The notes under the pieces: generated by a model
The model's input: the letters and a program-made list of their open reading frames with translations, nothing else
The model's database searches: none
Told to the model about the DNA's origin: nothing
In this document: one piece after another, positions 1 to 64,000 of the stretch
Numbering within the stretch: the first letter of the stretch is position 1
How the letters are laid out: each line of letters opens with the position of its first letter
Assembly (NCBI GenBank): GCA_963721385.1
Contig: CAVRJB010000019.1
Location: 981,946-1,045,945, forward strand
Length of the DNA: 64,000 nt
From: an uncultured Acidobacteriota bacterium
Lineage (GTDB): Bacteria; Acidobacteriota; Thermoanaerobaculia; UBA5066
Reading direction: 5' to 3'
Translations under genes and position numbers: made by a program

Positions 1-1443
1 GGCTACTCCGGGGCGCGCCGCGACCGGTTCCGCGCTCTCCTGGCCGACGCCGAGTTCGCCTTCTTCGCCCTCGACCCGGCCAAGGCGATCCGGACGCTCG
101 AGGAAGCCTTCAAGCTCGACCGGACAAACGCCGAGCTGGCCTTCTTCCTCGGCGAGACCTGCTTCAACGAAGGGGAGACCGAGCGGGCCGCGGCGATGCT
201 CCGGCAGGTGCTGGCCAAGGAGCCGAAGCACTTCGAGGCGCTCGTCTACTCGGGCGTCCTCGAGAACGACGCCGGGCGGACGGAGCGCGCGCTCGAGCTG
301 CTGAAGGCGGCGGTCGCGGCGAAGCCCGACGCCTTCCTTCCGTACTTCGCCGTCGGCGCGCTCCTGGCGCTCCAGGGCCAGCTGACGAAAGCCGAGGCCT
401 ACCTGAAACAGGCGCTCGAAGTCGAAGAGAACGCCCAGGCCTACTCGCTCCTCGGGGTCATCGCGTACCAGCGGGGGAGGCTGAACGAGGCGATCGAGTC
501 GCTCCAGAAGGCCGTCCGCCTCGACCCGGAGGACGAGGACGCGCTCTACCAGCTCGGCCTCTGCTACCTCGACCGCGGGTGGACGCAAAAGGCGTCGGAG
601 CGGTTCCGCGCCGCGCTGGAGCTGAACCCGAACCGGATCGAGTATCAGGAGGCGAGCCGCCTCCTCCTCCCCGCGGGCTCGCGCTCGCTGCCGAAGGTGA
701 GCGGCGAGGCGGCGCGCCTCGCCCGCCGCGGCGAGGCCGCGGCGAAGACCGACCCGCTGAAGGCGCTCGCTCTCTACCGGCGCGCCCTCGCCCTCGACCC
801 CGAGAACCCGACGCTCCTCATTTCCTTCGCCCTCCTCTGTTCGGCGGCGGGCCGGACCTCGGAGGCCGTCGCCACGACGCGGCGCGTCCTCGCGCGCCAG
901 CCGGGGGAGATGGTCGCGACGGCGGCGTACGCCACGCAGCTCGAGGCGCTGAAGGCCGAGGGAAAGTTCCGGGAGGGGAGCCGGGTGGCCGAGGAGATGC
1001 TCTCAGTCGTCCGGTCGAACTACGCCCGCTCGATCGCCTACTTCGAGAGGGCCACGGCTCTGGCCGAGACCGGGGAGGACCTCGACGCGGCACTGGAGCT
1101 GGCCGACCTCGGTCTGAAGCTCTCGCCGAAGGAGATGCGCCACTTCCCGCTCGCGGCAAAGGGGTGGGTTCATTACAAGCGGCGGGAGTTCGACCGGGCC
1201 GTCGAATGCCTCCGCCGCGCGACCGAGATCGGGGAGACGTCCACCCACCTCACTCACCTCGGCCTCGCGTACCTCGCCGTCGGCGACGCGCGTGCCGCGC
1301 GGCAGGCGTTCGGCCGCGCGAAGCGCAAGAGCGTCCGGACGTCCGAGCGCGGCGGCCTCGAGGCCAAGATGCTCGAGCAGATCCGCCGCCATCTCCAGCT
1401 CACGGAGAAGCTGGCCGGGCGGAAGCGCCCCGCGATCCGCTAG
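1..1443 (+). CDS. Tetratricopeptide-repeat (TPR) protein, 5'-truncated by the window edge
   Basis: Frame is open from base 1 (GYSGARRDRF...LAFFLGETCFNEG) through the ORF-track ATG at 196 to TAG 1441-1443. Many TPR-like helical repeats (AYSLLGVIAYQRG, ALYQLGLCYLDRG, HLGLAYLAVGD). Confidence 0.85.
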   Translation, partial: GYSGARRDRFRALLADAEFAFFALDPAKAIRTLEEAFKLDRTNAELAFFLGETCFNEGETERAAAMLRQVLAKEPKHFEALVYSGVLENDAGRTERALELLKAAVAAKPDAFLPYFAVGALLALQGQLTKAEAYLKQALEVEENAQAYSLLGVIAYQRGRLNEAIESLQKAVRLDPEDEDALYQLGLCYLDRGWTQKASERFRAALELNPNRIEYQEASRLLLPAGSRSLPKVSGEAARLARRGEAAAKTDPLKALALYRRALALDPENPTLLISFALLCSAAGRTSEAVATTRRVLARQPGEMVATAAYATQLEALKAEGKFREGSRVAEEMLSVVRSNYARSIAYFERATALAETGEDLDAALELADLGLKLSPKEMRHFPLAAKGWVHYKRREFDRAVECLRRATEIGETSTHLTHLGLAYLAVGDARAARQAFGRAKRKSVRTSERGGLEAKMLEQIRRHLQLTEKLAGRKRPAIR

Positions 1444-2619
1444 AAGACGTAGATCGCGTTGGCGAGGATCGTGGGCTGGGAGTCGGTGAAGGCGGACTTC
1501 TTCTCGAAGACGTCGCGGCTGGACCAGTCGAGGCGGAAGTCGCCGCGGACGAGGAAGTGGCGGGAGATCTTCCATTCGGGGGTCAGGGTGACCTCCTTGA
1601 GGTACTGGGGGACGCCGGTCCGTGCGCCGTCGGGGTCGGCGAAGTACTCGCCGCGGAGACTGAGGGCGAAGCAGTCGGTGAGGCCGAACCGCGCGTAGCC
1701 GACGATCCCGCTCCAGGTGGCCGTCTCTCCGCTGGCCAGGAGCGTTCGGTTCGCCCCCGTACGTCAGCTCGAGGGTGAAGACCGTCCGGTCGGTGGCCTT
1801 CCACTGGGCCACGACGTTGCCGACGTTGCGCCAGTTCGCCGTCGTATTGGGCTGCTCGGGGCCGCCCATGTAGTTGCCCGTGATCGTGACGGCCTTCGAG
1901 GGGGTCCAGATGAGCTGGGCGCCAACGGACTTGCCGCTGTTGTTGTCCTGCACGACGTCCCAGCCGTTGCAGAGGACCAGCATGGCCGTGAGCTGGTCCC
2001 CGAACGACGTGGTGGCCTTCAGGCCGGTGTGGGTGAAGGGGATGGCGTAGCCGAAGACGAAGGAGCGGGTGGCGTTGTCGTTCCAGCCGTCGTACCCCTC
2101 GATCACCTCGTTGCCCATGTGGGTGATGAACTTGCCGAAGTCGAGGCGCAGGCCGCTGCCGACGGGGGCGATCCAGCTGACGGTGGCCTGCTGGAGGTCG
2201 AAGTCCTGGCCCTGGAAGAGGCCGGCGGCCGACGAGACCCTCGCCACGTTGCCGGCGACGGCGTCGACCCTGAAGCCGACGTCGCCGGGCTTCTCGACGG
2301 CTTTCTGGATGACGATCTCGGCCGCGTCGACGCTCACGCTGTTGTCCAGATAGTCGAAGACGCGGTACTGGTTGCGGCCGGAGGCCGGGCGGTTGGTGTT
2401 GTACTCGTACCAGACCGAGACGAAGCCGTTGACGGCGATCTCCTCGTACCAGGGCTTGGCGGCCGGGGCTGGGGCGGGGACCGGCGTGGGCGTCGGCTCC
2501 GGAGTCTCCTGTGCGAAGGCATGGCCGGCGGTGCCGGGAGCGGCCGCGGCGACGAGAGCTAAGACGAGAGCCCCAAGGCGAACGCGGGGCCGCTGCCGGA
2601 ACCGTCTTCTCGGATTCAT
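1440..2619 (-). CDS. Outer-membrane beta-barrel porin (putative porin-2/DUF1597-like), one frameshift near 1750-1758
   Basis: AGGAG then ATG at 2619; signal peptide ending AFA-Q; Pro/Thr linker; motifs DFGKFITHMGNEVIE and AIPFTHTG. After a shift near the C5 run (1754-1758) the frame continues ...GLTDCFALSLRGEYF...RGDFRLDWS...LANAIYVF-TAG(1440-1442). Terminal Phe is typical of beta-barrels. Confidence 0.8.
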
Positions 2620-2694
2620 CAGGAACACTCCTCTCGGGCGGGGCCACTCCGGTGAGAGGCTTGCCGCAGTTGCTTGGAACGGGTGGCTCGAGGC

Positions 2695-3060
2695 CTATGC
2701 TCTCTGTGCGACGTGGATCGGGGTAACGGCGTCGCGGTCCAGCTCGCCGGTCCGGATCCTGACGACCCTCTCGACCGGAGTGACGAAGATCTTCCCGTCG
2801 CCCACTTCGCCCGTCCGGGCGGCCCCGACGATCGCGTCGATCGTCACGTCGACGAACGGCTCCGAAACGCCGATGTCGAAACGGATCTTGTCGTGGAACT
2901 CGTAGACCAGCGGCTGCCCGCGGTAGCTCTCGAGGACCGTCTTCTCGCCCCCGTGCCCGGAGACGCGCGTGATCGTGAGCCCTTCGACCTCGGCCTGGAA
3001 AAGGGCGGCCTTGACAGCCTCGAGCTTCTCGGGGCGGATGATGGCGGTGATCATCTTCAT
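2695..3060 (-). CDS. glnK: P-II family nitrogen regulatory protein (Amt-linked)
   Basis: MKMITAIIRPEKL, YRG in the T-loop, ARTGEVGDGKIFV, RIRTGE; 121 aa; lies directly downstream of amt. Confidence 0.93.
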   Translation of the reverse strand: MKMITAIIRPEKLEAVKAALFQAEVEGLTITRVSGHGGEKTVLESYRGQPLVYEFHDKIRFDIGVSEPFVDVTIDAIVGAARTGEVGDGKIFVTPVERVVRIRTGELDRDAVTPIHVAQRA

Positions 3061-3073
3061 GGCTTCGCTCCTC

Positions 3074-4666
3074 TCACTTGGCGCCGGCGGAAGACGTGCT
3101 CCCGGCGAGGACGGGGGGCGCCATCCGTGCCGGAACGCTTGCGAAGACGGGGAACTGGACGGGAGAGCCGTCACCGGGATAGGCGGGCGCCGAAACCTCG
3201 CCGAAGTCGAGACCCTGCATCTCCTCCTGCGGAGAGACGCGCATGCCGATCGCGAGGTCGATGACTTTGAAGAGAGCGAAGCTCGCGCCTCCCACCCAGA
3301 GGACGTTCGCGCCGATGCCGATGACCTGGGCGAGGAGTTGCTTCGCGTCGCCGTAGAGGAGCCCCGTTACGCCGGACGCGGAGGCACCGTTCCAGCCGCC
3401 GCCGTACGTGCCGTCGGCGAGCAGTCCGAGCGCGATCAGCCCCCAGGCGCCGTTGACGCCGTGGACGGCGATGGCGCCGACCGGGTCGTCGATTTTGAGG
3501 CGGTTTTCGATGAAGAGCGCGGCGTAGACGACGAGGACGCCGGCGACCGCGCCGATGAGAATGGCCGAGGGCGCCGTCACGAAGGCGCAGGGAGCGGTGA
3601 TCGCCACGAGGCCCGCGAGCATCCCGTTGACGGCCATCGACAGGTCGGGTCGCCGGAACTTCTTCCACGTGGTGAGGTAGGCGAGAAAGGCGCCCGAGGC
3701 CGACGCCAGCATCGTGTTCGTCGCGACGACGGCGATCCGGAGGTCGGTCCCGGCGAGCGTCGAGCCGGCGTTGAACCCGAACCACCCGAACGCGAGAATG
3801 AAGCAGCCCAGCACCGCCATTGGCAGGTTGTGGCCGGGGATGGCCTGCGCCCGGCCGCGGACGTACTTACCGATCCGGGGGCCGAGGACGAGCGCGCCGG
3901 TGAGAGCCATCACGCCGCCGGTCAGGTGGACGACACCTGAGCCGGCGAAGTCGACGTAACCGTGCCCGAGGCCCGTGTACTTGCCGAGCGTCGACAGCCA
4001 GCCGCCTCCCCACGCCCAGCAGGCGAATACCGGGTAGATCAGAGCCGAGGTGACGAAGGCGTAGATCACGAAGGCGGAGAGCTTCCAGCGCTCCGCCATC
4101 GCTCCGGTGGGGATCGTCAGCGCGGTGTCCATGAAGACCATCTGGAACAGGAAAATGGCGAAAGCGGCCACGTCGTATGAGGCGCCGGTCAGAAAGAACC
4201 CCGTGCCGCCGAAGAGGCCCCAGGCATTGCCGCCGATGACCGGACCGATCAGCTTGCTCATTCCCTCCGGGACGGTCAACGCCGCTCCCATGGCGGACCC
4301 GGCCCCTCCCATCTGCAGCGCAAAGCCGGCCGCCCAGAACCCGAGGATTCCGAGGGCGTAGACCATGAAGTTCATCATCATGGTGTGGGCGGCATTCTTG
4401 GCCCGCGTGAAGCCGGTCTCCGCGAGTGCGAATCCTGCCTGCATGAACATCACGAGAAACCCGGCGACCAGCGTCCAGACGAAATTCAGCGAGACTCGCG
4501 TCTGTCCGACGGCGGCGCCGATTTCCTCGAGTGTCGGCTGGCCTGTCACTTTCGCGGGGACGTTCGAAATGCCTCCCGTCTTGTCGCCCGTGGCGTCGGC
4601 CATGACGGACCACGACGCCAGGATCAGCGCGCAGAGGAGAACGCTCAGGATCAGCCGCTTCTTCAT
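3074..4666 (-). CDS. amtB: Ammonium transporter (Amt family)
   Basis: AGGAGG then ATG at 4666; FMQAGFALAETG, IPTGAMAERW, DFAGSGVVH, GWFGFNAGS, DDPVGAIAVHG. Both pore histidines are present. Confidence 0.96.
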   Translation of the reverse strand: MKKRLILSVLLCALILASWSVMADATGDKTGGISNVPAKVTGQPTLEEIGAAVGQTRVSLNFVWTLVAGFLVMFMQAGFALAETGFTRAKNAAHTMMMNFMVYALGILGFWAAGFALQMGGAGSAMGAALTVPEGMSKLIGPVIGGNAWGLFGGTGFFLTGASYDVAAFAIFLFQMVFMDTALTIPTGAMAERWKLSAFVIYAFVTSALIYPVFACWAWGGGWLSTLGKYTGLGHGYVDFAGSGVVHLTGGVMALTGALVLGPRIGKYVRGRAQAIPGHNLPMAVLGCFILAFGWFGFNAGSTLAGTDLRIAVVATNTMLASASGAFLAYLTTWKKFRRPDLSMAVNGMLAGLVAITAPCAFVTAPSAILIGAVAGVLVVYAALFIENRLKIDDPVGAIAVHGVNGAWGLIALGLLADGTYGGGWNGASASGVTGLLYGDAKQLLAQVIGIGANVLWVGGASFALFKVIDLAIGMRVSPQEEMQGLDFGEVSAPAYPGDGSPVQFPVFASVPARMAPPVLAGSTSSAGAK

Positions 4667-4723
4667 CCTTCCACCTCCTGGTTGCCCGGGAACGCCTCTC
4701 CGGGTCTCGTTGTCCGCGCCCGA

Positions 4724-4739
4724 AGCACGAGCCGTGCCG
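4724..4739 (-). promoter_or_regulatory. Sigma54-type -24/-12 promoter of amt-glnK-porin
   Basis: Minus strand reads CGGCACGGCTCGTGCT: GG-N10-GC spacing, matching the TGGCACG-N4-TTGCW consensus, about 58 nt upstream of the amt start. Consistent with nitrogen-regulated genes. Confidence 0.6.
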
Positions 4740-5123
4740 CGCCCGCCGCGCGGGCAAAGATTTCCCGGAAAGCACTTCAGGGACGCGGCTTGTCGCATTC
4801 GAGCCGGCCCGGGACGCCTGCTTTGATAGCGACAAACTTGTATTGTTCTAGTTTTGGAGTGACGGTTATGTAAGAGACGACGCGCCGAGGCGCCTCCCCG
4901 GCCGCGCCCTCGGCCGGGTTCGGAGGATGGGGACCTTCCGTCCTTTCCCCGCCCTTAAACGCTGCGTTCAGGGTTTATGGCGCAGTTTCGGAGTCGTTTG
5001 CCGAGAAATGGCCGGCCGCGCTCCTCTGGCGAAGGTGACAGTCTCGATTGTGGCTACAGAAATGTCGAAACTGAGATCTGAGCATACAGGACTGTTGGAG
5101 CGAAATTCCCCGCCACCTGACCA

Positions 5124-5672
5124 TCACCACATCCCGACTGGGCGCGACGCGTCATAGCGCTCGGCGAAGGAAAGGCCGGCCCAGAACGTCTCCGGGGCCG
5201 AGGAAGCGATCTGGATCTCCCAGTCGCCCTTCCGGTTCCGAACCTCGGAGCCGAAGAGCTTGCGGCGCTTCGTCTCCGTGAAGACCTCCCAGAAAACGGT
5301 CCCGAAGTCGAGGATGGGGGGGCGGAAGAGCCAGGCGGGGACGCGGACGCCCACCTCGATCCGGACGTCCGCGACGCGCGTCTCGACGAAGCCGCAGGCG
5401 GAGAGCCGCTCCCGGACGAGCGCGGCGAGCGGGAGCGGGATCTCGTGCCGCCCGCGCCTGACGCCGCGGCCGAGGATCAGGTCGTCGATTGCTGCCGGAT
5501 CGGCGTCCATTTCCACTCAGCGGCCGGGGCGGACCGTGTCCGCCAGCGTGGTCCGGAGGCGCGGCAGGACGGCGCCGATCTTCAGGATCTCGGAACCGAT
5601 CACGCCGCGGGCGAGCGACGAGAGGCCGGCATCCGCCTTCTCCAGAGGGCCGAAGAGGAGGGCGACCTCCAT
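5124..5672 (-). CDS. Hypothetical protein, apparently split by an in-frame TGA at 5517-5519
   Basis: ATG 5672 has TAGACT 8 nt upstream. A 51-codon segment ends in TGA, immediately followed in frame by GTG GAA ATG of the 130-aa ORF (5124-5516). No family recognised. Confidence 0.45.
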
Positions 5673-5785
5673 GGCCGTGGAGTCTATAGCCCCCGGGGCG
5701 ACCTGAGAGAGAGTCGCTTCGGGACCTCGAACTTCAGGAAACAAAGTACTTGACAAGACGTGTACCTGGCGCGAGGCTTCGGGAG

Positions 5786-6088
5786 ATGGCCGCCGCCACC
5801 CAGCTGGATGCGATCGTCCACGCACGGCTCCGCCTCGGAATCCTCTCCTCGCTGGCAACGGTGAAGTCGCGAACGTTCGTCGAGCTGAAGGAGCTGCTCA
5901 AGGCGACCGACGGGAATCTCTCCGTTCACGCGCGGAAGCTGGAGAACGCCGGTTACATTCGGTGCACGAAACGATTCGACGGCCGCGTGCCGTGCACGGT
6001 GTACCGCCTCACGGAAAAGGGCCGAAAGGGGCTCGTCCGCTATCTCGACCAGATGAAGGTCCTGATCCGGGGCGTCCGGCGCCGCTGA
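5786..6088 (+). CDS. Winged-helix transcriptional regulator (ArsR/MarR-like, HTH_34 type)
   Basis: LDAIVHARLRLGILSSL...TFVELKELLKATDGNLSVHARKLENAGYI...YRLTEKG; GGGAG just before the ATG. Confidence 0.85.
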   Translation: MAAATQLDAIVHARLRLGILSSLATVKSRTFVELKELLKATDGNLSVHARKLENAGYIRCTKRFDGRVPCTVYRLTEKGRKGLVRYLDQMKVLIRGVRRR

Positions 6089-6139
6089 GGAAGCTGACGG
6101 GAGGGCGGGATCGGAAACCGCTGCTATCCTCGCGGCCCT

Positions 6140-7963
6140 ATGCGCTGGTCCCAGTCGTTTCTCACCACACTTCGCGAGGTCCCCGGCGACGCCGAGGTCG
6201 TCTCGCATCAGCTGCTCTACCGCGCCGGGATGATCCAGAAGCTCGCGGCGGGGGTCTACTCGTTCACGCCGCTCGGCTTCCGGTCGCTCCGGAAGATGAT
6301 CGAGATCGTCCGCGAGGAGATGGACGCCACGGGCGCCCAGGAGGTCGACCTCCCGATCCTTCAGCCGAAGGAGCTCTGGGTCGAGTCGGGGCGCTGGGAC
6401 CGCTACCTCGACGACGGCATCCTCTTCCACCTGAAGGACCGGAAGGAGGGAGAGTTCGCCCTCGCGCCGACGGCCGAGGAGGCCGTCACCGACATGGTCC
6501 GTCGCTCGGTCACGTCGTGGCGGCAGTTGCCGTTCAACCTCTACCAGATCCGGACGAAGTTCCGCGACGAGATCCGCCCGCGCTTCGGCCTCCTGCGCGG
6601 CCGCGAGTTCCTGATGAAGGACGCCTATTCCTTCGACCTCGACGCGAAAGGGCTGGACGCCCACTACCGGAAGATGGACGCGGCCTACCGGAGCATCTTC
6701 CGCCGCTGCAGCCTCGAGTTCGCGGTGGTGCAGGCCGACTCGGGCGCGATCGGCGGCTCCGCGTCGGAGGAGTTCATGGTCATCGCGGACACGGGAGAGG
6801 ACGCGCTCGTCTTCTCCGACGCGGGCGACTACGGGGCCAACATCGAGAAGGCCGAGACCGGCCCGCTCCCAGAGCCGTGGGCGGGGGAAGAGGCGAAGCC
6901 CTTCGGCGAGGCGAACGCGCCGACGCCGGGGATCACGACGACGGAGGGACAGGCGAAGCACCTCGGGACGACGCCGGCGCGCATCGTCAACACGATGATC
7001 TACGAGGCGGTCGGGGCGGACGGCAAGGCGTGGCTCGCCGCCGTCCTGATCCGCGGAGACCTGGAGATCAACGAGGTCAAGCTCCCCAAGGCGATCGGCG
7101 CGCTCCACGTGAAGCTGGCTTCGGAGGAGGTTCTTGGAAAGGTCACGGGCACGCGGCCCGGCTTCGTCGGGCCGCTCGGGCTTCTTCCTCTCGAAGAAAA
7201 CCCCGTTCTTCTCTTCGTGGACCGTTCCCTGGAGCATGGACGGAACGTGTGGTGCGGCGCGAACCGGGAGGGTCTGCACCACTCGAACGTGTCCATCCCG
7301 CGCGATGTGATGTCCGTTTCCTCGTTCAAGGGCGTCGTCGAGGTCGCGACTGCGCGCGACGGCGATCCCTCGCCCGTCGGGACGGATGTCACGGTCGCCC
7401 TAACGGGAGTGAGCGCAAAGGGAGGGGTGGGGACGCTCCGGATCAAACGCGGCATCGAGGTCGGGCACATCTTCAAGCTCGGGACGAAGTACTCCGAGGC
7501 GATGCGCTGCGAGGTGGCCGACCAGAAGCAGCAGGCGGTTCCGCTGACGATGGGCTGCTACGGGCTCGGCCTCGGCCGGACCGTGGCCGCCGCCATCGAG
7601 CAGAACCACGACGACGACGGCATCATCTGGCCGGTCCCGCTGGCCCCCTATGCCTGTGTCGTCGTCTCGCTCCAGCGCGACGCCGAGGTGATCGCGGCGG
7701 CCGACCGGCTCTACGCGGCGCTGAAGGCCGCGGGCGTCGAGGTCTTCTACGACGACCGGGACGAGCGCCCGGGTGTGAAGTTCAAGGACGCCGACCTGAT
7801 CGGCTTCCCGGTCCGCGTCGTCGTGGGCGGAAAGGCGCTCGCGAAGGGTGTCGTCGAAGTTTCGGCGCGCCGCGAGAAGGTCAAGCACGAGATCCCGCCG
7901 GAAACGGTCGTCGACGTCGTGATAAAGACGCTGGCCGCCGGAGCGAGATCGCTCGTTCCATAG
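6140..7963 (+). CDS. proS: Prolyl-tRNA synthetase, bacterial type with INS editing domain
   Basis: MRWSQSFLTTLREVP, YQIRTKFRDEIRPRFGLLRGREFLMKDAYSF, GIEVGHIFKLGTKYS, MGCYGLG, RPGVKFKDADLIG. Confidence 0.98.
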   Translation: MRWSQSFLTTLREVPGDAEVVSHQLLYRAGMIQKLAAGVYSFTPLGFRSLRKMIEIVREEMDATGAQEVDLPILQPKELWVESGRWDRYLDDGILFHLKDRKEGEFALAPTAEEAVTDMVRRSVTSWRQLPFNLYQIRTKFRDEIRPRFGLLRGREFLMKDAYSFDLDAKGLDAHYRKMDAAYRSIFRRCSLEFAVVQADSGAIGGSASEEFMVIADTGEDALVFSDAGDYGANIEKAETGPLPEPWAGEEAKPFGEANAPTPGITTTEGQAKHLGTTPARIVNTMIYEAVGADGKAWLAAVLIRGDLEINEVKLPKAIGALHVKLASEEVLGKVTGTRPGFVGPLGLLPLEENPVLLFVDRSLEHGRNVWCGANREGLHHSNVSIPRDVMSVSSFKGVVEVATARDGDPSPVGTDVTVALTGVSAKGGVGTLRIKRGIEVGHIFKLGTKYSEAMRCEVADQKQQAVPLTMGCYGLGLGRTVAAAIEQNHDDDGIIWPVPLAPYACVVVSLQRDAEVIAAADRLYAALKAAGVEVFYDDRDERPGVKFKDADLIGFPVRVVVGGKALAKGVVEVSARREKVKHEIPPETVVDVVIKTLAAGARSLVP

Positions 7964-8015
7964 TTCCCGGGATGCGCGGCGAAAGGCCGGGGGAGAGAAG
8001 AGGGCGTCCCGGCCC

Positions 8016-8741
8016 GTGACAAAGACGCTCGGCCGCAGCGCGTCGCCCCGGACGGAAGTCGTCTGGATCGGGGCCACCGCTGTGGTCCTCGGCCTGCCGC
8101 TCCTCTCCGGATCGGTGCTCGCCGGACACGGCATGCGGACGTACCTGTTGTATGCGCCGCAGGTCGCCGCGAACCTCCGAGACGGGATCCTGTTCCCCGC
8201 ATGGGCGCCGGACCTGAACGGTGGCCCTGCGCGGCTGGCTGGGCGCCGAAGGGTGGGAGGGCACCCTCGCGGCGCCGATCGTCTACATGGCGGCGCCGTA
8301 CCGCGTCATCGACGTCCACGAGCGGACCGCGCTCTCCGAGCACTGGGCCTTCGTCTTTCCGCCGCTCGTCCTCTGGGCGCTGGCGTCCGGGAGGCTCTCG
8401 CGGGGCCGCCGCTCCGGGTCCGGGTGACCGAGTGGAGGAGGCTGCGGCGGAGCGTCGCCGTGTCCCTCGAGCACCCGACGACGGTCGTACTCCATGCCCT
8501 TTTCTTCCCGGGGATGGGGATCGAAATCGACGGCCGCAGGGTCGTCGCCGCGGTGGAGCGTCGGACGGGTCTTCTCTCGGCCGTCGTGCCGGCGGGAGAG
8601 CACGTGGTGACCTGGATCTGGCGCCCGTTTTCTCCCCTCGGCGCGGCCCGGATCGCCAGCCTCGTCTGCCTCGTCGCCGTTCTCAGCGCGGCGGGGTTCC
8701 CGCGGACGGCGCCGCGTCCGGCGGCAGCTCCCAGATCGTGA
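8016..8741 (+). pseudogene. Internally deleted remnant of a PTPS-related/YfhO-like GT-C membrane protein
   Basis: Three recognisable pieces in alternating frames: N-terminal FPAWAPDLNGG; middle YMAAPYRVIDVHERTALSEHWAFVFPPL; C-terminal LFFPG...IDG...GLLSAVVPAGEHVV. Total length is far shorter than intact family members. Confidence 0.6.
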
Positions 8742-10425
8742 TCGAGTTGCCGACGGTGGCGAGGCGCCGGCCCGACCGGTGGAGGCGCCGGACGAGCTCC
8801 TCGACGCGTTCGCCCTCGGCCGGGCCTTCGAGAAGCGTGACGAACGGCCGCCCGACGGTCTCGACGAGGGCCGACACGGCGTAACGGCCTGGCCGAAGCG
8901 GCTCGCCCGGGAGGAGCACGCGCGCCCCCGGAAGGTAGTAGTTCGTCGCGAGGCCCGAGTAGACGACGATCGTCGTGTCGTTCTCCCAGCCCTTTTCGCG
9001 CAGAAAGACGGAGAGCCTCTTCAAGTCCTGTCCCCAGTCGAGGTTCGAGTCCGAGAGCCATTCCCGTCCGCGCGCGGGCCCGCCGGCGAAGACGTTGAAA
9101 TAGGTGAACTCGTGCGGGTGGATCGATGCGAGGCTGACGCCGGCGGAGACGAGAAGTGCGGCTGACAGTGCGGCGAAGGTCCGCGGATGCAGCCGCCGCG
9201 CGGCGAGACCGGCGGCGGGGATGATGAGAAGCGGGTAGACGGGCAGGATGTGACGAACGCCGATGTTGAAAGCGGAGCCCATGGCGGCGAGGAAGAGAGC
9301 GGCCGCGGGGAGGAGGAGGCCAAGGCTCCAGTAGCCGGCGAGTTCGCGCCGGCCGAGAAACGGCAGGAGCGCGACGAGGACGAGGACGGCAGGTGTCGTC
9401 TTGACGAGGAAGGCGGTCGGGAAATAGGCGGGAGTGCCCGATTCGGACGTTCGGCCCCTGAAGTAGTTCGAGCCCCGGCCCTTCCGGCTGAAGAGGGAAA
9501 CCCCCTCGAGCCCCGCGGCATAGTGGGCGAGGGGAGGCGTCATCGCTGAGAGGCGCGCGACGCGGACGAGCGAGGCCTCGTCGGCGCCGCGCCGGGAGAG
9601 AAACTCGCGCTGAGCACGCGCGGCGTATTCGGCCGGCATCGCCCGCAGACATGCGGCGTAAGCGCCCCCGACGACGAGGAGCGCGACCACGACCGACACG
9701 GCGGCTCCGACGAAGCGGTCGCGGACGACGGCGGGGGACGGGCGGGGCTCCTCGCACCGAAGGGAGAGGAGGGGGAGAGCGAGGAGTATCGGGACGAGGA
9801 CGACAGCCGAGAATTTCGTCGCGAGGGAGAGGCCGAGCAGGAGCCCCGCGAGGAGCCACCAGCCCAGGTTCCGCCGGCGCGCCGCGACGAGCCCCGCGGC
9901 CAGCGTCGCGAGCATCGTGAGCGTGGCGCCGACGTCGGTGTGCACGACGCCGGCGTTCGCGACGAAATTGGGCTCGAGCGCGATGAGCCCGGCCGCGAGC
10001 GGCACCGCGGCCGGAGAGAACGCCTGCCGCGTGACGATCCAGACGAGGACGACGAGGGCGGCGAGGAGCCACGGAAAGGGGCGGCGCCCGGCCGCGACGA
10101 TCCTGTCGGCGGGGATTCGATTGCCGTAGAGAAACCGGAGGTAGTTCCCGTGCGGCGAGTGGTCGAGCGGGGCCAGCCCCCACGAGGGCGGCACGAGATC
10201 GAGGCCGCGGAGCGCGGAGGCGCCGAGCACCTTCATCAGGGGAGGGTGCTCGAGGTTCAGCCAGTAGGTGCCGTCCCTCACGTACTCGGCGCCGGCGAAG
10301 AGGTGGAACGCCTCGTCGAGCGTCGGAGAGTCGTCGCGCTGGTGGTCCCGGACGAGTGCGACGGAGAAGGCGCAGAGTGCGGCGACGCCGATGACCTCCA
10401 GTAGCAGCGCCGTTCGTCGTCCCAT
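8683..10425 (-). CDS. GT-C fold glycosyltransferase (GT39/PMT_2, ArnT-like)
   Basis: DSPTLDEAFHL, LNLEHPPLMK, VHTD, LATKFSA, SDSNLDWGQDL; many hydrophobic helices. Confidence 0.85.
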   Translation of the reverse strand: MGRRTALLLEVIGVAALCAFSVALVRDHQRDDSPTLDEAFHLFAGAEYVRDGTYWLNLEHPPLMKVLGASALRGLDLVPPSWGLAPLDHSPHGNYLRFLYGNRIPADRIVAAGRRPFPWLLAALVVLVWIVTRQAFSPAAVPLAAGLIALEPNFVANAGVVHTDVGATLTMLATLAAGLVAARRRNLGWWLLAGLLLGLSLATKFSAVVLVPILLALPLLSLRCEEPRPSPAVVRDRFVGAAVSVVVALLVVGGAYAACLRAMPAEYAARAQREFLSRRGADEASLVRVARLSAMTPPLAHYAAGLEGVSLFSRKGRGSNYFRGRTSESGTPAYFPTAFLVKTTPAVLVLVALLPFLGRRELAGYWSLGLLLPAAALFLAAMGSAFNIGVRHILPVYPLLIIPAAGLAARRLHPRTFAALSAALLVSAGVSLASIHPHEFTYFNVFAGGPARGREWLSDSNLDWGQDLKRLSVFLREKGWENDTTIVVYSGLATNYYLPGARVLLPGEPLRPGRYAVSALVETVGRPFVTLLEGPAEGERVEELVRRLHRSGRRLATVGNSITIWELPPDAAPSAGTPPR

Positions 10426-10431
10426 CCGCGC

Positions 10432-10437
10432 ATTCTA
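10432..10437 (-). promoter_or_regulatory. -10 element (TAGAAT) of a probable leaderless transcript of the GT39 gene
   Basis: TAGAAT-gcgcgg-ATG; no Shine-Dalgarno in between. Confidence 0.55.
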
Positions 10438-10546
10438 GGGTTCACCCCTCGAGGCGCGCGGCAGCGGCAGATGCCCCCTGATGCATTTGAACCTGCCAAC
10501 GTATGAGAGCGGGTGCCTAGAATCCCCGTGGAAGGGGACCAACTCC

Positions 10547-12802
<2,256 letters not shown>

Positions 12803-12916
12803 CCTGGCGCCTTTTCATGGGATCGCGGGGTGAGGTCCTGAACGCCTCGCCCCGCTTTTCTTCCGGTTCGATCCGTCGGTATCGAACCTCGTCGGCGGCG
12901 TGAAGGTGCGGTCCGC

Positions 12917-12922
12917 TACGAT
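12917..12922 (+). promoter_or_regulatory. -10 element (TACGAT) of a probable leaderless GT2-GT4-priming transferase operon
   Basis: TACGAT-cggagc-GTG(12929). Confidence 0.5.
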
Positions 12923-12928
12923 CGGAGC

Positions 12929-14149
12929 GTGGATCCTCTCACCGTCGCGCTCGGCGCCGCGGCCGCGGCCTGTCTGCCGCCGCTCCTCGACGCGCTCGGA
13001 CGCTACCGCCGCGCGGCGTGGCCCTCTCCCGCGCCGCCGCCCGGAAAGTGCCCGGCGCGCGTCCTCGCCCTGATCCCGGCCCGGGCCGAGGGGACACGGA
13101 TGCTTCCGCTCTGCCGGGACCTGCGACGCGAAGGAGACGCGGCCGGCGTGGCCCTGGACGTCTGCGTCGTCCTCGATGGCGGGGACGCCCCGGCCGCGGA
13201 GGCACTCGCGGCCGAGGGCGTCGGCCCGCTCGTCAAGACGCCCGCGGGGCCGACGAAGGGCGCGGTGCTCGCGTTCGCGACGGAAGGGCTCGACGCGGAC
13301 GGGAGGATCGGCGCGGCGGACCTCGTGCTGGTCTTCGACGCCGACATGCGGCTCGCCAACGGCTTTTTCCGGGACCTCGCCGTGCCGGAGGGATGCGAGG
13401 CCTTCCAGCTGCCGGTCCGACCCTTGGGAGCCCCGGCTCCCGGCGCTCCGCGCGTCGAGGCGCTCTCTCTCGCGGCGGCACTCGTCGACGACCTCTCGCG
13501 CGACGAGGAGGGGCTTCCCGTCCGTCTCCGCGGGAAAGCGATGGGGTTCTCGCCGCGCGCCTGGCGGCTCGGGCCGGCGGCGGCGCTCCGGACGACGGCC
13601 GAGGATTCCGAGGCGACGCTCGCGCTCGCGGCGGCCGGCGTTCGCGTCCGGGCGCTTCCCAAGCCGTTCGCCTTCGACGAGCCTGCGGCCGGCGCCACGG
13701 CGATGGCGGCCTCGCGGGCGCGGTGGCTCGGCGGCCAGACGAAGCTCCTCGTGACCGGCTTCGCGAAGCTCCTCGCGATCGCGGCGCGGAGCCCGCGTGG
13801 AGCGTTCGTCCTCGCGGCGGACGTCTTCCTCCGCCCGAGGGCGTTCGTCTGGCTCTTTCTCGCCGCGGCCGCGCTTTTCGCGGACGCCGTCCTCGTCTTT
13901 CTTGCGGTGACGTTTCGCGTCGGCGGTCTCGCATTCACGCTCGCGGCGCTCCTCTCCGCCGGGGCCAAGGCCGCGCTCGTCGCCGAGGCGATGACGCTTG
14001 GCGCGGTCCGGAGCCGGATCGGCACGCCGCCGGAGGTCCCGCCGGTCGCCTTCGCGGACCTTCGTGCGGCGCTCGGCGTCTGGCTGAGGGCCGCCGCGAA
14101 GGCGCTGAAAGCGCCTTCCGACTGGCACCGCGCGAGGCCCGCCGCGTGA
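12929..14149 (+). CDS. Glycosyltransferase family 2 (membrane-anchored)
   Basis: VLALIPARAE, TKGAVL, DLVLVFDAD (DxD), GKAMGF, TAEDSEATL, SRARW; C-terminal TM helices. Confidence 0.85.
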   Translation: MDPLTVALGAAAAACLPPLLDALGRYRRAAWPSPAPPPGKCPARVLALIPARAEGTRMLPLCRDLRREGDAAGVALDVCVVLDGGDAPAAEALAAEGVGPLVKTPAGPTKGAVLAFATEGLDADGRIGAADLVLVFDADMRLANGFFRDLAVPEGCEAFQLPVRPLGAPAPGAPRVEALSLAAALVDDLSRDEEGLPVRLRGKAMGFSPRAWRLGPAAALRTTAEDSEATLALAAAGVRVRALPKPFAFDEPAAGATAMAASRARWLGGQTKLLVTGFAKLLAIAARSPRGAFVLAADVFLRPRAFVWLFLAAAALFADAVLVFLAVTFRVGGLAFTLAALLSAGAKAALVAEAMTLGAVRSRIGTPPEVPPVAFADLRAALGVWLRAAAKALKAPSDWHRARPAA

Positions 14150-15252
14150 AGGCGCTTCTCGTCGTCCCGCGTCTCCCGGGAACCGGATACACCGGGGACC
14201 GGCTCCGCGCCGGAATCCACGCGGCCGCGCTCGCGCGGGCCGGATTCGAGGTCTCATTCGCGAGCGCCCCGGCCCCGGGGTTCTTCGGCGCGGGGCTGGG
14301 CCTCGTCCGGGCGCTCGTGTCGGGCGGGCCGTTGCAGTCGGCCCTCTTCTCGGGAGGCTGGCGGGACGCGCTTTCCGGGGCCGCCCGCGACGCGGGTCTC
14401 GTCGTCGTCCTCCTGCCGCAGAGGCTGCCGGCGACCGTGCGGGAGCATCTGCCGGCTGCTCCCGCCGTCTTCGACTACATCGACGCCCTCGGCTTCGCCG
14501 CGAGGCAGGCGGCCTCGGCGGACCGGGCGGCCTGGCGGAGGCTCTACTGGCGTTTCGATGCGCCCCGGCTGGAGGGCGCCGAACGGGAGTCTGCCGGGCG
14601 GGCGAGCGTCCTCATGGCGACGACTCCGGCGGATGCCAGGCACCTTCCGGCCGGGACAGAGTCGGTCCCGAACGGCGTCGAGATCTTGCCGCTCGCGGAG
14701 CGGGCGCGGGGACCGGTCGTGGCCTTCACCGGGCGGCTGCGATACCGTCCGAACGAGTTGGCGGTTGAGACTCTGCTCTCCGAGGCGTGGCCGCGCGTGC
14801 GGCACGCTTTTCCCGCCGCCGAGCTCCGCCTCGGCGGGGCGGACGCGCCGGCGCACCTCACCCGGCGCCACGGCCGGGACGGCGTGACGGTCACGAGCCC
14901 GGTCTCCGACATGCCGGCGTTCCTCCGCGAGGCGCGCGTCGCGGCGGTCCCCGTCGACCTCGGCACGGGGACGCCGAACAAGCTCTTCGAGGCGTTCGAG
15001 GCAGGCTGCGCCGTGGTCGCCACGCCGGCGGCTCTCGCGCGGGCTGCGGACGGCGAGAGCGTCCCGCCCGGCCGGGTGGCGTCGTCGCCGGCCGAGGTGG
15101 CCGCCGCGATCGTCCACTACCTGGGTCAGCCAGAGGCGGCCGCCATGGACGGTCGCGCCGGCCGCGTGTGGGTCGAGGCCCACGCCGACCGGGAAAAGAC
15201 CCTTGCGGCACTCGCGGCGCTCTATGCGCGGGCGCTCGGGGGGCGCGCGTGA
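14146..15252 (+). CDS. Glycosyltransferase family 4 (GT-B)
   Basis: GTGA overlap with the upstream stop; YTGDRLR, VPNGV, FTGRLRYRPN, GTPNKLFEAFEAGCAVVAT. Confidence 0.85.
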   Translation: MKALLVVPRLPGTGYTGDRLRAGIHAAALARAGFEVSFASAPAPGFFGAGLGLVRALVSGGPLQSALFSGGWRDALSGAARDAGLVVVLLPQRLPATVREHLPAAPAVFDYIDALGFAARQAASADRAAWRRLYWRFDAPRLEGAERESAGRASVLMATTPADARHLPAGTESVPNGVEILPLAERARGPVVAFTGRLRYRPNELAVETLLSEAWPRVRHAFPAAELRLGGADAPAHLTRRHGRDGVTVTSPVSDMPAFLREARVAAVPVDLGTGTPNKLFEAFEAGCAVVATPAALARAADGESVPPGRVASSPAEVAAAIVHYLGQPEAAAMDGRAGRVWVEAHADREKTLAALAALYARALGGRA

Positions 15253-16631
15253 GGCCTCGCGGGCGGAAGGCCGGGAGGACCCTCGTCCTCGCGCTCGGCG
15301 ACTCGGTCACCGCGTGCATCGTGTTCGTTCTCGTCGTCGCGCTCCGCCGGAACGTCCCGCTCCCGTTCACGAAGGAGCTTCTCCCCGAGCAGAGGGTCCC
15401 GCTGGAGCTGTTCCCGTGGCTCGTCTGCGTGGCGGCGGCGGCGCTCCTCGCCCTCACTCTCGCCGGGACGTACGACGAGCCCGCCGCGTCGGTCCGGGAG
15501 CGCGGAGGCCTCCTCGTGTCGGCCCTTCTTGCGGCGGCGTTCCTCGTGGCGGTCTATTTTTTCGCGGGCCGCGCGCTGCCGCGCACGGTCATTCTGATCT
15601 TCGCTCCGGTCCTCTGGCAGGCGCTCGAGCTCTGGAGGCTCGCGGCTGCGCGGCTCGTGCCGATCGGCGTGAGACCCGTGATCGTCCTCGGGGACGGTGA
15701 AGACGCGGAAAGCGCCGCGGCCGCGCTCGCCTCCGGCGCCATCACCGGCCACCGGCTCCTCCTCTTCCGGAGGGACTTCGACTTTCTCCGTCCATCGCGT
15801 CGAGAGGAAGGCGCGCTGCTCTCCCGCGACGGGCTCGACGCGTTGCTCGCGGCCGAGGGCCCGGTGGACCTCGTCTTCGCGTCGTCCCGGCCGGAGGACC
15901 GGCTGGTTCTCGTCGGCCTCCTCGAGCGGAGCCTGGAGCACGACTTCGACCTCTGGATCGTGCCGGGCCTGACGGACGTCGTCGCGACGCGCGTCGTGAC
16001 GCGCTCCCTCGGCGACCTCCCGCTCATGCCGGTGGCGACTCGCGGAGCGGGGCTCGCCGCGCGGACGCTCCGACGCACCATCGACCTGACCCTCGGGACC
16101 GTCCTTCTGGTCCTCTCGATCCCGTTCCTCGCGGTCGTCAGCCTCACGGTGGTCCTCGAGAGCCGCGGGCCGGCGTGGCTGAAGCAGCGGCGTGTGGGCC
16201 TCCACGGCGTCCCGTTCGACCTCTGGAAGGTCCGGACGATGCGCGAAGGAGCGGAGGCCGGGACCGGGCCGACGCTCGCGGCGGCGGACGACGACCGGAC
16301 GACGCGCGTCGGACGGCTCCTCCGGAAGTCACGGCTCGACGAGCTGCCGCAGCTTCTCCACGTCGTGGGCGGCCGGATGAGCCTCATCGGTCCGCGTCCG
16401 GAGCGGCCGGAGTTCGTCGCGGAGTTCGAGCTGCAGGTGCCGGCCTACCGCCTCCGGCACGCGCTGAAGCCGGGGATCACGGGCCTCGCGCAGGTCATGG
16501 GGGCGTACGCCACGAAGCCCGACGTGAAGCTCCGGTACGACCTCGGCTACCTCTTCCACTGGAGCCCGTTCCTCGACCTCTTCATCCTCCTCCGAACGAT
16601 CGTGACCGTCCTGAAGGGGACGGGGGTCTAG
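15249..16631 (+). CDS. Polyprenyl-phosphate glycosyl-1-phosphate (priming) transferase, WcaJ/WbaP family
   Basis: GTGA overlap; N-terminal TM helices; C-terminal RTIDL, KVRTM, DDRTTRVGRLLRKSRLDELPQL, MSLIGPRPE, KPGITGLAQV. Confidence 0.92.
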   Translation: MRPRGRKAGRTLVLALGDSVTACIVFVLVVALRRNVPLPFTKELLPEQRVPLELFPWLVCVAAAALLALTLAGTYDEPAASVRERGGLLVSALLAAAFLVAVYFFAGRALPRTVILIFAPVLWQALELWRLAAARLVPIGVRPVIVLGDGEDAESAAAALASGAITGHRLLLFRRDFDFLRPSRREEGALLSRDGLDALLAAEGPVDLVFASSRPEDRLVLVGLLERSLEHDFDLWIVPGLTDVVATRVVTRSLGDLPLMPVATRGAGLAARTLRRTIDLTLGTVLLVLSIPFLAVVSLTVVLESRGPAWLKQRRVGLHGVPFDLWKVRTMREGAEAGTGPTLAAADDDRTTRVGRLLRKSRLDELPQLLHVVGGRMSLIGPRPERPEFVAEFELQVPAYRLRHALKPGITGLAQVMGAYATKPDVKLRYDLGYLFHWSPFLDLFILLRTIVTVLKGTGV

Positions 16632-16635
16632 CCCC

Positions 16636-18540
16636 TCAGAGCTTCGGGGCGAGACCGTCGGGGAGGTCGGGGGGCCTGCCCCCCTCTCGGAGGCGGATCT
16701 CCGCGTCCTTGATCGACTGCTTCATCGAGGCGGCGTCGACCGCCGGCGGGAGCGCCCAGATGAGCCGCGGGAGGATCCAGATCGATCGACGCCAGAACTG
16801 GAACGCCTTTTCCCGCGCCTCGGGGCTTCCCTGGGACGCGACGAGGGCCAGGTTGAAGTCGGTCTCGGCGCGCTCCTCGATCGACAGCGACCTCAGGTAG
16901 GCGAGGAATGCGTTCTCCCAGTCGCGTTCGAGCCGATAGCTGGAGCCGAGGGCCATCCAGCCGGTGGTGCTCCGGCTCCGGAGGTCGAGCGCTCGGCGAA
17001 GCTGGCGCCGGGCAGAGTCGTTCATTTCGGAGCGGTCGCCGCCCTCGAGAAGGCCCGCCCCGCGGAGTCGGCTTTCACCGTCGGCCTGGAGCCACCCCGC
17101 CCAGAAGCGAAGGCCGACGGTGGCCGTCATACCGACGAAGAGAAGGGAAAGAAAGGCGGCGACGGGCGCGGCGGACGACTTCCGCGGGCCCGGCCGCGCT
17201 CCGCTTTCCGAAACGCGCCGGAAGGCGAGCCCGGCGACGTATCCGAAGGGTCCCGAGACCACGGCGAGCCGGAGCGGAAAGCTGGCGACGGAAAGGACCC
17301 CGAACGCCGACAGGAGCACGAAGAGCTCTTCGGCACCAACGGGCGGCCTCGCGCCCTCCGCACGCTCTCGGCGGGACGCGCGAGCGAGCCCGGTCGCGAG
17401 AACCCCCGCCGAGCCGAGCGCGAGAAGCGCCGCCGGAAGCCCGCATTCGGCGGCGAGGGTCAGGGGGTCGCAATGGGCGTTCTCGAAATGCGCGGCGTCG
17501 GACGAGTGGACGAGCCGGCGGCCCGTCCGTTCCTCGGCGCGGAGCCGGGCCGGAACGAAGGCGTTCTCGAACGCTCCGGGCCCGACGCCGAGGAGCGGAT
17601 GGGCCCGGATCATTTCGGCGGCGGCGAAAAAGCCGATGTCGCGCTGGGTCGTCGCCTTCGCCATCTGGCCCCGGGCCAGCTGGTCAGCCTTCACGAAGGC
17701 CCGCCGGCCGGCGCCGGTCACGCCGAGCACGGCTGCGACGACGAGGAGGCCGGCGGCGAACGCTTTCCACCGGGCGCGGAAGTCCATGAGCAGATGCAGC
17801 GCCCAGCCGGCGAGGAACGCAACGAGCGGGGCGATCGCCTCCGCGACGCCGAGCCCGAGCAGGACGAGGAGGAGGCCGGCGCCCGCGACGAGGCGCCGCC
17901 GGAGGGATGCCGCTCCGGTCACGCGCATCCAGAGGAGGAGAGCGGGAAAGACCAACGCCGCCGCGACGTCCCCGGGGTTTCCGATCAACGCCGCGGCGTG
18001 GAACCGCGGCTCGACGGCGGGAATCTCGAGAACACGGAAGATCCCCGGGAAACGCTGGAGCGCGGCGAGAAGGCCGGTGAAGGCGCCGGCGATCGCGAGC
18101 AGCCCGAGCGCGCGCGGCGCGCAGGCCTCGCCGGCCTTCGACGCGCCGGCGATCGCCAGGACGAGAGGAGCGAGAACCGCCGCCGACGCCAGCGGATCGA
18201 CGCGGTGGGCGTTGAGGAGACCGGAGAGGACGGCGAGCCCGAGTGTCGACGCGAGGAGCAGGACGACGGCCCGCGGGAGAGGGGAGCCGTCCGCGGGCGG
18301 CAGGCCCTGCGGCCGCCGGAGCGCCGTGACGATGAGGCCCGCAAGAGCCAGCGCCCCGCCTGCGGCCGTGGCGAGGAGCTTCGAGTCGCGGAGGAGCCCG
18401 GAAGAGAACGAGGAGTAGAAGGCGTGCGGCAGGGCGAGGGCGACGAAGATGCCGAGCGGGACGAGGAGCGCTTCGATCCCCTCGCTCCCCGCGGTCGCCG
18501 GGGCCGGGCGGCCAGGGCCGGTCGACTTCTTCGGCGGCAT
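16636..18540 (-). CDS. O-antigen ligase/Wzy_C-family membrane protein with C-terminal TPR-like helices
   Basis: Multiple TM helices; LIGNPG, HPLLGVGPGAF, NAHCDPLTLAAECGL (variant of the HAHN loop motif); TPR-like tail. Confidence 0.8.
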   Translation of the reverse strand: MPPKKSTGPGRPAPATAGSEGIEALLVPLGIFVALALPHAFYSSFSSGLLRDSKLLATAAGGALALAGLIVTALRRPQGLPPADGSPLPRAVVLLLASTLGLAVLSGLLNAHRVDPLASAAVLAPLVLAIAGASKAGEACAPRALGLLAIAGAFTGLLAALQRFPGIFRVLEIPAVEPRFHAAALIGNPGDVAAALVFPALLLWMRVTGAASLRRRLVAGAGLLLVLLGLGVAEAIAPLVAFLAGWALHLLMDFRARWKAFAAGLLVVAAVLGVTGAGRRAFVKADQLARGQMAKATTQRDIGFFAAAEMIRAHPLLGVGPGAFENAFVPARLRAEERTGRRLVHSSDAAHFENAHCDPLTLAAECGLPAALLALGSAGVLATGLARASRRERAEGARPPVGAEELFVLLSAFGVLSVASFPLRLAVVSGPFGYVAGLAFRRVSESGARPGPRKSSAAPVAAFLSLLFVGMTATVGLRFWAGWLQADGESRLRGAGLLEGGDRSEMNDSARRQLRRALDLRSRSTTGWMALGSSYRLERDWENAFLAYLRSLSIEERAETDFNLALVASQGSPEAREKAFQFWRRSIWILPRLIWALPPAVDAASMKQSIKDAEIRLREGGRPPDLPDGLAPKL

Positions 18541-18568
18541 TTTCCGGAGAATAGCCCGGGCGCGAGCT

Positions 18569-19654
18569 TCAGCGCGCGGCGGAAGACAGGCGATGGAGGC
18601 TCAGTACTTTCAGCAGAAAGCCGCCATGGGCATGGCGAGAAAGCTCAGCCGGGCGAAGCAGCCGGAGTCCCCATCGCATCAACGGCCGGCGGCGGACCCG
18701 GCGAGAGGGCTCCGTTTCTTCGAAGGTGAAGACGTCGACGACATACCGCCTGTCGAGGACGGAGTGGCGAAGCCGTCCGAGCGGCACGAGAGGCCCGGCT
18801 TCGCGGCCGGCGGCAGGCCCCCATTCCTTTCGAAGGATCTCTTCAGGCCGTTTCTTCTTGCGAACGGGAAACAGCGGAGTGACGAGCTGCCCGGGCACGA
18901 GGTGCCGATCCTCGACGAGGACCAGCCGGCCGCGGCGGAGCGCGAGGCCGGTCACGAACCGGAGCACCGTCGTCTTCTTCCTCTTCGCGGCCCGCGGATA
19001 CTGCTCCGGCCGTCCCTCCCGTGCTGCCGCGCACGCGTTCCCGAGGGGGCACTCGCCGCAGAGGGGCGCGCGAGGCTTACAGACCATCGCCCCCAGCTCC
19101 ATCACGGCCTGGTTGAAGTCGCCGGGCGAGTCGGGGTCGAGGAGGGCGTCGGCCAGCTCCCGGACGCGGGCGAGGCCGCGCGGCGTCTTCGGGTCGACGC
19201 GGAGCGCGAAGAGGCGTGAGATCACGCGGACGACGTTCCCGTCGACGACGGCGGCGGCCTCGCCGAAGCAGATGGACGCAACGGCCGCCGCCGTGTACGG
19301 ACCGACGCCCGGCAGCTTTTCGAGCTTGCTGGCCGATTCCGGGAAAGAGCCGCCGGAAGCCGCCACGGCCCGCGCCGCCCGGTGGAGGTTCCGGGCGCGC
19401 GTGTAGTAACCGAGGCCGCTCCATTCCGCGAGGACCTCGCGCTCGGAAGCCCGAGCCAGCGCCTCCACGTCGGGGAAGCGCCGGAGGAAGCGCCGCCAGC
19501 GCGGCGTCACCGTGGCGACGGTCGTCTGCTGGAGCATGACCTCGGAGACCCAGACCGGGTACGGGTCTTTCGTCCGCCGCCACGGGAGGTCGCGGGCGCT
19601 CTTTTGGTACCAGGCGACAAGGGCTCGGCGAGTCGGCGCGACGGGTCGCAGCAC
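18569..19654 (-). CDS. mutY: A/G-specific adenine glycosylase
   Basis: RDLPWRR, WVSEVMLQQT, WSGLGYYTRARNL, LPGVGPYTA, VDGNVVRV, Fe-S motif CKPRAPLCGECPLGNAC. Confidence 0.96.
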   Translation of the reverse strand: MLRPVAPTRRALVAWYQKSARDLPWRRTKDPYPVWVSEVMLQQTTVATVTPRWRRFLRRFPDVEALARASEREVLAEWSGLGYYTRARNLHRAARAVAASGGSFPESASKLEKLPGVGPYTAAAVASICFGEAAAVVDGNVVRVISRLFALRVDPKTPRGLARVRELADALLDPDSPGDFNQAVMELGAMVCKPRAPLCGECPLGNACAAAREGRPEQYPRAAKRKKTTVLRFVTGLALRRGRLVLVEDRHLVPGQLVTPLFPVRKKKRPEEILRKEWGPAAGREAGPLVPLGRLRHSVLDRRYVVDVFTFEETEPSRRVRRRPLMRWGLRLLRPAELSRHAHGGFLLKVLSLHRLSSAAR

Positions 19655-19670
19655 GGCGCGGTCCCCGGCG

Positions 19671-20273
19671 TCAGTCGAGCTGTTTCCGGAGGCGGATCAG
19701 CCCCTGCCGGATCCGCGTCTTCACCGTCCCGAGGGGCTGTTTCAGCATCGTCGCGATCTCCACGTGCGTCAGCCCCCGGAAGAACGCCAGCTCGACCGCA
19801 ATCCGCTGCGCGGAAGGGAGCGTCTTCATCGCGTCCTTGAGGACGTCGCGGGTCTGGCGGAACGAGGCGACCTGGTCGGGGGAGGCCTCCTCGTCGAGTG
19901 GGTCGAGCTTCACGGCGGGGTCGTCGAACGAGATCGTCCGGTCCTCCCGGCGGTGGCGGGCGCGGAGGCGATCGATGGCCCGGGACCGGGCCACCGTGAA
20001 GATCCACGCGGGGGGCGATCCGCGCGACGGGTCGTAGCGGTCGGCCTGCTGCCAGATCTGCCAGAAGGCGTCGAGAGTGACGTCCTCGGCCTCCTCGGCG
20101 TTCTGGAGGACCTTCCAGACGAGCGAGTTCACGGGCGCCGAGTAGCGTCCGTAGAGAACCTCGAGCGCGGCGGCATCGCCCCCCCGGATCCTCTCGAGAA
20201 GAGCCAGGTCCGAGACGCCGCCGTCATGTCGCGAGTCGGCTGCACGACCGGGGGTCTCGTTCGTCCGGGACAT
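19671..20273 (-). CDS. ECF-type sigma-70 factor (SigK-like)
   Basis: GDAAALEVLYGRY, AEDVTLDAFWQIW, WIFTVARSRAIDRLR, AFFRGLTHVEIA...PLGTVKTRIRQGL. Confidence 0.93.
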   Translation of the reverse strand: MSRTNETPGRAADSRHDGGVSDLALLERIRGGDAAALEVLYGRYSAPVNSLVWKVLQNAEEAEDVTLDAFWQIWQQADRYDPSRGSPPAWIFTVARSRAIDRLRARHRREDRTISFDDPAVKLDPLDEEASPDQVASFRQTRDVLKDAMKTLPSAQRIAVELAFFRGLTHVEIATMLKQPLGTVKTRIRQGLIRLRKQLD

Positions 20274-20284
20274 GCCCGATGAGA

Positions 20285-20947
20285 TTAGCAGGCCGGTTCG
20301 AGCGATGCGGGCGGCACGTCGAAGAGGATCCGTGCGAAGCGCGAGGGGACGTGAAAATCGGGCGGCGACGCGCGGAATGTCGGGGAGAGCGCCTGGAACC
20401 GCGTTGTCCGGCCCCGCGCGATCCGGTAGGCGTTGAGGCGCCGCTCGTCACCGAGCGACGGCGGAAGCCCCGAGGCCGAGAGCGACCTCCACGGCACCTC
20501 GATCCGGCAGCGCCACCGCGTCCACGCCGCGGGGGGCGCACCCGCCGGCTCGCCCGCGACGTCGACGGTGAGCCCTTCCGGGAGGTGGCCCGGGGCGAGC
20601 GTCCAGGTGGCGCGGCTCCCGTCGGGGTTCCGGACCTCGGCGCCGTAGCGCTCGCCGGCCGGGTTGACGACGATCTCCAGGTAGGCCGCGGGATCGCCCG
20701 GATCGGCCACGAAGAGCTCCACGCACTCGTCCTCGTAGACGGGCCCACCCGCGGGCGAGGTCACCTTGAGCGGCGGCTCCGCCTCGGCTTCGAAGACGAC
20801 GGCGAGGATGCGCGGCGACGCGGCGAGGGCGACGAGCGTCCGCGGACCCGCGTCCGGCGAGCCGCCGACGTCGAGGAGGGGGACACGCGCGACCCCGGCG
20901 AGCTCCGGGCCGAGACGTCCGTCCGGGACGAGCGAGATCCGGAGCAT
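20285..20947 (-). CDS. CBM9-like/DOMON-fold sugar-binding domain protein
   Basis: VYEDECVELFV, YLEIVVNPAG, WRCRIEVPW, RLNAYRI, DFHVPSRF. Alternative start at 20992. Confidence 0.7.
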   Translation of the reverse strand: MLRISLVPDGRLGPELAGVARVPLLDVGGSPDAGPRTLVALAASPRILAVVFEAEAEPPLKVTSPAGGPVYEDECVELFVADPGDPAAYLEIVVNPAGERYGAEVRNPDGSRATWTLAPGHLPEGLTVDVAGEPAGAPPAAWTRWRCRIEVPWRSLSASGLPPSLGDERRLNAYRIARGRTTRFQALSPTFRASPPDFHVPSRFARILFDVPPASLEPAC

Positions 20948-20982
20948 GGGGATCCCGGCCGCGGGGGAAGGGCCGGGAGGAG

Positions 20983-21861
20983 TCACGCCCATTCGACCGG
21001 GACGGCCTCGAGGAGGCGGAAGAGCCCGCGGGCGGATCCCTGGGCGCGCCGAAGGGTGCGGGCGGCGTCGAGGCGCAGGACGGGGAGGATCGTCCGCGCC
21101 GCTCTGCGGAGCGCGACCGATCGTCTGCTGGAGACGCGCTCGACGATGGCAATCAGCTCGATCCGGTCGTGTGCGTCGCCGGCCGCGTCCTGGAAGCGCT
21201 GGAAGGCGGGGAGCAGCTCGGGGACCCCGGGAATCAGGTGCCGGACGAACTCGAGGCTGTAGCGGAGGTCCTTCGCGGCGATCCGTGCCGCGTGAAGAGA
21301 AATCTCGTCGGGAAGGCCGGAAAAAATGATCCGGCGCTTCTTCTTCCGGAGGCGCGCACGGACGAGCTTCGCGAGCGAGGCGTCGGCGGCGGTCACGGGC
21401 GCGAAGAAGAAGGGCCGAGCGAGCCGGGCCAACTCGGCGTCGCGAAGGGAAAAGGCCCGCCGAAGGGCGGCGAGGCCGCGGTCCCCGGAGCGCCTCCGGG
21501 GCCGCCGGGCCTTCTCGTGCGGCACGATCAGCGCCGCGAGCGTCTCGGCCGGCTTCCGCCGCCGGGGATCCCGCCGGAAGCGGGTACCGAGGATCCCGGC
21601 CGCGACCTCCAGCGTCCGTGACGGCGACAGGGAGCGCCGGAGGTTCCGCGCAGCGACGCGGAGCGGCTCGCCCGAGCTCTCGTCCGGAAAGCCGCGCGTC
21701 AGCTTCGCGACCGCCGCGGTGCGCCGGAGCGCGACGCGGAGGTCGTGAAGGACCCGCGGGTCGTCGAGGCGGTCGGCCCGCGCGAGCACCTGCTCGACCA
21801 CGGTCCGCTGGGCGCTCACCGTGGCGGCGAGGTGGGGCAGGAGGGACGGAACACGCGCCAT
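20983..21861 (-). CDS. CHAD-domain (polyphosphate-binding) protein
   Basis: LHDLRVALRR, LHAARIAAKDLRYSLE, FQDAAGDAHD; very Arg-rich helical protein. Confidence 0.88.
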   Translation of the reverse strand: MARVPSLLPHLAATVSAQRTVVEQVLARADRLDDPRVLHDLRVALRRTAAVAKLTRGFPDESSGEPLRVAARNLRRSLSPSRTLEVAAGILGTRFRRDPRRRKPAETLAALIVPHEKARRPRRRSGDRGLAALRRAFSLRDAELARLARPFFFAPVTAADASLAKLVRARLRKKKRRIIFSGLPDEISLHAARIAAKDLRYSLEFVRHLIPGVPELLPAFQRFQDAAGDAHDRIELIAIVERVSSRRSVALRRAARTILPVLRLDAARTLRRAQGSARGLFRLLEAVPVEWA

Positions 21862-21888
21862 GGCGGCGCGTATCCTACGCGCCCGGTG

Positions 21889-23244
21889 TCAAAGCGGTCT
21901 GACGCCGGAATCCTCGTCGTCGCGGCCCGCCCAGAGCCCGAGCTCGTCCGCGCTCGCGTCGAACTCGAAGAGCTCGGCGTTCCGCCCCCAGTTGACGACG
22001 GTCTCGAAGAGCGCCGGGATGTCGTCGGCCGGGAGGTGTGTCGCGAGCATGTCGCGCACGTCCTCGCCGCGGCGGGGCGTGTCGGGCGTCTCGGCGAGGA
22101 ACTTCACGACGACGCAGAACGTCCCGAGCGAAAGGAGCTGGCGCTTCAGGAGCGGCCGCCGCCCGCGGGGGTCGGTCGTGACGTACCGGCGTCCGAGGTC
22201 GGTCAGGAGGACGCGCTGTTTCGGCGTGTCGACGAAGTCGAGGAGCTCGGCGCCCTTGACGACGGCGATCGTCCTGCCGAAGTCGTACTCGGTGATCCGG
22301 TCGAGGGCGAAGAGCTCCATCTCCCCGCCGTTGTCGAGGAGGATGTCGAGGAGCCCTTCCATCTCGCCGACCCAGACGTGCGGCAGAGGAACGACAGGCG
22401 CCGCCGCTCGGCGTCCCGCGGGAGCGGGCCGGGCCGGGACCGCCTCCTCCTCGGGAAGGTGGACGCCCGCGACGGCGTCGTGGACCTTCTCCACCATCCG
22501 GAGGAAGGCGGGATCGCGCAGCGCGCGGGGCTGGGGAAGCGTGTTGACGATCTCGCGCCGGACGGTGCCGGGGTTAGCGCCCATGACGACGATCCGGTCG
22601 CCGAGGAGTACCGCCTCCTCGATGAGGTGCGTGATGAGAAGGACCGAGGAGAGGCTCGTGCCGGGGTCCTCGAAGAGGCGCGCCACCTCGGACCGGAGGA
22701 GCTCGGCCGTCAGGATGTCGAGGGCCGAGAAGGGCTCGTCCATGCAGAGAAGCTCGGGCCGGCCGACGAGGGCCCGGGCGATGCCGACCCGCTGCTTCAT
22801 CCCGCCGGAAAGCTCCTTGGGGTACGCGCGGACGGCGCCCGAGAGACCGACGGAAGAGATGACGTCCCGGACGCGGTCCGTGACCTCGTTCTCGGACAGG
22901 GACCGTCCGTGCAGGCCGAGGCGGACGTTCTCCTCCACCGTCAGCCAGGGAAAGAGGGCGAAGTTCTGGAAGACGACGGCGGCGCCGGGGTGGATCCCCT
23001 CGAGCGGCCGGCCGTGCTGCTCGACCGTCCCGCTCGAAGGGGGGATCAGGCCGATCAGGACCCGGAGGAGCGTCGACTTTCCACAGCCGGAGGGGCCGAG
23101 GACGGCGATCACCTCGTCCGGACGGACCTCGAAGTCGACCCCTTTCAGGATGACCCGCTCGCGCCCGTCCTCGTCCCGGAACGACTTCGAGACGCCGGAG
23201 GCGCGCGCGATGGGGGTCGAGGAGGGAGCCGGGACGGCGCTCAT
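21889..23244 (-). CDS. NitT/TauT-type ABC transporter ATP-binding protein with C-terminal AAA-associated domain
   Basis: ATG 23244 overlaps the permease stop; Walker A GPSGCGKST, LSGGMKQRV, LCMDEPFSALD; C-terminal extension ...FETVVNWGRNAELFEFD. Confidence 0.92.
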   Translation of the reverse strand: MSAVPAPSSTPIARASGVSKSFRDEDGRERVILKGVDFEVRPDEVIAVLGPSGCGKSTLLRVLIGLIPPSSGTVEQHGRPLEGIHPGAAVVFQNFALFPWLTVEENVRLGLHGRSLSENEVTDRVRDVISSVGLSGAVRAYPKELSGGMKQRVGIARALVGRPELLCMDEPFSALDILTAELLRSEVARLFEDPGTSLSSVLLITHLIEEAVLLGDRIVVMGANPGTVRREIVNTLPQPRALRDPAFLRMVEKVHDAVAGVHLPEEEAVPARPAPAGRRAAAPVVPLPHVWVGEMEGLLDILLDNGGEMELFALDRITEYDFGRTIAVVKGAELLDFVDTPKQRVLLTDLGRRYVTTDPRGRRPLLKRQLLSLGTFCVVVKFLAETPDTPRRGEDVRDMLATHLPADDIPALFETVVNWGRNAELFEFDASADELGLWAGRDDEDSGVRPL

Positions 23245-24969
23245 CGGTTGAGACTGTACTTCGTTTCGGCCAGCTTCCAGAGCCGCCGCCAGAAGAAGCG
23301 GTTCAGGAAGACGAGGGCCAGCGACATGGTCAGGACCCCGGCCGCCAGCATCGGGAAGTTCGCCTCGCGCGTCGCTTTCGTGATGAGGGAGCCGAGGCCG
23401 AACGTCTCCAGCGTGCTGCCGCGGTACATCATCGTCTCGGCGACGATCGAGGCGTTCCACGCCCCTCCCGCGGCCGTGACGAGGCCCGTGACGAGGAACG
23501 GAAAGATGCCCGGCAAGAAAGAGGGCGCGCCACCGGGCGAGCCCGGAGACCCCGTAGACGGCCGACACCTCGTCGAGGTCGTGCGGGATGGCGCTCGTGC
23601 CGGCGAGGACGTTGAAGAGGACGTACCACTGGGCGCCGAGGAGCATCAGAACCGCCGCGATCGCCGCGAACGGGAGCCGGAGCGCGAGAAGGACGCCCGT
23701 CACGAGCGGGAAGATCATCGGGGCCGGAAACGACGCGACGATCTGGACGACGGGCTGGAGGCGGCGCGCCAGCGCCGGGCGAGCGGCCGACGAGGATTCC
23801 GACCGGGACGGTCCAGGCAACGGAAAGGAGGAGAGCCGCCGCCGTGCGGAGCCCGGTGGCGCCGAGCCCCGCCCCCAGCGTCAGCCACTCGGCGCCCTGG
23901 ACCCGTGCGAGAAGCCGGACGAGCGCGGCGCCGCCGGCGATGGCGCCGACGCCGCCGACGATGGCGATCCCCCACGACAGGGTGACCCGCAAGGCGCCCG
24001 ACGGCTCCGCGGCGGTCGGCGGCGGCGTCGCCGCTGCCACCGCCCGGCGGGCGCGCCGCCGCTCCCGCGCGGCCCGCAGCGTGCGGCCGAGCCGCCTGAG
24101 GAGAACCGAGCGGCGGATCAGTCGAGGATCCACGACGTCGGCGCGTCGGCGCCGGAGACGTCTTCGAGGCGGAAACGCTGCGACCAGACGACGAGCGGCC
24201 GCCAGAGGAGCTGGTCGACGGCGACGATCATCATCGTCATTGCCACGAGTGCCCACGCGATCGCGCGACCGTCGTTCTTCTCGATGGCGACGGCCATGTA
24301 GGAGCCGATGCCGGGGAGGCGGAAGTCGCGGTCGCCGAGCGTGAACGCCTCGGTCACGGTCAGGAAAAACCAGCCGCCCGCCATCGAGAGCATGGAGTTC
24401 CAGACGAGGCCGATGACCGACGTCGAGAGCTCCACGGTCCGGAAGCGCCGCCACCAGCCGAACCGGTGGATCCGCGCCACCTCGTTCAGCTCGACGGGGA
24501 CCGCGCGGACCGATCCGTAATAGGAAAAAGCCATGTTCCAGACCTGCCCCGTGAAGATCATCAGGATGCAGGCCAGCTCGAGGCCGACGTTCGTCCTCGG
24601 GAAGAGGGCCACCATCCCGAGCACGAGGCCCGGGAGGAAGCCGAGGACGGGGATCCCCTGCCCGATGTCGAGGAGCGGGATCAAGACCCTTTCGGCGCGG
24701 CGGGAGTGCGCCGCCGTCGACCCGACGACGAGCGTGAAGAGGAGCGACAGGGCGTACGCCGCGAAGCCGCGCGAGAGCGACAGCAGCGTGTAGCCCGGAA
24801 GGGCGGAGGGGGAGAGGTCGATCTCGACGGCCGCCCTCATCGGCGCCTCCCAGCGCTGGGCGAGCGCGACGAGACCCGCGAGGAGGGCGCCGACCGCGAG
24901 AAGGAGGAGAGCGTCGATGCCGAGGCGCGACAGCCGCCCGGCGCGCCGGCGCGCTCGACGCGTCGTCAG
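23241..24969 (-). CDS. NitT/TauT-type ABC permease (double-domain), three frameshifts, probable CTG start
   Basis: Coherent permease is pieced together from three frames: LIPLLDIGQGIPVLGFLP, shift at ~24121, TVPVGILVG, shift at ~23778, QIVASFPAP...QWYVLFNV, shift at ~23515, GLVTAAGGAWNASIVAE. The first TM helix lies upstream of ATG 24840, in frame with CTG 24969. Confidence 0.8.
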
Positions 24970-26744
24970 GCGCGCGATCTCCGCGTCGTGTCGTCGGGGT
25001 TCGCGAGGGGGAGGTCGGGCGAGGGGTAACCGATGTAGTACCCCTGCACGCGGTCGACGCCGAGCGTGGAGACGATGTCCAGGATCTCCCGGGACTCGAC
25101 GCCCTCCGCCACGGTCTTCACGCCGAGGCCCCGGCAGATCTCGGTGATGCCGCGGACGAAGACGCGGTTCTCCGACTGCCGGGCGAGGTTCTGGACGTAG
25201 GAGATGTCGAGCTTCAGAGACGAGACGGGCAGCTCCCGGAGGTAGCGGAACGACGAGAAGCCGACCCCGAAGTCGTCGAGCGCGAAGCGGAAGCCCTCGG
25301 CCGTCAGCGCGCGGGTGAAGTTCTGGACGCGGGCGAGGTCGCGCAGGACCGCCGTCTCGGTGATCTCGAACGTCACGCGCTCGGGACGGATCCCCTTCGC
25401 GCGCGCGAGCCGCGAGATGTCGGCCACGAGCGAATCGTCCTCGAAGTCGAGGCCCGACAGGTTGATCGCCATCTCGAGGTTCGGCACGGTTCTCTGGCGC
25501 TCCGCGGAGAGCCGCTCGAAGGCCGCCGCGATGACGATCCGGTCGATCTGCGTGATGAAGCCGAAGCGTTCGGCCGCGTCGAGGAAGTTGTCCGGCGTCG
25601 TCAGGTGCCCCGTCGGCTCGCGGAGCCGGGCCAGCGTCTCGACGGCGACGACCCGCCCGGTCCCGACCTCGGCGACGGGCTGGAAGACCGGGACGAAGCT
25701 CCCCTCGACGAGGGCCGTCCGGATTCGGTTCACCTGCTCGCGCATGTGCTGGATCCGGTGGCGCTCCTTGTCGTCCGGGTCGTGCATCAGCGCACGGGCG
25801 CCGCCGCGGCGCTTCGCCTGGTGCATGGCGAGGTCGGCCGCGCGGACGAGGTCCGCCGCACCGCCGGCGTGGTCGGGGTAGACGGAGACGCCCGCGCTCG
25901 CCGTGAGCGAGAGCGGGCTCCCTTCCCAGACGGGCGCCATCTTCCCGATCAGCGTGACGATCTCCTCGGCGCGCGCCACGGCGTCGCCGGCCTGCGTTTC
26001 GGGGAGGAGGAGGAGGATCTCGTCGCCGCCGACCCGCCCCGCGAGCTCCGGCTGCGCGAGGCTGTCGCGAAGCGCAAGGCCGAGGGCGCGCAGGTAGTGG
26101 TCGCCAGCCGCAAGGCCGTGCGTATCGTTCAGCGACTTGAACCGGTCGAGCCCGACGCAGAGGAGGGCGAGGGGCTGCCCCTTCCGGTCCGCCTCCGCGA
26201 TCTCGCGGTCGAGGACGAAACGGAAGTTGTCGCGGTTCAGGAAGCCGGTCAGGCCGTCGCGGCTCATGTGGTCCGCGAGGTCGTTGTAAAGGGACTTGAG
26301 CTTCTCGAACTCGGCCGTCTTTTCCGTCACCTCGCGTGCGACGGCGACGAAACGCCCTTTGCCCGCCTCGGGGCAGGGGCGGACGGTCACCCAGAACATC
26401 CGGCCGGGGAGCACGCCTTCGCCCGGGACAACGATCTCGATGTTGCGCATCCCCTCCGGCCGGCCCGCGGCCTCGAGGAGCCGCGAGAGACCCACCGGGT
26501 CCGTCCAGAACGGGAGGACGCGCTCGATCGCCCCGCCTCCGTCCGAGGGACTCGGCGTCCCCTCCGCGATCGCCGCGTCGTTCAGCGAGAGGATCCGGCC
26601 GTCCTCGTCGATGAGCGCGGTCGGGTCGGGCGAGCTGAGGAACAGGGACGGGATCGACTTCTTCGGCAGGATGCCGGACGCCGGGCGACGCCCTTCCTTG
26701 CCGGGGGCCGGCATCAGGCCAGAAGTCGAGCGTTTCGTCGTCAT
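24966..26744 (-). CDS. PAS-GGDEF-EAL protein, probably a c-di-GMP phosphodiesterase
   Basis: PAS-like N-terminus (DPTALIDEDGRILSLN); DGLTGFLNR, GGDEI; ETL, FEITE, DDFGVGFSS, AEGVE, QGY. Confidence 0.92.
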   Translation of the reverse strand: MTTKRSTSGLMPAPGKEGRRPASGILPKKSIPSLFLSSPDPTALIDEDGRILSLNDAAIAEGTPSPSDGGGAIERVLPFWTDPVGLSRLLEAAGRPEGMRNIEIVVPGEGVLPGRMFWVTVRPCPEAGKGRFVAVAREVTEKTAEFEKLKSLYNDLADHMSRDGLTGFLNRDNFRFVLDREIAEADRKGQPLALLCVGLDRFKSLNDTHGLAAGDHYLRALGLALRDSLAQPELAGRVGGDEILLLLPETQAGDAVARAEEIVTLIGKMAPVWEGSPLSLTASAGVSVYPDHAGGAADLVRAADLAMHQAKRRGGARALMHDPDDKERHRIQHMREQVNRIRTALVEGSFVPVFQPVAEVGTGRVVAVETLARLREPTGHLTTPDNFLDAAERFGFITQIDRIVIAAAFERLSAERQRTVPNLEMAINLSGLDFEDDSLVADISRLARAKGIRPERVTFEITETAVLRDLARVQNFTRALTAEGFRFALDDFGVGFSSFRYLRELPVSSLKLDISYVQNLARQSENRVFVRGITEICRGLGVKTVAEGVESREILDIVSTLGVDRVQGYYIGYPSPDLPLANPDDTTRRSRA

Positions 26745-26780
26745 CTGTTCACGCGGACTTGCGATGGTCCGAACAGCGCA

Positions 26781-27311
26781 TTATCGCGGAGGCGGGCCTC
26801 CGGCGCCACGCCGGCCGGTGGGTGCCGCTCCGGACCCGAGGGCGGAGAGCGGGTTTCCCTCGAGCCGGTAGACCTGCCATTCCTCCATGGGGACGGCGCC
26901 CAGCTTCCGGTAGAAGCCGATCGCGGGCTCGTTCCATTTCAGGACCGACCATTCCATCCGGCCGCAGCCCCGCGCGACGGCGATCTCCGCCAGCTTCACG
27001 AGGAGCGCCCTTCCGACGCCGCGCGCCCGGAACCCGGGCTTCACGTAGAGGTCCTCGAGGTAGAGCCCGGGGCGCGTCAGCCAGGTCGAGTAGTTGTGGA
27101 AGAAGAGGGCGAAGCCGCAGGTGACGCCACCGGCGTCCGCCATCACCGCCTCGCAGAAGCGCCTCGGGCCGAAGAGGTGCTCGCGGAGGAGCGCCGGGTC
27201 GGCGTGGCAGTCCTGCGGCTGCCGCTCGTACTCGGCCAGCTCACGGATCAGGCCGGCGATCGCGGAAACGTCTTCGGGCCGGGCCTCGCGGAGGATGAAG
27301 GACGGATTCAC
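26781..27311 (-). CDS. GNAT N-acetyltransferase (SSAT/diamine acetyltransferase-like)
   Basis: GLIRELAEYE, FALFFHNYSTW, LYLEDLYVKPGFRARGVG, RMEWSVLKWNEPAIGFY. Confidence 0.9.
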   Translation of the reverse strand: MNPSFILREARPEDVSAIAGLIRELAEYERQPQDCHADPALLREHLFGPRRFCEAVMADAGGVTCGFALFFHNYSTWLTRPGLYLEDLYVKPGFRARGVGRALLVKLAEIAVARGCGRMEWSVLKWNEPAIGFYRKLGAVPMEEWQVYRLEGNPLSALGSGAAPTGRRGAGGPPPR

Positions 27312-27384
27312 GCGGAAGCCTCCTGAGACCGGATCTTAAGGGGCGCGGACGGCGAACAGGGGAGGTGGATGCTAAAACGGTCCC

Positions 27385-28008
27385 GTGGCGCGCCCCCGAT
27401 TCCGCACCGACGGCCTCCTGACGCGGCCGCTCATCCGCGCGCGGCTCGCTGCGGCGCTCGGCGTGGTCCCGCCCGGCGCGCGGGTCCTCGACGTCGGCTG
27501 CGGCCTGACCGATCTCGCCGCGCGCCTTCCGTCGTACGTCGGGTGCGACCGGTGGCCCGAGGTCCTCGAGGAGAACCGGCGCCGCCACCCGGGCGCGAGG
27601 TTTCTCGCCTGGGACGTTCTCGCGTCGGACGCGCCCGCCGATGTCTCCGCCGCGGGGCCGTTCGACGTCGTCCTGATGCTGGCGCTCCTCGAGCACCTGT
27701 CGGACCCGGCCGCCGCGCTCCGGCGAGCCGCGCCGCTCCTCGCCCCCGGCGGGCGGATCGTCGTCACGACGCCCCATCCGGTCGGACACGCCCCACTCGA
27801 GGCCGGCGCCGCGCTCGGGCTGCTCTCCAAGCACGCGGCCGAGGAGCACGACGCGCTCCTCGGCCGGGTGGAGCTCGCGGCCGCGGGGGAGGCGGCCGGG
27901 CTCGCCCTCACGTCGTACCGGCGGTTTCTCCTCGGGTTGAACCAGCTCGCCGTCTTCGCGCGGACGCCGGCGGCGCTTCGCTCGACGTTACAATCCGCGG
28001 CAACGTGA
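27385..28008 (+). CDS. Class I SAM-dependent methyltransferase
   Basis: RVLDVGCG, FDVVLMLALLEHL, LAPGGRIVVTTP; TGcTAAAAC 6 nt upstream of the GTG. Confidence 0.88.
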   Translation: MARPRFRTDGLLTRPLIRARLAAALGVVPPGARVLDVGCGLTDLAARLPSYVGCDRWPEVLEENRRRHPGARFLAWDVLASDAPADVSAAGPFDVVLMLALLEHLSDPAAALRRAAPLLAPGGRIVVTTPHPVGHAPLEAGAALGLLSKHAAEEHDALLGRVELAAAGEAAGLALTSYRRFLLGLNQLAVFARTPAALRSTLQSAAT

Positions 28009-29240
28009 CTGTCGAAACGTGGCGCTACATCCTGACGGTCGAAGGCCGTGAGATCGATCTTTCGGACGGTGAGGTCACCCTCGGCCGGAGCCGGACGGCG
28101 ACGGTCCGGCTCGAGCACGAATCGGTCTCCCGCTCGCACGCGCTCCTGACGCTTCATCGCGGCGAGGTGACGATCCGCGACCTGAACTCCTCGAACGGCA
28201 CCTGGCTCTCGGGGAAGCGCCTCTCCAACGAGACGCGCCTCGCGCACGGGAGACGCGTCCAGCTGGGCGCGGCGGTCCTCGAGCTGAAGATCATCCCACC
28301 GAACGTCCCGTCCGAACGGACGGCTCTGATGGACGCCTCGGACCTGCCCGGGGGCGCTGCCGCTCCGGCGCCGGAGCCGGCCCCGGCGCCGCCTCCGATC
28401 GCCCCCGCGGCGATCACGTACGAGAGCCACGCGATCCTCCCCGACCACGCCGAGCCGGAGACGCGGAGCGGCCTTCCGGAAAAGCCGATGACGGCGTCGG
28501 GCCTCTTCGGCAGCGTCGATCGCCAGGCGCTGGCTGCCCAGGCGGAGCCGCTCCTGGTCATTGACGAGGAGCTGCCGGCGCAGGGAGCGCCGGCAGCGCC
28601 GCCGCCCCCCGCCCCGCCGCCGCCTCCCGCCGAGGCGGTGACGCTGCCCCCGCCTTCGCCCCTCGGGCCGAGCATCGGCGACGTCCCACTCCCGCTCGGG
28701 GGCGAGCCTCCGCCTCCCGCGGGGCGCGTCAGCGACCTCGCCGGGATGATCGACCGCCGGGCGCCCGGCGCGAGCCGGTCGAACGCGGCGCCACTTGCAG
28801 GCCTGGGCGAGCGGTTCCTGGCGGTCCTCGTCGACTTCGCCATCGTCTCGGTTCTGAACGTCGTCCTGATGTCCCCGGTCTTCCTGATCCTCTACTTCCG
28901 CCCGGAGCTTTCGGCGCCGCAGCCGGGCCCCGATCCAGTTCTGGCGGGAATCGCGCTCCTCTCGGCCGTTCTTCTCGCCGCCGCCGACCTGCTCTACTTC
29001 GCCGGCCTCTGGGCCCTTCGCGGGCGGACGCCGGGACAGTCGCTCCTGAAAATGGCCGTCGTCCGGCGCGGCGTTCCTCCCGGCGAGGGGATCGGCTGGA
29101 GCGCGGGAATTCTCCGCTTCGTCTTCTTCGTCCTCGGGGCCGTCCCGCTCTACGCCGGCTGGTGGATCGCCTTTTTCTCCGACGACCGGCTCGCGTGGCA
29201 CGACCGGATGGCCGGCACCCGCGTCGTCCGGACTTTCTGA
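28005..29240 (+). CDS. FHA domain - Pro-rich linker - RDD domain fusion protein
   Basis: GTGA overlap with the methyltransferase. FHA motifs TLGR, SVSRSH, DLNSSNGT. RDD motifs RFLAVLVD, GRTPGQ, ILRF, WHDRMAGTRVV. Confidence 0.88.
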   Translation: MTVETWRYILTVEGREIDLSDGEVTLGRSRTATVRLEHESVSRSHALLTLHRGEVTIRDLNSSNGTWLSGKRLSNETRLAHGRRVQLGAAVLELKIIPPNVPSERTALMDASDLPGGAAAPAPEPAPAPPPIAPAAITYESHAILPDHAEPETRSGLPEKPMTASGLFGSVDRQALAAQAEPLLVIDEELPAQGAPAAPPPPAPPPPPAEAVTLPPPSPLGPSIGDVPLPLGGEPPPPAGRVSDLAGMIDRRAPGASRSNAAPLAGLGERFLAVLVDFAIVSVLNVVLMSPVFLILYFRPELSAPQPGPDPVLAGIALLSAVLLAAADLLYFAGLWALRGRTPGQSLLKMAVVRRGVPPGEGIGWSAGILRFVFFVLGAVPLYAGWWIAFFSDDRLAWHDRMAGTRVVRTF

Positions 29241-29244
29241 CGGC

Positions 29245-30102
29245 TCAGTTCGCGAGGAGGGAGCGGAGCGCGGGCGAGAGCCACTCTTCCTCGGCCCGGC
29301 GCGATCCCCCGCGCTTTCGGAACTCCTCGAGGCTCCGCTTCGCTCGTCCGAGGAGCTCCGCGTCGCGCCGCCCGTCGAGGAGGTAGCGCGACCCGTGGAC
29401 GACGGTCGAGAGAAGCCACGTCTGGGGCGCGTCGGGGCTTCGAGCGCGGAGCCGCGCGAGGCCGCTCTCGGCCTCGGCGAGCCGCCCGGACGCAATCGCC
29501 TCGACGACTGGCGCGAGGTCGCCGGGATCGGGCGCGGGGCGCGCCGGTACGGGGGTCGCGGTCCGGACCGGCGGCGGCCCGCCGCGGGGAACGGCCGGCG
29601 GCGGCACCGCGGGCGTCGCCACCATCTCGGGGGTCGGGGCGGCCGCGCTCGGCGTCGGCGCCCGGGAGGCGGCCTCGCGCTGGTCGAGCGTCCGGAGCCG
29701 CTCGAGGAGGTCCCCGAACTCCGGGTGTTTCTCGATCACCGAGGCCTCCCGGGACCTTCGAAAGCTCTCGCGCGCCTCCGCGTCCTGTCCCAGCTCCATG
29801 TACGCGACGCCGAGGCCGTAATAGGGGTCGTAGAGGTCGACCGAGTAGCGGCTCGTCCCGAAGCGTTCCTGCGGCAGGGTGTGTCCGGTTGCGAGCGCGG
29901 CGTTAAACCGCTGAATCGCCTTGAGATAGTCGTGCTTCTTCAGGGCGGCCATCCCTTGGTCGTACTCTTTCACCGCGGCGTCGGGAGGTAGAATGCTTCC
30001 TTGTCCGAGCGCGATCCCCGAAGCGAGGAACGCGCCGAGGAACGCCCGGCCGGTTCGGCGTGGGATCGGCGTCTCCGGGGGACACTTCACGAGAGGCTTC
30101 AC
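29245..30102 (-). CDS. Secreted or membrane-anchored TPR protein with Pro-rich linker
   Basis: N-terminal hydrophobic segment; YDQGMAALKKHDYLKAIQRF, PYYGLGVAYMELG; TACAAT 8 nt upstream of GTG 30102. Confidence 0.7.
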   Translation of the reverse strand: MKPLVKCPPETPIPRRTGRAFLGAFLASGIALGQGSILPPDAAVKEYDQGMAALKKHDYLKAIQRFNAALATGHTLPQERFGTSRYSVDLYDPYYGLGVAYMELGQDAEARESFRRSREASVIEKHPEFGDLLERLRTLDQREAASRAPTPSAAAPTPEMVATPAVPPPAVPRGGPPPVRTATPVPARPAPDPGDLAPVVEAIASGRLAEAESGLARLRARSPDAPQTWLLSTVVHGSRYLLDGRRDAELLGRAKRSLEEFRKRGGSRRAEEEWLSPALRSLLAN

Positions 30103-30135
30103 GTCGTCGGATTGTAGAAGCGGAAGGGGCCCGAA

Positions 30136-33100
30136 TTGACCTCGACTCAGGGAAGAAAGTTCGTTCTCGTGGCACTCGTCGCCATGGCGGCCGGAGCATT
30201 CCACGGGGGCGCCCTCGCGGACCACGCGGACTGCCCGCCCGACAAGCCGAACCTGAACGGCCCGAGCAGCGTCCTCGCGACCGAGAGCTACTCGATCTCG
30301 TGGTCGAGCGTTCTCGAAGGCGCGGACACGGAGAACGACTACTTCGTCGTCGAGCGCTCCGCGGACCCGGCCTTCGCGGCCGCCGTCGAGCGCACGTCGA
30401 CGACGCGGACGTCCCTCTCCTTCAAGGCGCCCGGCGCGAACGCCGTCACGACGCCTGTCCTGTACCACCGGATCGTCGTGCACAGCTCGTGTCCGACCAT
30501 GTCTCTGATGGCAGTCGTCTCGAACACGCTGAAGGTGACGTTTCGCCTCGACTGCCCCGTTCCCGACTCCGCGCCGGCGCTGACGGTCAGCGCCATGAAC
30601 CCGCCGGCCCTCTCGACGTACGTCGTCTCGTGGACGAACTTCGGCAGCGGCTCCGCCGGCCCGGGCGGGGGGTATGCCGGTCTGAAGTTCCGCCTTCGGC
30701 GGACAGCGCCGGACGGCGTCAAGGAGAGCCTGACGGACAGCAGCTCGGCTTCGTTCGCCGACTGGCCCGGCGTCTATCTTTACGAGGTGCGGGCCGAGTC
30801 GGTCTGCGGCGCGGCCGGGCCCTGGTCGCCCGCGGTCCGCGTGGTCGTCGGGTATTCACCGACGGAGCTCCTTCTCATCTCGGAGCCGAAGCCGATCGTC
30901 GTCGTCGGAGGCCCTGCGGGCGCGGAGAGCCTCGTAACGCGGTTCACGGTGAAGAACGGCGGCCTCCTGGCCGTCGGCGTCTCCGCTGCGGTCGACCAGC
31001 CGTTCCTGTCGGTCAGCCCGGTGGCCTTCGGCCTCGCGCCCGAGGAAACGCGGGAGATCGCGGTGACGATGGCCCTGACGTCGAACGTCCCGGCCGGCGG
31101 CACCGGCACGGTGACGCTGAGAGCCGCGGAGGCGGTGCTGACGGTCCCGATCTCGTTCTTCATCGCGGCGAACCCGGCGGCGTTTCCCGTCGTCTGGAGC
31201 GACGTGGACGCCGACGTGAATGCCCGCGGCGATTCCTTCGTCCGGTCGATCGTGAATCCGAATGCGACGGCGGCCGCGTTCCTCGCCCTCGTCCGCCAGC
31301 CGTGGGTGGCGGTCCAGTCGCTCGACGGCCAGCCGTGGCAGAGGCCAATGGCGGCCGGCGAGGTGCGGACGGTGCGCCTTTCGATCGACCGCTCGAAGAG
31401 ACGCTCGCCGATGGGAACCGAGGTCGCGACCATCACGTTGTTCACCGGGGGCCGCCCCGATCTGGCGAGCAATCTCGTCGTCGTGGACGACGGCCCGCCG
31501 CCGCCCTATACCGTGGGACCCGCGATGCCGGGGGGTCCGGGGGGAGGAGGCTCCCCGGCGGGCCCATCGCCGGCCACACGCATTCTCTTCCCGTCGCTGC
31601 CCAACGCCGTCGACGCGAAGGGAATCGGGCGCTTCACGTCCGACGTCTGGCTGACGAACACCGATGCGGCGAAGTCCGCCGACGTCACGATGCTGATGTC
31701 GCCCGTCCTCCCGCACTACGGGCCCGGCCCCGGCGTGCCGTACGACACCCAGCAAGTCTGGCGCCTCGACCTGACGCTCGCGCCGGGCGAGACGCGCCGC
31801 TTCCGAAACCTCCTGCGGCTCATGGACTACGAGGGGGCGTGCTCGGCCGAGATCCGTTCGAACGCGACCACGGTCAGCGCGACCGCCGTCGTCAACAACC
31901 AGCCGCTCGCCGACGCGCCGGCTTCGCGCGTCGCGCTGGCGGGCGAGACGCCGCTGCTCGCCGGGTCGGCGCCCCGCACCTTCGGCTCGGAGATGCGCCC
32001 CGTGGCCCCGGGCGAGGGAGCGCGGAACGGCGGATCCGGCTTACGCCGTCTCCGGACTCGAGTTCGACGCGAACCGGCGGACGAACCTGCTCCTCGCCGA
32101 GACGTCGGGTTACGACACGACGATCCGCGTCCAGCTCTTCCAGTCGAACGGCTCGCCCGTGACGAAGGGAGGGCAGCCCGTCGACTTCAAGCAGCTGGTG
32201 CCGGCGGGCCAGACCGTCCAGGTCAACTACCCGGACCTCTTCGAGGACGGGGCCGCCTACGCGAGCGCGTACTCCTGGGGTCTCGTCACGTTCGACTCGA
32301 GCGCCACCGACTCCTTCGGCGTCCCGGCGGGGTCGGTCGTTCCGCTCGCCACGGTGATCGACAACCGGACGCAGGACACCTCCCTCCGCGTCGGCACCTC
32401 GACCCGCTCGCTGAACCCGGTCCTGCAGCCGGCGGCCCGGGCGGCGCCGGCCGGGCGCGAGGCGCTGTCGGTCTCCGAGCCGCAGACGACGCTGCCGTTC
32501 GACGGCGGCCCGGCGCCCCTCTTCTTCCCGGCCGCGCACGCCGTCGGCGCGCCGCTCGCGAGCGGGAACGCACCGGTCTGGAGAACGCGCGTGACGCTGA
32601 CGAACACGTCGACGGCGCAGCGGCAGGTGCAGCTGACGTTCGTGGACCAGGTGGGCGGCGCGATCCCGGGCGCGACCTTCGGCGTCGGCCTGACGCCGCA
32701 GGGCGTCTTTTCGTCCGAGGACCTCCTCGTCCAGGCCTTCGGGACGCCGGAGGCAGGCCGCGCGTACGGCGGCGTCCGGATCGAGAACGTCAAGAACCCG
32801 GACGGTTCGTGGTTCAGCACCTGGCAGGACGTCGACGTCCAGACCGAGGTCTACACCGTCGACCCGAACGCCTCGTCGGCGCCTCTCGGGGAGTTCCGGA
32901 CCGGGATGGAGGCCTACCCGTACTGGCACGGCTACTCGTCGTTCCAGTCGAACCTCGGGACGGTCGCGATGGAGGGGGCGGAGACGTCGTCGCGCTACCG
33001 GACGAACCTGATCCTGCAGGAGGTCGGCGGAGCTCTGTGCGAGGTCTCCGTCGCGGCCTACCTCCCTGGCTCGTTCACGCCGGTCGCGCAGACGACCGTC

Positions 33101-33307
33101 ACGCTCAGGGCGTTCGACTATTTCTCGCAGGAGCTCTTCAAGAGCGTCCTCGGCCTGAACCTGGCGGAGCTGACCGACGTGAGGATCGTGGTCCGCCAGA
33201 CCTCGGGCGACGGAGTCTTCCTGGCGTTCGCCTCGAAGATCAACCTCGCCACGGGCGACCCCGCCAACATCTTCCTGCGCCCCGCCCTCGCCGGCACGGG
33301 GCGGTGA
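30136..33307 (+). CDS. Large secreted beta-sandwich protein (~1050 aa; FN3/Ig-like N-terminal half plus four C-terminal repeat modules), frameshift near 32025
   Basis: Signal peptide RKFVLVALVAMAAGAFHGGALA; FN3-like strands (YEVRAESVCG...GPWS). After the shift the frame reads ADPAYAVSGLEFDANRRTNLLLAET and joins ORF 32159-33307. Confidence 0.75.
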
Positions 33308-34746
33308 CGGCGTTGGAGGCCCGGCGCCCCGGATTCATCGCCCACTACCGGATCCTGAAGCGGATCGGCCGCGGGGGGATGGGGATCGTCTACCAGGCGG
33401 TGGACGAGCGGGACGGCCGGCTCATCGCCCTGAAGGTGATCCGTGACGCCGAGACCGGGGGCGCAGAGGGAGAGCGCCACGCGCACGAGGCGCGCGTCCG
33501 CTTCGACCGCGAGGCGGAGATCCTGAAGAGCCTCCTCCACGTCAACGTCGTGGCGTTCGACGAGATCGGCGAGGAGGATGGGACGCCGTGGCTCGCGATG
33601 GAGTATCTCGACGGTGTGGCGGTCACGTCTCTCGCGGGGCGCCCGTGGACCGAGACGGTGCCGCTCCTCGTTCAGGCGGCGCACGGGCTGGAATACCTGG
33701 CCTCCCGCGGCATCGTCCACCGCGACCTCTCGCCCGACAACATTCTCGTCATCGAGCGGGGCGGCGAGCGTTTCGTGAAGCTCCTCGACTTCGGCGTCGC
33801 GAAGCTGTTCGACCGGACGGCGGGGCTCGACTCGCTCACGGCGACGGGCTTCTTCCTCGGCAAGGTGGCCTACGGGTCGCCGGAGCAGCTCGGCGCGCTC
33901 GGCCACAACGCGACGCTCGACTGGAGGAGCGACGTCTACAGCCTCGGGATCATCTTCTACCAGGTCCTCTCGGGACGGAGGCCGTTCGAGGGAAAGGCGC
34001 CGGTCGAGTACATCGCGGCGCACCTGAACACCGAGCCCGCGCCCGTTGCGGCTCCGCCCGAGATGCCGCCGCTCCCGATGGACCTCGTGCGGCTCGTTTC
34101 GCAGATGCTGGCCAAGCACCGGGAGGACCGGCCCGCGTCGTGGCGCGAGATCGTCGACCGCCTCGTCGCCGTCCTCCGCGACGCAGGCCAGCCGGTCCGG
34201 ACGCCCACCGAGCCCCTCCCGGCGCCGCTCCTTGCGGCCCCGCCGACGACGCGGACGTCCCTCGTCTCGCATGGCGACGGCTCGGCCCCCGGCCCCCCGC
34301 CTCCTCGGCGCGCGCTCGTCTGGGCGGGCGCGGTCGCCGGGCTCCTGCTGGTCGGCGGTGTGGCCTGGGAGGTCCTCCGGTCGGCTTCGGCGCCTCCGGT
34401 TACGGCGCCGGCGCCGGTCCCCCGCCGTGCCGCGAAAGTCTCTCCTGCACTTCCGGCGCCGGCGCCCGCGGCGGCTCCTGGCCGGCTGCAAATCTACGCC
34501 ACGCCCTGGGCCCGCGTCGTCTCGATCGTCGACGTCGCCACGGGGCGCCCGCTGCCGCTCGCCGACGGCACCGAAACGCCGTGCGTCCTCGAGTCGGTCG
34601 CGCCGGGCACGTACCGCGTCCTCCTCTCCTCCCCGCCGGCCGGACAAAAGAGCGTGGAAAAGACCGTCACGGTGGCGCCGGGCGGGACGGCTTTCCTCTC
34701 GGAGGCGTTCCTCTCGAACGCGGCGCTCGTCGACTCGCTCCGGTGA
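33304..34746 (+). CDS. Hanks-type Ser/Thr kinase with TM helix and C-terminal PEGA-like domain
   Basis: GTGA overlap; IGRGGMGIVY, ALKVI, HRDLSPDN, DFGVAK, GKVAYGSPEQ, SDVYSLG; TM LVWAGAVAGLLLVGGVAW; GRLQIYATPWARV...APGTYRV. Confidence 0.93.
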   Translation: MTALEARRPGFIAHYRILKRIGRGGMGIVYQAVDERDGRLIALKVIRDAETGGAEGERHAHEARVRFDREAEILKSLLHVNVVAFDEIGEEDGTPWLAMEYLDGVAVTSLAGRPWTETVPLLVQAAHGLEYLASRGIVHRDLSPDNILVIERGGERFVKLLDFGVAKLFDRTAGLDSLTATGFFLGKVAYGSPEQLGALGHNATLDWRSDVYSLGIIFYQVLSGRRPFEGKAPVEYIAAHLNTEPAPVAAPPEMPPLPMDLVRLVSQMLAKHREDRPASWREIVDRLVAVLRDAGQPVRTPTEPLPAPLLAAPPTTRTSLVSHGDGSAPGPPPPRRALVWAGAVAGLLLVGGVAWEVLRSASAPPVTAPAPVPRRAAKVSPALPAPAPAAAPGRLQIYATPWARVVSIVDVATGRPLPLADGTETPCVLESVAPGTYRVLLSSPPAGQKSVEKTVTVAPGGTAFLSEAFLSNAALVDSLR

Positions 34747-34771
34747 GACAATCGCCGGGAGCCTCCCGACG

Positions 34772-36214
34772 ATGCGCTTCCCGAAGACGACCGCGACCGC
34801 GCTGCTCGCCGCCGCCTCTCTCGCCCCGCTTCCGGCCCGCGCGCAGATCGATTCCGCCCTCCTCTCGAAACTGTCGTTCAACCTGACGAACCCCGGAGGC
34901 AAGTCCCTCGCGATGGGGGGCGCCTTCACGGCGATCGCGGACGACACGACCGCGGCGCTCGCGAACCCCGCCGGCCTCGGGCTCCTCTCCTCGATCGAGT
35001 TCGGCATCTCGGCGAAGGGAATCGACGAGACGATCGGCCTCGTGACCGCGCAGTCGGCGGCCACAGGGAGCCTCACGGCGCCCTGGTCGCCGGTCCACGC
35101 GAGCCAGTCGCCGTTCACGTCGAGCAGCGTCGGCGTCGAGTACGCGGGGCTCGTCGTTCCCGTCTCCCGGCGGGTCGTCCTCGCCCTGAGCTACGCCGAG
35201 AACCTCCGGTTCGAAGGGGAAGCCGGCGGAGACGGCTACTCGTACATCGACTTCCGCGACAACCGCACGGGCGGCGTCACGCGGCGCGACATCCTCTACG
35301 AGTACCGGGAGTTCGGCGCGGTCGAGCTCCGGAACCGGCTCCTCGCCCTCTCCGTCGGCTACCGGCTGACGGAGCGGATCCGGCTCGGGGCGGGGCTGAC
35401 GCTCAACAAGACGACGTTCGAGCTGAACGGCGACGCGCAGGGGCCTCACCGGATCGTGAACACGACCTACGTCTCGGCCGTCGCCGTCGACACGCGGACG
35501 CTCCTGATGCAGGTCGACGACTTCGGCGGCACGAAGCCGGGCTTCATCCTCGGGCTCCACGCGGACCTCGACGCCCGGGGGATGGCCACCGTCGGCGCCT
35601 CGTACCGGAGCGGCGCGAAGACGAACGGGACGCTCGTGATCGGAGGCGACGTCCCCACGGCGCTCGCGGAGCAGACGTCGCGGCCGTTCACGTTCTCGGT
35701 GCCGCAGGACGCGAGCGTCGGCGTCGCCGTCCGGCCGGTGCCCGGCATGACGATCGCGGCCGAGGCGCAGTGGATCGACTACGGCAGCATCTTCGACCGG
35801 CAGCTGCCGATCCAGTCCTTCAGCGGCTTCGTCGGCCCGCCCCCGGGCTTTCCGGTGGAGGGCGCGCTCGCTCAGGTGTCGCCGTCGAGAAACGCCTGGG
35901 TGCCGCGCGTCGGGCTGGAGTACGTCGCGGCCGCGGGCGCGACGCGCGTCGCCTTCCGCGTCGGCTACCACCTCGAGCCGGCCCACGGTGCGACGGCCGC
36001 GCTCGTCTTCCAGGACTCGCAGGGTCAAGCGTTCTCCATGACCGATCCGCCGTTCTCGTCGGGCGTCGGAGCCGTCTTCGACGGCGGAAAAGCCGACAAC
36101 CGGTTCTCCGGCGGCCTCGGCGTGACGGTGGCTCGCTCGCTCTCGATCGACCTCGCCTTCGACGTCGGCAAGACGTCGCAGCGCTTCGCGGGGAGCCTCT
36201 TCTACCGCTTCTAG
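34772..36214 (+). CDS. FadL/OmpP1/PorV-like outer-membrane beta-barrel protein
   Basis: Signal peptide ending ARA-Q; NPGGKSLAMGGAFTAIADDTTAALANPAGL; amphipathic strands; C-terminal SLFYRF. Confidence 0.85.
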   Translation: MRFPKTTATALLAAASLAPLPARAQIDSALLSKLSFNLTNPGGKSLAMGGAFTAIADDTTAALANPAGLGLLSSIEFGISAKGIDETIGLVTAQSAATGSLTAPWSPVHASQSPFTSSSVGVEYAGLVVPVSRRVVLALSYAENLRFEGEAGGDGYSYIDFRDNRTGGVTRRDILYEYREFGAVELRNRLLALSVGYRLTERIRLGAGLTLNKTTFELNGDAQGPHRIVNTTYVSAVAVDTRTLLMQVDDFGGTKPGFILGLHADLDARGMATVGASYRSGAKTNGTLVIGGDVPTALAEQTSRPFTFSVPQDASVGVAVRPVPGMTIAAEAQWIDYGSIFDRQLPIQSFSGFVGPPPGFPVEGALAQVSPSRNAWVPRVGLEYVAAAGATRVAFRVGYHLEPAHGATAALVFQDSQGQAFSMTDPPFSSGVGAVFDGGKADNRFSGGLGVTVARSLSIDLAFDVGKTSQRFAGSLFYRF

Positions 36215-36224
36215 AACGAAGGGC

Positions 36225-36425
36225 TCAGGTGGTTTCTTTCCGGGCGAGCGAGTACGCCCAGAGGCAGAGGCCGCCCGCCCCCGGGAAGCCGAGCCACGAG
36301 ACCCAGAGCGGAACGACTGTTGCCCCGATGAGGACGGGCTCGCTGGTGAAGAGCCGGAGCAGGTGAAGCATCGCGACGACGAGGAAGATCGTCCCCGAAA
36401 GGAGCAGATAGGGCCTGCGATTCAT
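36225..36425 (-). CDS. Small two-TM membrane protein (66 aa)
   Basis: Two hydrophobic segments: IFLVVAMLHLLRL and PLWVSW. Confidence 0.65.
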   Translation of the reverse strand: MNRRPYLLLSGTIFLVVAMLHLLRLFTSEPVLIGATVVPLWVSWLGFPGAGGLCLWAYSLARKETT

Positions 36426-36488
36426 GATGTGGGTCCTTCTCTAACCCTCGATGCCGTCCTCAGAGTTGCGGAGCGGAGCGCTCCTCTT

Positions 36489-36910
36489 TCACTTGATATG
36501 GTAGCCGGAGACCCTCCAGGTGCCGTCCTTGTCCTTCATGGGCGTGACGGTCTCGATCGCGGCGGCCTTGTTCTCGAACTGCGCGTCGAACTGAATGACC
36601 ACGTACTCGCCATCCGGCGCGCCGGGAAGGGTGCGGGCGAACGTGGCCGACTTGACCTTCCGGGCCTTCAGCGCTCCAAGCGGTGCTCGGACGCCCTTGA
36701 CGGCCTTCTCCCAGGCGGCCTTCGTGACGGCGGCCTTGAAGAGGGACGCCGCTTCGTCCCAGCTCTGGCCGTACTTGCCGTCGTCGACCAGGACGAGCCA
36801 GCTTTTGGCAGCAACCTGGCCTTGAGCGACGGCATCTGTGTCGGCGGCCGGCGCCGAGAAGACCAACGAGGAGGAGCGTCGCGGCGACAACGGCACAAAG
36901 GCTTCTTCAT
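36489..36910 (-). CDS. DUF4019-family secreted protein, with indel(s) in the signal-peptide region
   Basis: SWLVLVDDGKYGQSW, LPGAPDGEYVVIQF, ETVTPM...WRVSGYHIK. AAGGAG precedes ATG 36910 (MKKP...), which is out of frame with the domain. Confidence 0.8.
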
Positions 36911-37073
36911 GGCGATCTCCTTACGAAGTGACCCGGCAGGTGCGAAACCGGCGGCAAGCTAACGATACCTCTCTCAGCGGCGGGCGCAAAGGTATCGGTC
37001 GATTCGGGTCAGAGTCGAAGCGGACCTCGCCAGGGGGTTTGTGGCCTTGGTTAGAATCTGCGGCGCAGTACCG

Positions 37074-37516
37074 ATGTACGCGATCGTCCTTCTGGCCCAG
37101 ATCGCCGCGGCACCAACGCCGGTGGCCGAGCCGGCGGCGACACCGCCGGCACGCCGTCGGCGCGGGCATCCGGGTCAGTCTCGGCGGCGCCGAGGACGCT
37201 CGCGGACGTCGCCCGCGAGAGGAAGCTCGGAAACAAGGGCGTCGAGGGCGGAACGCTCTCGGTCGCGGGCACGTCTGGCTCGCCCGCCAGCGCGACCGGC
37301 GGGAAGCCGACTCAGCCGCCTTCTCCCGCCTCGCAGGCGAAGGCTCGCGTGCGCGCCGCCGAGGCCGAGGTTCGGGCGGCACGCCGGGCGCTCGACGAAA
37401 CGGTAGCGCGCACAGGGATGACGTCCGAGGACGCGGCGGTGAAGCGCGCGCGAGTCATGCTGGCGCGAAAAGAGCTCGCCGAAGCCAAGGACGCTGCGGC
37501 GCTCGCCAAGCGCTGA
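37074..37516 (+). CDS. Hypothetical secreted protein, frameshifted near 37150-37195
   Basis: MYAIVLLAQIAAAPTPVAEP..., then another frame gives RTLADVARERKLG...coiled-coil...AAALAKR-TGA(37514-37516). Confidence 0.5.
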
Positions 37517-37532
37517 CCTCCCGGTCCGGCGG

Positions 37533-38462
37533 TCAGGACAGCGTCCGGAAGTAGGCGATCGTCTCCTCGAGCCCGGCCTCGAGGGGGACCTTCGGCTCCC
37601 AGCCGAGGAGTGTCCGGGCTTTCGTGATGTCGGGGCGGCGCTGCTTCGGGTCGTCGACGGGGAGCGGCCGGCGGACGATCGGCGCGGGCGTCCCGGTCAG
37701 CTTCTTGATCGTCTCCGCGAACTCGAGGACGGTCATCTCGGTCGGGTTGCCGACGTTGACCGGCTCGCGAATGTCCGACATCAGGAGCCGGACGATGCCG
37801 TCGATCAGGTCGGAGACGAAGCAGAAGGAGCGGGTCTGGGAGCCGTCGCCGAAGACGGTCAGCGGCTCGTTCTTCAGCGCCTGCCCGATGAGGGACGGGA
37901 CGATCCGCCCGTCGTTCGGGCGCATCCGCGGTCCGTACGTGTTGAAGATCCGGACGATCCGCGTGTCGATGCGGTGGAAGTCGCGGTAGGCGACGGTCAT
38001 CGCCTCGGCGAAGCGCTTCGCCTCGTCATAGCAGCCGCGTGGCCCGACGGGGTTGACGTTCCCCCAGTAGCTCTCGGGCTGCGGGTGGACGAGCGGGTCG
38101 CCGTAGATCTCCGAGGTGGAGGCGAGGAGGAAGCGCGCCTTCTTCGCCCGGGCGAGACCCAGCGCCTTGTGCGTTCCGAGCGCCCCGACCTTCAGCGTCT
38201 GGATCGGGATCTGGAGGTAGTCGATCGGGGAGGCGGGCGAAGCGAAGTGGAGGATCGCGTCGACGGCGCCGTCGAGGTAGATGTACTCGGTGACGTCGTG
38301 GAAGACGAAGCGGAACTTACGGTTCCCGGCGAGGTGCGCGATGTTTCGCTCGTGCCCCGTGACGAGGTTGTCGAGAGCGACGACCTCGTGCCCCTCCGCG
38401 AGGAGCCGGTCCGCGAGGTGACTGCCGAGGAACCCCGCGGCTCCCGTGACGACGATGCGCAC
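37533..38462 (-). CDS. uxs: UDP-glucuronate decarboxylase (UDP-xylose synthase family)
   Basis: [69 protein letters not shown]. Confidence 0.92.
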
Positions 38463-38467
38463 CGGAC

Positions 38468-39766
38468 CTAGGCCCTCCCCAGGCCCACGTAGTTCCAGCC
38501 CAGCTTTTTCATCAGGGCCGGCTCGTAGAGGTTCCTGAGGTCGACGAAGTTCTTCGCCGCCATGGTCTTCCCGACCTTGTCGAGGTCCAGCTTTCGGAAC
38601 TGGTTCCAGTCGGTGGCGAGGACGAGGGCGTCGGCGCCTTTCAGGCAGGGGATGACGTCGTCAGCCAGCTCGAGGTCGGGCATCTCCTTCCGCGCGTTCT
38701 CCATGGCCGCCGGGTCGTAGGCGATGACGGAGGCGCCTCGCCCCGTCAGGTCGCGGATCAGCTTCAGGCTTGCGCTCTCGCGGATGTCGTCGGTCTCGGG
38801 CTTGAAGGCGATGCCGAGGACGGCGATCCGCTTTCCCTTCACGTTCCCGCAGACCTGCTCGACCTTCTCGATCATCCGCGCCTTCACGGCGTCGTTCACC
38901 TCGAGGACGGTCTCCATGATCCGGAAGCTGTAGCCGCACTTTTTCGCGAGGTCGACGACGGCCGAGGAGTCCTTCGGGAAGCAGGAGCCGCCGTAGCCCG
39001 GGCCGGGCAGGAGGAACGCGGGGGCGATCCGCTTGTCGAGCCCCATCCCGCGGGCGACGTCCTTCACGTCGGCGCCCATCCGCTCGCACATCGCGGCGAT
39101 TTCGTTGATGAAGGTGATCTTCAGGGCGAGGAAGCCGTTCGAGGCGTACTTGATCAGCTCGGCCGACTCGACGTCGGTGACGACCAGGGGAACCCCCGCC
39201 ACGAAGAGCGGCGAGTAGACGTCCTTGACGATGGCGATCGCCTCCTCGTCCCGCGAGCCGATGACGACGCGGTCCGGGCGCATGAAGTCCTCGATGGCCG
39301 ACCCCTCGCGCAGGAACTCGGGGTTCGAGACGACCGAGAACTTGTGCCCCTTCGAGTTCTTCCGGAGAATCTCCTCGATCTGCGCCCCCGTGCCGGTCGG
39401 GACCGTGGACTTCGTCACGACGACCTTGTAGCCGTTCATGTGGGCGGCGATCGACTCGGCCACCTCGAAGATGAAAGAGAGGTCGGGCGATCCGTCCGCC
39501 TTCGGCGGCGTCCCGACCGCAATGAAGATGACGAGCGCCCGCTCGACCGACTCCGCGAGCTCGGTCGTGAAGCGGAGCCGCTTGGCCTTCTCGTTCTTGT
39601 GGATGATCTCCTCGAGCCCCGGCTCGTAGATGGGGGAGATCCCCTTCTTCAGGAGCGCGATCTTGGCCTCGTCCTTGTCGACGCAGGTGACGTCCATGCC
39701 GAAGTCGGCGAGGCAGGCACCGGTCACGAGGCCGACGTAGCCCGTCCCCACCATGCAGATGTTCAT
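38468..39766 (-). CDS. ugd: UDP-glucose 6-dehydrogenase
   Basis: [61 protein letters not shown]. Confidence 0.96.
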
Positions 39767-39814
39767 GTGGCCTGAAATCTCCTCGGCCCGCAGGAGGCGG
39801 GCCCGGCGCGCAGT

Positions 39815-40837
39815 TTACCGTTCTCCGCCCCGGAACGGCCGGCGGAAGAGGTCGAATAGCTGGCGGCGGGAGACCGGCTTCGGCGGCTCCTCGGGCTCGG
39901 GACGGCCCCACGAGAGAGCCGTCGTCCCCCGCGAGGGCAGGTCGTCGACGGGCGCGATGCGGGCCTTCACGATCGACTCGCAGATGCCGTCGAGCGTATG
40001 CACGGGCGCCCAGCCCAGCTTCTCCCGCGCCGCGTCCAGCTTCGCGATTCGCGGGTGGCCGGCCGCGGCGTTCGGAAGCGCGGTGAGAGTCATCTCCTTC
40101 CCCGTCTTTCGCGCGAGAAGCGCCAGGAACGTCCGGGGGTTCACGGCGAGGCCGCCGCCGACGTTGAGCGTCGCCCCGACCGGCCGCCGGCCCAGGGCGA
40201 GGACGACCGCGCGGACGACGTCGTCGACGTGGACGAAGTCCCTCCACCGCTCGTCCTGAAGGAAGGCCTCCTCCTCCGAGAGGATCGCTTCGAACGCCTC
40301 GACCGGGAAGCGCCGCGGCGGAAAGAGCGGGCCGACGACGTCGAACAGGCGGAGGCTGACGAAGGGGAGGCCCAGCTCGGCCAGCCGCCGCTCCTCGATC
40401 AGTTTCGAGGTCAGGGCGATGTCCCCTTTTGCGTCCGGCTCCTCGTCCTCCGAAGCGGGAAGGCCCGTCTCGGCCCCGGGCGCGTAGAGCTCGCCCGTCG
40501 AGAGGTGGACGAAGAGCCCGGTCCCCGCGCTGCGGGAGGCCTTCATCAGGGCGCCCGCGTCGGGCCGGAACGGGTCGAAGAGGGCGGCGTTGACGACCGC
40601 GGCGGGGCGGTGCCGCGAGAAGAGGTCCTCGAGGACGGCGGCGTCCGAGAGGTCGGCTCGCTCCACCGCGGCCCGGGGATGCTTCCCGAAGAGCTCCGCC
40701 CTGTGTTCCTTGACCGCGCGCCCGTCGCCGGAGTCGTCGAAGTGGTCGGCGACGACGACGCGGTCCGCCTCGTCGAGGAGCCCCTTCGCGATCGCCGTTC
40801 CGAGCAGGCCGGCGCCTCCGGCCACGAGGACGAGCAC
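39815..40837 (-). CDS. Extended-SDR NAD-dependent epimerase-like protein, catalytically degenerate
   Basis: VAGGAGLLG Rossmann motif; LRLFDVVGP; RDFVHVDDVVRAV; the YxxxK position reads ALTSK. Confidence 0.75.
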   Translation of the reverse strand: MLVLVAGGAGLLGTAIAKGLLDEADRVVVADHFDDSGDGRAVKEHRAELFGKHPRAAVERADLSDAAVLEDLFSRHRPAAVVNAALFDPFRPDAGALMKASRSAGTGLFVHLSTGELYAPGAETGLPASEDEEPDAKGDIALTSKLIEERRLAELGLPFVSLRLFDVVGPLFPPRRFPVEAFEAILSEEEAFLQDERWRDFVHVDDVVRAVVLALGRRPVGATLNVGGGLAVNPRTFLALLARKTGKEMTLTALPNAAAGHPRIAKLDAAREKLGWAPVHTLDGICESIVKARIAPVDDLPSRGTTALSWGRPEPEEPPKPVSRRQLFDLFRRPFRGGER

Positions 40838-40839
40838 GG

Positions 40840-42066
40840 TCAGCCGGAGGGAGTCGGGACGGGCGCGGCCGTCGCTGGAGCGGGGTCGGCGGGGGCCGGG
40901 AGGGCGGGCTTCGCCTCCTCCTTCGCCTTCGTGTCGTTGTACCGCTTCTCGATCCCCGACTTCTGCCGGTCGCGGATGAGCCACCGGAGCGTCTTCGACT
41001 GGTTCACACCGACGAGAATGTCGTTGATGGCGTCGTAGACGGCGGGGTCGGCGATGATCCGCCCTGCGGTCCCCTCCGTCGAATCGAGCTTCGCCGCCAC
41101 GTTTGCGAGGTGGGCCGAGAGCCTCTTCAGGTCGCCGAGGAACTCCTTCGCGAACGCCTCGTCGTTGACGAGCTGCGGCAGCGTCCCCTTCCCGTCCGCG
41201 AGCTCCTTCGAGAAGGCGGCGAAGCCGTCCGCCGTCGCCTTCAGCGCGTCGACCATGGCGAAGAACTTCTTCTTCCCCTCGGGGTCGGAGAGGAGGGCGG
41301 GAACGAGCCCCTCGCCGGTCGCCGTCCCCTTCTCGATCGTCTTGGCGATCCGCTCGATCGAGGCCATCGTGGAGCGGAGCTGGGCATCGACCTCGTCGGC
41401 GAGGCCCTTGTCCTGGACGAGGCGGCCGACGAGCCCTTTCCCGTGGCGGATGTCGGCGAGCAGAAGCCGGGTCTCCTCGAGGGCGTCGTGGAGCGACTTC
41501 GAGAGCGCCTTGCCGGTCGTGCTGTCTGTCGTGATCTCGCCGAGAAGGCCCTCTCCTTGCTCGGTGCGGCCCAGGATGTTCCGGAGCGACTTCGAGATGG
41601 CCAGGATGTTCTCCACGAGGTCGCCGCTCGAGGCGAGGATCTTGTCGAACTCGGGGCTGGTGACGGCCGTGATCTGGGAGTCGGGCGGGAGGTCGGGCTT
41701 GTCCGGAGAGCCGGCGGCCACCTCGAGGTACTTGTCGCCGAGGAGGCCGATCGTCCGGATCTCGACCTTGCTGTCGGTCTTCACGAGGTGTTGGTATCGG
41801 CGCTCGATGTCGAACGTGACCGTCAGCTCCTGCCCCGGCTTCTTCGGCACCTCGAGCGAGCGGACGGCCCCGACGCTCACGCCGGCGAGCCGCACCTGGC
41901 CTCCGGGCGCGAGACCCTGGGAGCTCGGAAAGCGTGCGAAGTAGGAGGTGCGGGCGAGGAAGAAGCCGCTCTTCCCGCCGACCGTCAGGATCGCCCCCGC
42001 GAAGAGGACGATGGCGGCGAAGAAGATGATGCCGACGCGGGACTTGGTGCGGGCGTCTGCCCTCAT
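40840..42066 (-). CDS. mlaD: MCE/MlaD-family protein
   Basis: N-terminal TM; GLAPGGQVRLAGVSVGAV; IRTIGLLGDKYLEV; long helical repeats. Confidence 0.9.
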   Translation of the reverse strand: MRADARTKSRVGIIFFAAIVLFAGAILTVGGKSGFFLARTSYFARFPSSQGLAPGGQVRLAGVSVGAVRSLEVPKKPGQELTVTFDIERRYQHLVKTDSKVEIRTIGLLGDKYLEVAAGSPDKPDLPPDSQITAVTSPEFDKILASSGDLVENILAISKSLRNILGRTEQGEGLLGEITTDSTTGKALSKSLHDALEETRLLLADIRHGKGLVGRLVQDKGLADEVDAQLRSTMASIERIAKTIEKGTATGEGLVPALLSDPEGKKKFFAMVDALKATADGFAAFSKELADGKGTLPQLVNDEAFAKEFLGDLKRLSAHLANVAAKLDSTEGTAGRIIADPAVYDAINDILVGVNQSKTLRWLIRDRQKSGIEKRYNDTKAKEEAKPALPAPADPAPATAAPVPTPSG

Positions 42067-42872
42067 GTCTGAGACTCCTCGGCGGCGAGGAAGGCCCGAA
42101 GATCCGGGACGTCCGATTGCCGCGCCTCGTCGGGTGTCCCGATGAAGGCGAAGCGGCCGTTCTTCAGGAAGGCGATCCGGTCGGCCACGAAGAGGGCCGA
42201 CGTGATGTCGTGCGTGACGACGACCGAGGTCGTCTTCAGGCGCGTGTTCAGGTCGACGATCATCTTGTTGATCGTCATCGACGTGACCGGGTCGAGGCCG
42301 GTCGTCGGCTCGTCGTAGAGGAGGACGTCGGGCTTGAGCGCGACGGTACGCGCCAGCGAGACGCGCTTCTTCATGCCGCCCGAAAGGGACGAGGGGAGAA
42401 GCCGGACGACGTCCCGTCCGAGGTTGACGTAGCCGAGCACTTCGTAGACCCGTTCGGCCAGCTTCTCCTCGGACATCTCGAACTTGTGCTCCCGGAGGGC
42501 GAAGGCGACGTTCTCGAAGACGGTCATCGAGTCGAAGAGCGCGCCCCCCTGGAAGAGCATCCCGACCTTCCGGCGGATCGGCCCGAGCTGCTCCTCGTCG
42601 AACCGCGAGATCTCGACGCCGTCCACGTAGACCTCGCCCTTGTCCGGGTGGTCGAGGCCGTTCATCTGGCGGAGGGAGACCGACTTGCCCGTCCCGGAGC
42701 CGCCGAGGATGACGAGCACCTCGCCGCGCATCACCTTCAAGTCGACCTCGTCGAGGACCCGTTTCGAGCCGAACGCCTTCGAAACGCCCCGGAACTCGAC
42801 GACCGGCAGCGAGGGGTCCCTCTCGAGGTCCTCGCGGACGAAGCGCATGACGAGGGTTTCGCTGATCGTCAA
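42063..42872 (-). CDS. mlaF: MlaF-type ABC ATP-binding protein
   Basis: GGSGTGKS, GMLFQGGALFDSMTV, LSGGMKKRVSLAR, YDEPTTGLDP. TTG 42872 forms a TTGA overlap; alternative ATG at 42848. Confidence 0.93.
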   Translation of the reverse strand: MTISETLVMRFVREDLERDPSLPVVEFRGVSKAFGSKRVLDEVDLKVMRGEVLVILGGSGTGKSVSLRQMNGLDHPDKGEVYVDGVEISRFDEEQLGPIRRKVGMLFQGGALFDSMTVFENVAFALREHKFEMSEEKLAERVYEVLGYVNLGRDVVRLLPSSLSGGMKKRVSLARTVALKPDVLLYDEPTTGLDPVTSMTINKMIVDLNTRLKTTSVVVTHDITSALFVADRIAFLKNGRFAFIGTPDEARQSDVPDLRAFLAAEESQT

Positions 42873-43705
42873 TTGACCCCCCACGGGAGCGAGAGGAAGA
42901 TCTTCGTGAGGAAGAAGTCGGACGCGAGGACGGCGATCGAGGAGATGACGACGGCGATCGTCGTCGCGCGGCCGACGCCGTCGGCGCCCCCGGTCGCGGA
43001 GAGGCCGTTGTAGCAGCCGATCAGCGCGATCTCGAAGCCGAAGAACGGCGTCTTGCAGAGGCCGTGCAGGATGTCGTTCGGGGTCGTCGACTGCATGACC
43101 GTCGAGAGGTAGAACGACGCCCCGATCTTCAGCTCGACCGTGGCGATGAAGAGCCCGCCGACCATCCCGATGAAGTCGGTCAGCATGGTCAGAAGCGGCA
43201 GCATCACGGTGATGGCGACCACTCGGGGGAGGACGAGCTTCCGGATCGGGGAGGCGCCGAGCGCGCGGAGGGCGTCGACCTGTTCCGTCACGGACATCGA
43301 GCCGATCTCGGCGGTAATGCCGGCGCCGCAGCGCGCGGCGACCATCAGGGCGGTGAGGACGGGCCCCAGCTCGCGGCAGACCGAGAGGACGACGATGCGG
43401 CCGACGAAGAGCTTGCCGCCGAACTGAGACAGGGCGTAGGCCGTCTGGAGCGCGAGGACCATCCCCGTGAAGAGGGCCGTCAGGCTGGTGATCGAGATCG
43501 ACTGAACCCCGAGCGCGTCCATCTGCCGGAGGATCTCGCCCGTCTCCCAGCGCTTCCGCGCCTCCCGGAAGAGCTGGATCGTCATGATCCCGATCCCGCC
43601 GAGGTGGTGGGTCGCCTTGTCGAACCAGCGTTTGAGGCGCGGCAGCTTCCACCACGGCGTCCGCTGGATCAGCAGCGACGAGGTCGAATAGATGCCGGAA
43701 TCCAT
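42869..43705 (-). CDS. mlaE: MlaE-type ABC permease
   Basis: GMVLALQT, RELGPVLTALMVAARCG, EIGSMSVTEQVDAL, GGADGVGRATT. Confidence 0.95.
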   Translation of the reverse strand: MDSGIYSTSSLLIQRTPWWKLPRLKRWFDKATHHLGGIGIMTIQLFREARKRWETGEILRQMDALGVQSISITSLTALFTGMVLALQTAYALSQFGGKLFVGRIVVLSVCRELGPVLTALMVAARCGAGITAEIGSMSVTEQVDALRALGASPIRKLVLPRVVAITVMLPLLTMLTDFIGMVGGLFIATVELKIGASFYLSTVMQSTTPNDILHGLCKTPFFGFEIALIGCYNGLSATGGADGVGRATTIAVVISSIAVLASDFFLTKIFLSLPWGVN

Positions 43706-43711
43706 GCGGCG

Positions 43712-43717
43712 ATTGTA
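43712..43717 (-). promoter_or_regulatory. -10 element (TACAAT) of a probable leaderless mlaEFD transcript
   Basis: TACAAT-cgccgc-ATG(43705). Confidence 0.55.
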
Positions 43718-43751
43718 CGGGTCCAGACCGCTTGCGGCCGGACCTCCGGGC

Positions 43752-44996
43752 CTAGAACGGCGGATTGAAGCTCGAGCCGACCAGGCCGCAGGTGAAGCCG
43801 ACCTGACCGCGGACGGCCGGCAGGTAGTCGGACGGCTTCACGCGCGAGTCGAAATCGACGTTCACCTTCCGGTTGTCCCACTGCTTGTAGTCTTTCCTGT
43901 GCTCCGCGCCGAACTGGAAGTGGAGGACCCCCCAGGCAACCGGACGCCCGCCGATGGAGAACGTGCCGAGGACATTCCGGTTGTTGATGAGGTCGAAGTT
44001 GTTCCCGGACAGGCTGAAGAGGAGCCGCCCGTCCGGGTAGAGGATCGCGGCCCACCCGAGGAAGTCGATGCCGCAGTTGCCGGGCATCCCGCCCGTCGAG
44101 TACGTCGCGGGCACGCCGCTGATGGAAAAGGAGGCCTTCTGGGAACCGCCGCCGTATTCCAGGACGAGCTCGCCGGCCTTCGCGACGCCGTCGGCCTGGA
44201 AGCCTCCATTCCAGTTGAGCTTGAGGGGAACCGTCACCTTCTTCTCGCTGCCGGGAGGCACGGTGACGGCGACGGGCGTGACGCTTACCCCGGCCGGCAG
44301 GGATCCGCCCCGGATCGTCCCCTTCAGCTCGGACGACGTCGCGGCAATCGAGACGGCAAGGTCGAGCCCCGGCGCCGGCGAGACGGCGACCGGCTCCTTG
44401 TCGGCGACGACGAACGTCGCGGCGATCTTCAGGCCGTTGAACATCCCCGCGAGGGGAACCGAGAGGGTCCAGTTCCCTTGAGGGCCGGGGCCGGTCACCT
44501 TCATCGTCGCGGGCTTCGGCCCAGCGGTCATGGAGAAGAGGTCGAACTTCGGCTCGAAAACGAGGTCGATCTGGATCTCCGCGCCCGGGGCAAGGCTCCA
44601 CCGCCAGGGCTTCGAGGGGTTCGTGATGTGGGACTTCACGTTCCGGGCCATGAGCGGTCCGCCCCCTCCGAACGCTCCTGCGCCCATTTCGCGGAACTCC
44701 GCGACGCGGTACGGCCCGGCGGGGATCTCCACCGCTACGTATCCGTTCCCGTTCGTGGTCAGGGCAAACGTCCTCTTCGACGACTGTCCGTTCCAGACGG
44801 CGCCGAAATCCAGGGAGGCGGGGGAATGGACGGGTGCGTTCAGGATGTTGGCCACGCCCGGCGCCATCGGCTTGACGGACGCCGCCGCGGCCGCCGTCGG
44901 GGTGGGCGTCGGGAGGCGAGACATCACGGTCTGGGCGCTGGCGGCCCGACCGAGGACGGCGCACGAGACGACGATCGCGGCGGCGAAGAATTTCAT
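43752..44996 (-). CDS. Secreted hypothetical protein with Ig-like beta-sandwich domains
   Basis: GGGAGG RBS; signal peptide MKFFAAAIVVSCAVLGRAASA; PTPTPT linker; SLDFGAVWNG...TFALTTNG resembles ASH/PapD-like Ig folds. Confidence 0.7.
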   Translation of the reverse strand: MKFFAAAIVVSCAVLGRAASAQTVMSRLPTPTPTAAAAASVKPMAPGVANILNAPVHSPASLDFGAVWNGQSSKRTFALTTNGNGYVAVEIPAGPYRVAEFREMGAGAFGGGGPLMARNVKSHITNPSKPWRWSLAPGAEIQIDLVFEPKFDLFSMTAGPKPATMKVTGPGPQGNWTLSVPLAGMFNGLKIAATFVVADKEPVAVSPAPGLDLAVSIAATSSELKGTIRGGSLPAGVSVTPVAVTVPPGSEKKVTVPLKLNWNGGFQADGVAKAGELVLEYGGGSQKASFSISGVPATYSTGGMPGNCGIDFLGWAAILYPDGRLLFSLSGNNFDLINNRNVLGTFSIGGRPVAWGVLHFQFGAEHRKDYKQWDNRKVNVDFDSRVKPSDYLPAVRGQVGFTCGLVGSSFNPPF

Positions 44997-45126
44997 CGGC
45001 AACCTCCCGGTTCCTGATCATGCTGGCGTCCCGGCCCCGCGAATTCAAGTGCCCGGTATGGCCCGTGGGCGTCAGCTCCGTGTCCGCACGCGCCGTCCGT
45101 GACGGCGGTCACGGGGAGCGGTCCCG

Positions 45127-45132
45127 TAGACT
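45127..45132 (+). promoter_or_regulatory. -10 element (TAGACT) of a probable leaderless plsC transcript
   Basis: TAGACT-cgcggc-ATG(45139). Confidence 0.55.
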
Positions 45133-45138
45133 CGCGGC

Positions 45139-45861
45139 ATGACCGACGCCGCGCCGCGGAGCCTCCTCGCGACGGTCTGGGGCTGGCTCGTCATCGTTTC
45201 CATGACGGTCGTCTTCGGGACGCTCGCCGTCCTGACGTCGTGGATCCCCCCGCGCGGCCGGCTCTTCCTCTTCTGGGCCCGGGCGTGGTCGAACGCGCTC
45301 CTCGTTTTCTGCGGCATCCCGACGCGGATCGAGGTCTCGGCCCCGGCGGCCGCCGTGCCGCAGGCGGTTTTCATGTCGAACCACGAGTCGCTGGTCGACA
45401 TCCCGCTCCTCTTCGTCGGCATAAGACAGGAGGTGAGGTTTCTGGCGAAGAGGTCGCTGTTCTACGTGCCGTTTCTCGGCTGGTCGATGTGGCTCGCCGG
45501 CTTCGTGCCGGTCGACCGCGAGCGGAAGGAGAAGGCGGTCGACGTCTTCGAGACGCTCGAACAGCGCGTCCGGAAGGGGCACTCCATCCTCGTCTTCCCC
45601 GAGGGAACCCGCTCGCGGACCGGCGACCTCCAGCCGTTCCGGAAGTCGGGATTCCTCCTCGCGATGCGAACGGGACTCCCGATCGTGCCGGTGGCCGTCT
45701 CGGGCGCGCGGCGCGTCGTGGGGGCGGACTCGCTCTGGATCCGGAGGTCACCGGCCACCCTCCGGATGGGGGATCCGATTCCGACGAAGGGGGTGCCGCT
45801 CTCCGAGCGAACCGCGCTGATGGAGGGCGTCCGACGGGAGATCCTCCGCCTCAGGACCTGA
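45139..45861 (+). CDS. plsC: 1-acyl-sn-glycerol-3-phosphate acyltransferase
   Basis: NHESLVD (HxxxxD), FLAKRSLF, FVPVDR, FPEGTRS. Confidence 0.93.
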   Translation: MTDAAPRSLLATVWGWLVIVSMTVVFGTLAVLTSWIPPRGRLFLFWARAWSNALLVFCGIPTRIEVSAPAAAVPQAVFMSNHESLVDIPLLFVGIRQEVRFLAKRSLFYVPFLGWSMWLAGFVPVDRERKEKAVDVFETLEQRVRKGHSILVFPEGTRSRTGDLQPFRKSGFLLAMRTGLPIVPVAVSGARRVVGADSLWIRRSPATLRMGDPIPTKGVPLSERTALMEGVRREILRLRT

Positions 45862-45916
45862 GGCCGTTGGCTTCGCAGAAACCGAAGCGCAGATAATCGG
45901 GCGCGGGAGGCGAACG

Positions 45917-47041
45917 ATGACCTCCGCGCAGAAGATCGCGAGAGAGCGCCTCTCGGCGTTTCTGTCGCCGGCGGGCGTCGCCATAGACGGGGGAGCCCCG
46001 TACGACCTCCGCGTCCACGACGAGCGGGTCTTCGCCCGGATTCTCGCCGGAGGCTCGCTGGGGCTCGGCGAGAGCTTCATGGACGGCTGGTGGTCCGCAG
46101 ACCGTCTCGACGAGCTGGCCTGCCGGATCTTCCGGGCCGGCCTCGACCGGACGGCGGCGGAGCCCGGGCGCCTCGCGCGCAAGGTCGCGGCGTGGCTCCT
46201 TCCCCGGGGGCGGCGGGCGCGCGCGTTCGTCGTCGGCGGGCGCCACTACGATATCGGCAACGACCTCTTCGAGAAGATGCTCGACCGCCGGATGATCTAC
46301 TCCTGCGCCTACTGGAAGGGCGCCTCGACGCTCGACGACGCGCAGGAGAAGAAGCTCGATCTCGTCTGCCGCAAGGTGGGACTGAAGAAAGGGCAGACGG
46401 TCCTCGACATCGGATGCGGGTGGGGCGGCTTCGCCCGCTTCGCCGCCGAGCGCTACGGGGTTCGGGTCGTCGGCATCACGGTCTCGAAGGAGCAGGTGGG
46501 CCCCGCGAAGGAGTGCGTCCGCGGACTTCCCGTCGAGATCCGGCTGCAGGACTACCGGGAGCTCTCGGGGCGATTCGACGCCGTCGTCTCGCTCGGGATG
46601 TTTGAGCACGTCGGCCCGAGACACCACCGGGACTTCATGGACGTCGTGACGCGCTGTCTCGTCCCCGACGGCCTGCTGCTCCTCCACACGATCGCCGCGC
46701 CCGATTCGACCTGGTCCCCCGACCCGTGGATCGAGAAGCACATTTTCCCCCAGAGCCATGTTCCCTCGCTTGCGCGGATCTCGCGTGCGGCCGAGGGACG
46801 GTTCGTCGTGGAGGACGTCCACAACTTCGGGGCTTTCTACGACCGGACCCTGATGGCGTGGGACGCGAACGTCGAAGCGAACCGGTCTGAAATCGCGGAG
46901 CGGTACGGCGAGCGGTTTCTCCGGATGTGGCGCTTCTACCTGCTCTCCTGCGCAGGGTCGTTCCGGGCACGCCACAGCCAGCTCTTCCAGCTCGTCCTCT
47001 CGCCGGGCGGCATCCGCGGCGGCTACGACTCCGTCCGCTGA
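45917..47041 (+). CDS. cfa: Cyclopropane-fatty-acyl-phospholipid synthase
   Basis: LGLGESFMDGWW, HYDIGNDLF, YSCAYW, LDIGCGWG, SLGMFEHVG, RMWRFYLLSCAG. Confidence 0.96.
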   Translation: MTSAQKIARERLSAFLSPAGVAIDGGAPYDLRVHDERVFARILAGGSLGLGESFMDGWWSADRLDELACRIFRAGLDRTAAEPGRLARKVAAWLLPRGRRARAFVVGGRHYDIGNDLFEKMLDRRMIYSCAYWKGASTLDDAQEKKLDLVCRKVGLKKGQTVLDIGCGWGGFARFAAERYGVRVVGITVSKEQVGPAKECVRGLPVEIRLQDYRELSGRFDAVVSLGMFEHVGPRHHRDFMDVVTRCLVPDGLLLLHTIAAPDSTWSPDPWIEKHIFPQSHVPSLARISRAAEGRFVVEDVHNFGAFYDRTLMAWDANVEANRSEIAERYGERFLRMWRFYLLSCAGSFRARHSQLFQLVLSPGGIRGGYDSVR

Positions 47042-47090
47042 AGGCGGGAACCGGCGGATCTGTGCGACGATTGCCGCGGGGAGGGATTCC

Positions 47091-48155
47091 GTGCCCACGG
47101 CCACGCTCAGTGAACAGACTGCGCTCGACGCGCTCCGGACCGTCAAGTACCCCGGATTCTCCCGGGACATCGTCTCGTTCGGCTTCGTGAAGGACCTCGC
47201 CGTCGGGGGCGGGAATGTCTCGTTCCGTCTCGCGATGACGGCAGACCAGCCGGCCATCGGCGAGCAGCTGAAAGCCGAGTGCGACGCCGTGCTCCGCCGC
47301 CTTCCGGGCGTCACGAGCGTCACGATCTCGGTCCAGGCGGCACCCCCGCGCCCGCCCGTCGTGGCGGCCGGAGCGCCCCTGGGCCAGGCCGAACTCCTCA
47401 AGGAGACGCGGTTTACGATCGCCGTCGCGTCGGGAAAGGGAGGCGTCGGGAAGTCGACCGTGGCGGCGAACCTCGCCCTCGCGCTGACGAGGCTCGGCTA
47501 TCAGGTCGGATTGATGGACTCGGACATCTACGGGCCGTCCCAGCAGATGATGATGGGAATCTCCTCGCGCCCCTTCGTCAACGACGAGGAGAAGATTCTC
47601 CCGATCGAGAAGCACGGCGTCCGCGTCATGTCGATCGGCTTCCTGATGGACGTCGACACGCCCGTCATCTGGCGGGGGCCGATGATCTTCAAGGCCGTCG
47701 AGCAGTTTCTCGGCGACGTGGCGTGGGGGAAGCAGGACTTTCTCGTCATCGACCTGCCGCCCGGCACCGGCGACGCCCAGCTGACGCTCACGCAGAAGGT
47801 CCACCTCTCGGGCGCCGTCATCGTGACGACGCCGCAGGACGTCGCCCTGATCGACGCCCGCAAGGGACTCGCCATGTTCCAGAAGGTGAACGTCGACGTC
47901 CTCGGCATCATCGAGAACATGAGCTACTACGAGTGCCCGAAGTGCGGGAATCGCGAGGAGATCTTCAAGCATGGCGGCGGCAAGAAGACCGCCGATCTGC
48001 TCGGCGTCCCGTTCCTCGGAGAGATTCCCCTCGACCCGCGCGTCGCGGTTCAGGGCGACGCCGGGACGCCGATCGTCGTCGCCGAACCCGACTCGGTCGT
48101 CACGAAGGCGTTTCTCGAGCTGGCCCGGCAGGTCGCGAAGGCCGTCGGCGCCTAA
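47091..48155 (+). CDS. mrp: Mrp/NBP35 (ApbC) Fe-S cluster carrier ATPase
   Basis: N-terminal DUF59-like domain; ASGKGGVGKST, DSDIYGPS, WRGPM, DLPPGTGD, VTTPQ, ENMSYYECPKC. Confidence 0.95.
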   Translation: MPTATLSEQTALDALRTVKYPGFSRDIVSFGFVKDLAVGGGNVSFRLAMTADQPAIGEQLKAECDAVLRRLPGVTSVTISVQAAPPRPPVVAAGAPLGQAELLKETRFTIAVASGKGGVGKSTVAANLALALTRLGYQVGLMDSDIYGPSQQMMMGISSRPFVNDEEKILPIEKHGVRVMSIGFLMDVDTPVIWRGPMIFKAVEQFLGDVAWGKQDFLVIDLPPGTGDAQLTLTQKVHLSGAVIVTTPQDVALIDARKGLAMFQKVNVDVLGIIENMSYYECPKCGNREEIFKHGGGKKTADLLGVPFLGEIPLDPRVAVQGDAGTPIVVAEPDSVVTKAFLELARQVAKAVGA

Positions 48156-49924
48156 GGGGCCGGGGGCGCCTGGGGCGCCGTGGCCGCGGCCCTGAGGAGT
48201 CTCGGCGCGAAGACGAGCGCGAGGCCGTAGAGGGCGAAGGCGGGGAAGAGGGTCGCCGGCCGGCCGTTTGGCAGGTCCTCGAGGACGAGCTTCAAGCCCC
48301 CGAGCGCGAGGAGGGGCCAGACGAGCCACGAGAGCTCGAGGAGCCGGGACCTTCTTCTGCCGGCGGCGAGGAGGATCGCCGCCCCCGCGAGGACGCTGCT
48401 TCGGATCATCGCGACGAGACCCGGATCCGCCCCGACGCCGGCGCCGATGAACCTGGCGAGCGCGTGCTCCACGATCGTCCCGGCGCCGAGCGCCGCGAGG
48501 ACGGCCGACGTGAAGACTGGCAGGCGGGTCCAGAAAGTCGAGCGGTGGGCTCCGGGCGCCGTCAACAGGGCATAAACGCCCGCCGCGGCCGCGAAGACCA
48601 GGATGGCCGTCGCGGGAATCGGAGCGTCCGAGGCCGAGGAGGGCGCCGCGAAGGCGACGTAGGATGCGGCGAGCAGCCTCCCCGTCGCGGCGGCGAGGAG
48701 GAGGTAGACGGCGGCGTGAGCCGCCGGGGTCCGACCGGCGCCCCGGGCCGCGAAGGCCGAGGCGACCAGACTGAAGAGGACGAGGGGCGCGAACCGGAGG
48801 CCCGCCGGGAGGGCGAGGCCCACGAAGGCGAGCGCGAGGAGGAACGCGAGGGTCGCATGGAGACGCGCCACCGGGGCGGCTTCCTTCCGGGCATTCGCGA
48901 GGGCGTAGAGCGCCGCGGCGCCGGCGGCCGCGCCAGCGCCGACGGCGGTCACCGGGAGTCCGGCCCGTGATCCGAGCCACGCGGCCGTTCCGAGGCCCGC
49001 CGCGAGCGCGGCCGGGGTCTGGATCCAATCGAGCGCGGAGGGCGCGTGCCTCCGGAGGGCCGTCCGCCAGACGGCGGCGGCGAGATAGAGCGCGGCGAGG
49101 AGGATCGCGAGGGCGGCGAGGACGCCGGGCGAGATTCCCGGATACTCGTCGGCAGCCGCGCCGGGCCGCGTCGCAACGAAACCCGCCGAAGCGACGGCGA
49201 AGTCGGCCGCGACGGCCGCCGGCCAGGGGAGGCCGGTCCAGCCCCTCTCGTTCGCCGCCCCGAGCGACAGCGCGCCGACCGCGAGGAGGAGCGCGACGAA
49301 CGTCGCCACCGCATGCGTCGTCACGAGCAGAAGGAGGGCCGCGGGGAGGACGCCGAGCACCACGAACCAGCCGGCGGCCGGGAGGTTCCGGATCGCCGAG
49401 AGGGCGAGGCCGAGGGCGGCGAAGACGCCGAGGAGCGCGGCGGCCGTGCCTGCCGAGAGGACGCCGAGGCGCGTCGCCGCCTCCCAGACGAGGGGGCAGA
49501 CGACGAGCGTCGCCGTGAGCGCGTCGGCGGCCGCCCGGAGGCGGTCGCCCTTCCGCGCTCCCCTCTCGGCGAGGAAGAGCCACGCGAGGGCGTACGCGAG
49601 GCCCAGCGTCACGCCGGCGCCCGGCGGGAGCGCACCGGCCTCGGTCACGGCGCGAATGAGGAAGGCGCCTCCGAGCGCGAGAACGCCGCGTCCGGCGAGG
49701 GCGATCGTCCGCGAAAACGACTCGAAGGGCGGCGTCGCGGCATCCACCGGGGAGACCACGGCGGCGGCGGCCGCAGCGGCGGGCGCCGGCTCGGCGACGG
49801 CTGCCGAAGGAGCCATCGGGGCTTTCCCGGGCATCTCGAGTGCGGCCACGCGGGCCTCGAGCGATCGGAGCGTCTCGGCGAGTTCGCTCACCTTTGCGGT
49901 CAGTTTCGCGACGGCGTCGTCCAT
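48152..49924 (-). CDS. Polytopic membrane protein with N-terminal coiled coil (DUF2339-like)
   Basis: VSELAETLRSLEARVAALE, Pro/Ala linker, then a long series of TM helices (GRGVLALGGAFLIRA...). Confidence 0.7.
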   Translation of the reverse strand: MDDAVAKLTAKVSELAETLRSLEARVAALEMPGKAPMAPSAAVAEPAPAAAAAAAVVSPVDAATPPFESFSRTIALAGRGVLALGGAFLIRAVTEAGALPPGAGVTLGLAYALAWLFLAERGARKGDRLRAAADALTATLVVCPLVWEAATRLGVLSAGTAAALLGVFAALGLALSAIRNLPAAGWFVVLGVLPAALLLLVTTHAVATFVALLLAVGALSLGAANERGWTGLPWPAAVAADFAVASAGFVATRPGAAADEYPGISPGVLAALAILLAALYLAAAVWRTALRRHAPSALDWIQTPAALAAGLGTAAWLGSRAGLPVTAVGAGAAAGAAALYALANARKEAAPVARLHATLAFLLALAFVGLALPAGLRFAPLVLFSLVASAFAARGAGRTPAAHAAVYLLLAAATGRLLAASYVAFAAPSSASDAPIPATAILVFAAAAGVYALLTAPGAHRSTFWTRLPVFTSAVLAALGAGTIVEHALARFIGAGVGADPGLVAMIRSSVLAGAAILLAAGRRRSRLLELSWLVWPLLALGGLKLVLEDLPNGRPATLFPAFALYGLALVFAPRLLRAAATAPQAPPAP

Positions 49925-49958
49925 GGTCCGGTCTTTCCTGCGCGGCGGGCCGCCGGGG

Positions 49959-51140
49959 TCACGCGGTCTTCGTGCCCTCCTCGTCCCACGGCGGGAGCAC
50001 CTTCAGGAGAGCCCAGAGGATGACGAACGGGAGGATCAGCAGGAGGATCGCCGGAAGGAGACCCTCGCGCGTGGCGAAGGCCATCTTGTACGTCGTGTAG
50101 CCGAGAAAGCTCTTCGAGAAGAGCTGCCCGCCGATGACCACGTTCCACCGCATGGCGAAGATGCCGATGAGCGTCAGGACCCCTGCCAGAACGTAGATTC
50201 CCTTCCGGGCCCCCTCCGTCAGCTTCACGATCTGCGTGAAAGCGAGGAGTCCGATCGGGACGATCGTGCCGAAGACGATCTGGATGAGGATCTGCGACGT
50301 GTAGAGCCGCGTCCGGACCATGAAGTCGAGGCTCTGGAACGACTCGTCGGCTTCGTAGATCCGGTGGATCAGGTCGAGCAGCTCGATCGAGAAGTCGATC
50401 AGGAAGGCGTACAGGAGGTACCGGGCGATCGTGTCGATGCACGGCATGTCGATCTCGATTCCCTTGAGGAAGCAGACCGCCATGTACATCAGGAGGACGA
50501 GGGCGATGCCCGAGACGATCGCCGAGAAGAGAAAGACGATCGGCATCACGGGAGTCGACCACCACGGATTCGCCTTGACCGACCCGAAGATGAAGCCCAC
50601 GTATCCGTGCAGGAAGAACGCCGATGGGATGCCGATGATCGTGATGAAGCGGCCGACCTTGTCGTCCACCTTCAGCGAGGCCTCGCTGATGTCGTCGACG
50701 CCGAGCGTGAGCGCCTTGTAGAGCTTCTTCTTCCACCCCGCCTCGCTCCGCGACATCAGGACGATCTCCTTCCGGTAGTCGAGCCAGATCTCGACGACGA
50801 GGACCGCCATCAGGTACCAGAGGTAGACGAAGCCGAACATCGCCATCGCCGACGTGGTGTGCGGCGTCAGGTACATCTCGTACGAGCGTTCGGGGTGGCC
50901 GAGGTGGAGCTGCAGGGGAAGCGGCGCGACGAGGAGAAAGGCCAGCGCCGTCAGGAGCGCCAGCCGGTAGGTCGGCTTCACGGCCTGGACGTTGAAGACG
51001 CGCTCGAGCGAGGCGAGGATGAAAGCCCCGGCGACGAGTCCGGTGGTGAAGGGGTAGAGGACGATCAGGATGCTCCACTGAAGCTCGATCTCGTTGGGGT
51101 ACATGTACCCCTGGACCGCGGAAATGAGGGCTTCTTCCAT
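49959..51140 (-). CDS. nrfD: NrfD/PsrC-family membrane subunit
   Basis: WSILIVLYPFTTGLVAG, LHLGHPERSYEM, TSAMAMFG, LHGYVGFIFG, RWNVVIGGQ. Confidence 0.9.
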   Translation of the reverse strand: MEEALISAVQGYMYPNEIELQWSILIVLYPFTTGLVAGAFILASLERVFNVQAVKPTYRLALLTALAFLLVAPLPLQLHLGHPERSYEMYLTPHTTSAMAMFGFVYLWYLMAVLVVEIWLDYRKEIVLMSRSEAGWKKKLYKALTLGVDDISEASLKVDDKVGRFITIIGIPSAFFLHGYVGFIFGSVKANPWWSTPVMPIVFLFSAIVSGIALVLLMYMAVCFLKGIEIDMPCIDTIARYLLYAFLIDFSIELLDLIHRIYEADESFQSLDFMVRTRLYTSQILIQIVFGTIVPIGLLAFTQIVKLTEGARKGIYVLAGVLTLIGIFAMRWNVVIGGQLFSKSFLGYTTYKMAFATREGLLPAILLLILPFVILWALLKVLPPWDEEGTKTA

Positions 51141-51144
51141 CGTC

Positions 51145-51906
51145 CTATCTCACCGTCCCGTCGAGGTTGTTGTAATAGACCTTCGCGCCGGTCGCCATCT
51201 GCGGCTTGAGGACCTGGACCATGTGCGTCCTGAGGAACTCGTGCACGGGGTCCTTCGGGTTCTTCAGGTCGATGAGCTGGCGAGCCCCGGTGGGGCAGGC
51301 CTCGCAGCAGGCGGTGGTCAGTCCCTTCGTGATCCGGTGGTAGCAGAGGTTGCACTTGTCGACCGTGTTCGTGGCGGGGTGGATGTACCGGCAGCCGTAC
51401 GGGCAGGCCTGAATGCAATAGCGGCAGCCGAGGCAGTAGGTCTTGTCCACGAGGACGGCGCCGTCAGGGGTCTCGAAGGTGGCTCCCACCGGACACACCT
51501 GCGTGCAGGGGGAGTGCGCGCACTGGTTGCAGAGCTTCGGCACGAAGAAGCTCTTGGCCCCGTCGCCCGCCGGGTACTTCTCGGCAAAGCCGTCGTAGCC
51601 GCCGTTCGGGGAGTCGACGTCGGGATGCTCGGACCAGCCCCCCTCGATGTGATACCGCTCGACCCAGGTCCGGAAGAAAAACGGCTCGAGGGGGACGCCG
51701 TTTTCGGCCTTGTCGGCCCGGACGCAGTTGCCGCACCCGATGCACTTTCCGATGTCGATGATCATCCCCCAGTAGTGATCCGCCATCTTGTAGGCGGGCT
51801 CCATCTCCTTGCCGGACTCGGCGGCCGAAAGGTAAGCGGCCGCGGGAGCCGTGACGATCAGGAGCTTGCCGGCCGTGAGGACGAAATCCCGGCGGTTCGA
51901 CGTCAT
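51145..51906 (-). CDS. nrfC: NrfC/DmsB-family 4x[Fe-S] electron-transfer subunit with Tat signal
   Basis: Tat SNRRDFV; Cys groups CIGCGNCVRAD, CNQCAHSPCTQVC, CLGCRYCIQAC, CNLC...ACCEAC. Confidence 0.9.
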   Translation of the reverse strand: MTSNRRDFVLTAGKLLIVTAPAAAYLSAAESGKEMEPAYKMADHYWGMIIDIGKCIGCGNCVRADKAENGVPLEPFFFRTWVERYHIEGGWSEHPDVDSPNGGYDGFAEKYPAGDGAKSFFVPKLCNQCAHSPCTQVCPVGATFETPDGAVLVDKTYCLGCRYCIQACPYGCRYIHPATNTVDKCNLCYHRITKGLTTACCEACPTGARQLIDLKNPKDPVHEFLRTHMVQVLKPQMATGAKVYYNNLDGTVR

Positions 51907-52373
51907 GATTTCGGCTCCTTGTTCGGCGCGTGCGAAGCGTGGCATCCGTGGCAGTCGCCGCCGTCGAAGTGCGCCTTCAGCTCGATCTGCGGGAACTTCC
52001 TGGGCTTGGCCACGTTGGCGAGGTGGCACCTCACGCAGAGCGTCTTCGGCTCCGGCTTCGCCGGCTTCAGCGCGGACGGGTCCTCCGCGTGCCGGGCAAG
52101 AGGCCCGTGGCAGGCCTCGCAGCCGACGCCGGCGTGCTTGCCCGCCGCCAGTTCCTCCTTTTTGTCCGTGTGGCAGTCGCCGCAAGGGGCCCGACCGGCG
52201 AAGGAGACCGGCCGGGACCGGTTGTCCGCGAGCGCCCCGGCCCGGTAGTGCCCGTAGAGGCCGAAACCCTTGGGGACGAAGATCGCGCGGGCGAGCACGA
52301 ACAGGACGAGTCCCGCGGCGAAGAGGCCCGCCATCCGGACAAGGTGCATCTTGTCCTTGAAGAACTTCTGCAT
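51903..52373 (-). CDS. Membrane-anchored tetraheme cytochrome c
   Basis: N-terminal TM; four CxxCH motifs (CGDCH, CEACH, CVRCH, CHGCH). Confidence 0.92.
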   Translation of the reverse strand: MQKFFKDKMHLVRMAGLFAAGLVLFVLARAIFVPKGFGLYGHYRAGALADNRSRPVSFAGRAPCGDCHTDKKEELAAGKHAGVGCEACHGPLARHAEDPSALKPAKPEPKTLCVRCHLANVAKPRKFPQIELKAHFDGGDCHGCHASHAPNKEPKS

Positions 52374-52464
52374 GATGGCCGACTATTGATCCGGCGACGG
52401 CTGGCTGGCCATGATCAAACCGGATGGACGGAGTGATTCACTTGCATCACGTGTCCGGTCGCGC

Positions 52465-52501
52465 CCGGCCTCCGCGCCCTTGATCGGGGCGCGAAGGCCG
52501 G
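52465..52501. terminator. GC-rich stem-loop just downstream of the cytochrome b-multiheme gene (terminator or mRNA stabiliser)
   Basis: ccggcct-c-cgcgccc / gggcgcg-a-aggccgg inverted repeat; no clear U-tract. Confidence 0.4.
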
Positions 52502-52510
52502 AGGCGACGG

Positions 52511-55500
52511 TCAGCGCCGCGAGCCCGGTTCGCGGTCAACCTGACGGATCTTCGCGTAGAGGAGGATCCCGAAGATCGAGATGAAGGCCGTCGTGAGCAG
52601 AAGGCCGTTTCGCCGGTAGCGGTACTCCCCCCACGTTTTCGCGGTCCCGTCCTTCAGCTGGTCGACGGATTTCGACGCCGCCTCCGAGTTCCGCAGGAAG
52701 TCGCTTCGGTCGAACGTGTGGGTGCCGAGGCGGGTCTTCCGGAGGGCGTCGTTTACCGCGCTGGACTGGAACCGGAGTTCGTCCACGTCGAAGCCCCGCT
52801 CCGAAAGGTGGTCGACCTCGGTCTCGAGCGTCGAGGCCCGGCCGGCGAGGCCGGTGATCGTCGTGTAGAAGAAGCCCGCCGTCTCGATGCATTTCGGCGT
52901 CCCGAACTTCTCGTGGCAATCCGTGCAGAGCGCCTTCGGCCCGGGCTTGAGCATCGCGTCCGTGGGAACCTCGATCAGGTGGTTGTTGTGACAGGTGGCG
53001 CATTCGGGCCACTGGTTCCGCTCGAAGGCCTTCTTGTGCGGGCTGCCGTCGAACAGCGTCGCATTGGACGCGTGGCAGTGCCGGCAAACCTGCGAAACGA
53101 ATGCCGTCTGCGGCTGCAGGGCGGCGTGGTTCCCGTGACAGCCGTTGCAGGCCGGGGCTCCGGCGTCGTGCTTCTTCAGAAGGGCAATGCCGTGCACGCT
53201 CTTCCGGTACTGCGCCAGCTGGTTCGTCGGGAGCGGCCTTCCGTCGGGAAGGCTGTAGCCCTTCATGTACGCGGCATCGGCGTGACACCGGCCGCAGGTC
53301 GTCGGGATGTTCTCGGGGAAGACGAGCGACGCCGGGCTGTCGGGGCCGCGGATGCCGTGGACGCCGTGGCAGCTGACGCACTGGGCCGCCTTCGAGTCCT
53401 TTTTCGTGAGGAGGAGCTCGCCGTGACGGCTGCTCCGGTACTTGGCGAGCTGGTCCACGGGGAGCTTCGGGTTGTAGCTCCGCATGAACTCGCTCGAGGA
53501 GTGGCACCGGGCGCAGAACCCGGGGATCCAGGAAAGGTCCTTCTTTCGCGCCTCGCCGGCCGGCCAGCGCTTGTAGATCTCGGGGGACATCTCCATGTCG
53601 GTCGGCTTGCCGCCGTGGCAGCCGGAGCACATCAGGCCCTTGCGGAAGTGGACGTCGCTCACGACTTCCTTCAGGTCCAGGTGTCCGTACGGCGCGCTGT
53701 GGTCCTCGCGGATCCTGAAGATGATCTCGTCCGGCAGGTCCGGATTGCTGTGGCACAGGACGCAGTTGTCCGAGAGGACGAGCTCGGTCTTTCGGTCGTC
53801 GAGCTCCAGCGAGAGGAGCGTGGCGAGCTGGACGGGGGACGCAAGGAGTCCGGAAGCCGCCGCCTTGAAGAAGAGCTCCTGGGCGTGACTCGGGAGCTCC
53901 CGGAATCGGGCCTTCGATTTCTCGTCGAGGACCGGCTTTCCTTTTTCCTCGGCGGCGAAGAGCTTCCGGAAATCGGCGGGCCACGAGCCCTCGGCGACGT
54001 GGGCGCCCGCCGGGGCGGCAGATGCGGTCGTCGGCGGGGCGGGGGCGCCCTTCTCTTCGGCGCGGGCCGGGATCCCAGTCAACGAGGCCAGAACGAGGAT
54101 CGCCGCGGCTCCGGCCGCGCCGCGTCGGGTGTACCTGAAGAGGCCGTAGGCCGCGAGGAGCGCGGCGGCGATCCCGCCGGCTGCGAGCCAGCTGACGTGG
54201 GCGAAGCCGTTGAGAAACGCCTGAAGGAGGACCGCCGCCGTGAAGACGAACGCCACGTGCTTGTAGCGGAGGCGGCGGAACGCCGTCACGAGGAAGCCCG
54301 CCGCGAAGGTCCAGATCGCGGCCGTCCGCGCGATGACGGCGGCGAGGGCCGGGTCGGCGGCGGGGTCCTGGCCCTTCGGGACGGTGACGCCGATGTCCCA
54401 GGCTTTGAGCGTCAGGAAGCCGATGAAGAGGAGGCCTGCCACGCCGAGGTCCGTGAAGAGCGGGCTCGGCTTGTCCTTCGCCGCGTTCCGGTCGAGGAGC
54501 GGGACGAAGAACGCGATCCCCATCAGGATCGTCGAGAGGAGCAGGCAGGCCTGCGGGCCTTCCATCCCGAGGACGTGCGCCGGGAACTCCTTGAGCATCT
54601 GGTAGATCCAGAGGAAATACCACTCCGGCTTGATTCCCGGGTAGGCGGGCTTCAGCGGGTTCGCCTTGTCGCCGAGCGCCCACTCCATCCCCGGGATCCC
54701 CGGCCCGAAAGGAAGAACGACGGCCAGGATCGCGAGAGCGTTCAGACAGACGACCCACAGCAGGACGTCTCGCAGGGCGAAGTTCGGGAAGAAGGGCATG
54801 CCGGGGGACCGCGGCGCCGGATGGTGTTCGGACTCGAGCGGCTCGGCCATCCCCTGGCGCTGCACGAAGAGGAGGTGGACGCCGATGATCCCGGCGATCA
54901 CGAGCGGAAGGATGCAGACGTGGAGGGCGAAGAAGCGGTAGAGCGTCTGAACCGAGACCTCTTCGCCTCCCCGGAGAACGCGGAGGAGCCACGGGCCGAC
55001 GAGCGGGACGGACTTCACCGAATCGGTGCCGACGGCCGTCGCGAAGTAGCTCAGCTCGTTCCACGGCAGGAGGTAACCCGAGAAGCCGAAGCCGAGGACG
55101 AGGCCGAACATCGCGAAGCCCGAATACCAGGTCATTTCTCGCGGCTTCCGGTAAGCCTTCACGAAGAGGACGCTGAAGAGGTGGACCAGGACGGCGAGGC
55201 TCATCAGGTGGGCCGACCAGCAGTGGATCGATCGGATCAGCCACCCGAACGGCACGTGGCCGACGAGGTATTTCATGCTCTCGTACGACGTCTTCTCTCC
55301 GACCTGGTAGTACATGAGGAGCAGGATCCCGGTCACGATCTGGACGACGAAGAAGAAGAGAGAGACTCCGCCGAAGTAGTACCAGACCGTCGAGTGCGCG
55401 CCGACCGGGACTTCCTTGTGGCTCAGGAACTCGACGAGCCCGGAGATCTGGTATCTCTCGTCCAGCGCGTGCCAGAGCCGGCCGAGCGCGGTCGTCTGCG

Positions 55501-55528
55501 GAGGCCCGGAAGCCGGGTTCGTGCTCAC
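52511..55528 (-). CDS. Cytochrome b (Rieske/cyt b complex type) fused to a nine-heme cytochrome c domain, 1005 aa
   Basis: GTGA overlap with the Rieske stop. Heme-b His pairs IHCWSAH...VH and ALH...GVH; GFSGYLLPWN; PEWY. Nine CxxCH: CVLCH, CSGCH, CARCH, CVSCH, CGRCH, CNGCH, CRHCH, CATCH, CTDCH. C-terminal TM helix. Confidence 0.95.
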   Translation of the reverse strand: MSTNPASGPPQTTALGRLWHALDERYQISGLVEFLSHKEVPVGAHSTVWYYFGGVSLFFFVVQIVTGILLLMYYQVGEKTSYESMKYLVGHVPFGWLIRSIHCWSAHLMSLAVLVHLFSVLFVKAYRKPREMTWYSGFAMFGLVLGFGFSGYLLPWNELSYFATAVGTDSVKSVPLVGPWLLRVLRGGEEVSVQTLYRFFALHVCILPLVIAGIIGVHLLFVQRQGMAEPLESEHHPAPRSPGMPFFPNFALRDVLLWVVCLNALAILAVVLPFGPGIPGMEWALGDKANPLKPAYPGIKPEWYFLWIYQMLKEFPAHVLGMEGPQACLLLSTILMGIAFFVPLLDRNAAKDKPSPLFTDLGVAGLLFIGFLTLKAWDIGVTVPKGQDPAADPALAAVIARTAAIWTFAAGFLVTAFRRLRYKHVAFVFTAAVLLQAFLNGFAHVSWLAAGGIAAALLAAYGLFRYTRRGAAGAAAILVLASLTGIPARAEEKGAPAPPTTASAAPAGAHVAEGSWPADFRKLFAAEEKGKPVLDEKSKARFRELPSHAQELFFKAAASGLLASPVQLATLLSLELDDRKTELVLSDNCVLCHSNPDLPDEIIFRIREDHSAPYGHLDLKEVVSDVHFRKGLMCSGCHGGKPTDMEMSPEIYKRWPAGEARKKDLSWIPGFCARCHSSSEFMRSYNPKLPVDQLAKYRSSRHGELLLTKKDSKAAQCVSCHGVHGIRGPDSPASLVFPENIPTTCGRCHADAAYMKGYSLPDGRPLPTNQLAQYRKSVHGIALLKKHDAGAPACNGCHGNHAALQPQTAFVSQVCRHCHASNATLFDGSPHKKAFERNQWPECATCHNNHLIEVPTDAMLKPGPKALCTDCHEKFGTPKCIETAGFFYTTITGLAGRASTLETEVDHLSERGFDVDELRFQSSAVNDALRKTRLGTHTFDRSDFLRNSEAASKSVDQLKDGTAKTWGEYRYRRNGLLLTTAFISIFGILLYAKIRQVDREPGSRR

Positions 55529-56004
55529 GCGACACCTCCCGGTTTCGAGACCGTGATCGTCCCCTTCAGATCTCCGTCCACGGCGTAGGCCGCGAGCGGC
55601 CGGGGCGGGGGACCCGAGAGGACCCGGCCGTCGAGGGAGAACTTCCCGTTGTGGCAGGCGCACCAGATGAGGGCGTCGGCGGCGACGAACTGCACCGTGC
55701 ACCCCTCGTGCGTGCACTTGGCCGAGAACGCGCACAGCTTTTCGTCCTTCTTCTTCAGGACGATGACCCGATCCGAGCCGATCCGCGTGATCAGGGAGCC
55801 CATGTTGGAGAGCTCCTGCCTCTGGGCGTCGGTCAGGGTGATCTTGTTCGGGCCGCCGGCGTCCTTGGGTGGCGTCAGGTACCGGAGGATCGGGTAGACG
55901 ACGGCCGCCGCCCAGGCGACGAGGCTGCCGCCGAGCAGGGTGTCGAGCCAGCGCCGCCGCGAGACCGGCTTGCCGGCGCCGTCCGGTTGAAGGTCTTCGC
56001 TCAC
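55525..56004 (-). CDS. Rieske [2Fe-2S] protein
   Basis: AGGAGG RBS; Tat VSRRRWL plus TM; CTHEGC and CACHNGKF; GPPPRPL. Confidence 0.95.
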   Translation of the reverse strand: MSEDLQPDGAGKPVSRRRWLDTLLGGSLVAWAAAVVYPILRYLTPPKDAGGPNKITLTDAQRQELSNMGSLITRIGSDRVIVLKKKDEKLCAFSAKCTHEGCTVQFVAADALIWCACHNGKFSLDGRVLSGPPPRPLAAYAVDGDLKGTITVSKPGGVA

Positions 56005-56086
56005 GTGGCCTCCTGCTTTTTGGGGGTGAGTCTAGCGGACGGTCGGCCCGGCGTCGCATAAGATCCGGACGGAAAGTGGGGGGAGC

Positions 56087-56845
56087 ATGGACGGAAGAAA
56101 CCTCGTCGAGTCGCTGTTTCGCTGGATCCACGTCCTGGCCGGCATCCTCTGGATTGGCCAGCTCTGGTTCTTCAACTGGGTCAATTCGAATTTCGTGCCG
56201 ACGATGGACGCGGAGACGAAGAAGAAAGTCGTCCCGGAGCTGATGCCCCGGGTGCTCTACCTCTTCCGCTGGGGTGCGGCCTGGACCTGGGTCACGGGGC
56301 TCCTGCTGCTCGGGCTCGTCTACCACGCCACGGGGCTGCAGTTCGCCGATCCCGGCGCAAAGAACGCCATGGCGGGGGGGATCCTGACCCTGGTGGCGCT
56401 CCTGATGTTCGCGGTCTACGACCCGGTCATGAAGGCGATCGCGAAGCCCGAGGTCCAGGCGGCCGTCGGCTTCGTCGGGATCGTGGTCCTCGTCTGGGCC
56501 TTTGCGTCCGTGGGGGGGTTCGGGTGGCGCGGCACGGCCATCCACCTCGGGACGACGCTCGGCACGATCATGGCGGCGAACGTCTGGATGCGGATCTGGC
56601 CCGCGCAGCGGAAGATCATCACGGCGACGAAGAACGGCGAGAAGCCCGACCCGGCGCTCGTCGCCCAGGCGGGGCTCCGGTCGAAGCACAACACGTACAT
56701 GTCGGTGCCGCTCGTCTTCACGATGCTCGCGCAGCACGCCACGTGGGCCGCCGGTACTCTCTGGGCGCTCCCCGTCGTCGTCCTCGTCGGCTGGGGCTTC
56801 GTCTTCTGGATGTACGGCAAGGCGGCGAAGGTCAAGGGATTCTGA
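56087..56845 (+). CDS. PuuD N-terminal-like (Urate_ox_N/DUF989-type) integral membrane protein, no cytochrome c domain
   Basis: FRWIHVLAGILWIG, FRWGAAWTWVTG, GTIMAANVWMRIWPAQRKI, RSKHNTYMSVP; no CxxCH. Confidence 0.75.
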   Translation: MDGRNLVESLFRWIHVLAGILWIGQLWFFNWVNSNFVPTMDAETKKKVVPELMPRVLYLFRWGAAWTWVTGLLLLGLVYHATGLQFADPGAKNAMAGGILTLVALLMFAVYDPVMKAIAKPEVQAAVGFVGIVVLVWAFASVGGFGWRGTAIHLGTTLGTIMAANVWMRIWPAQRKIITATKNGEKPDPALVAQAGLRSKHNTYMSVPLVFTMLAQHATWAAGTLWALPVVVLVGWGFVFWMYGKAAKVKGF

Positions 56846-56891
56846 TCCGGGAACCGGATCCCCGGTTCCTCGGTCGAAGGGTGGGCAGGCC

Positions 56892-58101
56892 ATGCGGCGA
56901 CTCGCGCTCCCTCTGACGACGCTCCTGCTCTTCGGGACCGCCGTCGGCGCTTCCGAACCCGGGGGCTCGGCCTTCACGGCCGGGAACACCGCGTTCGCCC
57001 TCGACCTCTACCGCGAGGTCGGGAAGGGCGGAAAGAACATCTTCTTCTCGCCGGTGAGCCTCTCGGAGACGCTCGCCATGGCCTGGGCCGGCGCGCAGGG
57101 AGAGACGGCCCGGCAGATGGCGAAGGTCCTCCGATTCCCGGCACGGGAGGAAGAGGTCCACGCGGGCTTCCGCGACCTCGAGCGGCGGATTTCGGCGATT
57201 CAGGCTGGCGGGAAGGCGGAGCTGGCGGTCGCGAACGCCCTCTGGACCCGGGCCGGCGAGCCGCTCCTGCCGCGGTTCGTGACGCTGCTCAGAGATTCCT
57301 ACGGTGCCGCGCCGACGCCCGTCGACTATGCGAAGGCGCCCGAACTGGCGCGAAAGACGATCAACGCGTGGGTCGCGTCGAAGACGCGGGACCGGATCCA
57401 GGACCTCCTCCCTCCGGATTCCCTGGACCGCTCCACCCGGCTCGTCCTCACCAACGCGATCTACCTTCAAGGGAAAGTGGAAGAGCCCGTTCGAGAAGTC
57501 GATGACCGTGGACGCCCCGTTCTTCGTCGCGCCGGGGAAGAAGGTGGCGGCTCCGTTCCTGCGCGGCTCGCCGAAGTCCGGCTACCTCGAGGTCGAGGGC
57601 GCGCAGCTCCTCTTGCTGCCGTATGAAGGAGACGACCTGTCCCTCGCCGTCCTCCTCCCCCGGGAAGCCGACGGGCTCGCCGCGCTGGAGGAGTCCCTCA
57701 CGGCCGAGCGTCTGACGGCGTGGCTGTCGGCGGCGGGCCGCGCCCGCCAGGCCGTCGAAGTCTTCCTGCCGCGGTTCCGGATGGCGACCGGCTTCACGCT
57801 CAAGGCGGCGCTCACGTCGCTCGGGATGACCGACGCCTTCGACCCGTCCCGGGCGGACTTCGCCGGGATGAGCAGCGCCCCGCCCGGCCTCTTCATCGGG
57901 GAGGGCTTCCACAAGGCGTTCGTCGAGGTGAACGAGGAGGGGACCGAGGCGGCCGCCGCGACCGGCATCGTGATCATGCCCACGTCGATGCCCCCCCCGA
58001 AGCCGGTCTTCCGGGCGGACCACCCGTTTCTCTTCCTGATCCGGGATGAAGCGAGCGGAGCGGTCCTCTTCCTGGGGCGCGTCGCGGACCCGACGCACTG
58101 A
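56892..58101 (+). CDS. Secreted serpin, frameshift at 57464-57465
   Basis: Signal peptide; [31 protein letters not shown], then (extra C) FKGKW; [13 protein letters not shown] hinge; [11 protein letters not shown]. Confidence 0.92.
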
Positions 58102-58108
58102 CCTCGCG

Positions 58109-58132
58109 GCCCGCCGCCAGCCGGAGGCGGGC
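58109..58132. terminator. Short hairpin between the convergent serpin and ccmF genes
   Basis: gcccgcc-N10-ggcgggc; position suits a bidirectional terminator, but there is no U-tract. Confidence 0.3.
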
Positions 58133-60507
58133 TAGGCCATCGACGCCGCGCGCGCGTCTCGGCCGCGGCGGAGGAGGGCCACGAACCCTCCCGCCATCAT
58201 CACGTAGAAGCCGCCCCAGACGAGCGAGATGAGGGGCTTCGTCGTGACGTCGACCGAAAAGCTCTCGGTCGTGGGCGGCTTGACGTCGCCCGCCGGGTTG
58301 AGCCCCAGGACCTCGATCTCGAGGGAGTCGGCGCCGGCGGCTCGCAGGATCCGGTAGCGCCCGGCCGTGCCCGGAATTGCGGTGTCCGGGGCCGACGACT
58401 CCGACTGTTCGTTCGCGCCCATGGTGATGACCATCTTCGCGGTCTGTTCCAGCGGCTTTCCGCCAGGAGGCGTCACCAGCATCTTCGCGTTCAGCGTCAC
58501 GCGCGGCGGGTTGGCGTTCAGTTCGGAGCGGTCCATGACGATGGCGCGGAGCTGGAAGCGGACGCCGTCGACGGTTTTCTCCTCGCTCTGCTTCAGCGGA
58601 AGCCGCGTTCCCTCGACCCGCATCGGCGAGCCGGGGTCGTACGACTGCGGCGACAGGTAGAGATCCATCATCGTGGTCGACCGGACGTCCGGGTTCGCCA
58701 TCATCTGCTGGGTCCGCTCGTTCATGTAGAGCTTCGGGTACGCCTTCCAGACTTTGCCCCGGGGCGACGCGACCTCGACCTCCATCGCCTGCTTCGCGCG
58801 GCGGTCGGAGAGGCGCGACCGGTCGAGCTCCTCGGGCTTCTTGACGTCGCCGTTCTCGGTCACGAAGACGGACCTCACGAAGGTCATCGTGTTGCGGCCG
58901 ACCTGCGTCGGCGCGCCCCGGAGGAGCGTCACCTGCTGCTTCCGCTCGTAGGCGCCGGAGATCAGGATGCCGACGAGCATGATCGCGACGCCGACGTGGG
59001 CGAGATAGCCGCCGACCGAGGCGATCGCCCGCCGCCTCACGAAGAGGACGACGCTTTCCACGTTCGCGGCGCACCCCATGACCGCGAAGCCGATCAGGAG
59101 GAGGTCTTTCAGGCCGCGAACGCCGGCGGCGAAGGCGACGCCCGCGCCGAGGACGCCGATGGCGAAGGCGACGAACGCCTTCCGGACGACGTCGCGCCCC
59201 GTCTCGCCGCGCCAGGAGAGGAAGGGCACGAGGGCGATGAGGAGACCGATCAGCATCGCGACGGGCGCGTGCGTGATGTTGTAGAACTCCGTCGCGACCT
59301 GAGACGGCTTGCCCGTGACGCGCGTCAGGATCGGCGCGGACGTGCCGAGGAGGATCACGGTGGCCGAGGCGCAGATGAGCGTGACCGAGAGGATGAAGAG
59401 GACGGAGCGCGACAGGAACGCCTCCTCCTTCTCCTTGCCGGTCGCGGGGTCGATTTCAGGGGCGACGGGAATCTCCTTCCAGCGGAACGCGAGAAGGCCG
59501 AGGCCGCCGACGAGGAAGACCAGGATGATGCCGACGAGCCAGCCGGTGATGCCGAGGTCGATGAAGGAATGAACCGAAAAGTCGGCGAGGACGCCCGAGC
59601 GTGTCAGGAAAGTCCCGTAGAGGATGCAGCAGTAGGCGAGGATCGCCAGGATGACGTTGATCTTCCGGTGCTTCTCGCGCGCCTTCTGCAGGTACATCCC
59701 GTGGACGAGGGCCACGGTCGCTAGCCACGGCACGAGCGAGGTGTTCTCGACCGGATCCCAGGCCCAGTAGCCGCCCCAGCCGAGCGTCTTGTAGGCCCAG
59801 TAGCCGCCCATCAGGATCGCGGTGCCGAGCGTCAGGAAGGTGAAGAGCGCCCAGGGCATTGCGCGAACGACCCAGCCGTCCCAGCGCTTCGTCCAGAGGG
59901 CCGCAATGGCAAACGCGAATGGCACGGAGAGCGACGCGAAGCCCGCGAACATCACCGGCGGGTGGATGACCATCCAGGGGTCCTGCAGGAGCGGGTTCAG
60001 CCCCTGCCCGTCGAACGGCACTTTCTCGAGGAACCGGAAGGGGGGCTGCTTGCAGAGGATCGCGACGATGCCGAGGAAGGAGGCCAGGTAGACGACCATG
60101 ACGGCCGGCTCCTGCTCCTTCGCGGTGCGAAAGACGACGAGCCCGATCAGCGCGCCCCAGAAGAGCCAGAGCATGAACGAGCCTTCCTGGCCCGCCCAGA
60201 ACGTCGAGAAGAGGTAGTAGGAGGGGAGGTCGCGGCCCGAATAAGACGCCACGTACGAGAGGCGGAAGTCGTGCGACATCAGCAGCCGCATCAGGAGGAC
60301 GGAGGCGAGCAGAATCGCGGTGGCGTAGGCCGCGTAGAGGCGCCGCCCGAAACCGACCGCGGCGTCGTAGTCGGCTGCTGGGGCGCCGGCCGTCTGCAGG
60401 CGCCAGGCCTTCACGTAGACGGCGATCGAGGCGAGCCCGAAGAGAAGCGCCGCCCAGATCGCGGCGGTGCCGGGGGCGAAGCCGATGGCACGGACCATGT
60501 CGCTCAT
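58132..60507 (-). CDS. ccmF: Cytochrome c biogenesis heme lyase CcmF (long form)
   Basis: DFRLSYVA, WAGQEGS, GLNPLLQDPWMVIHPP, WGGYWAWDPVEN, LTRSG...SVHSF, YLAHVG, KPLISLVWGG. Confidence 0.95.
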   Translation of the reverse strand: MSDMVRAIGFAPGTAAIWAALLFGLASIAVYVKAWRLQTAGAPAADYDAAVGFGRRLYAAYATAILLASVLLMRLLMSHDFRLSYVASYSGRDLPSYYLFSTFWAGQEGSFMLWLFWGALIGLVVFRTAKEQEPAVMVVYLASFLGIVAILCKQPPFRFLEKVPFDGQGLNPLLQDPWMVIHPPVMFAGFASLSVPFAFAIAALWTKRWDGWVVRAMPWALFTFLTLGTAILMGGYWAYKTLGWGGYWAWDPVENTSLVPWLATVALVHGMYLQKAREKHRKINVILAILAYCCILYGTFLTRSGVLADFSVHSFIDLGITGWLVGIILVFLVGGLGLLAFRWKEIPVAPEIDPATGKEKEEAFLSRSVLFILSVTLICASATVILLGTSAPILTRVTGKPSQVATEFYNITHAPVAMLIGLLIALVPFLSWRGETGRDVVRKAFVAFAIGVLGAGVAFAAGVRGLKDLLLIGFAVMGCAANVESVVLFVRRRAIASVGGYLAHVGVAIMLVGILISGAYERKQQVTLLRGAPTQVGRNTMTFVRSVFVTENGDVKKPEELDRSRLSDRRAKQAMEVEVASPRGKVWKAYPKLYMNERTQQMMANPDVRSTTMMDLYLSPQSYDPGSPMRVEGTRLPLKQSEEKTVDGVRFQLRAIVMDRSELNANPPRVTLNAKMLVTPPGGKPLEQTAKMVITMGANEQSESSAPDTAIPGTAGRYRILRAAGADSLEIEVLGLNPAGDVKPPTTESFSVDVTTKPLISLVWGGFYVMMAGGFVALLRRGRDARAASMA

Positions 60508-60511
60508 CGGC

Positions 60512-60907
60512 TCAAGCCTTGTTTCCGTACTGCTTCTCGACCTCTTCTCCCTGGTACTTCGAGGGGCATTTCACGAGGAGCTTCTCGGCCCGGAAGCCGT
60601 CGGCCTGGTACTTCCCGATGGCCACGATCGAGACCGCGTCCTCGAAGTTCGCGGGCTTCACGTCCGTGTAGGTGACCGGGAAGACGTCCTTCGTCTGCGG
60701 GTCGACGAGGTTGAAGTGCAGCGTCTTCGTCGCGATGTCGTACCGGGACGTCCCCTTCTCGAGGGCGCCCATGACCTGCACGGTCCGTTTCGACGTCTTC
60801 GCCTCGCTGAACGACACGTAGGGCGTCATCGACTTCGAGAACGTCGAGAGCCCGAGAACGAGGAAGCCGAGCAGGACGGCGGCTCCGAGCCAGTACGCTT
60901 TCTTCAT
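60512..60907 (-). CDS. ccmE: Heme chaperone CcmE, CxxxY variant
   Basis: N-terminal TM; PYVSFSEA; KPANFEDA; AEKLLVKCPSKY. Confidence 0.92.
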   Translation of the reverse strand: MKKAYWLGAAVLLGFLVLGLSTFSKSMTPYVSFSEAKTSKRTVQVMGALEKGTSRYDIATKTLHFNLVDPQTKDVFPVTYTDVKPANFEDAVSIVAIGKYQADGFRAEKLLVKCPSKYQGEEVEKQYGNKA

Positions 60908-61071
60908 GGACGGTCCTCCGGGTTGGGGTGGGCCGCCTGGGCGGCCCTGACCTTGCGGTCGAGATAGAAGAGATAGAAGAAGAGCCCCGCCCAGATGACG
61001 AGGTTCACGGCGGCCACGTAATAGAGGGCCCCGTGAGCCGGGGCGATGGCGCTGGGAGCTGCGGGATTCAT
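60904..61071 (-). CDS. ccmD: CcmD-like single-TM protein
   Basis: 55 aa; ATGA overlap with ccmC; VIWAGLFFYLFYLDRKVR; sits between ccmC and ccmE. Confidence 0.75.
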   Translation of the reverse strand: MNPAAPSAIAPAHGALYYVAAVNLVIWAGLFFYLFYLDRKVRAAQAAHPNPEDRP

Positions 61072-61736
61072 GGGCGGGCCTCCCGGAGCATGCGCGAGAC
61101 CTTCCGGTCCAGCGAGTAGAGCCAGAAGAAGAGGACGAGAAACGCGAGGTTCGCGGCGAAGAAGACGGTCTTGATGTCCCGGGACATCTCGATCCGTCCG
61201 CGCGCGTTGATGACGGTGTCGGGGTGGAGCGAGGCGTACATCCGCGGCACCCCGAACATCAGGAAGGGCACCGTGACGAAGGCGACGAGGGCGTAAGCCG
61301 CGGAGAGCGTCGCGCGGCGCTCGGGGTCCTCGATGGCGCCGCGCAGGCCGAGGTAGGCGCCGTAGACGAGGAGGAGAAGGGTGATGGAGGTCTGCCGGGG
61401 ATCCCAGTTCCAGTAGGCGTTCCACATGACCTTCGCGAAGATCGCCCCGGTCACGGTGGCGAGGATGCAGAAGAGAAGGCCGAGGCGGGCCGCGGCGGCC
61501 GCCGCCTCGTCGCTTTCCACTCGCCGCTTCCGGAGATAGACCGCCGAGTGCCAGGCCGCGAGGAAGAACGCCACGGTCGAAACCCACGACATCGGCACGT
61601 GGTAGAAGACGATCCGGGACGACTCTCCGACGAAATTCTCCGCCGGCCGGGCCCAGAGAAACGAGGCCCAGATAATGACGGCCATGGCGAGCCCGAGGCC
61701 GAGCTTGGCTGCGCTTACCGCGCCGGACAACCTCAC
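61068..61736 (-). CDS. ccmC: Heme exporter/chaperone-loading protein CcmC
   Basis: RIVFYHVP, TGAIFAKVMWNAYWNWDPRQT (WWD domain), SLHP. Confidence 0.94.
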   Translation of the reverse strand: MRLSGAVSAAKLGLGLAMAVIIWASFLWARPAENFVGESSRIVFYHVPMSWVSTVAFFLAAWHSAVYLRKRRVESDEAAAAAARLGLLFCILATVTGAIFAKVMWNAYWNWDPRQTSITLLLLVYGAYLGLRGAIEDPERRATLSAAYALVAFVTVPFLMFGVPRMYASLHPDTVINARGRIEMSRDIKTVFFAANLAFLVLFFWLYSLDRKVSRMLREARP

Positions 61737-61805
61737 GCGCCCGGATGATAGACCGGCGGGGCCGCGGGACGCCCTAGAGCATTTGAACTATTGGAGCGCT
61801 TGGAC

Positions 61806-62504
61806 TTATTCCCGCCAGACGGCGTCGAAAAGCAGGAAGGCGGCCGTCGTCACGACTCCGTCGTAGGCAACGAGGAGCTTGACGAAGTCGAGGCCGGCCG
61901 AGAGCTCCGCTTCCGTCGCCGCGACCCTCGTCCCGATGACCGCCCCGACCAGCGGAGGGAGGAGAAGCGGGACGGCCAGAACGGCGAACATCGTCCCCTT
62001 CGCCGAGGCCTTCGCGACGATCGCGGCGGTGAACGTGCAGGCGGAGGCGAGCCCGATATTTCCCAGGACGAGGAGAAGCAGGAAGAGAGCCGGTCCTTCG
62101 ATCCGGAACGACATCATCGCGAGGAAGAGCGGTACGACGAAGGCGGTCACGACGGAAAGGAGGGCCAGGTTCGCGAGGAGCTTCCCCAGGAGAACGGCCG
62201 GCGGGGGCGCCGAGAGCCGGAGCGCCGCCGCCGTCCCCGAGTCCTCCTCCTTGACGAAGACGCGAGCGAGCCCGGTCATCGCCGAGAAGAAGAGGACGAT
62301 CCAGAGGAGGACCGAGTGGACGGTCGGGCGGTCCTCCGGGGAGAGGCTGGCGGGGCCGACGGCGTAGCCGACGAGGACGAGGACGGCGAAGGCGAAGAGG
62401 AGGAGCGCGTTCGTCGACACGCGCGTCCGCCACTCGCTCGTCAGGTCCTTGACGAAGACGGCCTTCGCAGCGGCGAAAACCCCGGGGCGCTCGGGCCCGC
62501 TCAG
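61806..62504 (-). CDS. ccmB: Heme exporter membrane protein CcmB, probable CTG start
   Basis: AVFVKDLTSEWRTR, LWIVLFFSAM, FVKEEDSGT, LLGKLLAN, VLAVPLLLP, YDGVVT. Confidence 0.9.
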   Translation of the reverse strand: MSGPERPGVFAAAKAVFVKDLTSEWRTRVSTNALLLFAFAVLVLVGYAVGPASLSPEDRPTVHSVLLWIVLFFSAMTGLARVFVKEEDSGTAAALRLSAPPPAVLLGKLLANLALLSVVTAFVVPLFLAMMSFRIEGPALFLLLLVLGNIGLASACTFTAAIVAKASAKGTMFAVLAVPLLLPPLVGAVIGTRVAATEAELSAGLDFVKLLVAYDGVVTTAAFLLFDAVWRE

Positions 62505-63116
62505 AGGGTGATCCTCTCGTCGGCCAGCGCGAGATCTCCCGAGTCGTTCGAGGCGACGACGCAGATCCCGCGCGCCCGCTGCTCTCCGACGACCTTCGCG
62601 ACGACCTCCCGGCCCGCGTCGTCGAGGTTCGAGCTCGGCTCGTCGAGGAAGAGGATCGCGGGCTCGTGGAGCGTGGCGAAGGCCAGCTTGACCCTCTGCC
62701 GCTGCCCCGTCGACAGCGCGCGGATCGGGTGCGCGGCGATCCGGGACGGGTCGAGACCGACGGCGGCGATCCGCTCCTCGGCCCAGCCGGGCCCCGCGGG
62801 CCGGCCGTGGAGCCGGGCGAAGAAGCGGAGATTCTCGGCCGCCGTCAGCTCCCCGTACAGGGAGAGGTCGGGCGCCACCCACCCGATCGCCCACGAGGCG
62901 TCGCGGGGAAGCGTCCGGGCCCCGTTCCGGGCGAGGAACGACCTGTCCGGACGAGGGGCGGAGCAGGCCCGCGAGCACCTTCACGAGCGTCGTCTTCCCG
63001 CTGCCGTTTTGCCCGGCAACGGCCAGCACCCGTCCCGGCTCCACGGCGAAGGAGAGGGGGCCGACGATGCGGCGGCTCCCGAAGGAGCGGGTCAGGTTCT
63101 CGGCGACGAGCTGCAC
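62501..63116 (-). CDS. ccmA: Heme exporter ATP-binding protein CcmA, frameshift near 62935
   Basis: GQNGSGKTT, then after the shift IGWVAPDLSLYGELTAAENL, LSTGQRQRV, LDEPSSNLD. Confidence 0.9.
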
Positions 63117-63161
63117 GCGACGTGGGGAGGATAGCGGAGGCGGCGTCTATCATCGGGGAGC

Positions 63162-63851
63162 GTGCGCGGAAAGCTCCTCGGCTTCGCGATCTTCCTCCTC
63201 GTCGGCCTCTGGCGCGCGACGCTCCGGGTCCGGGTCGTCGGGATCGAGAACTGGGACGCCGTCCGGAACGCCGGGAAGCCGACGATTTTCGCCCTCTGGC
63301 ATCAGCGGATGCTGCCGCCGATCTTCTACCGGGCCGGGAGCGGCGACGTCACGATGGCGTCGCGGAGCCGCGACGGCGAGATCATCGCGGGCTTCCTCTT
63401 CTTCTGGGGGTTCAGGGTGGCGCGCGGCTCGTCGTCCCGTGGGGGCGGCGAGGCGCTGTCGCAGATGATCAAGGCCATTCGAAACGGCGCTCCGGCGGCG
63501 GACCTGACGACGGACGGCCCGCGGGGGCCGGCTCGGAAATCGAAACGCGGCCTCGCGCTTCTCTCCGCGGCCCTCGACGCGCCGGTCATTCCGGTCGGAA
63601 GCTCGGCCACGAGGCCGAAGTTCCTGGATTCATGGGACCGCTACATGCTGCCATTGCCCTTCTCGCTCTGCGTCGTCCACCCCGGGCCCGCCGTCTACCG
63701 CGAGCCGGGGGAAAGCGACGAGAGCTTCCTCACGCGTATCGACGCCGGAATCGACCTCGCCACCGAGGAGGCGGACCGGATCTGCGGTGTCGCCGACGCA
63801 CCGCGGGGGCGCGAGGCCGCGGGGCCGCGCCCGGAGTCCCTCGATGACTGA
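63162..63851 (+). CDS. DUF374/lysophospholipid acyltransferase-family protein
   Basis: FALWHQR, ASRSRDGE, ARGSSSRGG, TDGPRGP, WDRYMLPLPF. Confidence 0.88.
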   Translation: MRGKLLGFAIFLLVGLWRATLRVRVVGIENWDAVRNAGKPTIFALWHQRMLPPIFYRAGSGDVTMASRSRDGEIIAGFLFFWGFRVARGSSSRGGGEALSQMIKAIRNGAPAADLTTDGPRGPARKSKRGLALLSAALDAPVIPVGSSATRPKFLDSWDRYMLPLPFSLCVVHPGPAVYREPGESDESFLTRIDAGIDLATEEADRICGVADAPRGREAAGPRPESLDD

Positions 63852-64000
63852 GTCCCTGACCGTCTCGCCGGCCGACGTCGCGGCCGCCCGCGTGCGCATC
63901 GCCCCATACGTCCACCGGACGCCCGTCCTCACCTGCCGTTCGCTCGACGAGCGGACCGGGGCCTCGCTCTTCTTCAAGTGCGAGACGTTCCAGAAGGTCG
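63844..64000 (+). CDS. PLP-dependent threonine/serine dehydratase or serine racemase family, 3'-truncated
   Basis: MTESLTVSPADVAAARVRIAPYVHRTPVLTCRSLDERTGASLFFKCETFQKV. Not in the ORF track. Confidence 0.85.
   Translation, partial: MTESLTVSPADVAAARVRIAPYVHRTPVLTCRSLDERTGASLFFKCETFQKV

Follow-up and report, generated by a model that had tools for sequence, protein, structure and literature searches.

The question raised by this locus, which spans positions 48152 to 56004 of a 64,000-nucleotide stretch of DNA (the window) from an uncultured soil acidobacterium of a Thermoanaerobaculia lineage (MAG, 87% complete), is whether two neighbouring sets of quinone-reactive genes form one respiratory system or two. 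A sequence-only reading of the window had recognized five genes, encoding a Rieske protein, a cytochrome b with nine CxxCH motifs, a tetrahaem cytochrome c, a Tat-exported protein of the NrfC kind and an NrfD-type membrane protein. All five are indeed present on the minus strand, and the gap of 137 nt (52374-52510) between the second and the third is real. Two junctions have overlapping stop and start codons; "several" overlaps was slightly generous, since the NrfC-NrfD-like junction is a 4-nt gap. A sixth co-oriented gene, encoding a DUF2339-like protein of 590 aa, begins 34 nt past nrfD.

The absence of a catalytic subunit in or near the cluster is borne out: the flanks carry lipid, sugar, Mla, serpin, ccm and ApbC/Mrp genes, the nearest molybdopterin match in a search of the 87%-complete MAG is about 560 kb away, and no NiFe hydrogenase turned up in that assembly. 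The flanking gene taken for mrp is there, but its product is an ApbC/NBP35-type Fe-S carrier ATPase encoded on the opposite strand. A role of the flanking mrp and ccm genes in cofactor supply does not hold in relatives, as neither mrp nor ccmF occurs within 10 kb of the tetrahaem-NrfC-NrfD trio across 80 NrfD-anchored loci.

The first module (A) begins with the Rieske [2Fe-2S] subunit (159 aa; 55525..56004, minus strand), which matches PF00355 (E 3e-12) and the PetC TM anchor. The cluster-ligand motifs CTHEGC and CACHNG (CxH...CxxH) are present in the translation, as are a Tat-like SRRRWL motif and an N-terminal TM anchor; the score against the NCBIfam b6f iron-sulfur subunit, 70 bits, is under the cut-off. 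The Rieske stop codon forms a GTGA overlap with the GTG start of the next gene (52511..55528, minus strand), which is preceded by a Shine-Dalgarno sequence, GGGAGG. The 1005-aa product is a fusion of a cytochrome b6/subunit IV-like protein (PF00033, E 1.5e-47; PF13631; PF00032) with a nonahaem cytochrome c. Its cytochrome b part has two bis-His haem sites, H-x13-H in helix B and H-x14-H in helix D, and the Qo motif PEWY (KPEWYF); cytochrome b and subunit IV are unsplit, with additional TM helices. Among PDB sequences, cytochromes b6 match best (E 2e-47). No monohaem cytochrome c1 or f is present as a third core subunit of the module; instead, exactly nine CxxCH motifs follow within the fusion (aa 589-872, encoded at 52913-53764), and then a C-terminal TM helix. 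The same fusion was found in six other genomes at 59-76% identity, whereas most Acidobacteriota have separate genes for cytochrome b and the multihaem protein. In two further loci (L083 and L097), ccmF-like matches lie a few kb from the cytochrome b unit.

The trio forms the second module (B). Its tetrahaem cytochrome c (156 aa; 51903..52373, minus strand) is anchored by an N-terminal TM helix (aa 15-33), has four CxxCH motifs and matches the c554, c7 and Paired_CXXCH families of Pfam; no match to NapC/NirT (PF03264) was obtained at E <= 0.01. A paralogous tetrahaem protein, in locus L107, gives a sub-threshold PF03264 match. The second gene (51145..51906, minus strand) has its true start at 51906, not 51903, in an ATGA overlap with the tetrahaem stop codon. 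It encodes a Tat-exported four-cluster ferredoxin of 253 aa, of the NrfC/PsrB/DsrO-like kind (Fer4_11, E 9e-23), with the Tat motif NRRDFV and four Cys groups, one ligand position being Asp in the window copy. The protein consists of the Fe-S domain alone and lacks a molybdopterin-like domain. Its scores against TtrB (172 bits) and DsrO (155 bits, cut-off 200) are both under the cut-off; it is nearest to PsrB/ArrB, and among PDB entries Thermus PsrB matches best (2vpw_B, E 1.5e-37). The third gene (49959..51140, minus strand) encodes an NrfD-family quinone-interacting membrane subunit of 393 aa (PF03916, E 2.8e-38), 70-92% identical across the 80 loci. AlphaFold predicts an ActC-like type with about 10 helices (pTM 0.81), and the top four Foldseek matches of this model are ActC chains of alternative complex III (8k9e_C, TMq 0.73; 6btm_C, 6f0k_C and 6lod_C; range 0.67-0.73).

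It appears reasonably probable that these are two separable, neighbouring respiratory modules of this Thermoanaerobaculia lineage and not one composite enzyme, serving as parallel menaquinol:periplasmic-cytochrome oxidoreductases in a branched chain. Module A would be a bc/b6f-type menaquinol oxidase that oxidizes quinol at its PEWY-type Qo site, passing one electron through the Rieske cluster to the attached nine-haem wire, which would replace cytochrome c1 or f, and the other to the two b haems. Module B would be a complex of the Cbc4 or minimal-ACIII-core type, very probably including the DUF2339-like membrane protein. Its cofactor-less NrfD subunit may bind quinol near the periplasmic face, the electrons then moving through four [4Fe-4S] clusters into the tetrahaem cytochrome, and on to periplasmic cytochromes, whether soluble or anchored. 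Neither module would need a catalytic subunit, because the cytochrome is the output in each. The genome encodes, elsewhere, a complete alternative complex III (ACIII) with an aa3 oxidase, a second Rieske/cytochrome b unit of pentahaem type and an HmcB/HybA-like-NrfD pair, beside which both modules may act as parallel exits from the quinone pool.

An alternative destination for the electrons has been considered. The two modules could be the inner-membrane entry of extracellular electron transfer, with quinol feeding the nonahaem and tetrahaem cytochromes and these a giant multihaem cytochrome and an outer-membrane barrel. Indeed, a c7-repeat cytochrome (30 + about 10 + 9 CxxCH) and a 436-aa barrel-like protein with GITFRF at its C-terminus are encoded shortly past the end of the window, at 12-20 kb beyond the Rieske gene. 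There are 15 multihaem ORFs in the genome, Geobacter Cbc complexes have been assigned this role in the literature, and against the ExtP model the cytochrome b reaches 192 bits (cut-off 290). However, in the two closest relatives 135-235 kb separate the cytochrome/barrel pair from the cluster. The barrel protein has no family match and found no counterpart in a search of three other genomes of the same family (G154, G095 and G246). The organism also has the aerobic ACIII-aa3 chain, and deletion of cbcS in Geobacter gave no Fe(III) or Mn(IV) phenotype. We consider this destination unlikely.

The sequence-only reading had joined the two halves into one system, possibly a quinol-to-quinone loop or a bifurcating device. 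In its broadest form, this idea holds that the modules are one functional unit, either a supercomplex or an obligate pair, one oxidizing quinol and the other reducing quinone through periplasmic haems, by way of a loop, reverse electron transport or bifurcation. Synteny in Acidobacteriota speaks against it. We collected 80 NrfD-anchored loci, in four classes, and clustered all neighbouring ORFs. The trio is complete in 75 of them, yet the Rieske/cytochrome b unit lies within 10 kb in only 5-6, and the trio stands alone in about 90%. Among 301 evenly sampled Acidobacteriota genomes, 39 have an NrfD orthologue and 206 a cytochrome b-like match, many with an adjacent multihaem match. In most genomes, the Rieske/cytochrome b/multihaem unit stands alone and does not need the trio. 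The modules are adjacent in about 4-5 of the 14 sampled genomes that hold both (roughly 30%). Rare adjacency in relatives, which the sequence-only reading itself would have counted against one system, is therefore largely observed. This type of cytochrome b is not over-represented among genomes with the trio: 14 of 38 have it, compared with about a third overall. Many trio genomes lack it, and in several the only cytochrome b is a distant one or there is none at all. Separability is seen from either side: two genomes (G010 and G244) carry the same cytochrome b-nonahaem fusion with no trio alongside, while L004, the sister of L003, has the trio and lacks the Rieske/cytochrome b unit.

Nevertheless, A and B lie side by side far more often than chance would give, in no fewer than four arrangements that are spread over deep branches of the NrfD tree. 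The order is A-B and collinear in L029/G045 as well as in the family of the window; B precedes A in L046, and the two are head-to-head in G144 and G166, whose proteins are only 46-59% identical. Since the neighbourhood recurs in collinear, inverted and divergent forms above chance, a loose functional link between the modules is plausible.

The intervening gap bears on the same issue. A GC-rich hairpin (52458..52508, minus strand; 16+5 bp stem, 7-nt loop) begins 2 nt past the stop codon of the fusion gene. Folding of the gap (142 nt taken) gave -78 kcal/mol, with a z of -5.83 and none of 200 shuffles equally stable. The hairpin has no U tract and was not called by a simple terminator scan; hairpins of unlike sequence occupy the same place in L001, L002, L005 and L029. 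The rest of the gap (52374..52457, minus strand), upstream of the tetrahaem gene, may serve the trio as promoter or 5' UTR and contains a conserved TGA(N)TCA..TTGAnnATGG-like element. In the alignment, this element is common to the window, L001 and L002, and a related one is found in L003, L005 and L004, the last of which carries it although no Rieske/cytochrome b unit lies upstream. Because the hairpin follows the fusion stop and a trio-specific, promoter-proximal element precedes the tetrahaem gene, co-transcription of the modules is doubtful, and in the window genome they are probably transcribed or stabilized separately. Alternatively, the hairpin could be a stabilizer within a single transcript. 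In G154, where no gap separates the modules, co-transcription is likely; this, like the recurrent neighbourhood and the occurrence of the DUF2339-like gene beside either module, favours a single unit. With the rarity of adjacency, the missing enrichment and the structure of the gap on the other side, a loop, bifurcation or any other obligate union of the two halves seems rather improbable.

The DUF2339-like gene (48152..49924, minus strand) is the most interesting lead, as it accompanies four different kinds of quinol-cytochrome module. Its polytopic membrane product gives a weak PF10101 match (25 bits, under the cut-off) and is laid out as an N-terminal coiled coil, a disordered linker and about 18 helices; the AlphaFold model (pLDDT 87.6) found no fold match in the PDB. 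The gene lies immediately 3' of nrfD in 36 of 73 loci, and is the probable fourth gene of the trio unit. Clustering of ORFs across the 80 loci revealed no other conserved neighbour of the trio and no catalytic gene either. The gene is also found beside paralogous tetrahaem-FeS-NrfD trios (NrfC about 33% identical), and adjoins Rieske/cytochrome b-multihaem operons and a NapC/NirT-type hexahaem cytochrome, often sharing overlapping stop and start codons with its neighbours. A bolder proposal, to which we give a low probability, is that the protein belongs to periplasm-facing quinol:cytochrome modules as an unrecognized fourth component, be it a subunit or a factor dedicated to their assembly or scaffolding, and that in such lineages it would bind the Cbc4-like trio and the Rieske/cytochrome b-nonahaem unit together as a single respiratory assembly.

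The trio might also run backwards, as a Qrc-like periplasmic cytochrome c:menaquinone reductase that delivers electrons from periplasmic donors to the quinone pool. Qrc, a relative of the trio, reduces quinone and has the NrfC/NrfD core in common with it (QrcC, 98 bits against a cut-off of 400), and according to the literature NrfD-family complexes can work in either direction. However, there is no QrcB-like subunit, a periplasmic NiFe hydrogenase was not found in the 87%-complete MAG, and the NrfD fold is nearest to quinol-oxidizing ActC. Furthermore, CbcS of the Geobacter analogue has potentials of -139 to -151 mV and passes electrons to PpcA, both of which speak for quinol oxidation there. 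Reverse operation is thus decidedly improbable. That the trio is the membrane anchor of a distant reductase of the NrfA, MccA or molybdoenzyme type is the least probable reading and a very unlikely one: NrfCD normally serves NrfA via NrfB and the genome has five molybdopterin loci, but no catalytic gene is conserved beside the trio in the 80 loci of four classes, the nearest molybdopterin gene is far away and the trio brings its own cytochrome output.

Both modules, which we regard as probably separate, are of known kinds. Their domain content, Rieske/cytochrome b-multihaem in one and tetrahaem-NrfC-NrfD in the other, agrees with the initial view that two distinct quinone-reactive architectures are present. 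Three systems were rejected for the locus: NrfABCD nitrite reductase (pentahaem NrfA is absent and the NrfC and NrfD scores are far under the cut-off), DsrMKJOP (there is no DsrMK-like gene, DsrO scores as above and DsrP reaches 38 bits against 350) and QrcABCD (it lacks a molybdopterin-like QrcB gene, and QrcC scores low). The trio does resemble the NrfBCD chain of E. coli (cytochrome c, NrfC and NrfD, from menaquinol to periplasm) and matches TIGR03149 and TIGR03148; however, these equivalog scores are far under the cut-offs (129 versus 378 bits and 57 versus 348 bits), and its cytochrome is an anchored tetrahaem protein, unlike the soluble pentahaem NrfB.

A locus with a DsrO-like ferredoxin, a DsrP/NrfD-like subunit and a tetrahaem cytochrome (DsrOhPh-tetrahaem) has been described in cable bacteria, some Desulfobulbales and Gamma- and Betaproteobacteria, apart from dsrMK (PMC13047784). 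It was proposed as a quinol to periplasm electron carrier, having earlier been called a "candidate alternative complex III"; it differs from the trio in gene order and in a small TMH1 protein (PMC13047784). In that study (PMC13047784), DsrPh clusters near DsrP and not ActC, whereas in our separate analysis the window NrfD is nearest to ActC by fold.

The likeness to ACIII extends beyond the ActC fold. The cytochrome, four-cluster protein and NrfD subunit of the trio have their counterparts in ActA, the Fe-S half of ActB and ActC, and the trio would share the quinol:cytochrome c direction. Yet the trio lacks the molybdopterin-like ActB1 domain (the real ActB of this genome has 1008 aa), its cytochrome has four haems instead of five, and no ActD, monohaem ActE or second NrfD-type subunit ActF is encoded in 48152-56004. 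It was correctly held not to be an ACIII, a complete one being encoded elsewhere.

Module A, for which a likeness to Cbc3 had been suggested, matches the Cbc3/Cbc6-ExtOP type (ExtO/ExtP), in which a Rieske protein and a b6-like cytochrome b are joined by a multihaem cytochrome c that replaces cytochrome c1 or f; CbcOP and CbcVW are described as orthologous pairs. The difference is that module A has cytochrome b, subunit IV and the nonahaem domain in one 1005-aa, C-terminally anchored polypeptide. Anammox Rieske/cytochrome b complexes also pair with multihaem cytochromes.

For the trio, the suggested Cbc4 type fits well, as its layout is that of CbcSTU in published descriptions of the Geobacter complex. 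Cbc4 of Geobacter sulfurreducens (GSU0068-0070) comprises the anchored tetrahaem CbcS, CbcT with four [4Fe-4S] clusters and the cofactor-less membrane protein CbcU, and has been proposed to be a menaquinol:periplasmic cytochrome oxidoreductase. A possible difference is that CbcS is described with a NapC/NirT-like haem core, the window protein having given no PF03264 match; the published three-subunit composition does not include the DUF2339-like gene, and the window unit adjoins a Rieske/cytochrome b unit. The first haem Cys is residue 64 in CbcS and in the window tetrahaem protein, a thin correspondence drawn from primer-derived CbcS fragments. The trio has the same three parts in the same order, likewise free of a catalytic subunit, and is likened to Cbc4 by this architecture.

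Six genes occupy positions 48152-56004 of the minus strand, their coding frames chosen by third-position G+C in a window of about 70% G+C. The first (55525-56004) encodes a Rieske protein (PF00355) with CTHEGC and CACHNG motifs and an SRRRWL Tat-like motif. The second (52511-55528) encodes a cytochrome b fusion of 1005 residues (PF00033, E = 1.5e-47), with cytochromes b6 as its best PDB matches; its GTG start codon lies in a GTGA overlap with the Rieske stop and is preceded by a GGGAGG Shine-Dalgarno sequence. Residues 1 to ~390 form an unsplit cytochrome b6 plus subunit IV-like part, with H-x13-H and H-x14-H ligand pairs and a PEWY motif. Between this part and a C-terminal portion with exactly nine CxxCH motifs (residues 589-872) and a terminal TM helix lie several additional TM helices and an Ala/Pro linker. 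These two genes are referred to as Module A. Module B comprises three genes, hereafter the trio: an N-terminally anchored tetrahaem cytochrome c (51903-52373), a Tat-exported NrfC-like ferredoxin with four clusters (51145-51906), which overlaps the tetrahaem stop codon at an ATGA, and an NrfD-family membrane subunit (49959-51140) starting 4 nt beyond nrfC. A DUF2339-like protein of 590 residues (48152-49924), whose gene starts 34 nt 3' of nrfD, probably belongs with them. The sequence-only reading had the first five genes right, apart from an implied nrfC start 3 nt off, and left out the sixth.

The first cluster motif of NrfC, CIGCGNCVRAD, carries Asp at the fourth ligand position (51712-51714), as do three other matches, while about 70 other orthologues have Cys there (CIGCGxCVRAC). 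Judged from these matches, the substitution is a lineage-specific change and not a family trait.

One flank holds a cyclopropane-fatty-acid synthase-like gene, an acyltransferase and an ApbC/Mrp-type Fe-S carrier ATPase (opposite strand); the other holds a Urate_ox_N-like membrane protein, a serpin and ccmF/E/C/(B)/A. The serpin-family ORF (57304-58101, plus strand), with the respiratory cluster on one side and ccm on the other, covers Pfam model positions 162-370 only; its start is perhaps further upstream, or the gene is truncated. No catalytic oxidoreductase was found in either flank of the six-gene cluster, and domains, motifs, coordinates and flanking genes together confirm the initial description of a five-gene cluster with no catalytic subunit nearby. 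The proposal that the flanking mrp and ccm genes are its dedicated cofactor suppliers is rejected, as neither lies within 10 kb of the trio in the best 80 NrfD-anchored loci.

For both modules, the direction of electron flow, the type of quinone and the acceptors are inferred. Module A would be a bc/b6f-type menaquinol oxidase, menaquinone being taken as the quinone of Acidobacteriota, in which the Rieske cluster would deliver electrons to the covalently attached nine-haem wire that replaces cytochrome c1/f. Module B would be a quinol:cytochrome c oxidoreductase of the Geobacter Cbc4 or minimal alternative complex III (ACIII) core type, electrons passing from quinol at NrfD through the four clusters of NrfC to the tetrahaem protein. 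It seems rather more probable than otherwise that both modules feed periplasmic cytochromes in a branched chain.

The source MAG (3.8 Mb, 87% complete; closest relatives labelled Thermoanaerobaculia / Acidobacteriota) contains further systems of this type, and the locus is not its sole bc-type or ACIII-type system. A canonical ACIII adjoins an aa3 oxidase, in a cluster with a pentahaem ActA/QrcA-like protein, a 1008-residue ActB with a TAT-variant molybdopterin signal, NrfD-type subunits and CtaD (683 bits). There is a second Rieske/cytochrome b unit with an overlapping ORF of five CxxCH directly 3', and fifteen multihaem ORFs occur in the genome. An HmcB/HybA-like-NrfD pair is also present. 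The quinone pool thus has many exits. The pair (contig C16:364452-367250) consists of a Tat ferredoxin scoring 346 bits on the HmcB model, below its cut-off, and an NrfD/HybB-like gene; a gene for a 226-residue membrane protein follows, and no cytochrome or hydrogenase gene is found nearby.

Extracellular electron transfer, with the modules as its entry points, is compatible with a branched chain and is a possible, if unlikely, destination. It is suggested by a giant cytochrome gene and a barrel-like gene lying 12-20 kb beyond the Rieske gene; however, this pair is not syntenic in relatives, and as a syntenic partner it is rejected, given a distance of 135-235 kb in the two closest ones. In the stretch concerned (contig C19:1050289-1057949; 68344-76004 if the window's numbering is continued past its end), the very large cytochrome gene is of the c7-repeat kind and carries 30 + about 10 + 9 CxxCH (at least 45 haem motifs) in three frames, the breaks being apparent frameshifts or assembly errors in the repeats. 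Ahead of it lies a gene for a membrane-linked FAD/NAD/2Fe-2S reductase-like protein, and after it one for a barrel-like protein of 436 residues ending in GITFRF, which belongs to no Pfam family; a search of three further genomes of the family gave no match to it. Cytochrome and barrel could be a porin-cytochrome-type pair.

Whether the two halves are one system was examined in relatives. Searching the genome collection with NrfD yielded over 588 matching stretches. The best 80 loci, from Thermoanaerobaculia, Terriglobia, Vicinamibacteria, Holophagae and one Eisenbacteria bin, were analysed; 75 of them have the complete trio, with median identities to the window proteins of 75% for NrfD (range 70-92), 69% for NrfC and 51% for the tetrahaem cytochrome. 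A Rieske/cytochrome b unit lies within 10 kb in only five, plus one cut by a contig end, and clustering of all ORFs of the 80 loci reveals no conserved neighbour except the DUF2339-like gene. In an even sample of 301 Acidobacteriota genomes, 206 have a cytochrome b-like match, many with an adjoining multihaem match (as a fusion or a separate gene), and only 39 (about 13% of the species genomes sampled) have an NrfD orthologue. The orthologous Rieske/cytochrome b-multihaem unit is present in about 14 of 38 trio genomes, the window's own excluded, which is no enrichment over the phylum; in four of these 14 (G154, G045, G144 and G166) the units are adjacent. Two genomes (G010 and G244) possess the same cytochrome b-nonahaem fusion with no trio beside it, and in L004, which is sister to L003 in the NrfD tree, the trio stands behind unrelated genes. 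Adjacency is thus mostly lacking in relatives, an outcome that the initial description had itself named as refuting, and the novelty it proposed, a single cluster linking both architectures in a loop, is not confirmed.

Nevertheless, the pairing does not look random: its arrangements differ. The window's family and L029 (a locus of the G045 genome) have the collinear order Module A-Module B, the trio comes first in L046, and in G144 and G166, which share only 59% identity with the window in NrfD and 46-48% in cytochrome b, the modules are head-to-head with a common intergenic region. A true composite or loop, which such recurrence might suggest and the rarity of adjacency speaks against, is improbable; a loose functional or regulatory link between the two branches, e.g. 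a shared periplasmic acceptor pool, is plausible.

Several of these loci have features of their own. L004, a close relative lacking the Rieske/cytochrome b unit at the trio site, has a gene for a small secreted monohaem cytochrome c (8337-8687; 116 residues) directly upstream of the tetrahaem gene. The G045 genome carries a second, distant Rieske/cytochrome b pair (L081, 3987-5767; 29-33% identity) directly 3' of nrfD, so that its trio has such a unit on each side. In G144 two consecutive tetrahaem-like matches precede nrfC (L082, 9482-10195), which suggests a duplicated or octahaem cytochrome in the lineage with the divergent arrangement. The strong conservation of NrfD does not reflect recent horizontal spread, since its tree matches taxonomy, with Terriglobia on one side of a branch; this indicates vertical inheritance with losses.

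Fusion and tetrahaem genes are separated by 137 nt. Two bases past the fusion stop codon begins a GC-rich hairpin with a 16-bp stem and a 5-bp extension (intergenic gap folded as 142 nt: -78 kcal/mol, z = -5.8). Hairpins of differing sequence occur at the same position in L001, L002, L005 and L029, indicating that structure is maintained and sequence is not. The hairpin has no U tract and was not called by a simple terminator scan, nor did a simple promoter scan of the locus find a promoter; it may serve as a terminator or an mRNA-stabilising end. Downstream of it, about 35-75 nt ahead of the tetrahaem start, is a conserved element common to the window, L001 and L002, with a related form in L003, L005 and L004. 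Since L004 keeps it without an upstream Rieske/cytochrome b unit, the element belongs to the trio. The gap is absent in G154, where the tetrahaem gene abuts the fusion gene.

The newest result of the analysis is the gene-neighbourhood signal of the DUF2339-like gene, found directly 3' of nrfD in 36 of the 73 loci with enough sequence. It also adjoins trio-less Rieske/cytochrome b-multihaem operons: in G083 gene and operon share a strand, and in G056, G098 and G288 it is transcribed away from the Rieske gene. A profile of the protein detects it in 33 of the 301 genomes, and nine further ones of these were inspected. In five (three of family f40, G068 and G282) the gene adjoins one for an NrfC-like protein with 32-34% identity to that of the window; a paralogous tetrahaem-FeS-NrfD trio is visibly the neighbour in G036, G068 and G292 (Pfam confirmation: G036 and the NrfD-type subunit of G068). 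The gene may be on either side of these paralogous trios, with stops and starts that overlap or nearly abut. In G020 it directly precedes a NapC/NirT-family hexahaem cytochrome gene, and in three of the nine no respiratory neighbour was found beside it. The AlphaFold model is confident (pLDDT 87.6), with an N-terminal coiled coil followed by a disordered linker and then about 18 helices; a fold search finds nothing similar in the PDB (all TM-scores <0.3). Invariant residues are few (R25, G78, G86, R91, Y111, P144, E148 and D550) and include neither His nor Cys, hence no sign of a cofactor. The protein is probably an accessory membrane component of Module B.

NrfD itself has no PDB sequence match, by single sequence or by a 25-sequence profile. 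In a fold search with its AlphaFold model (pTM 0.81), ActC of four ACIII structures is closest (TMq 0.67-0.73), followed by ActF and then eight-helix PsrC. The closest matches of NrfC are Thermus PsrB and ArrB, and scores against the NCBIfam equivalogs for Nrf, Dsr, Qrc, Ttr and Hmc subunits all stay below cut-off. Set beside these matches, a Qrc-like reverse direction is distinctly improbable. Service to a distant catalytic enzyme is very unlikely. The genome has five molybdopterin loci, the nearest about 560 kb from the cluster, and no NiFe hydrogenase was found in the 87%-complete MAG. The absence of a catalytic subunit is normal for modules of this kind, because the cytochrome is the output.

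Three representatives of NrfD-subfamily clusters at 50% identity (P0128, P0129 and P0213) are long and C-terminally fused. By sequence reading, the extra region is FAD-linked-oxidase-like in P0128, and a TM helix plus NHL-repeat-like part in P0129 and P0213; such fusions seem unusual for a cofactor-less quinone subunit. In a Rosetta-stone check none of the three is fused to DUF2339.

The view of the locus as a new composite bc-NrfCD machine must be corrected, the evidence favouring two parallel exits from the quinone pool of a highly branched respiratory chain. The trio is abundantly represented in metagenomes of soil, peat and sediment, where over 8000 protein clusters (90% identity) match at E <= 1e-10, and its membrane subunit is unusually conserved, with 70-92% identity across four classes. 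Three results narrow the experiments: the trio is autonomous, NrfD has an ActC-like fold, and the PDB contains no structural relative of the DUF2339-like protein that travels with it. Each half of the locus is of a known, poorly characterised kind, varied by the fusion of cytochrome b and nonahaem domain in a single polypeptide, by a pairing that recurs but is facultative, and by the DUF2339-like companion. Compared by published description, the architecture of the trio equals that of Geobacter Cbc4, composed of an anchored tetrahaem CbcS, a four-cluster CbcT and a membrane CbcU; Cbc4 is proposed to act as a menaquinol:cytochrome c oxidoreductase, and in vitro its CbcS subunit reduces PpcA. 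The trio likewise has the architecture reported for the DsrOhPh-tetrahaem locus, which cable bacteria and other organisms carry and which was formerly termed a "candidate alternative complex III" (PMC13047784).

What the first reader, a model, noticed from the sequence alone, without database searches (positions are those of the whole stretch)
52511..55528. Cytochrome b fused to a nine-heme c domain in place of cytochrome c1
Seen: unsplit cyt b with PEWY. The second His pair has 14 intervening residues (b6-type spacing). The heme-ci position reads WYYFGG rather than YCxGG, so no covalent heme ci is expected. Extra TM helices follow, then nine CxxCH motifs in a repeating S.HG...CxxCHGxH pattern and a C-terminal TM. 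Established: Geobacter CbcL has a nine-heme domain, but on an FdnI/HydC-type di-heme cyt b, not a Rieske-type one. Inference: domain shuffling placed a CbcL-like heme wire on a Q-cycle enzyme.
Basis: partly seen in the sequence, partly recalled or inferred. Interest (0 to 1): 0.75.

Follow-up and report, generated by a model that had tools for sequence, protein, structure and literature searches.

The report
Cytochrome b fused to nine-heme partner
This gene joins the cytochrome b of a complex-III-type quinol oxidase to the nine-heme cytochrome that is normally encoded by the next gene; it is a lineage-specific fusion within a widespread but unstudied enzyme family, not a new kind of machine.

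Summary
It encodes a Rieske-type cytochrome b: PEWY motif, b6-type His spacing and no heme-ci Cys. Four extra transmembrane helices follow, then nine conserved CxxCH motifs, a helical stalk and a C-terminal anchor. A Rieske gene overlaps its start.

The "CbcL-like wire shuffled onto a Q-cycle enzyme" reading is not supported. The heme domain's relatives are about 420-aa, signal-peptide-bearing, C-anchored nine-heme cytochromes. In 79 of 80 loci, spread over roughly a dozen phyla, that gene sits directly after Rieske and cytochrome b genes. The window's protein is therefore a fusion of two neighbouring genes. The fusion arose in one Acidobacteriota clade and independently elsewhere.

The last extra helix is the former signal peptide. 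It keeps a conserved A-x-A site, so cleavage into two subunits (as in Bradyrhizobium FbcH) is plausible but untested.

The likely function is menaquinol:multiheme-cytochrome oxidoreductase, feeding periplasmic or outer-membrane cytochromes. A tetraheme/NrfC/NrfD module is a recurrent but optional neighbour.

I found no paper on this family. The general design (Rieske/cytochrome b with multiheme partners) is known. Read mapping was unavailable.

The parts
55525..56004 (-). Rieske [2Fe-2S] subunit, 159 aa. It has a twin-arginine leader (SRRRWLD) and a TM anchor. Its cluster boxes are CTHEGC and CACHNGKF, which lack the Ser and Tyr of high-potential Rieske proteins.
   Evidence: Pfam Rieske 3e-12 and TM_PetC. 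NCBIfam b6f iron-sulfur subunit, below its cut-off. Sequence. Its stop overlaps the start of the next gene.
52511..55528 (-). The finding: a 1005-aa cytochrome b / nine-heme cytochrome c fusion, in one reading frame.
   Evidence: More than 100 full-length homologues. Alignment A1.
54401..55528 (-). Cytochrome b core, residues 1-376, helices A-G. It carries the b-heme ligands H102/H116 and H203/H218, WYYFGG in place of the heme-ci site, and PEWY at 301-304.
   Evidence: (best PDB match by sequence is cytochrome b6, 1e-47).
54128..54352 (-). Three extra transmembrane helices H, I and J (residues 393-467). They return the chain to the cytoplasmic side. They are shared with the split 'long cytochrome b' relatives.
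   Evidence: Hydropathy. AlphaFold2 helices 393-422, 428-442 and 447-467. Cytochrome b of the split relatives matches up to residue 450-474.
54059..54127 (-). Eleventh TM helix, the relic signal peptide of the nine-heme gene (residues 468-490, RRGAAGAAAILVLASLTGIPARA). It ends in a conserved A-x-A and is followed by E/Q/D.
   Evidence: Among 44 homologues, position -3 is A in 36 and position -1 is A in 39, and R468 is R or K in 41. It aligns with the N-terminal signal peptides of the separate genes. No in-frame start codon lies before it.
53765..54058 (-). Pro/Ala linker and a small helical N-terminal extension of the periplasmic domain (residues 491-588).
   Evidence: pLDDT is below 50 for 485-508 and about 90 for 510-590. 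The same extension occurs in the split long-clade nine-heme proteins.
52913..53764 (-). Nine-heme region (residues 589-872). Conserved candidate distal ligands are H627, H702, H724, H779, H801, H831, H850, M682 and M755.
   Evidence: Pfam Cytochrom_c3_2, Cytochrome_C7 and Paired_CXXCH_1. Model pLDDT 88.5.
52544..52897 (-). Long helical stalk (residues 878-972, carrying conserved H937) and the C-terminal TM anchor (973-995).
   Evidence: AlphaFold2 helices 878-910, 916-938 and 941-999. Hydropathy. H937 is conserved in 94% of the family.
51903..52373 (-). Membrane-anchored tetraheme cytochrome c (156 aa), 137 bp downstream of the fusion gene.
   Evidence: Four CxxCH and an N-terminal TM. Pfam Cytochrome_C554, Cytochrome_C7 and others.
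51145..51906 (-). Tat-exported NrfC/DsrO/TtrB-like four-cluster iron-sulfur protein. The likely start is MTSNRRDFV at 51906, overlapping the previous stop.
   Evidence: Pfam Fer4_11. NCBIfam TtrB, DsrO and NrfC, all below their cut-offs. Sequence.
49959..51140 (-). NrfD-family integral membrane quinone-interacting subunit (393 aa).
   Evidence: Pfam NrfD 2.8e-38.
48152..49924 (-). 590-aa Ala-rich polytopic membrane protein of unknown function. Its homologues recur beside the fused or long-clade operons.
   Evidence: Only a weak DUF2339 match, below the cut-off. Homologues lie next to the operon in L003, L004, L005, L013, L014, L018-L021, L023 and L033.

Best explanation
The gene encodes two subunits of a Rieske/cytochrome b quinol oxidase as one polypeptide. 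The subunits are cytochrome b and its own nine-heme, C-terminally anchored cytochrome c.

Shown here:
- The cytochrome b half has every sequence hallmark of a Rieske-type cytochrome b.
- A Rieske gene is translationally coupled to it.
- The heme half belongs to a large family of about 420-aa nine-heme cytochromes that are almost always encoded directly after Rieske and cytochrome b genes.
- In sister lineages (Krumholzibacteriota, Myxococcota, Verrucomicrobiota) the same 'long' cytochrome b and the nine-heme protein are separate genes.
- The window's eleventh TM helix corresponds to the signal peptide of that separate gene.

Inferred mechanism:
- Menaquinol is oxidised at the PEWY Qo site.
- One electron goes to a low-potential-type Rieske cluster and on into the nine-heme chain. 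One or two hemes probably have His/Met ligation and would act as the c1-like entry point.
- The other electron crosses hemes bL and bH to the Qi site, so the enzyme conserves energy by a Q cycle.
- The heme chain, held on a helical stalk, hands electrons to periplasmic or outer-membrane multiheme cytochromes or to terminal reductases.

Inferred processing. The fusion needs 11 TM helices to place the heme domain in the periplasm. The conserved A-x-A after helix 11 suggests that signal peptidase I cuts the precursor into cytochrome b and the nine-heme cytochrome, as happens in Bradyrhizobium FbcH. I put this at about even odds.

The neighbouring tetraheme/NrfC/NrfD module is most simply a second, separate quinol:cytochrome oxidoreductase, comparable to Geobacter Cbc4, that is co-located with this one.
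For: Cytochrome b identity.

Rieske partner and 4-base overlap.

Conservation of the fusion: more than 100 full-length homologues, named Thermoanaerobaculia, Holophagales, Acidobacteriota and Haliangiales.

The heme-domain family:
- 2492 hits at E<=1e-3 and 346 at E<=1e-30.
- 96 of 148 representatives have exactly nine CxxCH. The typical member has a signal peptide and a C-terminal TM.

Gene order Rieske, cytochrome b, nine-heme gene: 6 of 6 genomes and 79 of 80 loci in about a dozen phyla.

Tree:
- The fused Acidobacteriota rows lie in a 100%-supported 'long cytochrome b' clade, beside a 100%-supported clade of the split forms.
- A second, independent fusion is seen in a Chlorobiota locus. 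Well-supported branches force at least two changes.

Frequency: about 5 of 201 genomes of the phylum are fused, against 54 of 201 that carry the module.

Relic signal peptide.

Candidate heme ligands: six invariant His, plus H937 (94%), H831 (81%), M682 (96%) and M755 (98%).

Genome context:
- No cytochrome c1 in the genome.
- System I cytochrome c maturation genes (CcmF, CcmE, CcmC) lie just upstream.
- The genome holds further large multiheme cytochromes, including a 30-heme protein and a heme-rich protein with a barrel-like C-terminus 4-11 kb past the window end.
- In the Haliangiales locus the fusion sits next to MtrC/MtrF-like cytochromes and a cbb3 oxidase.
Against: - There is no experimental data for any member. 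Expression, heme loading, cleavage and the electron acceptor are all inferred.
- The full-length model is only moderate (pLDDT 72). It gives no Rieske-to-heme geometry.
- Most of the nine hemes are probably bis-His and could be low-potential. That would make transfer from a Rieske cluster at about +150 mV uphill, unless the Met-ligated heme or hemes provide a bridge.
- The physiological acceptor is unknown. Neighbourhoods differ between loci: NrfCD module, Mtr-like cytochromes, oxidase, or none.
- A cleavage motif in an internal, eleventh TM helix may never be presented to signal peptidase.
- Raw reads were not checked.
Confidence: 0.8

Rival explanations
1. Domain shuffling: a CbcL-type nine-heme periplasmic domain from an FdnI/HydC-type quinol oxidase was transplanted onto a Rieske-type cytochrome b.
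For: Both proteins have nine CxxCH and generic c7/c3-type repeats. One distant relative of the repeat unit (P0247, 22 hemes) carries a weak Ni_hydr_CYTB domain of 24.5 bits, below the cut-off.
Against: - The nearest relatives of the whole heme module are Rieske/cytochrome b-linked in 79 of 80 loci.
- Split sister forms exist with the same long cytochrome b and the same N-terminal extension.
- None of the 24 sampled relatives with other architectures had a PF01292 match above the cut-off.
- Domain order is opposite to CbcL. A helical stalk and conserved Met are present here. CbcL has no conserved Met and no such stalk is described for it.
Confidence: 0.04
2. The two modules of the cluster (Rieske/cytochrome b/nine-heme and tetraheme/NrfC/NrfD, perhaps with the 590-aa membrane protein) form one supercomplex with two quinone sites. 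Electrons would pass between the sites through the heme chains, for example for reverse or confurcating electron flow, or for uphill electron transfer during Fe(II) oxidation.
For: - The six genes are packed with overlaps in the Holophagales locus.
- The trio recurs within 6 kb in loci of different phyla: L015, L033, L038, L055, L065 and L088. It lies adjacent but convergent in L004.
- No catalytic subunit is encoded.
- Castelle et al. 2013 proposed Fe(II) oxidation for a cluster holding MtrAB, multiheme cytochromes and a Rieske/cytochrome b complex.
Against: - The trio is absent from most loci, about 73 of 80.
- It is absent from close fused relatives L013, L014 and L016, and from the Haliangiales locus.
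- In L004 it lies on the opposite strand.
- In the window a 137-bp gap separates the two modules.
- Similar tetraheme/FeS/membrane trios work alone in Geobacter as Cbc4.
Confidence: 0.12
3. The nine-heme domain is catalytic rather than a wire. It would be an HAO/NrfA-like reductase with one open-coordination heme, fed directly by the Rieske/cytochrome b core.
For: - The best structural matches of the model are Kuenenia hydroxylamine oxidoreductase (TM 0.41, probability 1.0) and then NrfA.
- 8 of 37 family members give weak Cytochrom_C552 hits.
- Caldithrix abyssi has a Rieske, cytochrome b, epsilon-Hao gene string (PMC5317091).
Against: - The Foldseek E-value is only 0.05 and no match reaches E<=0.001.
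- There is no CxxCK motif.
- Ten conserved candidate distal ligands exist for nine hemes, so no heme need be five-coordinate.
- The same module is fused to TerB, GGDEF and histidine-kinase domains in other proteins, which fits electron transfer or redox sensing better than catalysis.
Confidence: 0.05
4. The fusion is an assembly or frameshift artefact that joins two separate genes.
For: This assembly shows apparent frameshifts in other genes: the serpin at 56502-58101, a COX1 gene split across two frames, and the giant cytochrome past the window end.
Against: - More than 100 independent assemblies have the same uninterrupted frame of about 1000 aa.
- Identity to homologues is continuous across the junction.
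- No start codon is available for a separate heme gene.
- The fused rows form a supported clade.
Confidence: 0.01

Closest known systems
Canonical Rieske/cytochrome b complexes (cytochrome b6f and bc1)
   Same: - Four b-heme His ligands.
- PEWY Qo motif.
- Helix-D His spacing of 14, as in b6.
- Adjacent Tat-exported Rieske protein.
- Best PDB sequence matches are cytochrome b6 (1e-47) and bacterial cytochrome b (1e-42).
   Different: - No heme-ci Cys, although the His spacing is b6-like.
- Cytochrome b and subunit IV are unsplit.
- Four additional TM helices.
- No cytochrome c1 or f. A nine-heme, C-anchored cytochrome takes its place and is fused to cytochrome b.
Geobacter Cbc6 / Ext cluster (GSU2930-2937: Rieske, cytochrome b, and 2-, 5-, 10- and 12-heme cytochromes; Butler et al. 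2010, PMC2825233)
   Same: A Rieske/cytochrome b core is encoded with multiheme cytochromes instead of a monoheme c1. It is proposed as a quinol oxidase for extracellular electron transfer. The window's b domain scores 192 bits on the NCBIfam cytb_ExtP model.
   Different: - That score is below the ExtP cut-off of 290, so the window's protein is not an ExtP orthologue.
- The Geobacter cytochromes are separate genes with other heme numbers.
- No Ext cytochrome model matched the window's heme domain.
Zixibacteria RBG-1 cluster of MtrAB, multiheme cytochromes and a PetAB (cytochrome b/Rieske) complex (Castelle et al. 2013, PMC3903129)
   Same: The published cluster holds a cytochrome b/Rieske complex together with inner-membrane or periplasmic multiheme cytochromes. 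Zixibacteria are among the phyla that carry the split form of this very operon.
   Different: That paper only lists the genes. The nine-heme subunit is not described as a family. Its genes are separate, not fused.
Bradyrhizobium japonicum FbcH (cytochrome b-c1 polyprotein; Thöny-Meyer et al. 1989/1991, recalled from memory and not read here)
   Same: Cytochrome b and its c-type partner are made as one precursor with an internal signal sequence. Here the internal signal-like helix keeps a conserved A-x-A site.
   Different: The partner there is monoheme c1, and cleavage has been demonstrated. Here the partner has nine hemes and cleavage is only inferred.
Geobacter sulfurreducens CbcL (GSU0274)
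   Same: It is an inner-membrane b/c fusion with nine c-type hemes that faces the periplasm and oxidises menaquinol for extracellular electron transfer.
   Different: - Its b domain is of the FdnI/HydC type (PF01292), with six TM helices and no Rieske partner.
- Its heme domain is N-terminal, 250 aa, all bis-His, with no conserved Met.
- The window has no PF01292 match, the opposite domain order, a helical stalk and two conserved Met.
Anammox Rieske/cytochrome b complexes with multiheme subunits, and the Caldithrix abyssi Rieske, cytochrome b, epsilon-Hao cluster (PMC12954380; PMC5317091)
   Same: In both, a Rieske/cytochrome b core is encoded next to multiheme cytochromes with HAO-like features. 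The window's heme-domain model matches Kuenenia HAO best, though weakly.
   Different: Those partners are octaheme HAO-type enzymes or other multiheme proteins, some with NAD(P)-binding subunits. Here the match is not significant, and ten conserved candidate distal ligands for nine hemes leave no need for an open catalytic heme.

Membership tests
Rieske/cytochrome b complex, cytochrome b subunit | Two His pairs in helices B and D that ligate hemes bL and bH | tested here: met
   H102/H116 and H203/H218. All four are invariant in 44 homologues.
Rieske/cytochrome b complex, cytochrome b subunit | Qo-site P[E/D]WY motif in the ef loop / subunit IV part | tested here: met
   PEWY at 301-304, invariant. 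Pfam Cytochrom_B_C 33.3 bits against a cut-off of 20.7.
Rieske/cytochrome b complex, cytochrome b subunit | Curated profile match above the gathering score | tested here: met
   PF00033 scores 162.3 bits against 27.2. PF13631 scores 140.4 bits against 27.
Rieske/cytochrome b complex | Cognate Rieske [2Fe-2S] protein encoded alongside | tested here: met
   Gene at 55525-56004 with boxes CTHEGC and CACHNG. Pfam Rieske 46.7 bits against 20.3. It overlaps the cytochrome b start by 4 bases.
Cytochrome b6f type (with heme ci/cn) | Cys of the CxGG motif in helix A that binds heme ci | tested here: not met
   The sequence reads WYYFGG. Y50, G53 and G54 are invariant and there is no Cys.
Cytochrome bc1 type | Monoheme cytochrome c1 subunit | tested here: not met
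   PF02167 has no match anywhere in the genome, while the control genome Caulobacter is detected.
CbcL family (Geobacter GSU0274) | HydC/FdnI-type di-heme b domain (PF01292) | tested here: not met
   No PF01292 match in the protein at E<=0.01. The b domain is of the Rieske type.
CbcL family (Geobacter GSU0274) | Nine-heme domain N-terminal to the membrane domain, all hemes bis-His, no conserved Met | tested here: not met
   Here the heme domain is C-terminal. M682 (96%) and M755 (98%) are conserved across the family. The CbcL features are taken from PMC6295460 and PMC9129911.
CbcL family (Geobacter GSU0274) | Sequence homology of the heme domain to CbcL residues 30-279 | not testable with these tools
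   No usable CbcL sequence was at hand. The supplement alignment is unreliable machine-read text and lacks the heme part.
Rieske-linked nine-heme, C-anchored cytochromes (unnamed family) | Nine CxxCH, conserved distal His set, helical stalk and C-terminal TM | tested here: met
   Identity to stand-alone members is 35-48% over about 380 residues.
Rieske-linked nine-heme, C-anchored cytochromes (unnamed family) | Encoded directly after Rieske and cytochrome b genes | tested here: met
   Here it is fused. The same order holds in 79 of 80 loci and in 6 of 6 genomes.
FbcH-type cytochrome b/c polyprotein | Internal signal sequence with a signal-peptidase site between the b and c parts | tested here: met
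   There is a basic n-region, a hydrophobic core and A-x-A at 488-490, conserved in about 90% of 44 homologues. The segment is homologous to the signal peptide of the split genes.
FbcH-type cytochrome b/c polyprotein | Post-translational cleavage into two subunits | not testable with these tools
   This needs protein chemistry.
HAO / NrfA octaheme-pentaheme enzymes | Significant fold or profile match, and a catalytic heme (CxxCK, or an open distal site) | tested here: inconclusive
   Foldseek best hit is 4n4j with E=0.05 and TM 0.41. PF13447 matches 1 of 37 family members and PF02335 matches 8 of 37, all weakly. No CxxCK. Ten conserved candidate ligands for nine hemes.

The most novel reading that the evidence does not exclude
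The Rieske/cytochrome b/nine-heme operon may be a distinct, very widespread and so far unstudied class of proton-motive complex III. In this class an HAO/NrfA-like nine-heme cytochrome on a helical stalk replaces c1/f. It would hold one or two His/Met entry hemes and would wire the quinone pool to outer-membrane conduits. In the Thermoanaerobaculia/Holophagae lineage the enzyme would be made as an FbcH-like polyprotein, and it would dock to the neighbouring tetraheme/NrfC/NrfD module to form a machine with two quinone sites.
Probability: 0.15. Interest if true: 0.75.

Novelty: new variant of a known kind. Interest (0 to 1): 0.45.

Why it matters
Rieske/cytochrome b complexes are the main energy-conserving quinol oxidases of respiration and photosynthesis. 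Their c-type outlet has been studied almost only as a one- or two-heme protein.

This protein belongs to a family in which the outlet is a nine-heme, membrane-anchored cytochrome. At least 572 species-representative genomes hold a relative, in about a dozen mostly uncultured phyla of soils, sediments and aquifers. I found no biochemical work on it.

If it runs a Q cycle while feeding multiheme networks, it would be an energy-conserving entry to extracellular electron transfer. It might also work in reverse, for iron oxidation. Geobacter's CbcL and ImcH are not known to conserve energy this way.

The fused form is a natural single-chain construct. It gives a simple handle for expression, for structure determination, and for asking whether b/c polyprotein processing evolved more than once.

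Tried and rejected
- Plus-strand translation of the given coordinates gives nonsense. The gene is on the minus strand.
- A direct comparison with CbcL failed. The only text source of its sequence is unreliable machine-read text without the heme domain.
- Dibrova et al. 2013 (PMC3839093) is not held. [quoted passage not shown]
- A sequence search of the PDB with the heme domain gave only NrfB at E=0.014.
- Foldseek against the viral library was uninformative, as expected.
- Promoter and terminator scans of the two intergenic regions found nothing. In 68% G+C DNA this says little.
- Literature searches for the fused or nine-heme form in Acidobacteria, Thermoanaerobaculia, Melioribacter and Geothrix found no description.
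- I looked for an internal start codon that would allow a separate heme gene. There is none.
- An in-frame single stop between cytochrome b and the nine-heme gene occurs in about a third of the split loci. That is the chance expectation, so I draw no conclusion from it.

Full report
**1. What is in the sequence**

The coordinates are right, but the gene is on the minus strand. The plus strand gives a meaningless Arg/Glu-rich read-through.

On the minus strand a GTG at 55528 overlaps the stop of an upstream 159-aa gene by four bases (GTGA). It opens a 1005-codon frame that ends at 52511.

Pfam places Cytochrome_B at residues 40-226 (162 bits) and Cytochrom_B_C at 289-354. It places c3-, c7- and paired-CXXCH-type cytochrome c domains between 625 and 875.

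- PEWY at 301.
- His102/116 with 13 residues between them, and His203/218 with 14, which is the b6-type spacing.
- WYYFGG where b6 has YCxGG.
- Nine CxxCH between 589 and 872.
- A C-terminal hydrophobic helix at 973-995.

The upstream gene is a Tat-exported Rieske protein with boxes CTHEGC and CACHNGKF. It has Gly and Phe where high-potential Rieske proteins have Ser and Tyr. On the scheme used by Kao and Hunte (PMC4122944) this points to the low-potential class that works with menaquinol. That is an inference.

**2. Is it real?**

A search of 5.8 billion proteins returned more than 100 full-length homologues of 960-1068 aa, at 51-85% identity. They have the same Pfam composition and come from different assemblies. 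Where named, they are Thermoanaerobaculia, Holophagales, Acidobacteriota and one Haliangiales.

In an alignment of 44 of them, the four b-heme His, PEWY and all nine CxxCH are invariant or nearly so.

No ATG, GTG or TTG lies in frame just before the heme half. It can only be made as part of the long protein.

**3. Topology**

Hydropathy and the AlphaFold2 model (pLDDT 72) give the seven helices A-G of a b6/subunit-IV-type core. Helices follow at 393-422, 428-442, 447-467 and 473-484, making eleven in all. That number puts the following domain in the periplasm.

The heme half modelled alone is confident (pLDDT 88.5). It has a compact heme-binding region, then three long helices, the last of which runs into the membrane anchor.

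**4. Where the heme domain comes from**

This is the central result.

An exhaustive HMMER search with residues 575-960 found 2492 relatives, 346 of them below 1e-30. Most are stand-alone proteins of 410-450 aa with a signal peptide, exactly nine CxxCH (96 of 148 representatives) and a C-terminal TM.

In 201 genomes sampled evenly across the window's phylum, 54 carry such a gene. Only about five have it fused to cytochrome b. In six of six genomes inspected, the stand-alone gene lies immediately after a Rieske gene and a cytochrome b gene.

A scan of species-representative genomes found at least 572 relatives. The 80 best loci come from:
- Acidobacteriota, including Aminicenantes, Blastocatellia and Pyrinomonadaceae
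- Krumholzibacteriota
- Myxococcota
- Verrucomicrobiota
- Ignavibacteriota, Bacteroidota and Chlorobiota
- Calditrichota
- KSB1
- Zixibacteria
- Gemmatimonadota
- Fidelibacterota

In 79 of these 80 loci cytochrome b is directly upstream, and in 77 a Rieske match was found as well. The nine-heme cytochrome is therefore the regular third subunit of a large clade of Rieske/cytochrome b complexes. It is not an import from a CbcL-type enzyme.

**5. How the fusion arose**

A tree of concatenated cytochrome b and heme-domain sequences splits the family in two.
- A 'short' clade has a cytochrome b of about 370 aa.
- A 'long' clade, with 100% support, has a cytochrome b that carries the three extra helices H, I and J.

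Within the long clade the fused Acidobacteriota sequences lie next to a 100%-supported group of split forms from Krumholzibacteriota, Myxococcota and Verrucomicrobiota. A second, independent fusion occurs in a Chlorobiota locus of the short clade. Shorter fusions of 765-794 aa also exist.

In the split long forms, cytochrome b ends just after helix J. The nine-heme gene starts with an ordinary signal peptide, followed by the same small helical extension as in the window. One example begins MRTAAITLVVFLTSAAVFA|AEP. The window's helix 11, RRGAAGAAAILVLASLTGIPARA|EE, is therefore the former signal peptide.

Its A-x-A is kept in about 90% of 44 fused homologues, while the neighbouring positions vary. 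This is the pattern expected if signal peptidase still cuts there. From memory, the Bradyrhizobium cytochrome b-c1 precursor FbcH is processed in exactly this way. I regard cleavage as about even odds. It needs protein chemistry.

**6. Heme ligation**

Across 84 family representatives, the conserved residues outside the CxxCH motifs are:
- six invariant His (627, 702, 724, 779, 801, 850)
- H937 at 94%
- H831 at 81%
- M682 at 96% and M755 at 98%, both in a CxxCH-x5-M context

That gives ten candidate distal ligands for nine hemes. The family probably has seven or eight bis-His hemes and one or two His/Met hemes. A His/Met heme would be the natural acceptor for the Rieske cluster, as in c1 and f. 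This is an inference.

It also contrasts with CbcL. The CbcL periplasmic domain (250 residues) has ten conserved His, no conserved Met and nine bis-His hemes (PMC9129911).

**7. Fold**

No solved structure is related by sequence. Foldseek's best matches are Kuenenia hydroxylamine oxidoreductase (E 0.05, TM 0.41 over about 410 columns) and then NrfA. Neither is significant.

Weak NrfA and NrfB profile hits recur in the family. The resemblance is a heme core followed by long C-terminal helices. It is a lead, not a classification.

**8. Surroundings**

Downstream on the same strand lie four genes:
- a membrane-anchored tetraheme cytochrome
- a Tat-exported NrfC/DsrO/TtrB-like iron-sulfur protein
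- an NrfD-family membrane protein
- a 590-aa polytopic protein of unknown function

The same six genes are packed with overlaps in a Holophagales genome. In another relative the second module is adjacent but convergent. It is absent from several close relatives and from the Haliangiales locus, where MtrC/MtrF-like cytochromes and a cbb3 oxidase are the neighbours. The trio also recurs next to split operons in Ignavibacteriota, Bacteroidota and Aminicenantes.

I read it as a frequent but optional companion. It is most simply a second quinol:cytochrome oxidoreductase, like Geobacter Cbc4. A joint supercomplex is not excluded.

Cytochrome c maturation genes ccmF, ccmE and ccmC lie just upstream.

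Elsewhere the genome has:
- a second Rieske/cytochrome b pair, followed by a five-heme protein
- heme-copper oxidases
- several ten-heme proteins
- a 30-heme protein, and a heme-rich protein ending in a barrel-like domain, 4-11 kb beyond the window end

This fits an outlet into periplasmic and outer-membrane cytochromes.

**9. Comparison with the literature**

Rieske/cytochrome b cores encoded with multiheme cytochromes are known from:
- Geobacter (PMC2825233)
- Zixibacteria RBG-1 (PMC3903129)
- anammox bacteria
- Caldithrix (PMC5317091)

Fusions of cytochrome b to class-I monoheme domains are also catalogued (PMC4122944). [quoted passage not shown]

I found no description of the nine-heme family or of this fusion. 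Earlier notes of this scan report the same three-gene core in some 22 other genomes. My results agree with them and were obtained independently.

**10. Verdict**

This is a lineage-specific gene fusion, possibly a polyprotein, within a widespread and uncharacterised variant of complex III. It is of moderate interest and is a new variant of a known kind.

Noticed in passing
window 56502-58101 (+): A serpin gene appears split between two reading frames. The N-terminal part lies in ORF 56502-57626. Pfam Serpin positions 162-370 lie in ORF 57304-58101. This is either a frameshifted pseudogene or an indel error of the assembly.
   Followed up: partly
window 56087-56845 (+): A 252-aa membrane protein with the Urate_ox_N domain (PF06181, 8e-42) is transcribed divergently from the Rieske gene. 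Its role is unknown.
   Followed up: no
genome contig C19:1050289-1056513, 4.3-10.6 kb beyond the window's end, minus strand: A 30-heme ORF is followed by heme-rich ORFs that are broken by frame changes. The last of them ends in a barrel-like C-terminal domain (final residues ...GITFRF). This is a candidate outer-membrane cytochrome conduit close to the operon.
   Followed up: partly
genome contig C1:~58600-61836 (L002): A second Rieske/cytochrome b pair, only about 30% identical to the window's, is followed by a 518-aa ORF with five CxxCH. The organism therefore has two different multiheme-linked Rieske/cytochrome b complexes.
   Followed up: partly
genome contig C19:352089-353499: One of the two heme-copper oxidase subunit I genes matches in two adjacent pieces in different open frames. 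This is another likely frameshift or assembly indel.
   Followed up: no
proteins P0183, P0198, P0207, P0212 (TerB); P0240 (GGDEF); P0265 (HisKA/HATPase_c): In other organisms the same nine-heme module with its TM helix is fused to cytoplasmic TerB, diguanylate cyclase or histidine kinase domains. The module seems to have been reused as a periplasmic redox sensor.
   Followed up: partly
proteins P0188 and P0227: In these proteins only the subunit-IV part of cytochrome b (Cytochrom_B_C) is fused to the nine-heme module. This is a third way of joining the two proteins, found in lineages with a split cytochrome b.
   Followed up: no
L012 (G105:C6:49000-66000): Two complete sets of Rieske, cytochrome b and nine-heme genes lie in tandem, with a further multiheme gene between them.
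   Followed up: no
window 48152-49924 (-) and its homologues in L003, L004, L005, L013, L014, L018-L021, L023, L033: A 500-590-aa Ala-rich polytopic membrane protein with an N-terminal coiled coil has only a weak DUF2339 match. In the 'long' clade it accompanies the operon more regularly than the NrfCD module does. Its function is unknown.
   Followed up: partly
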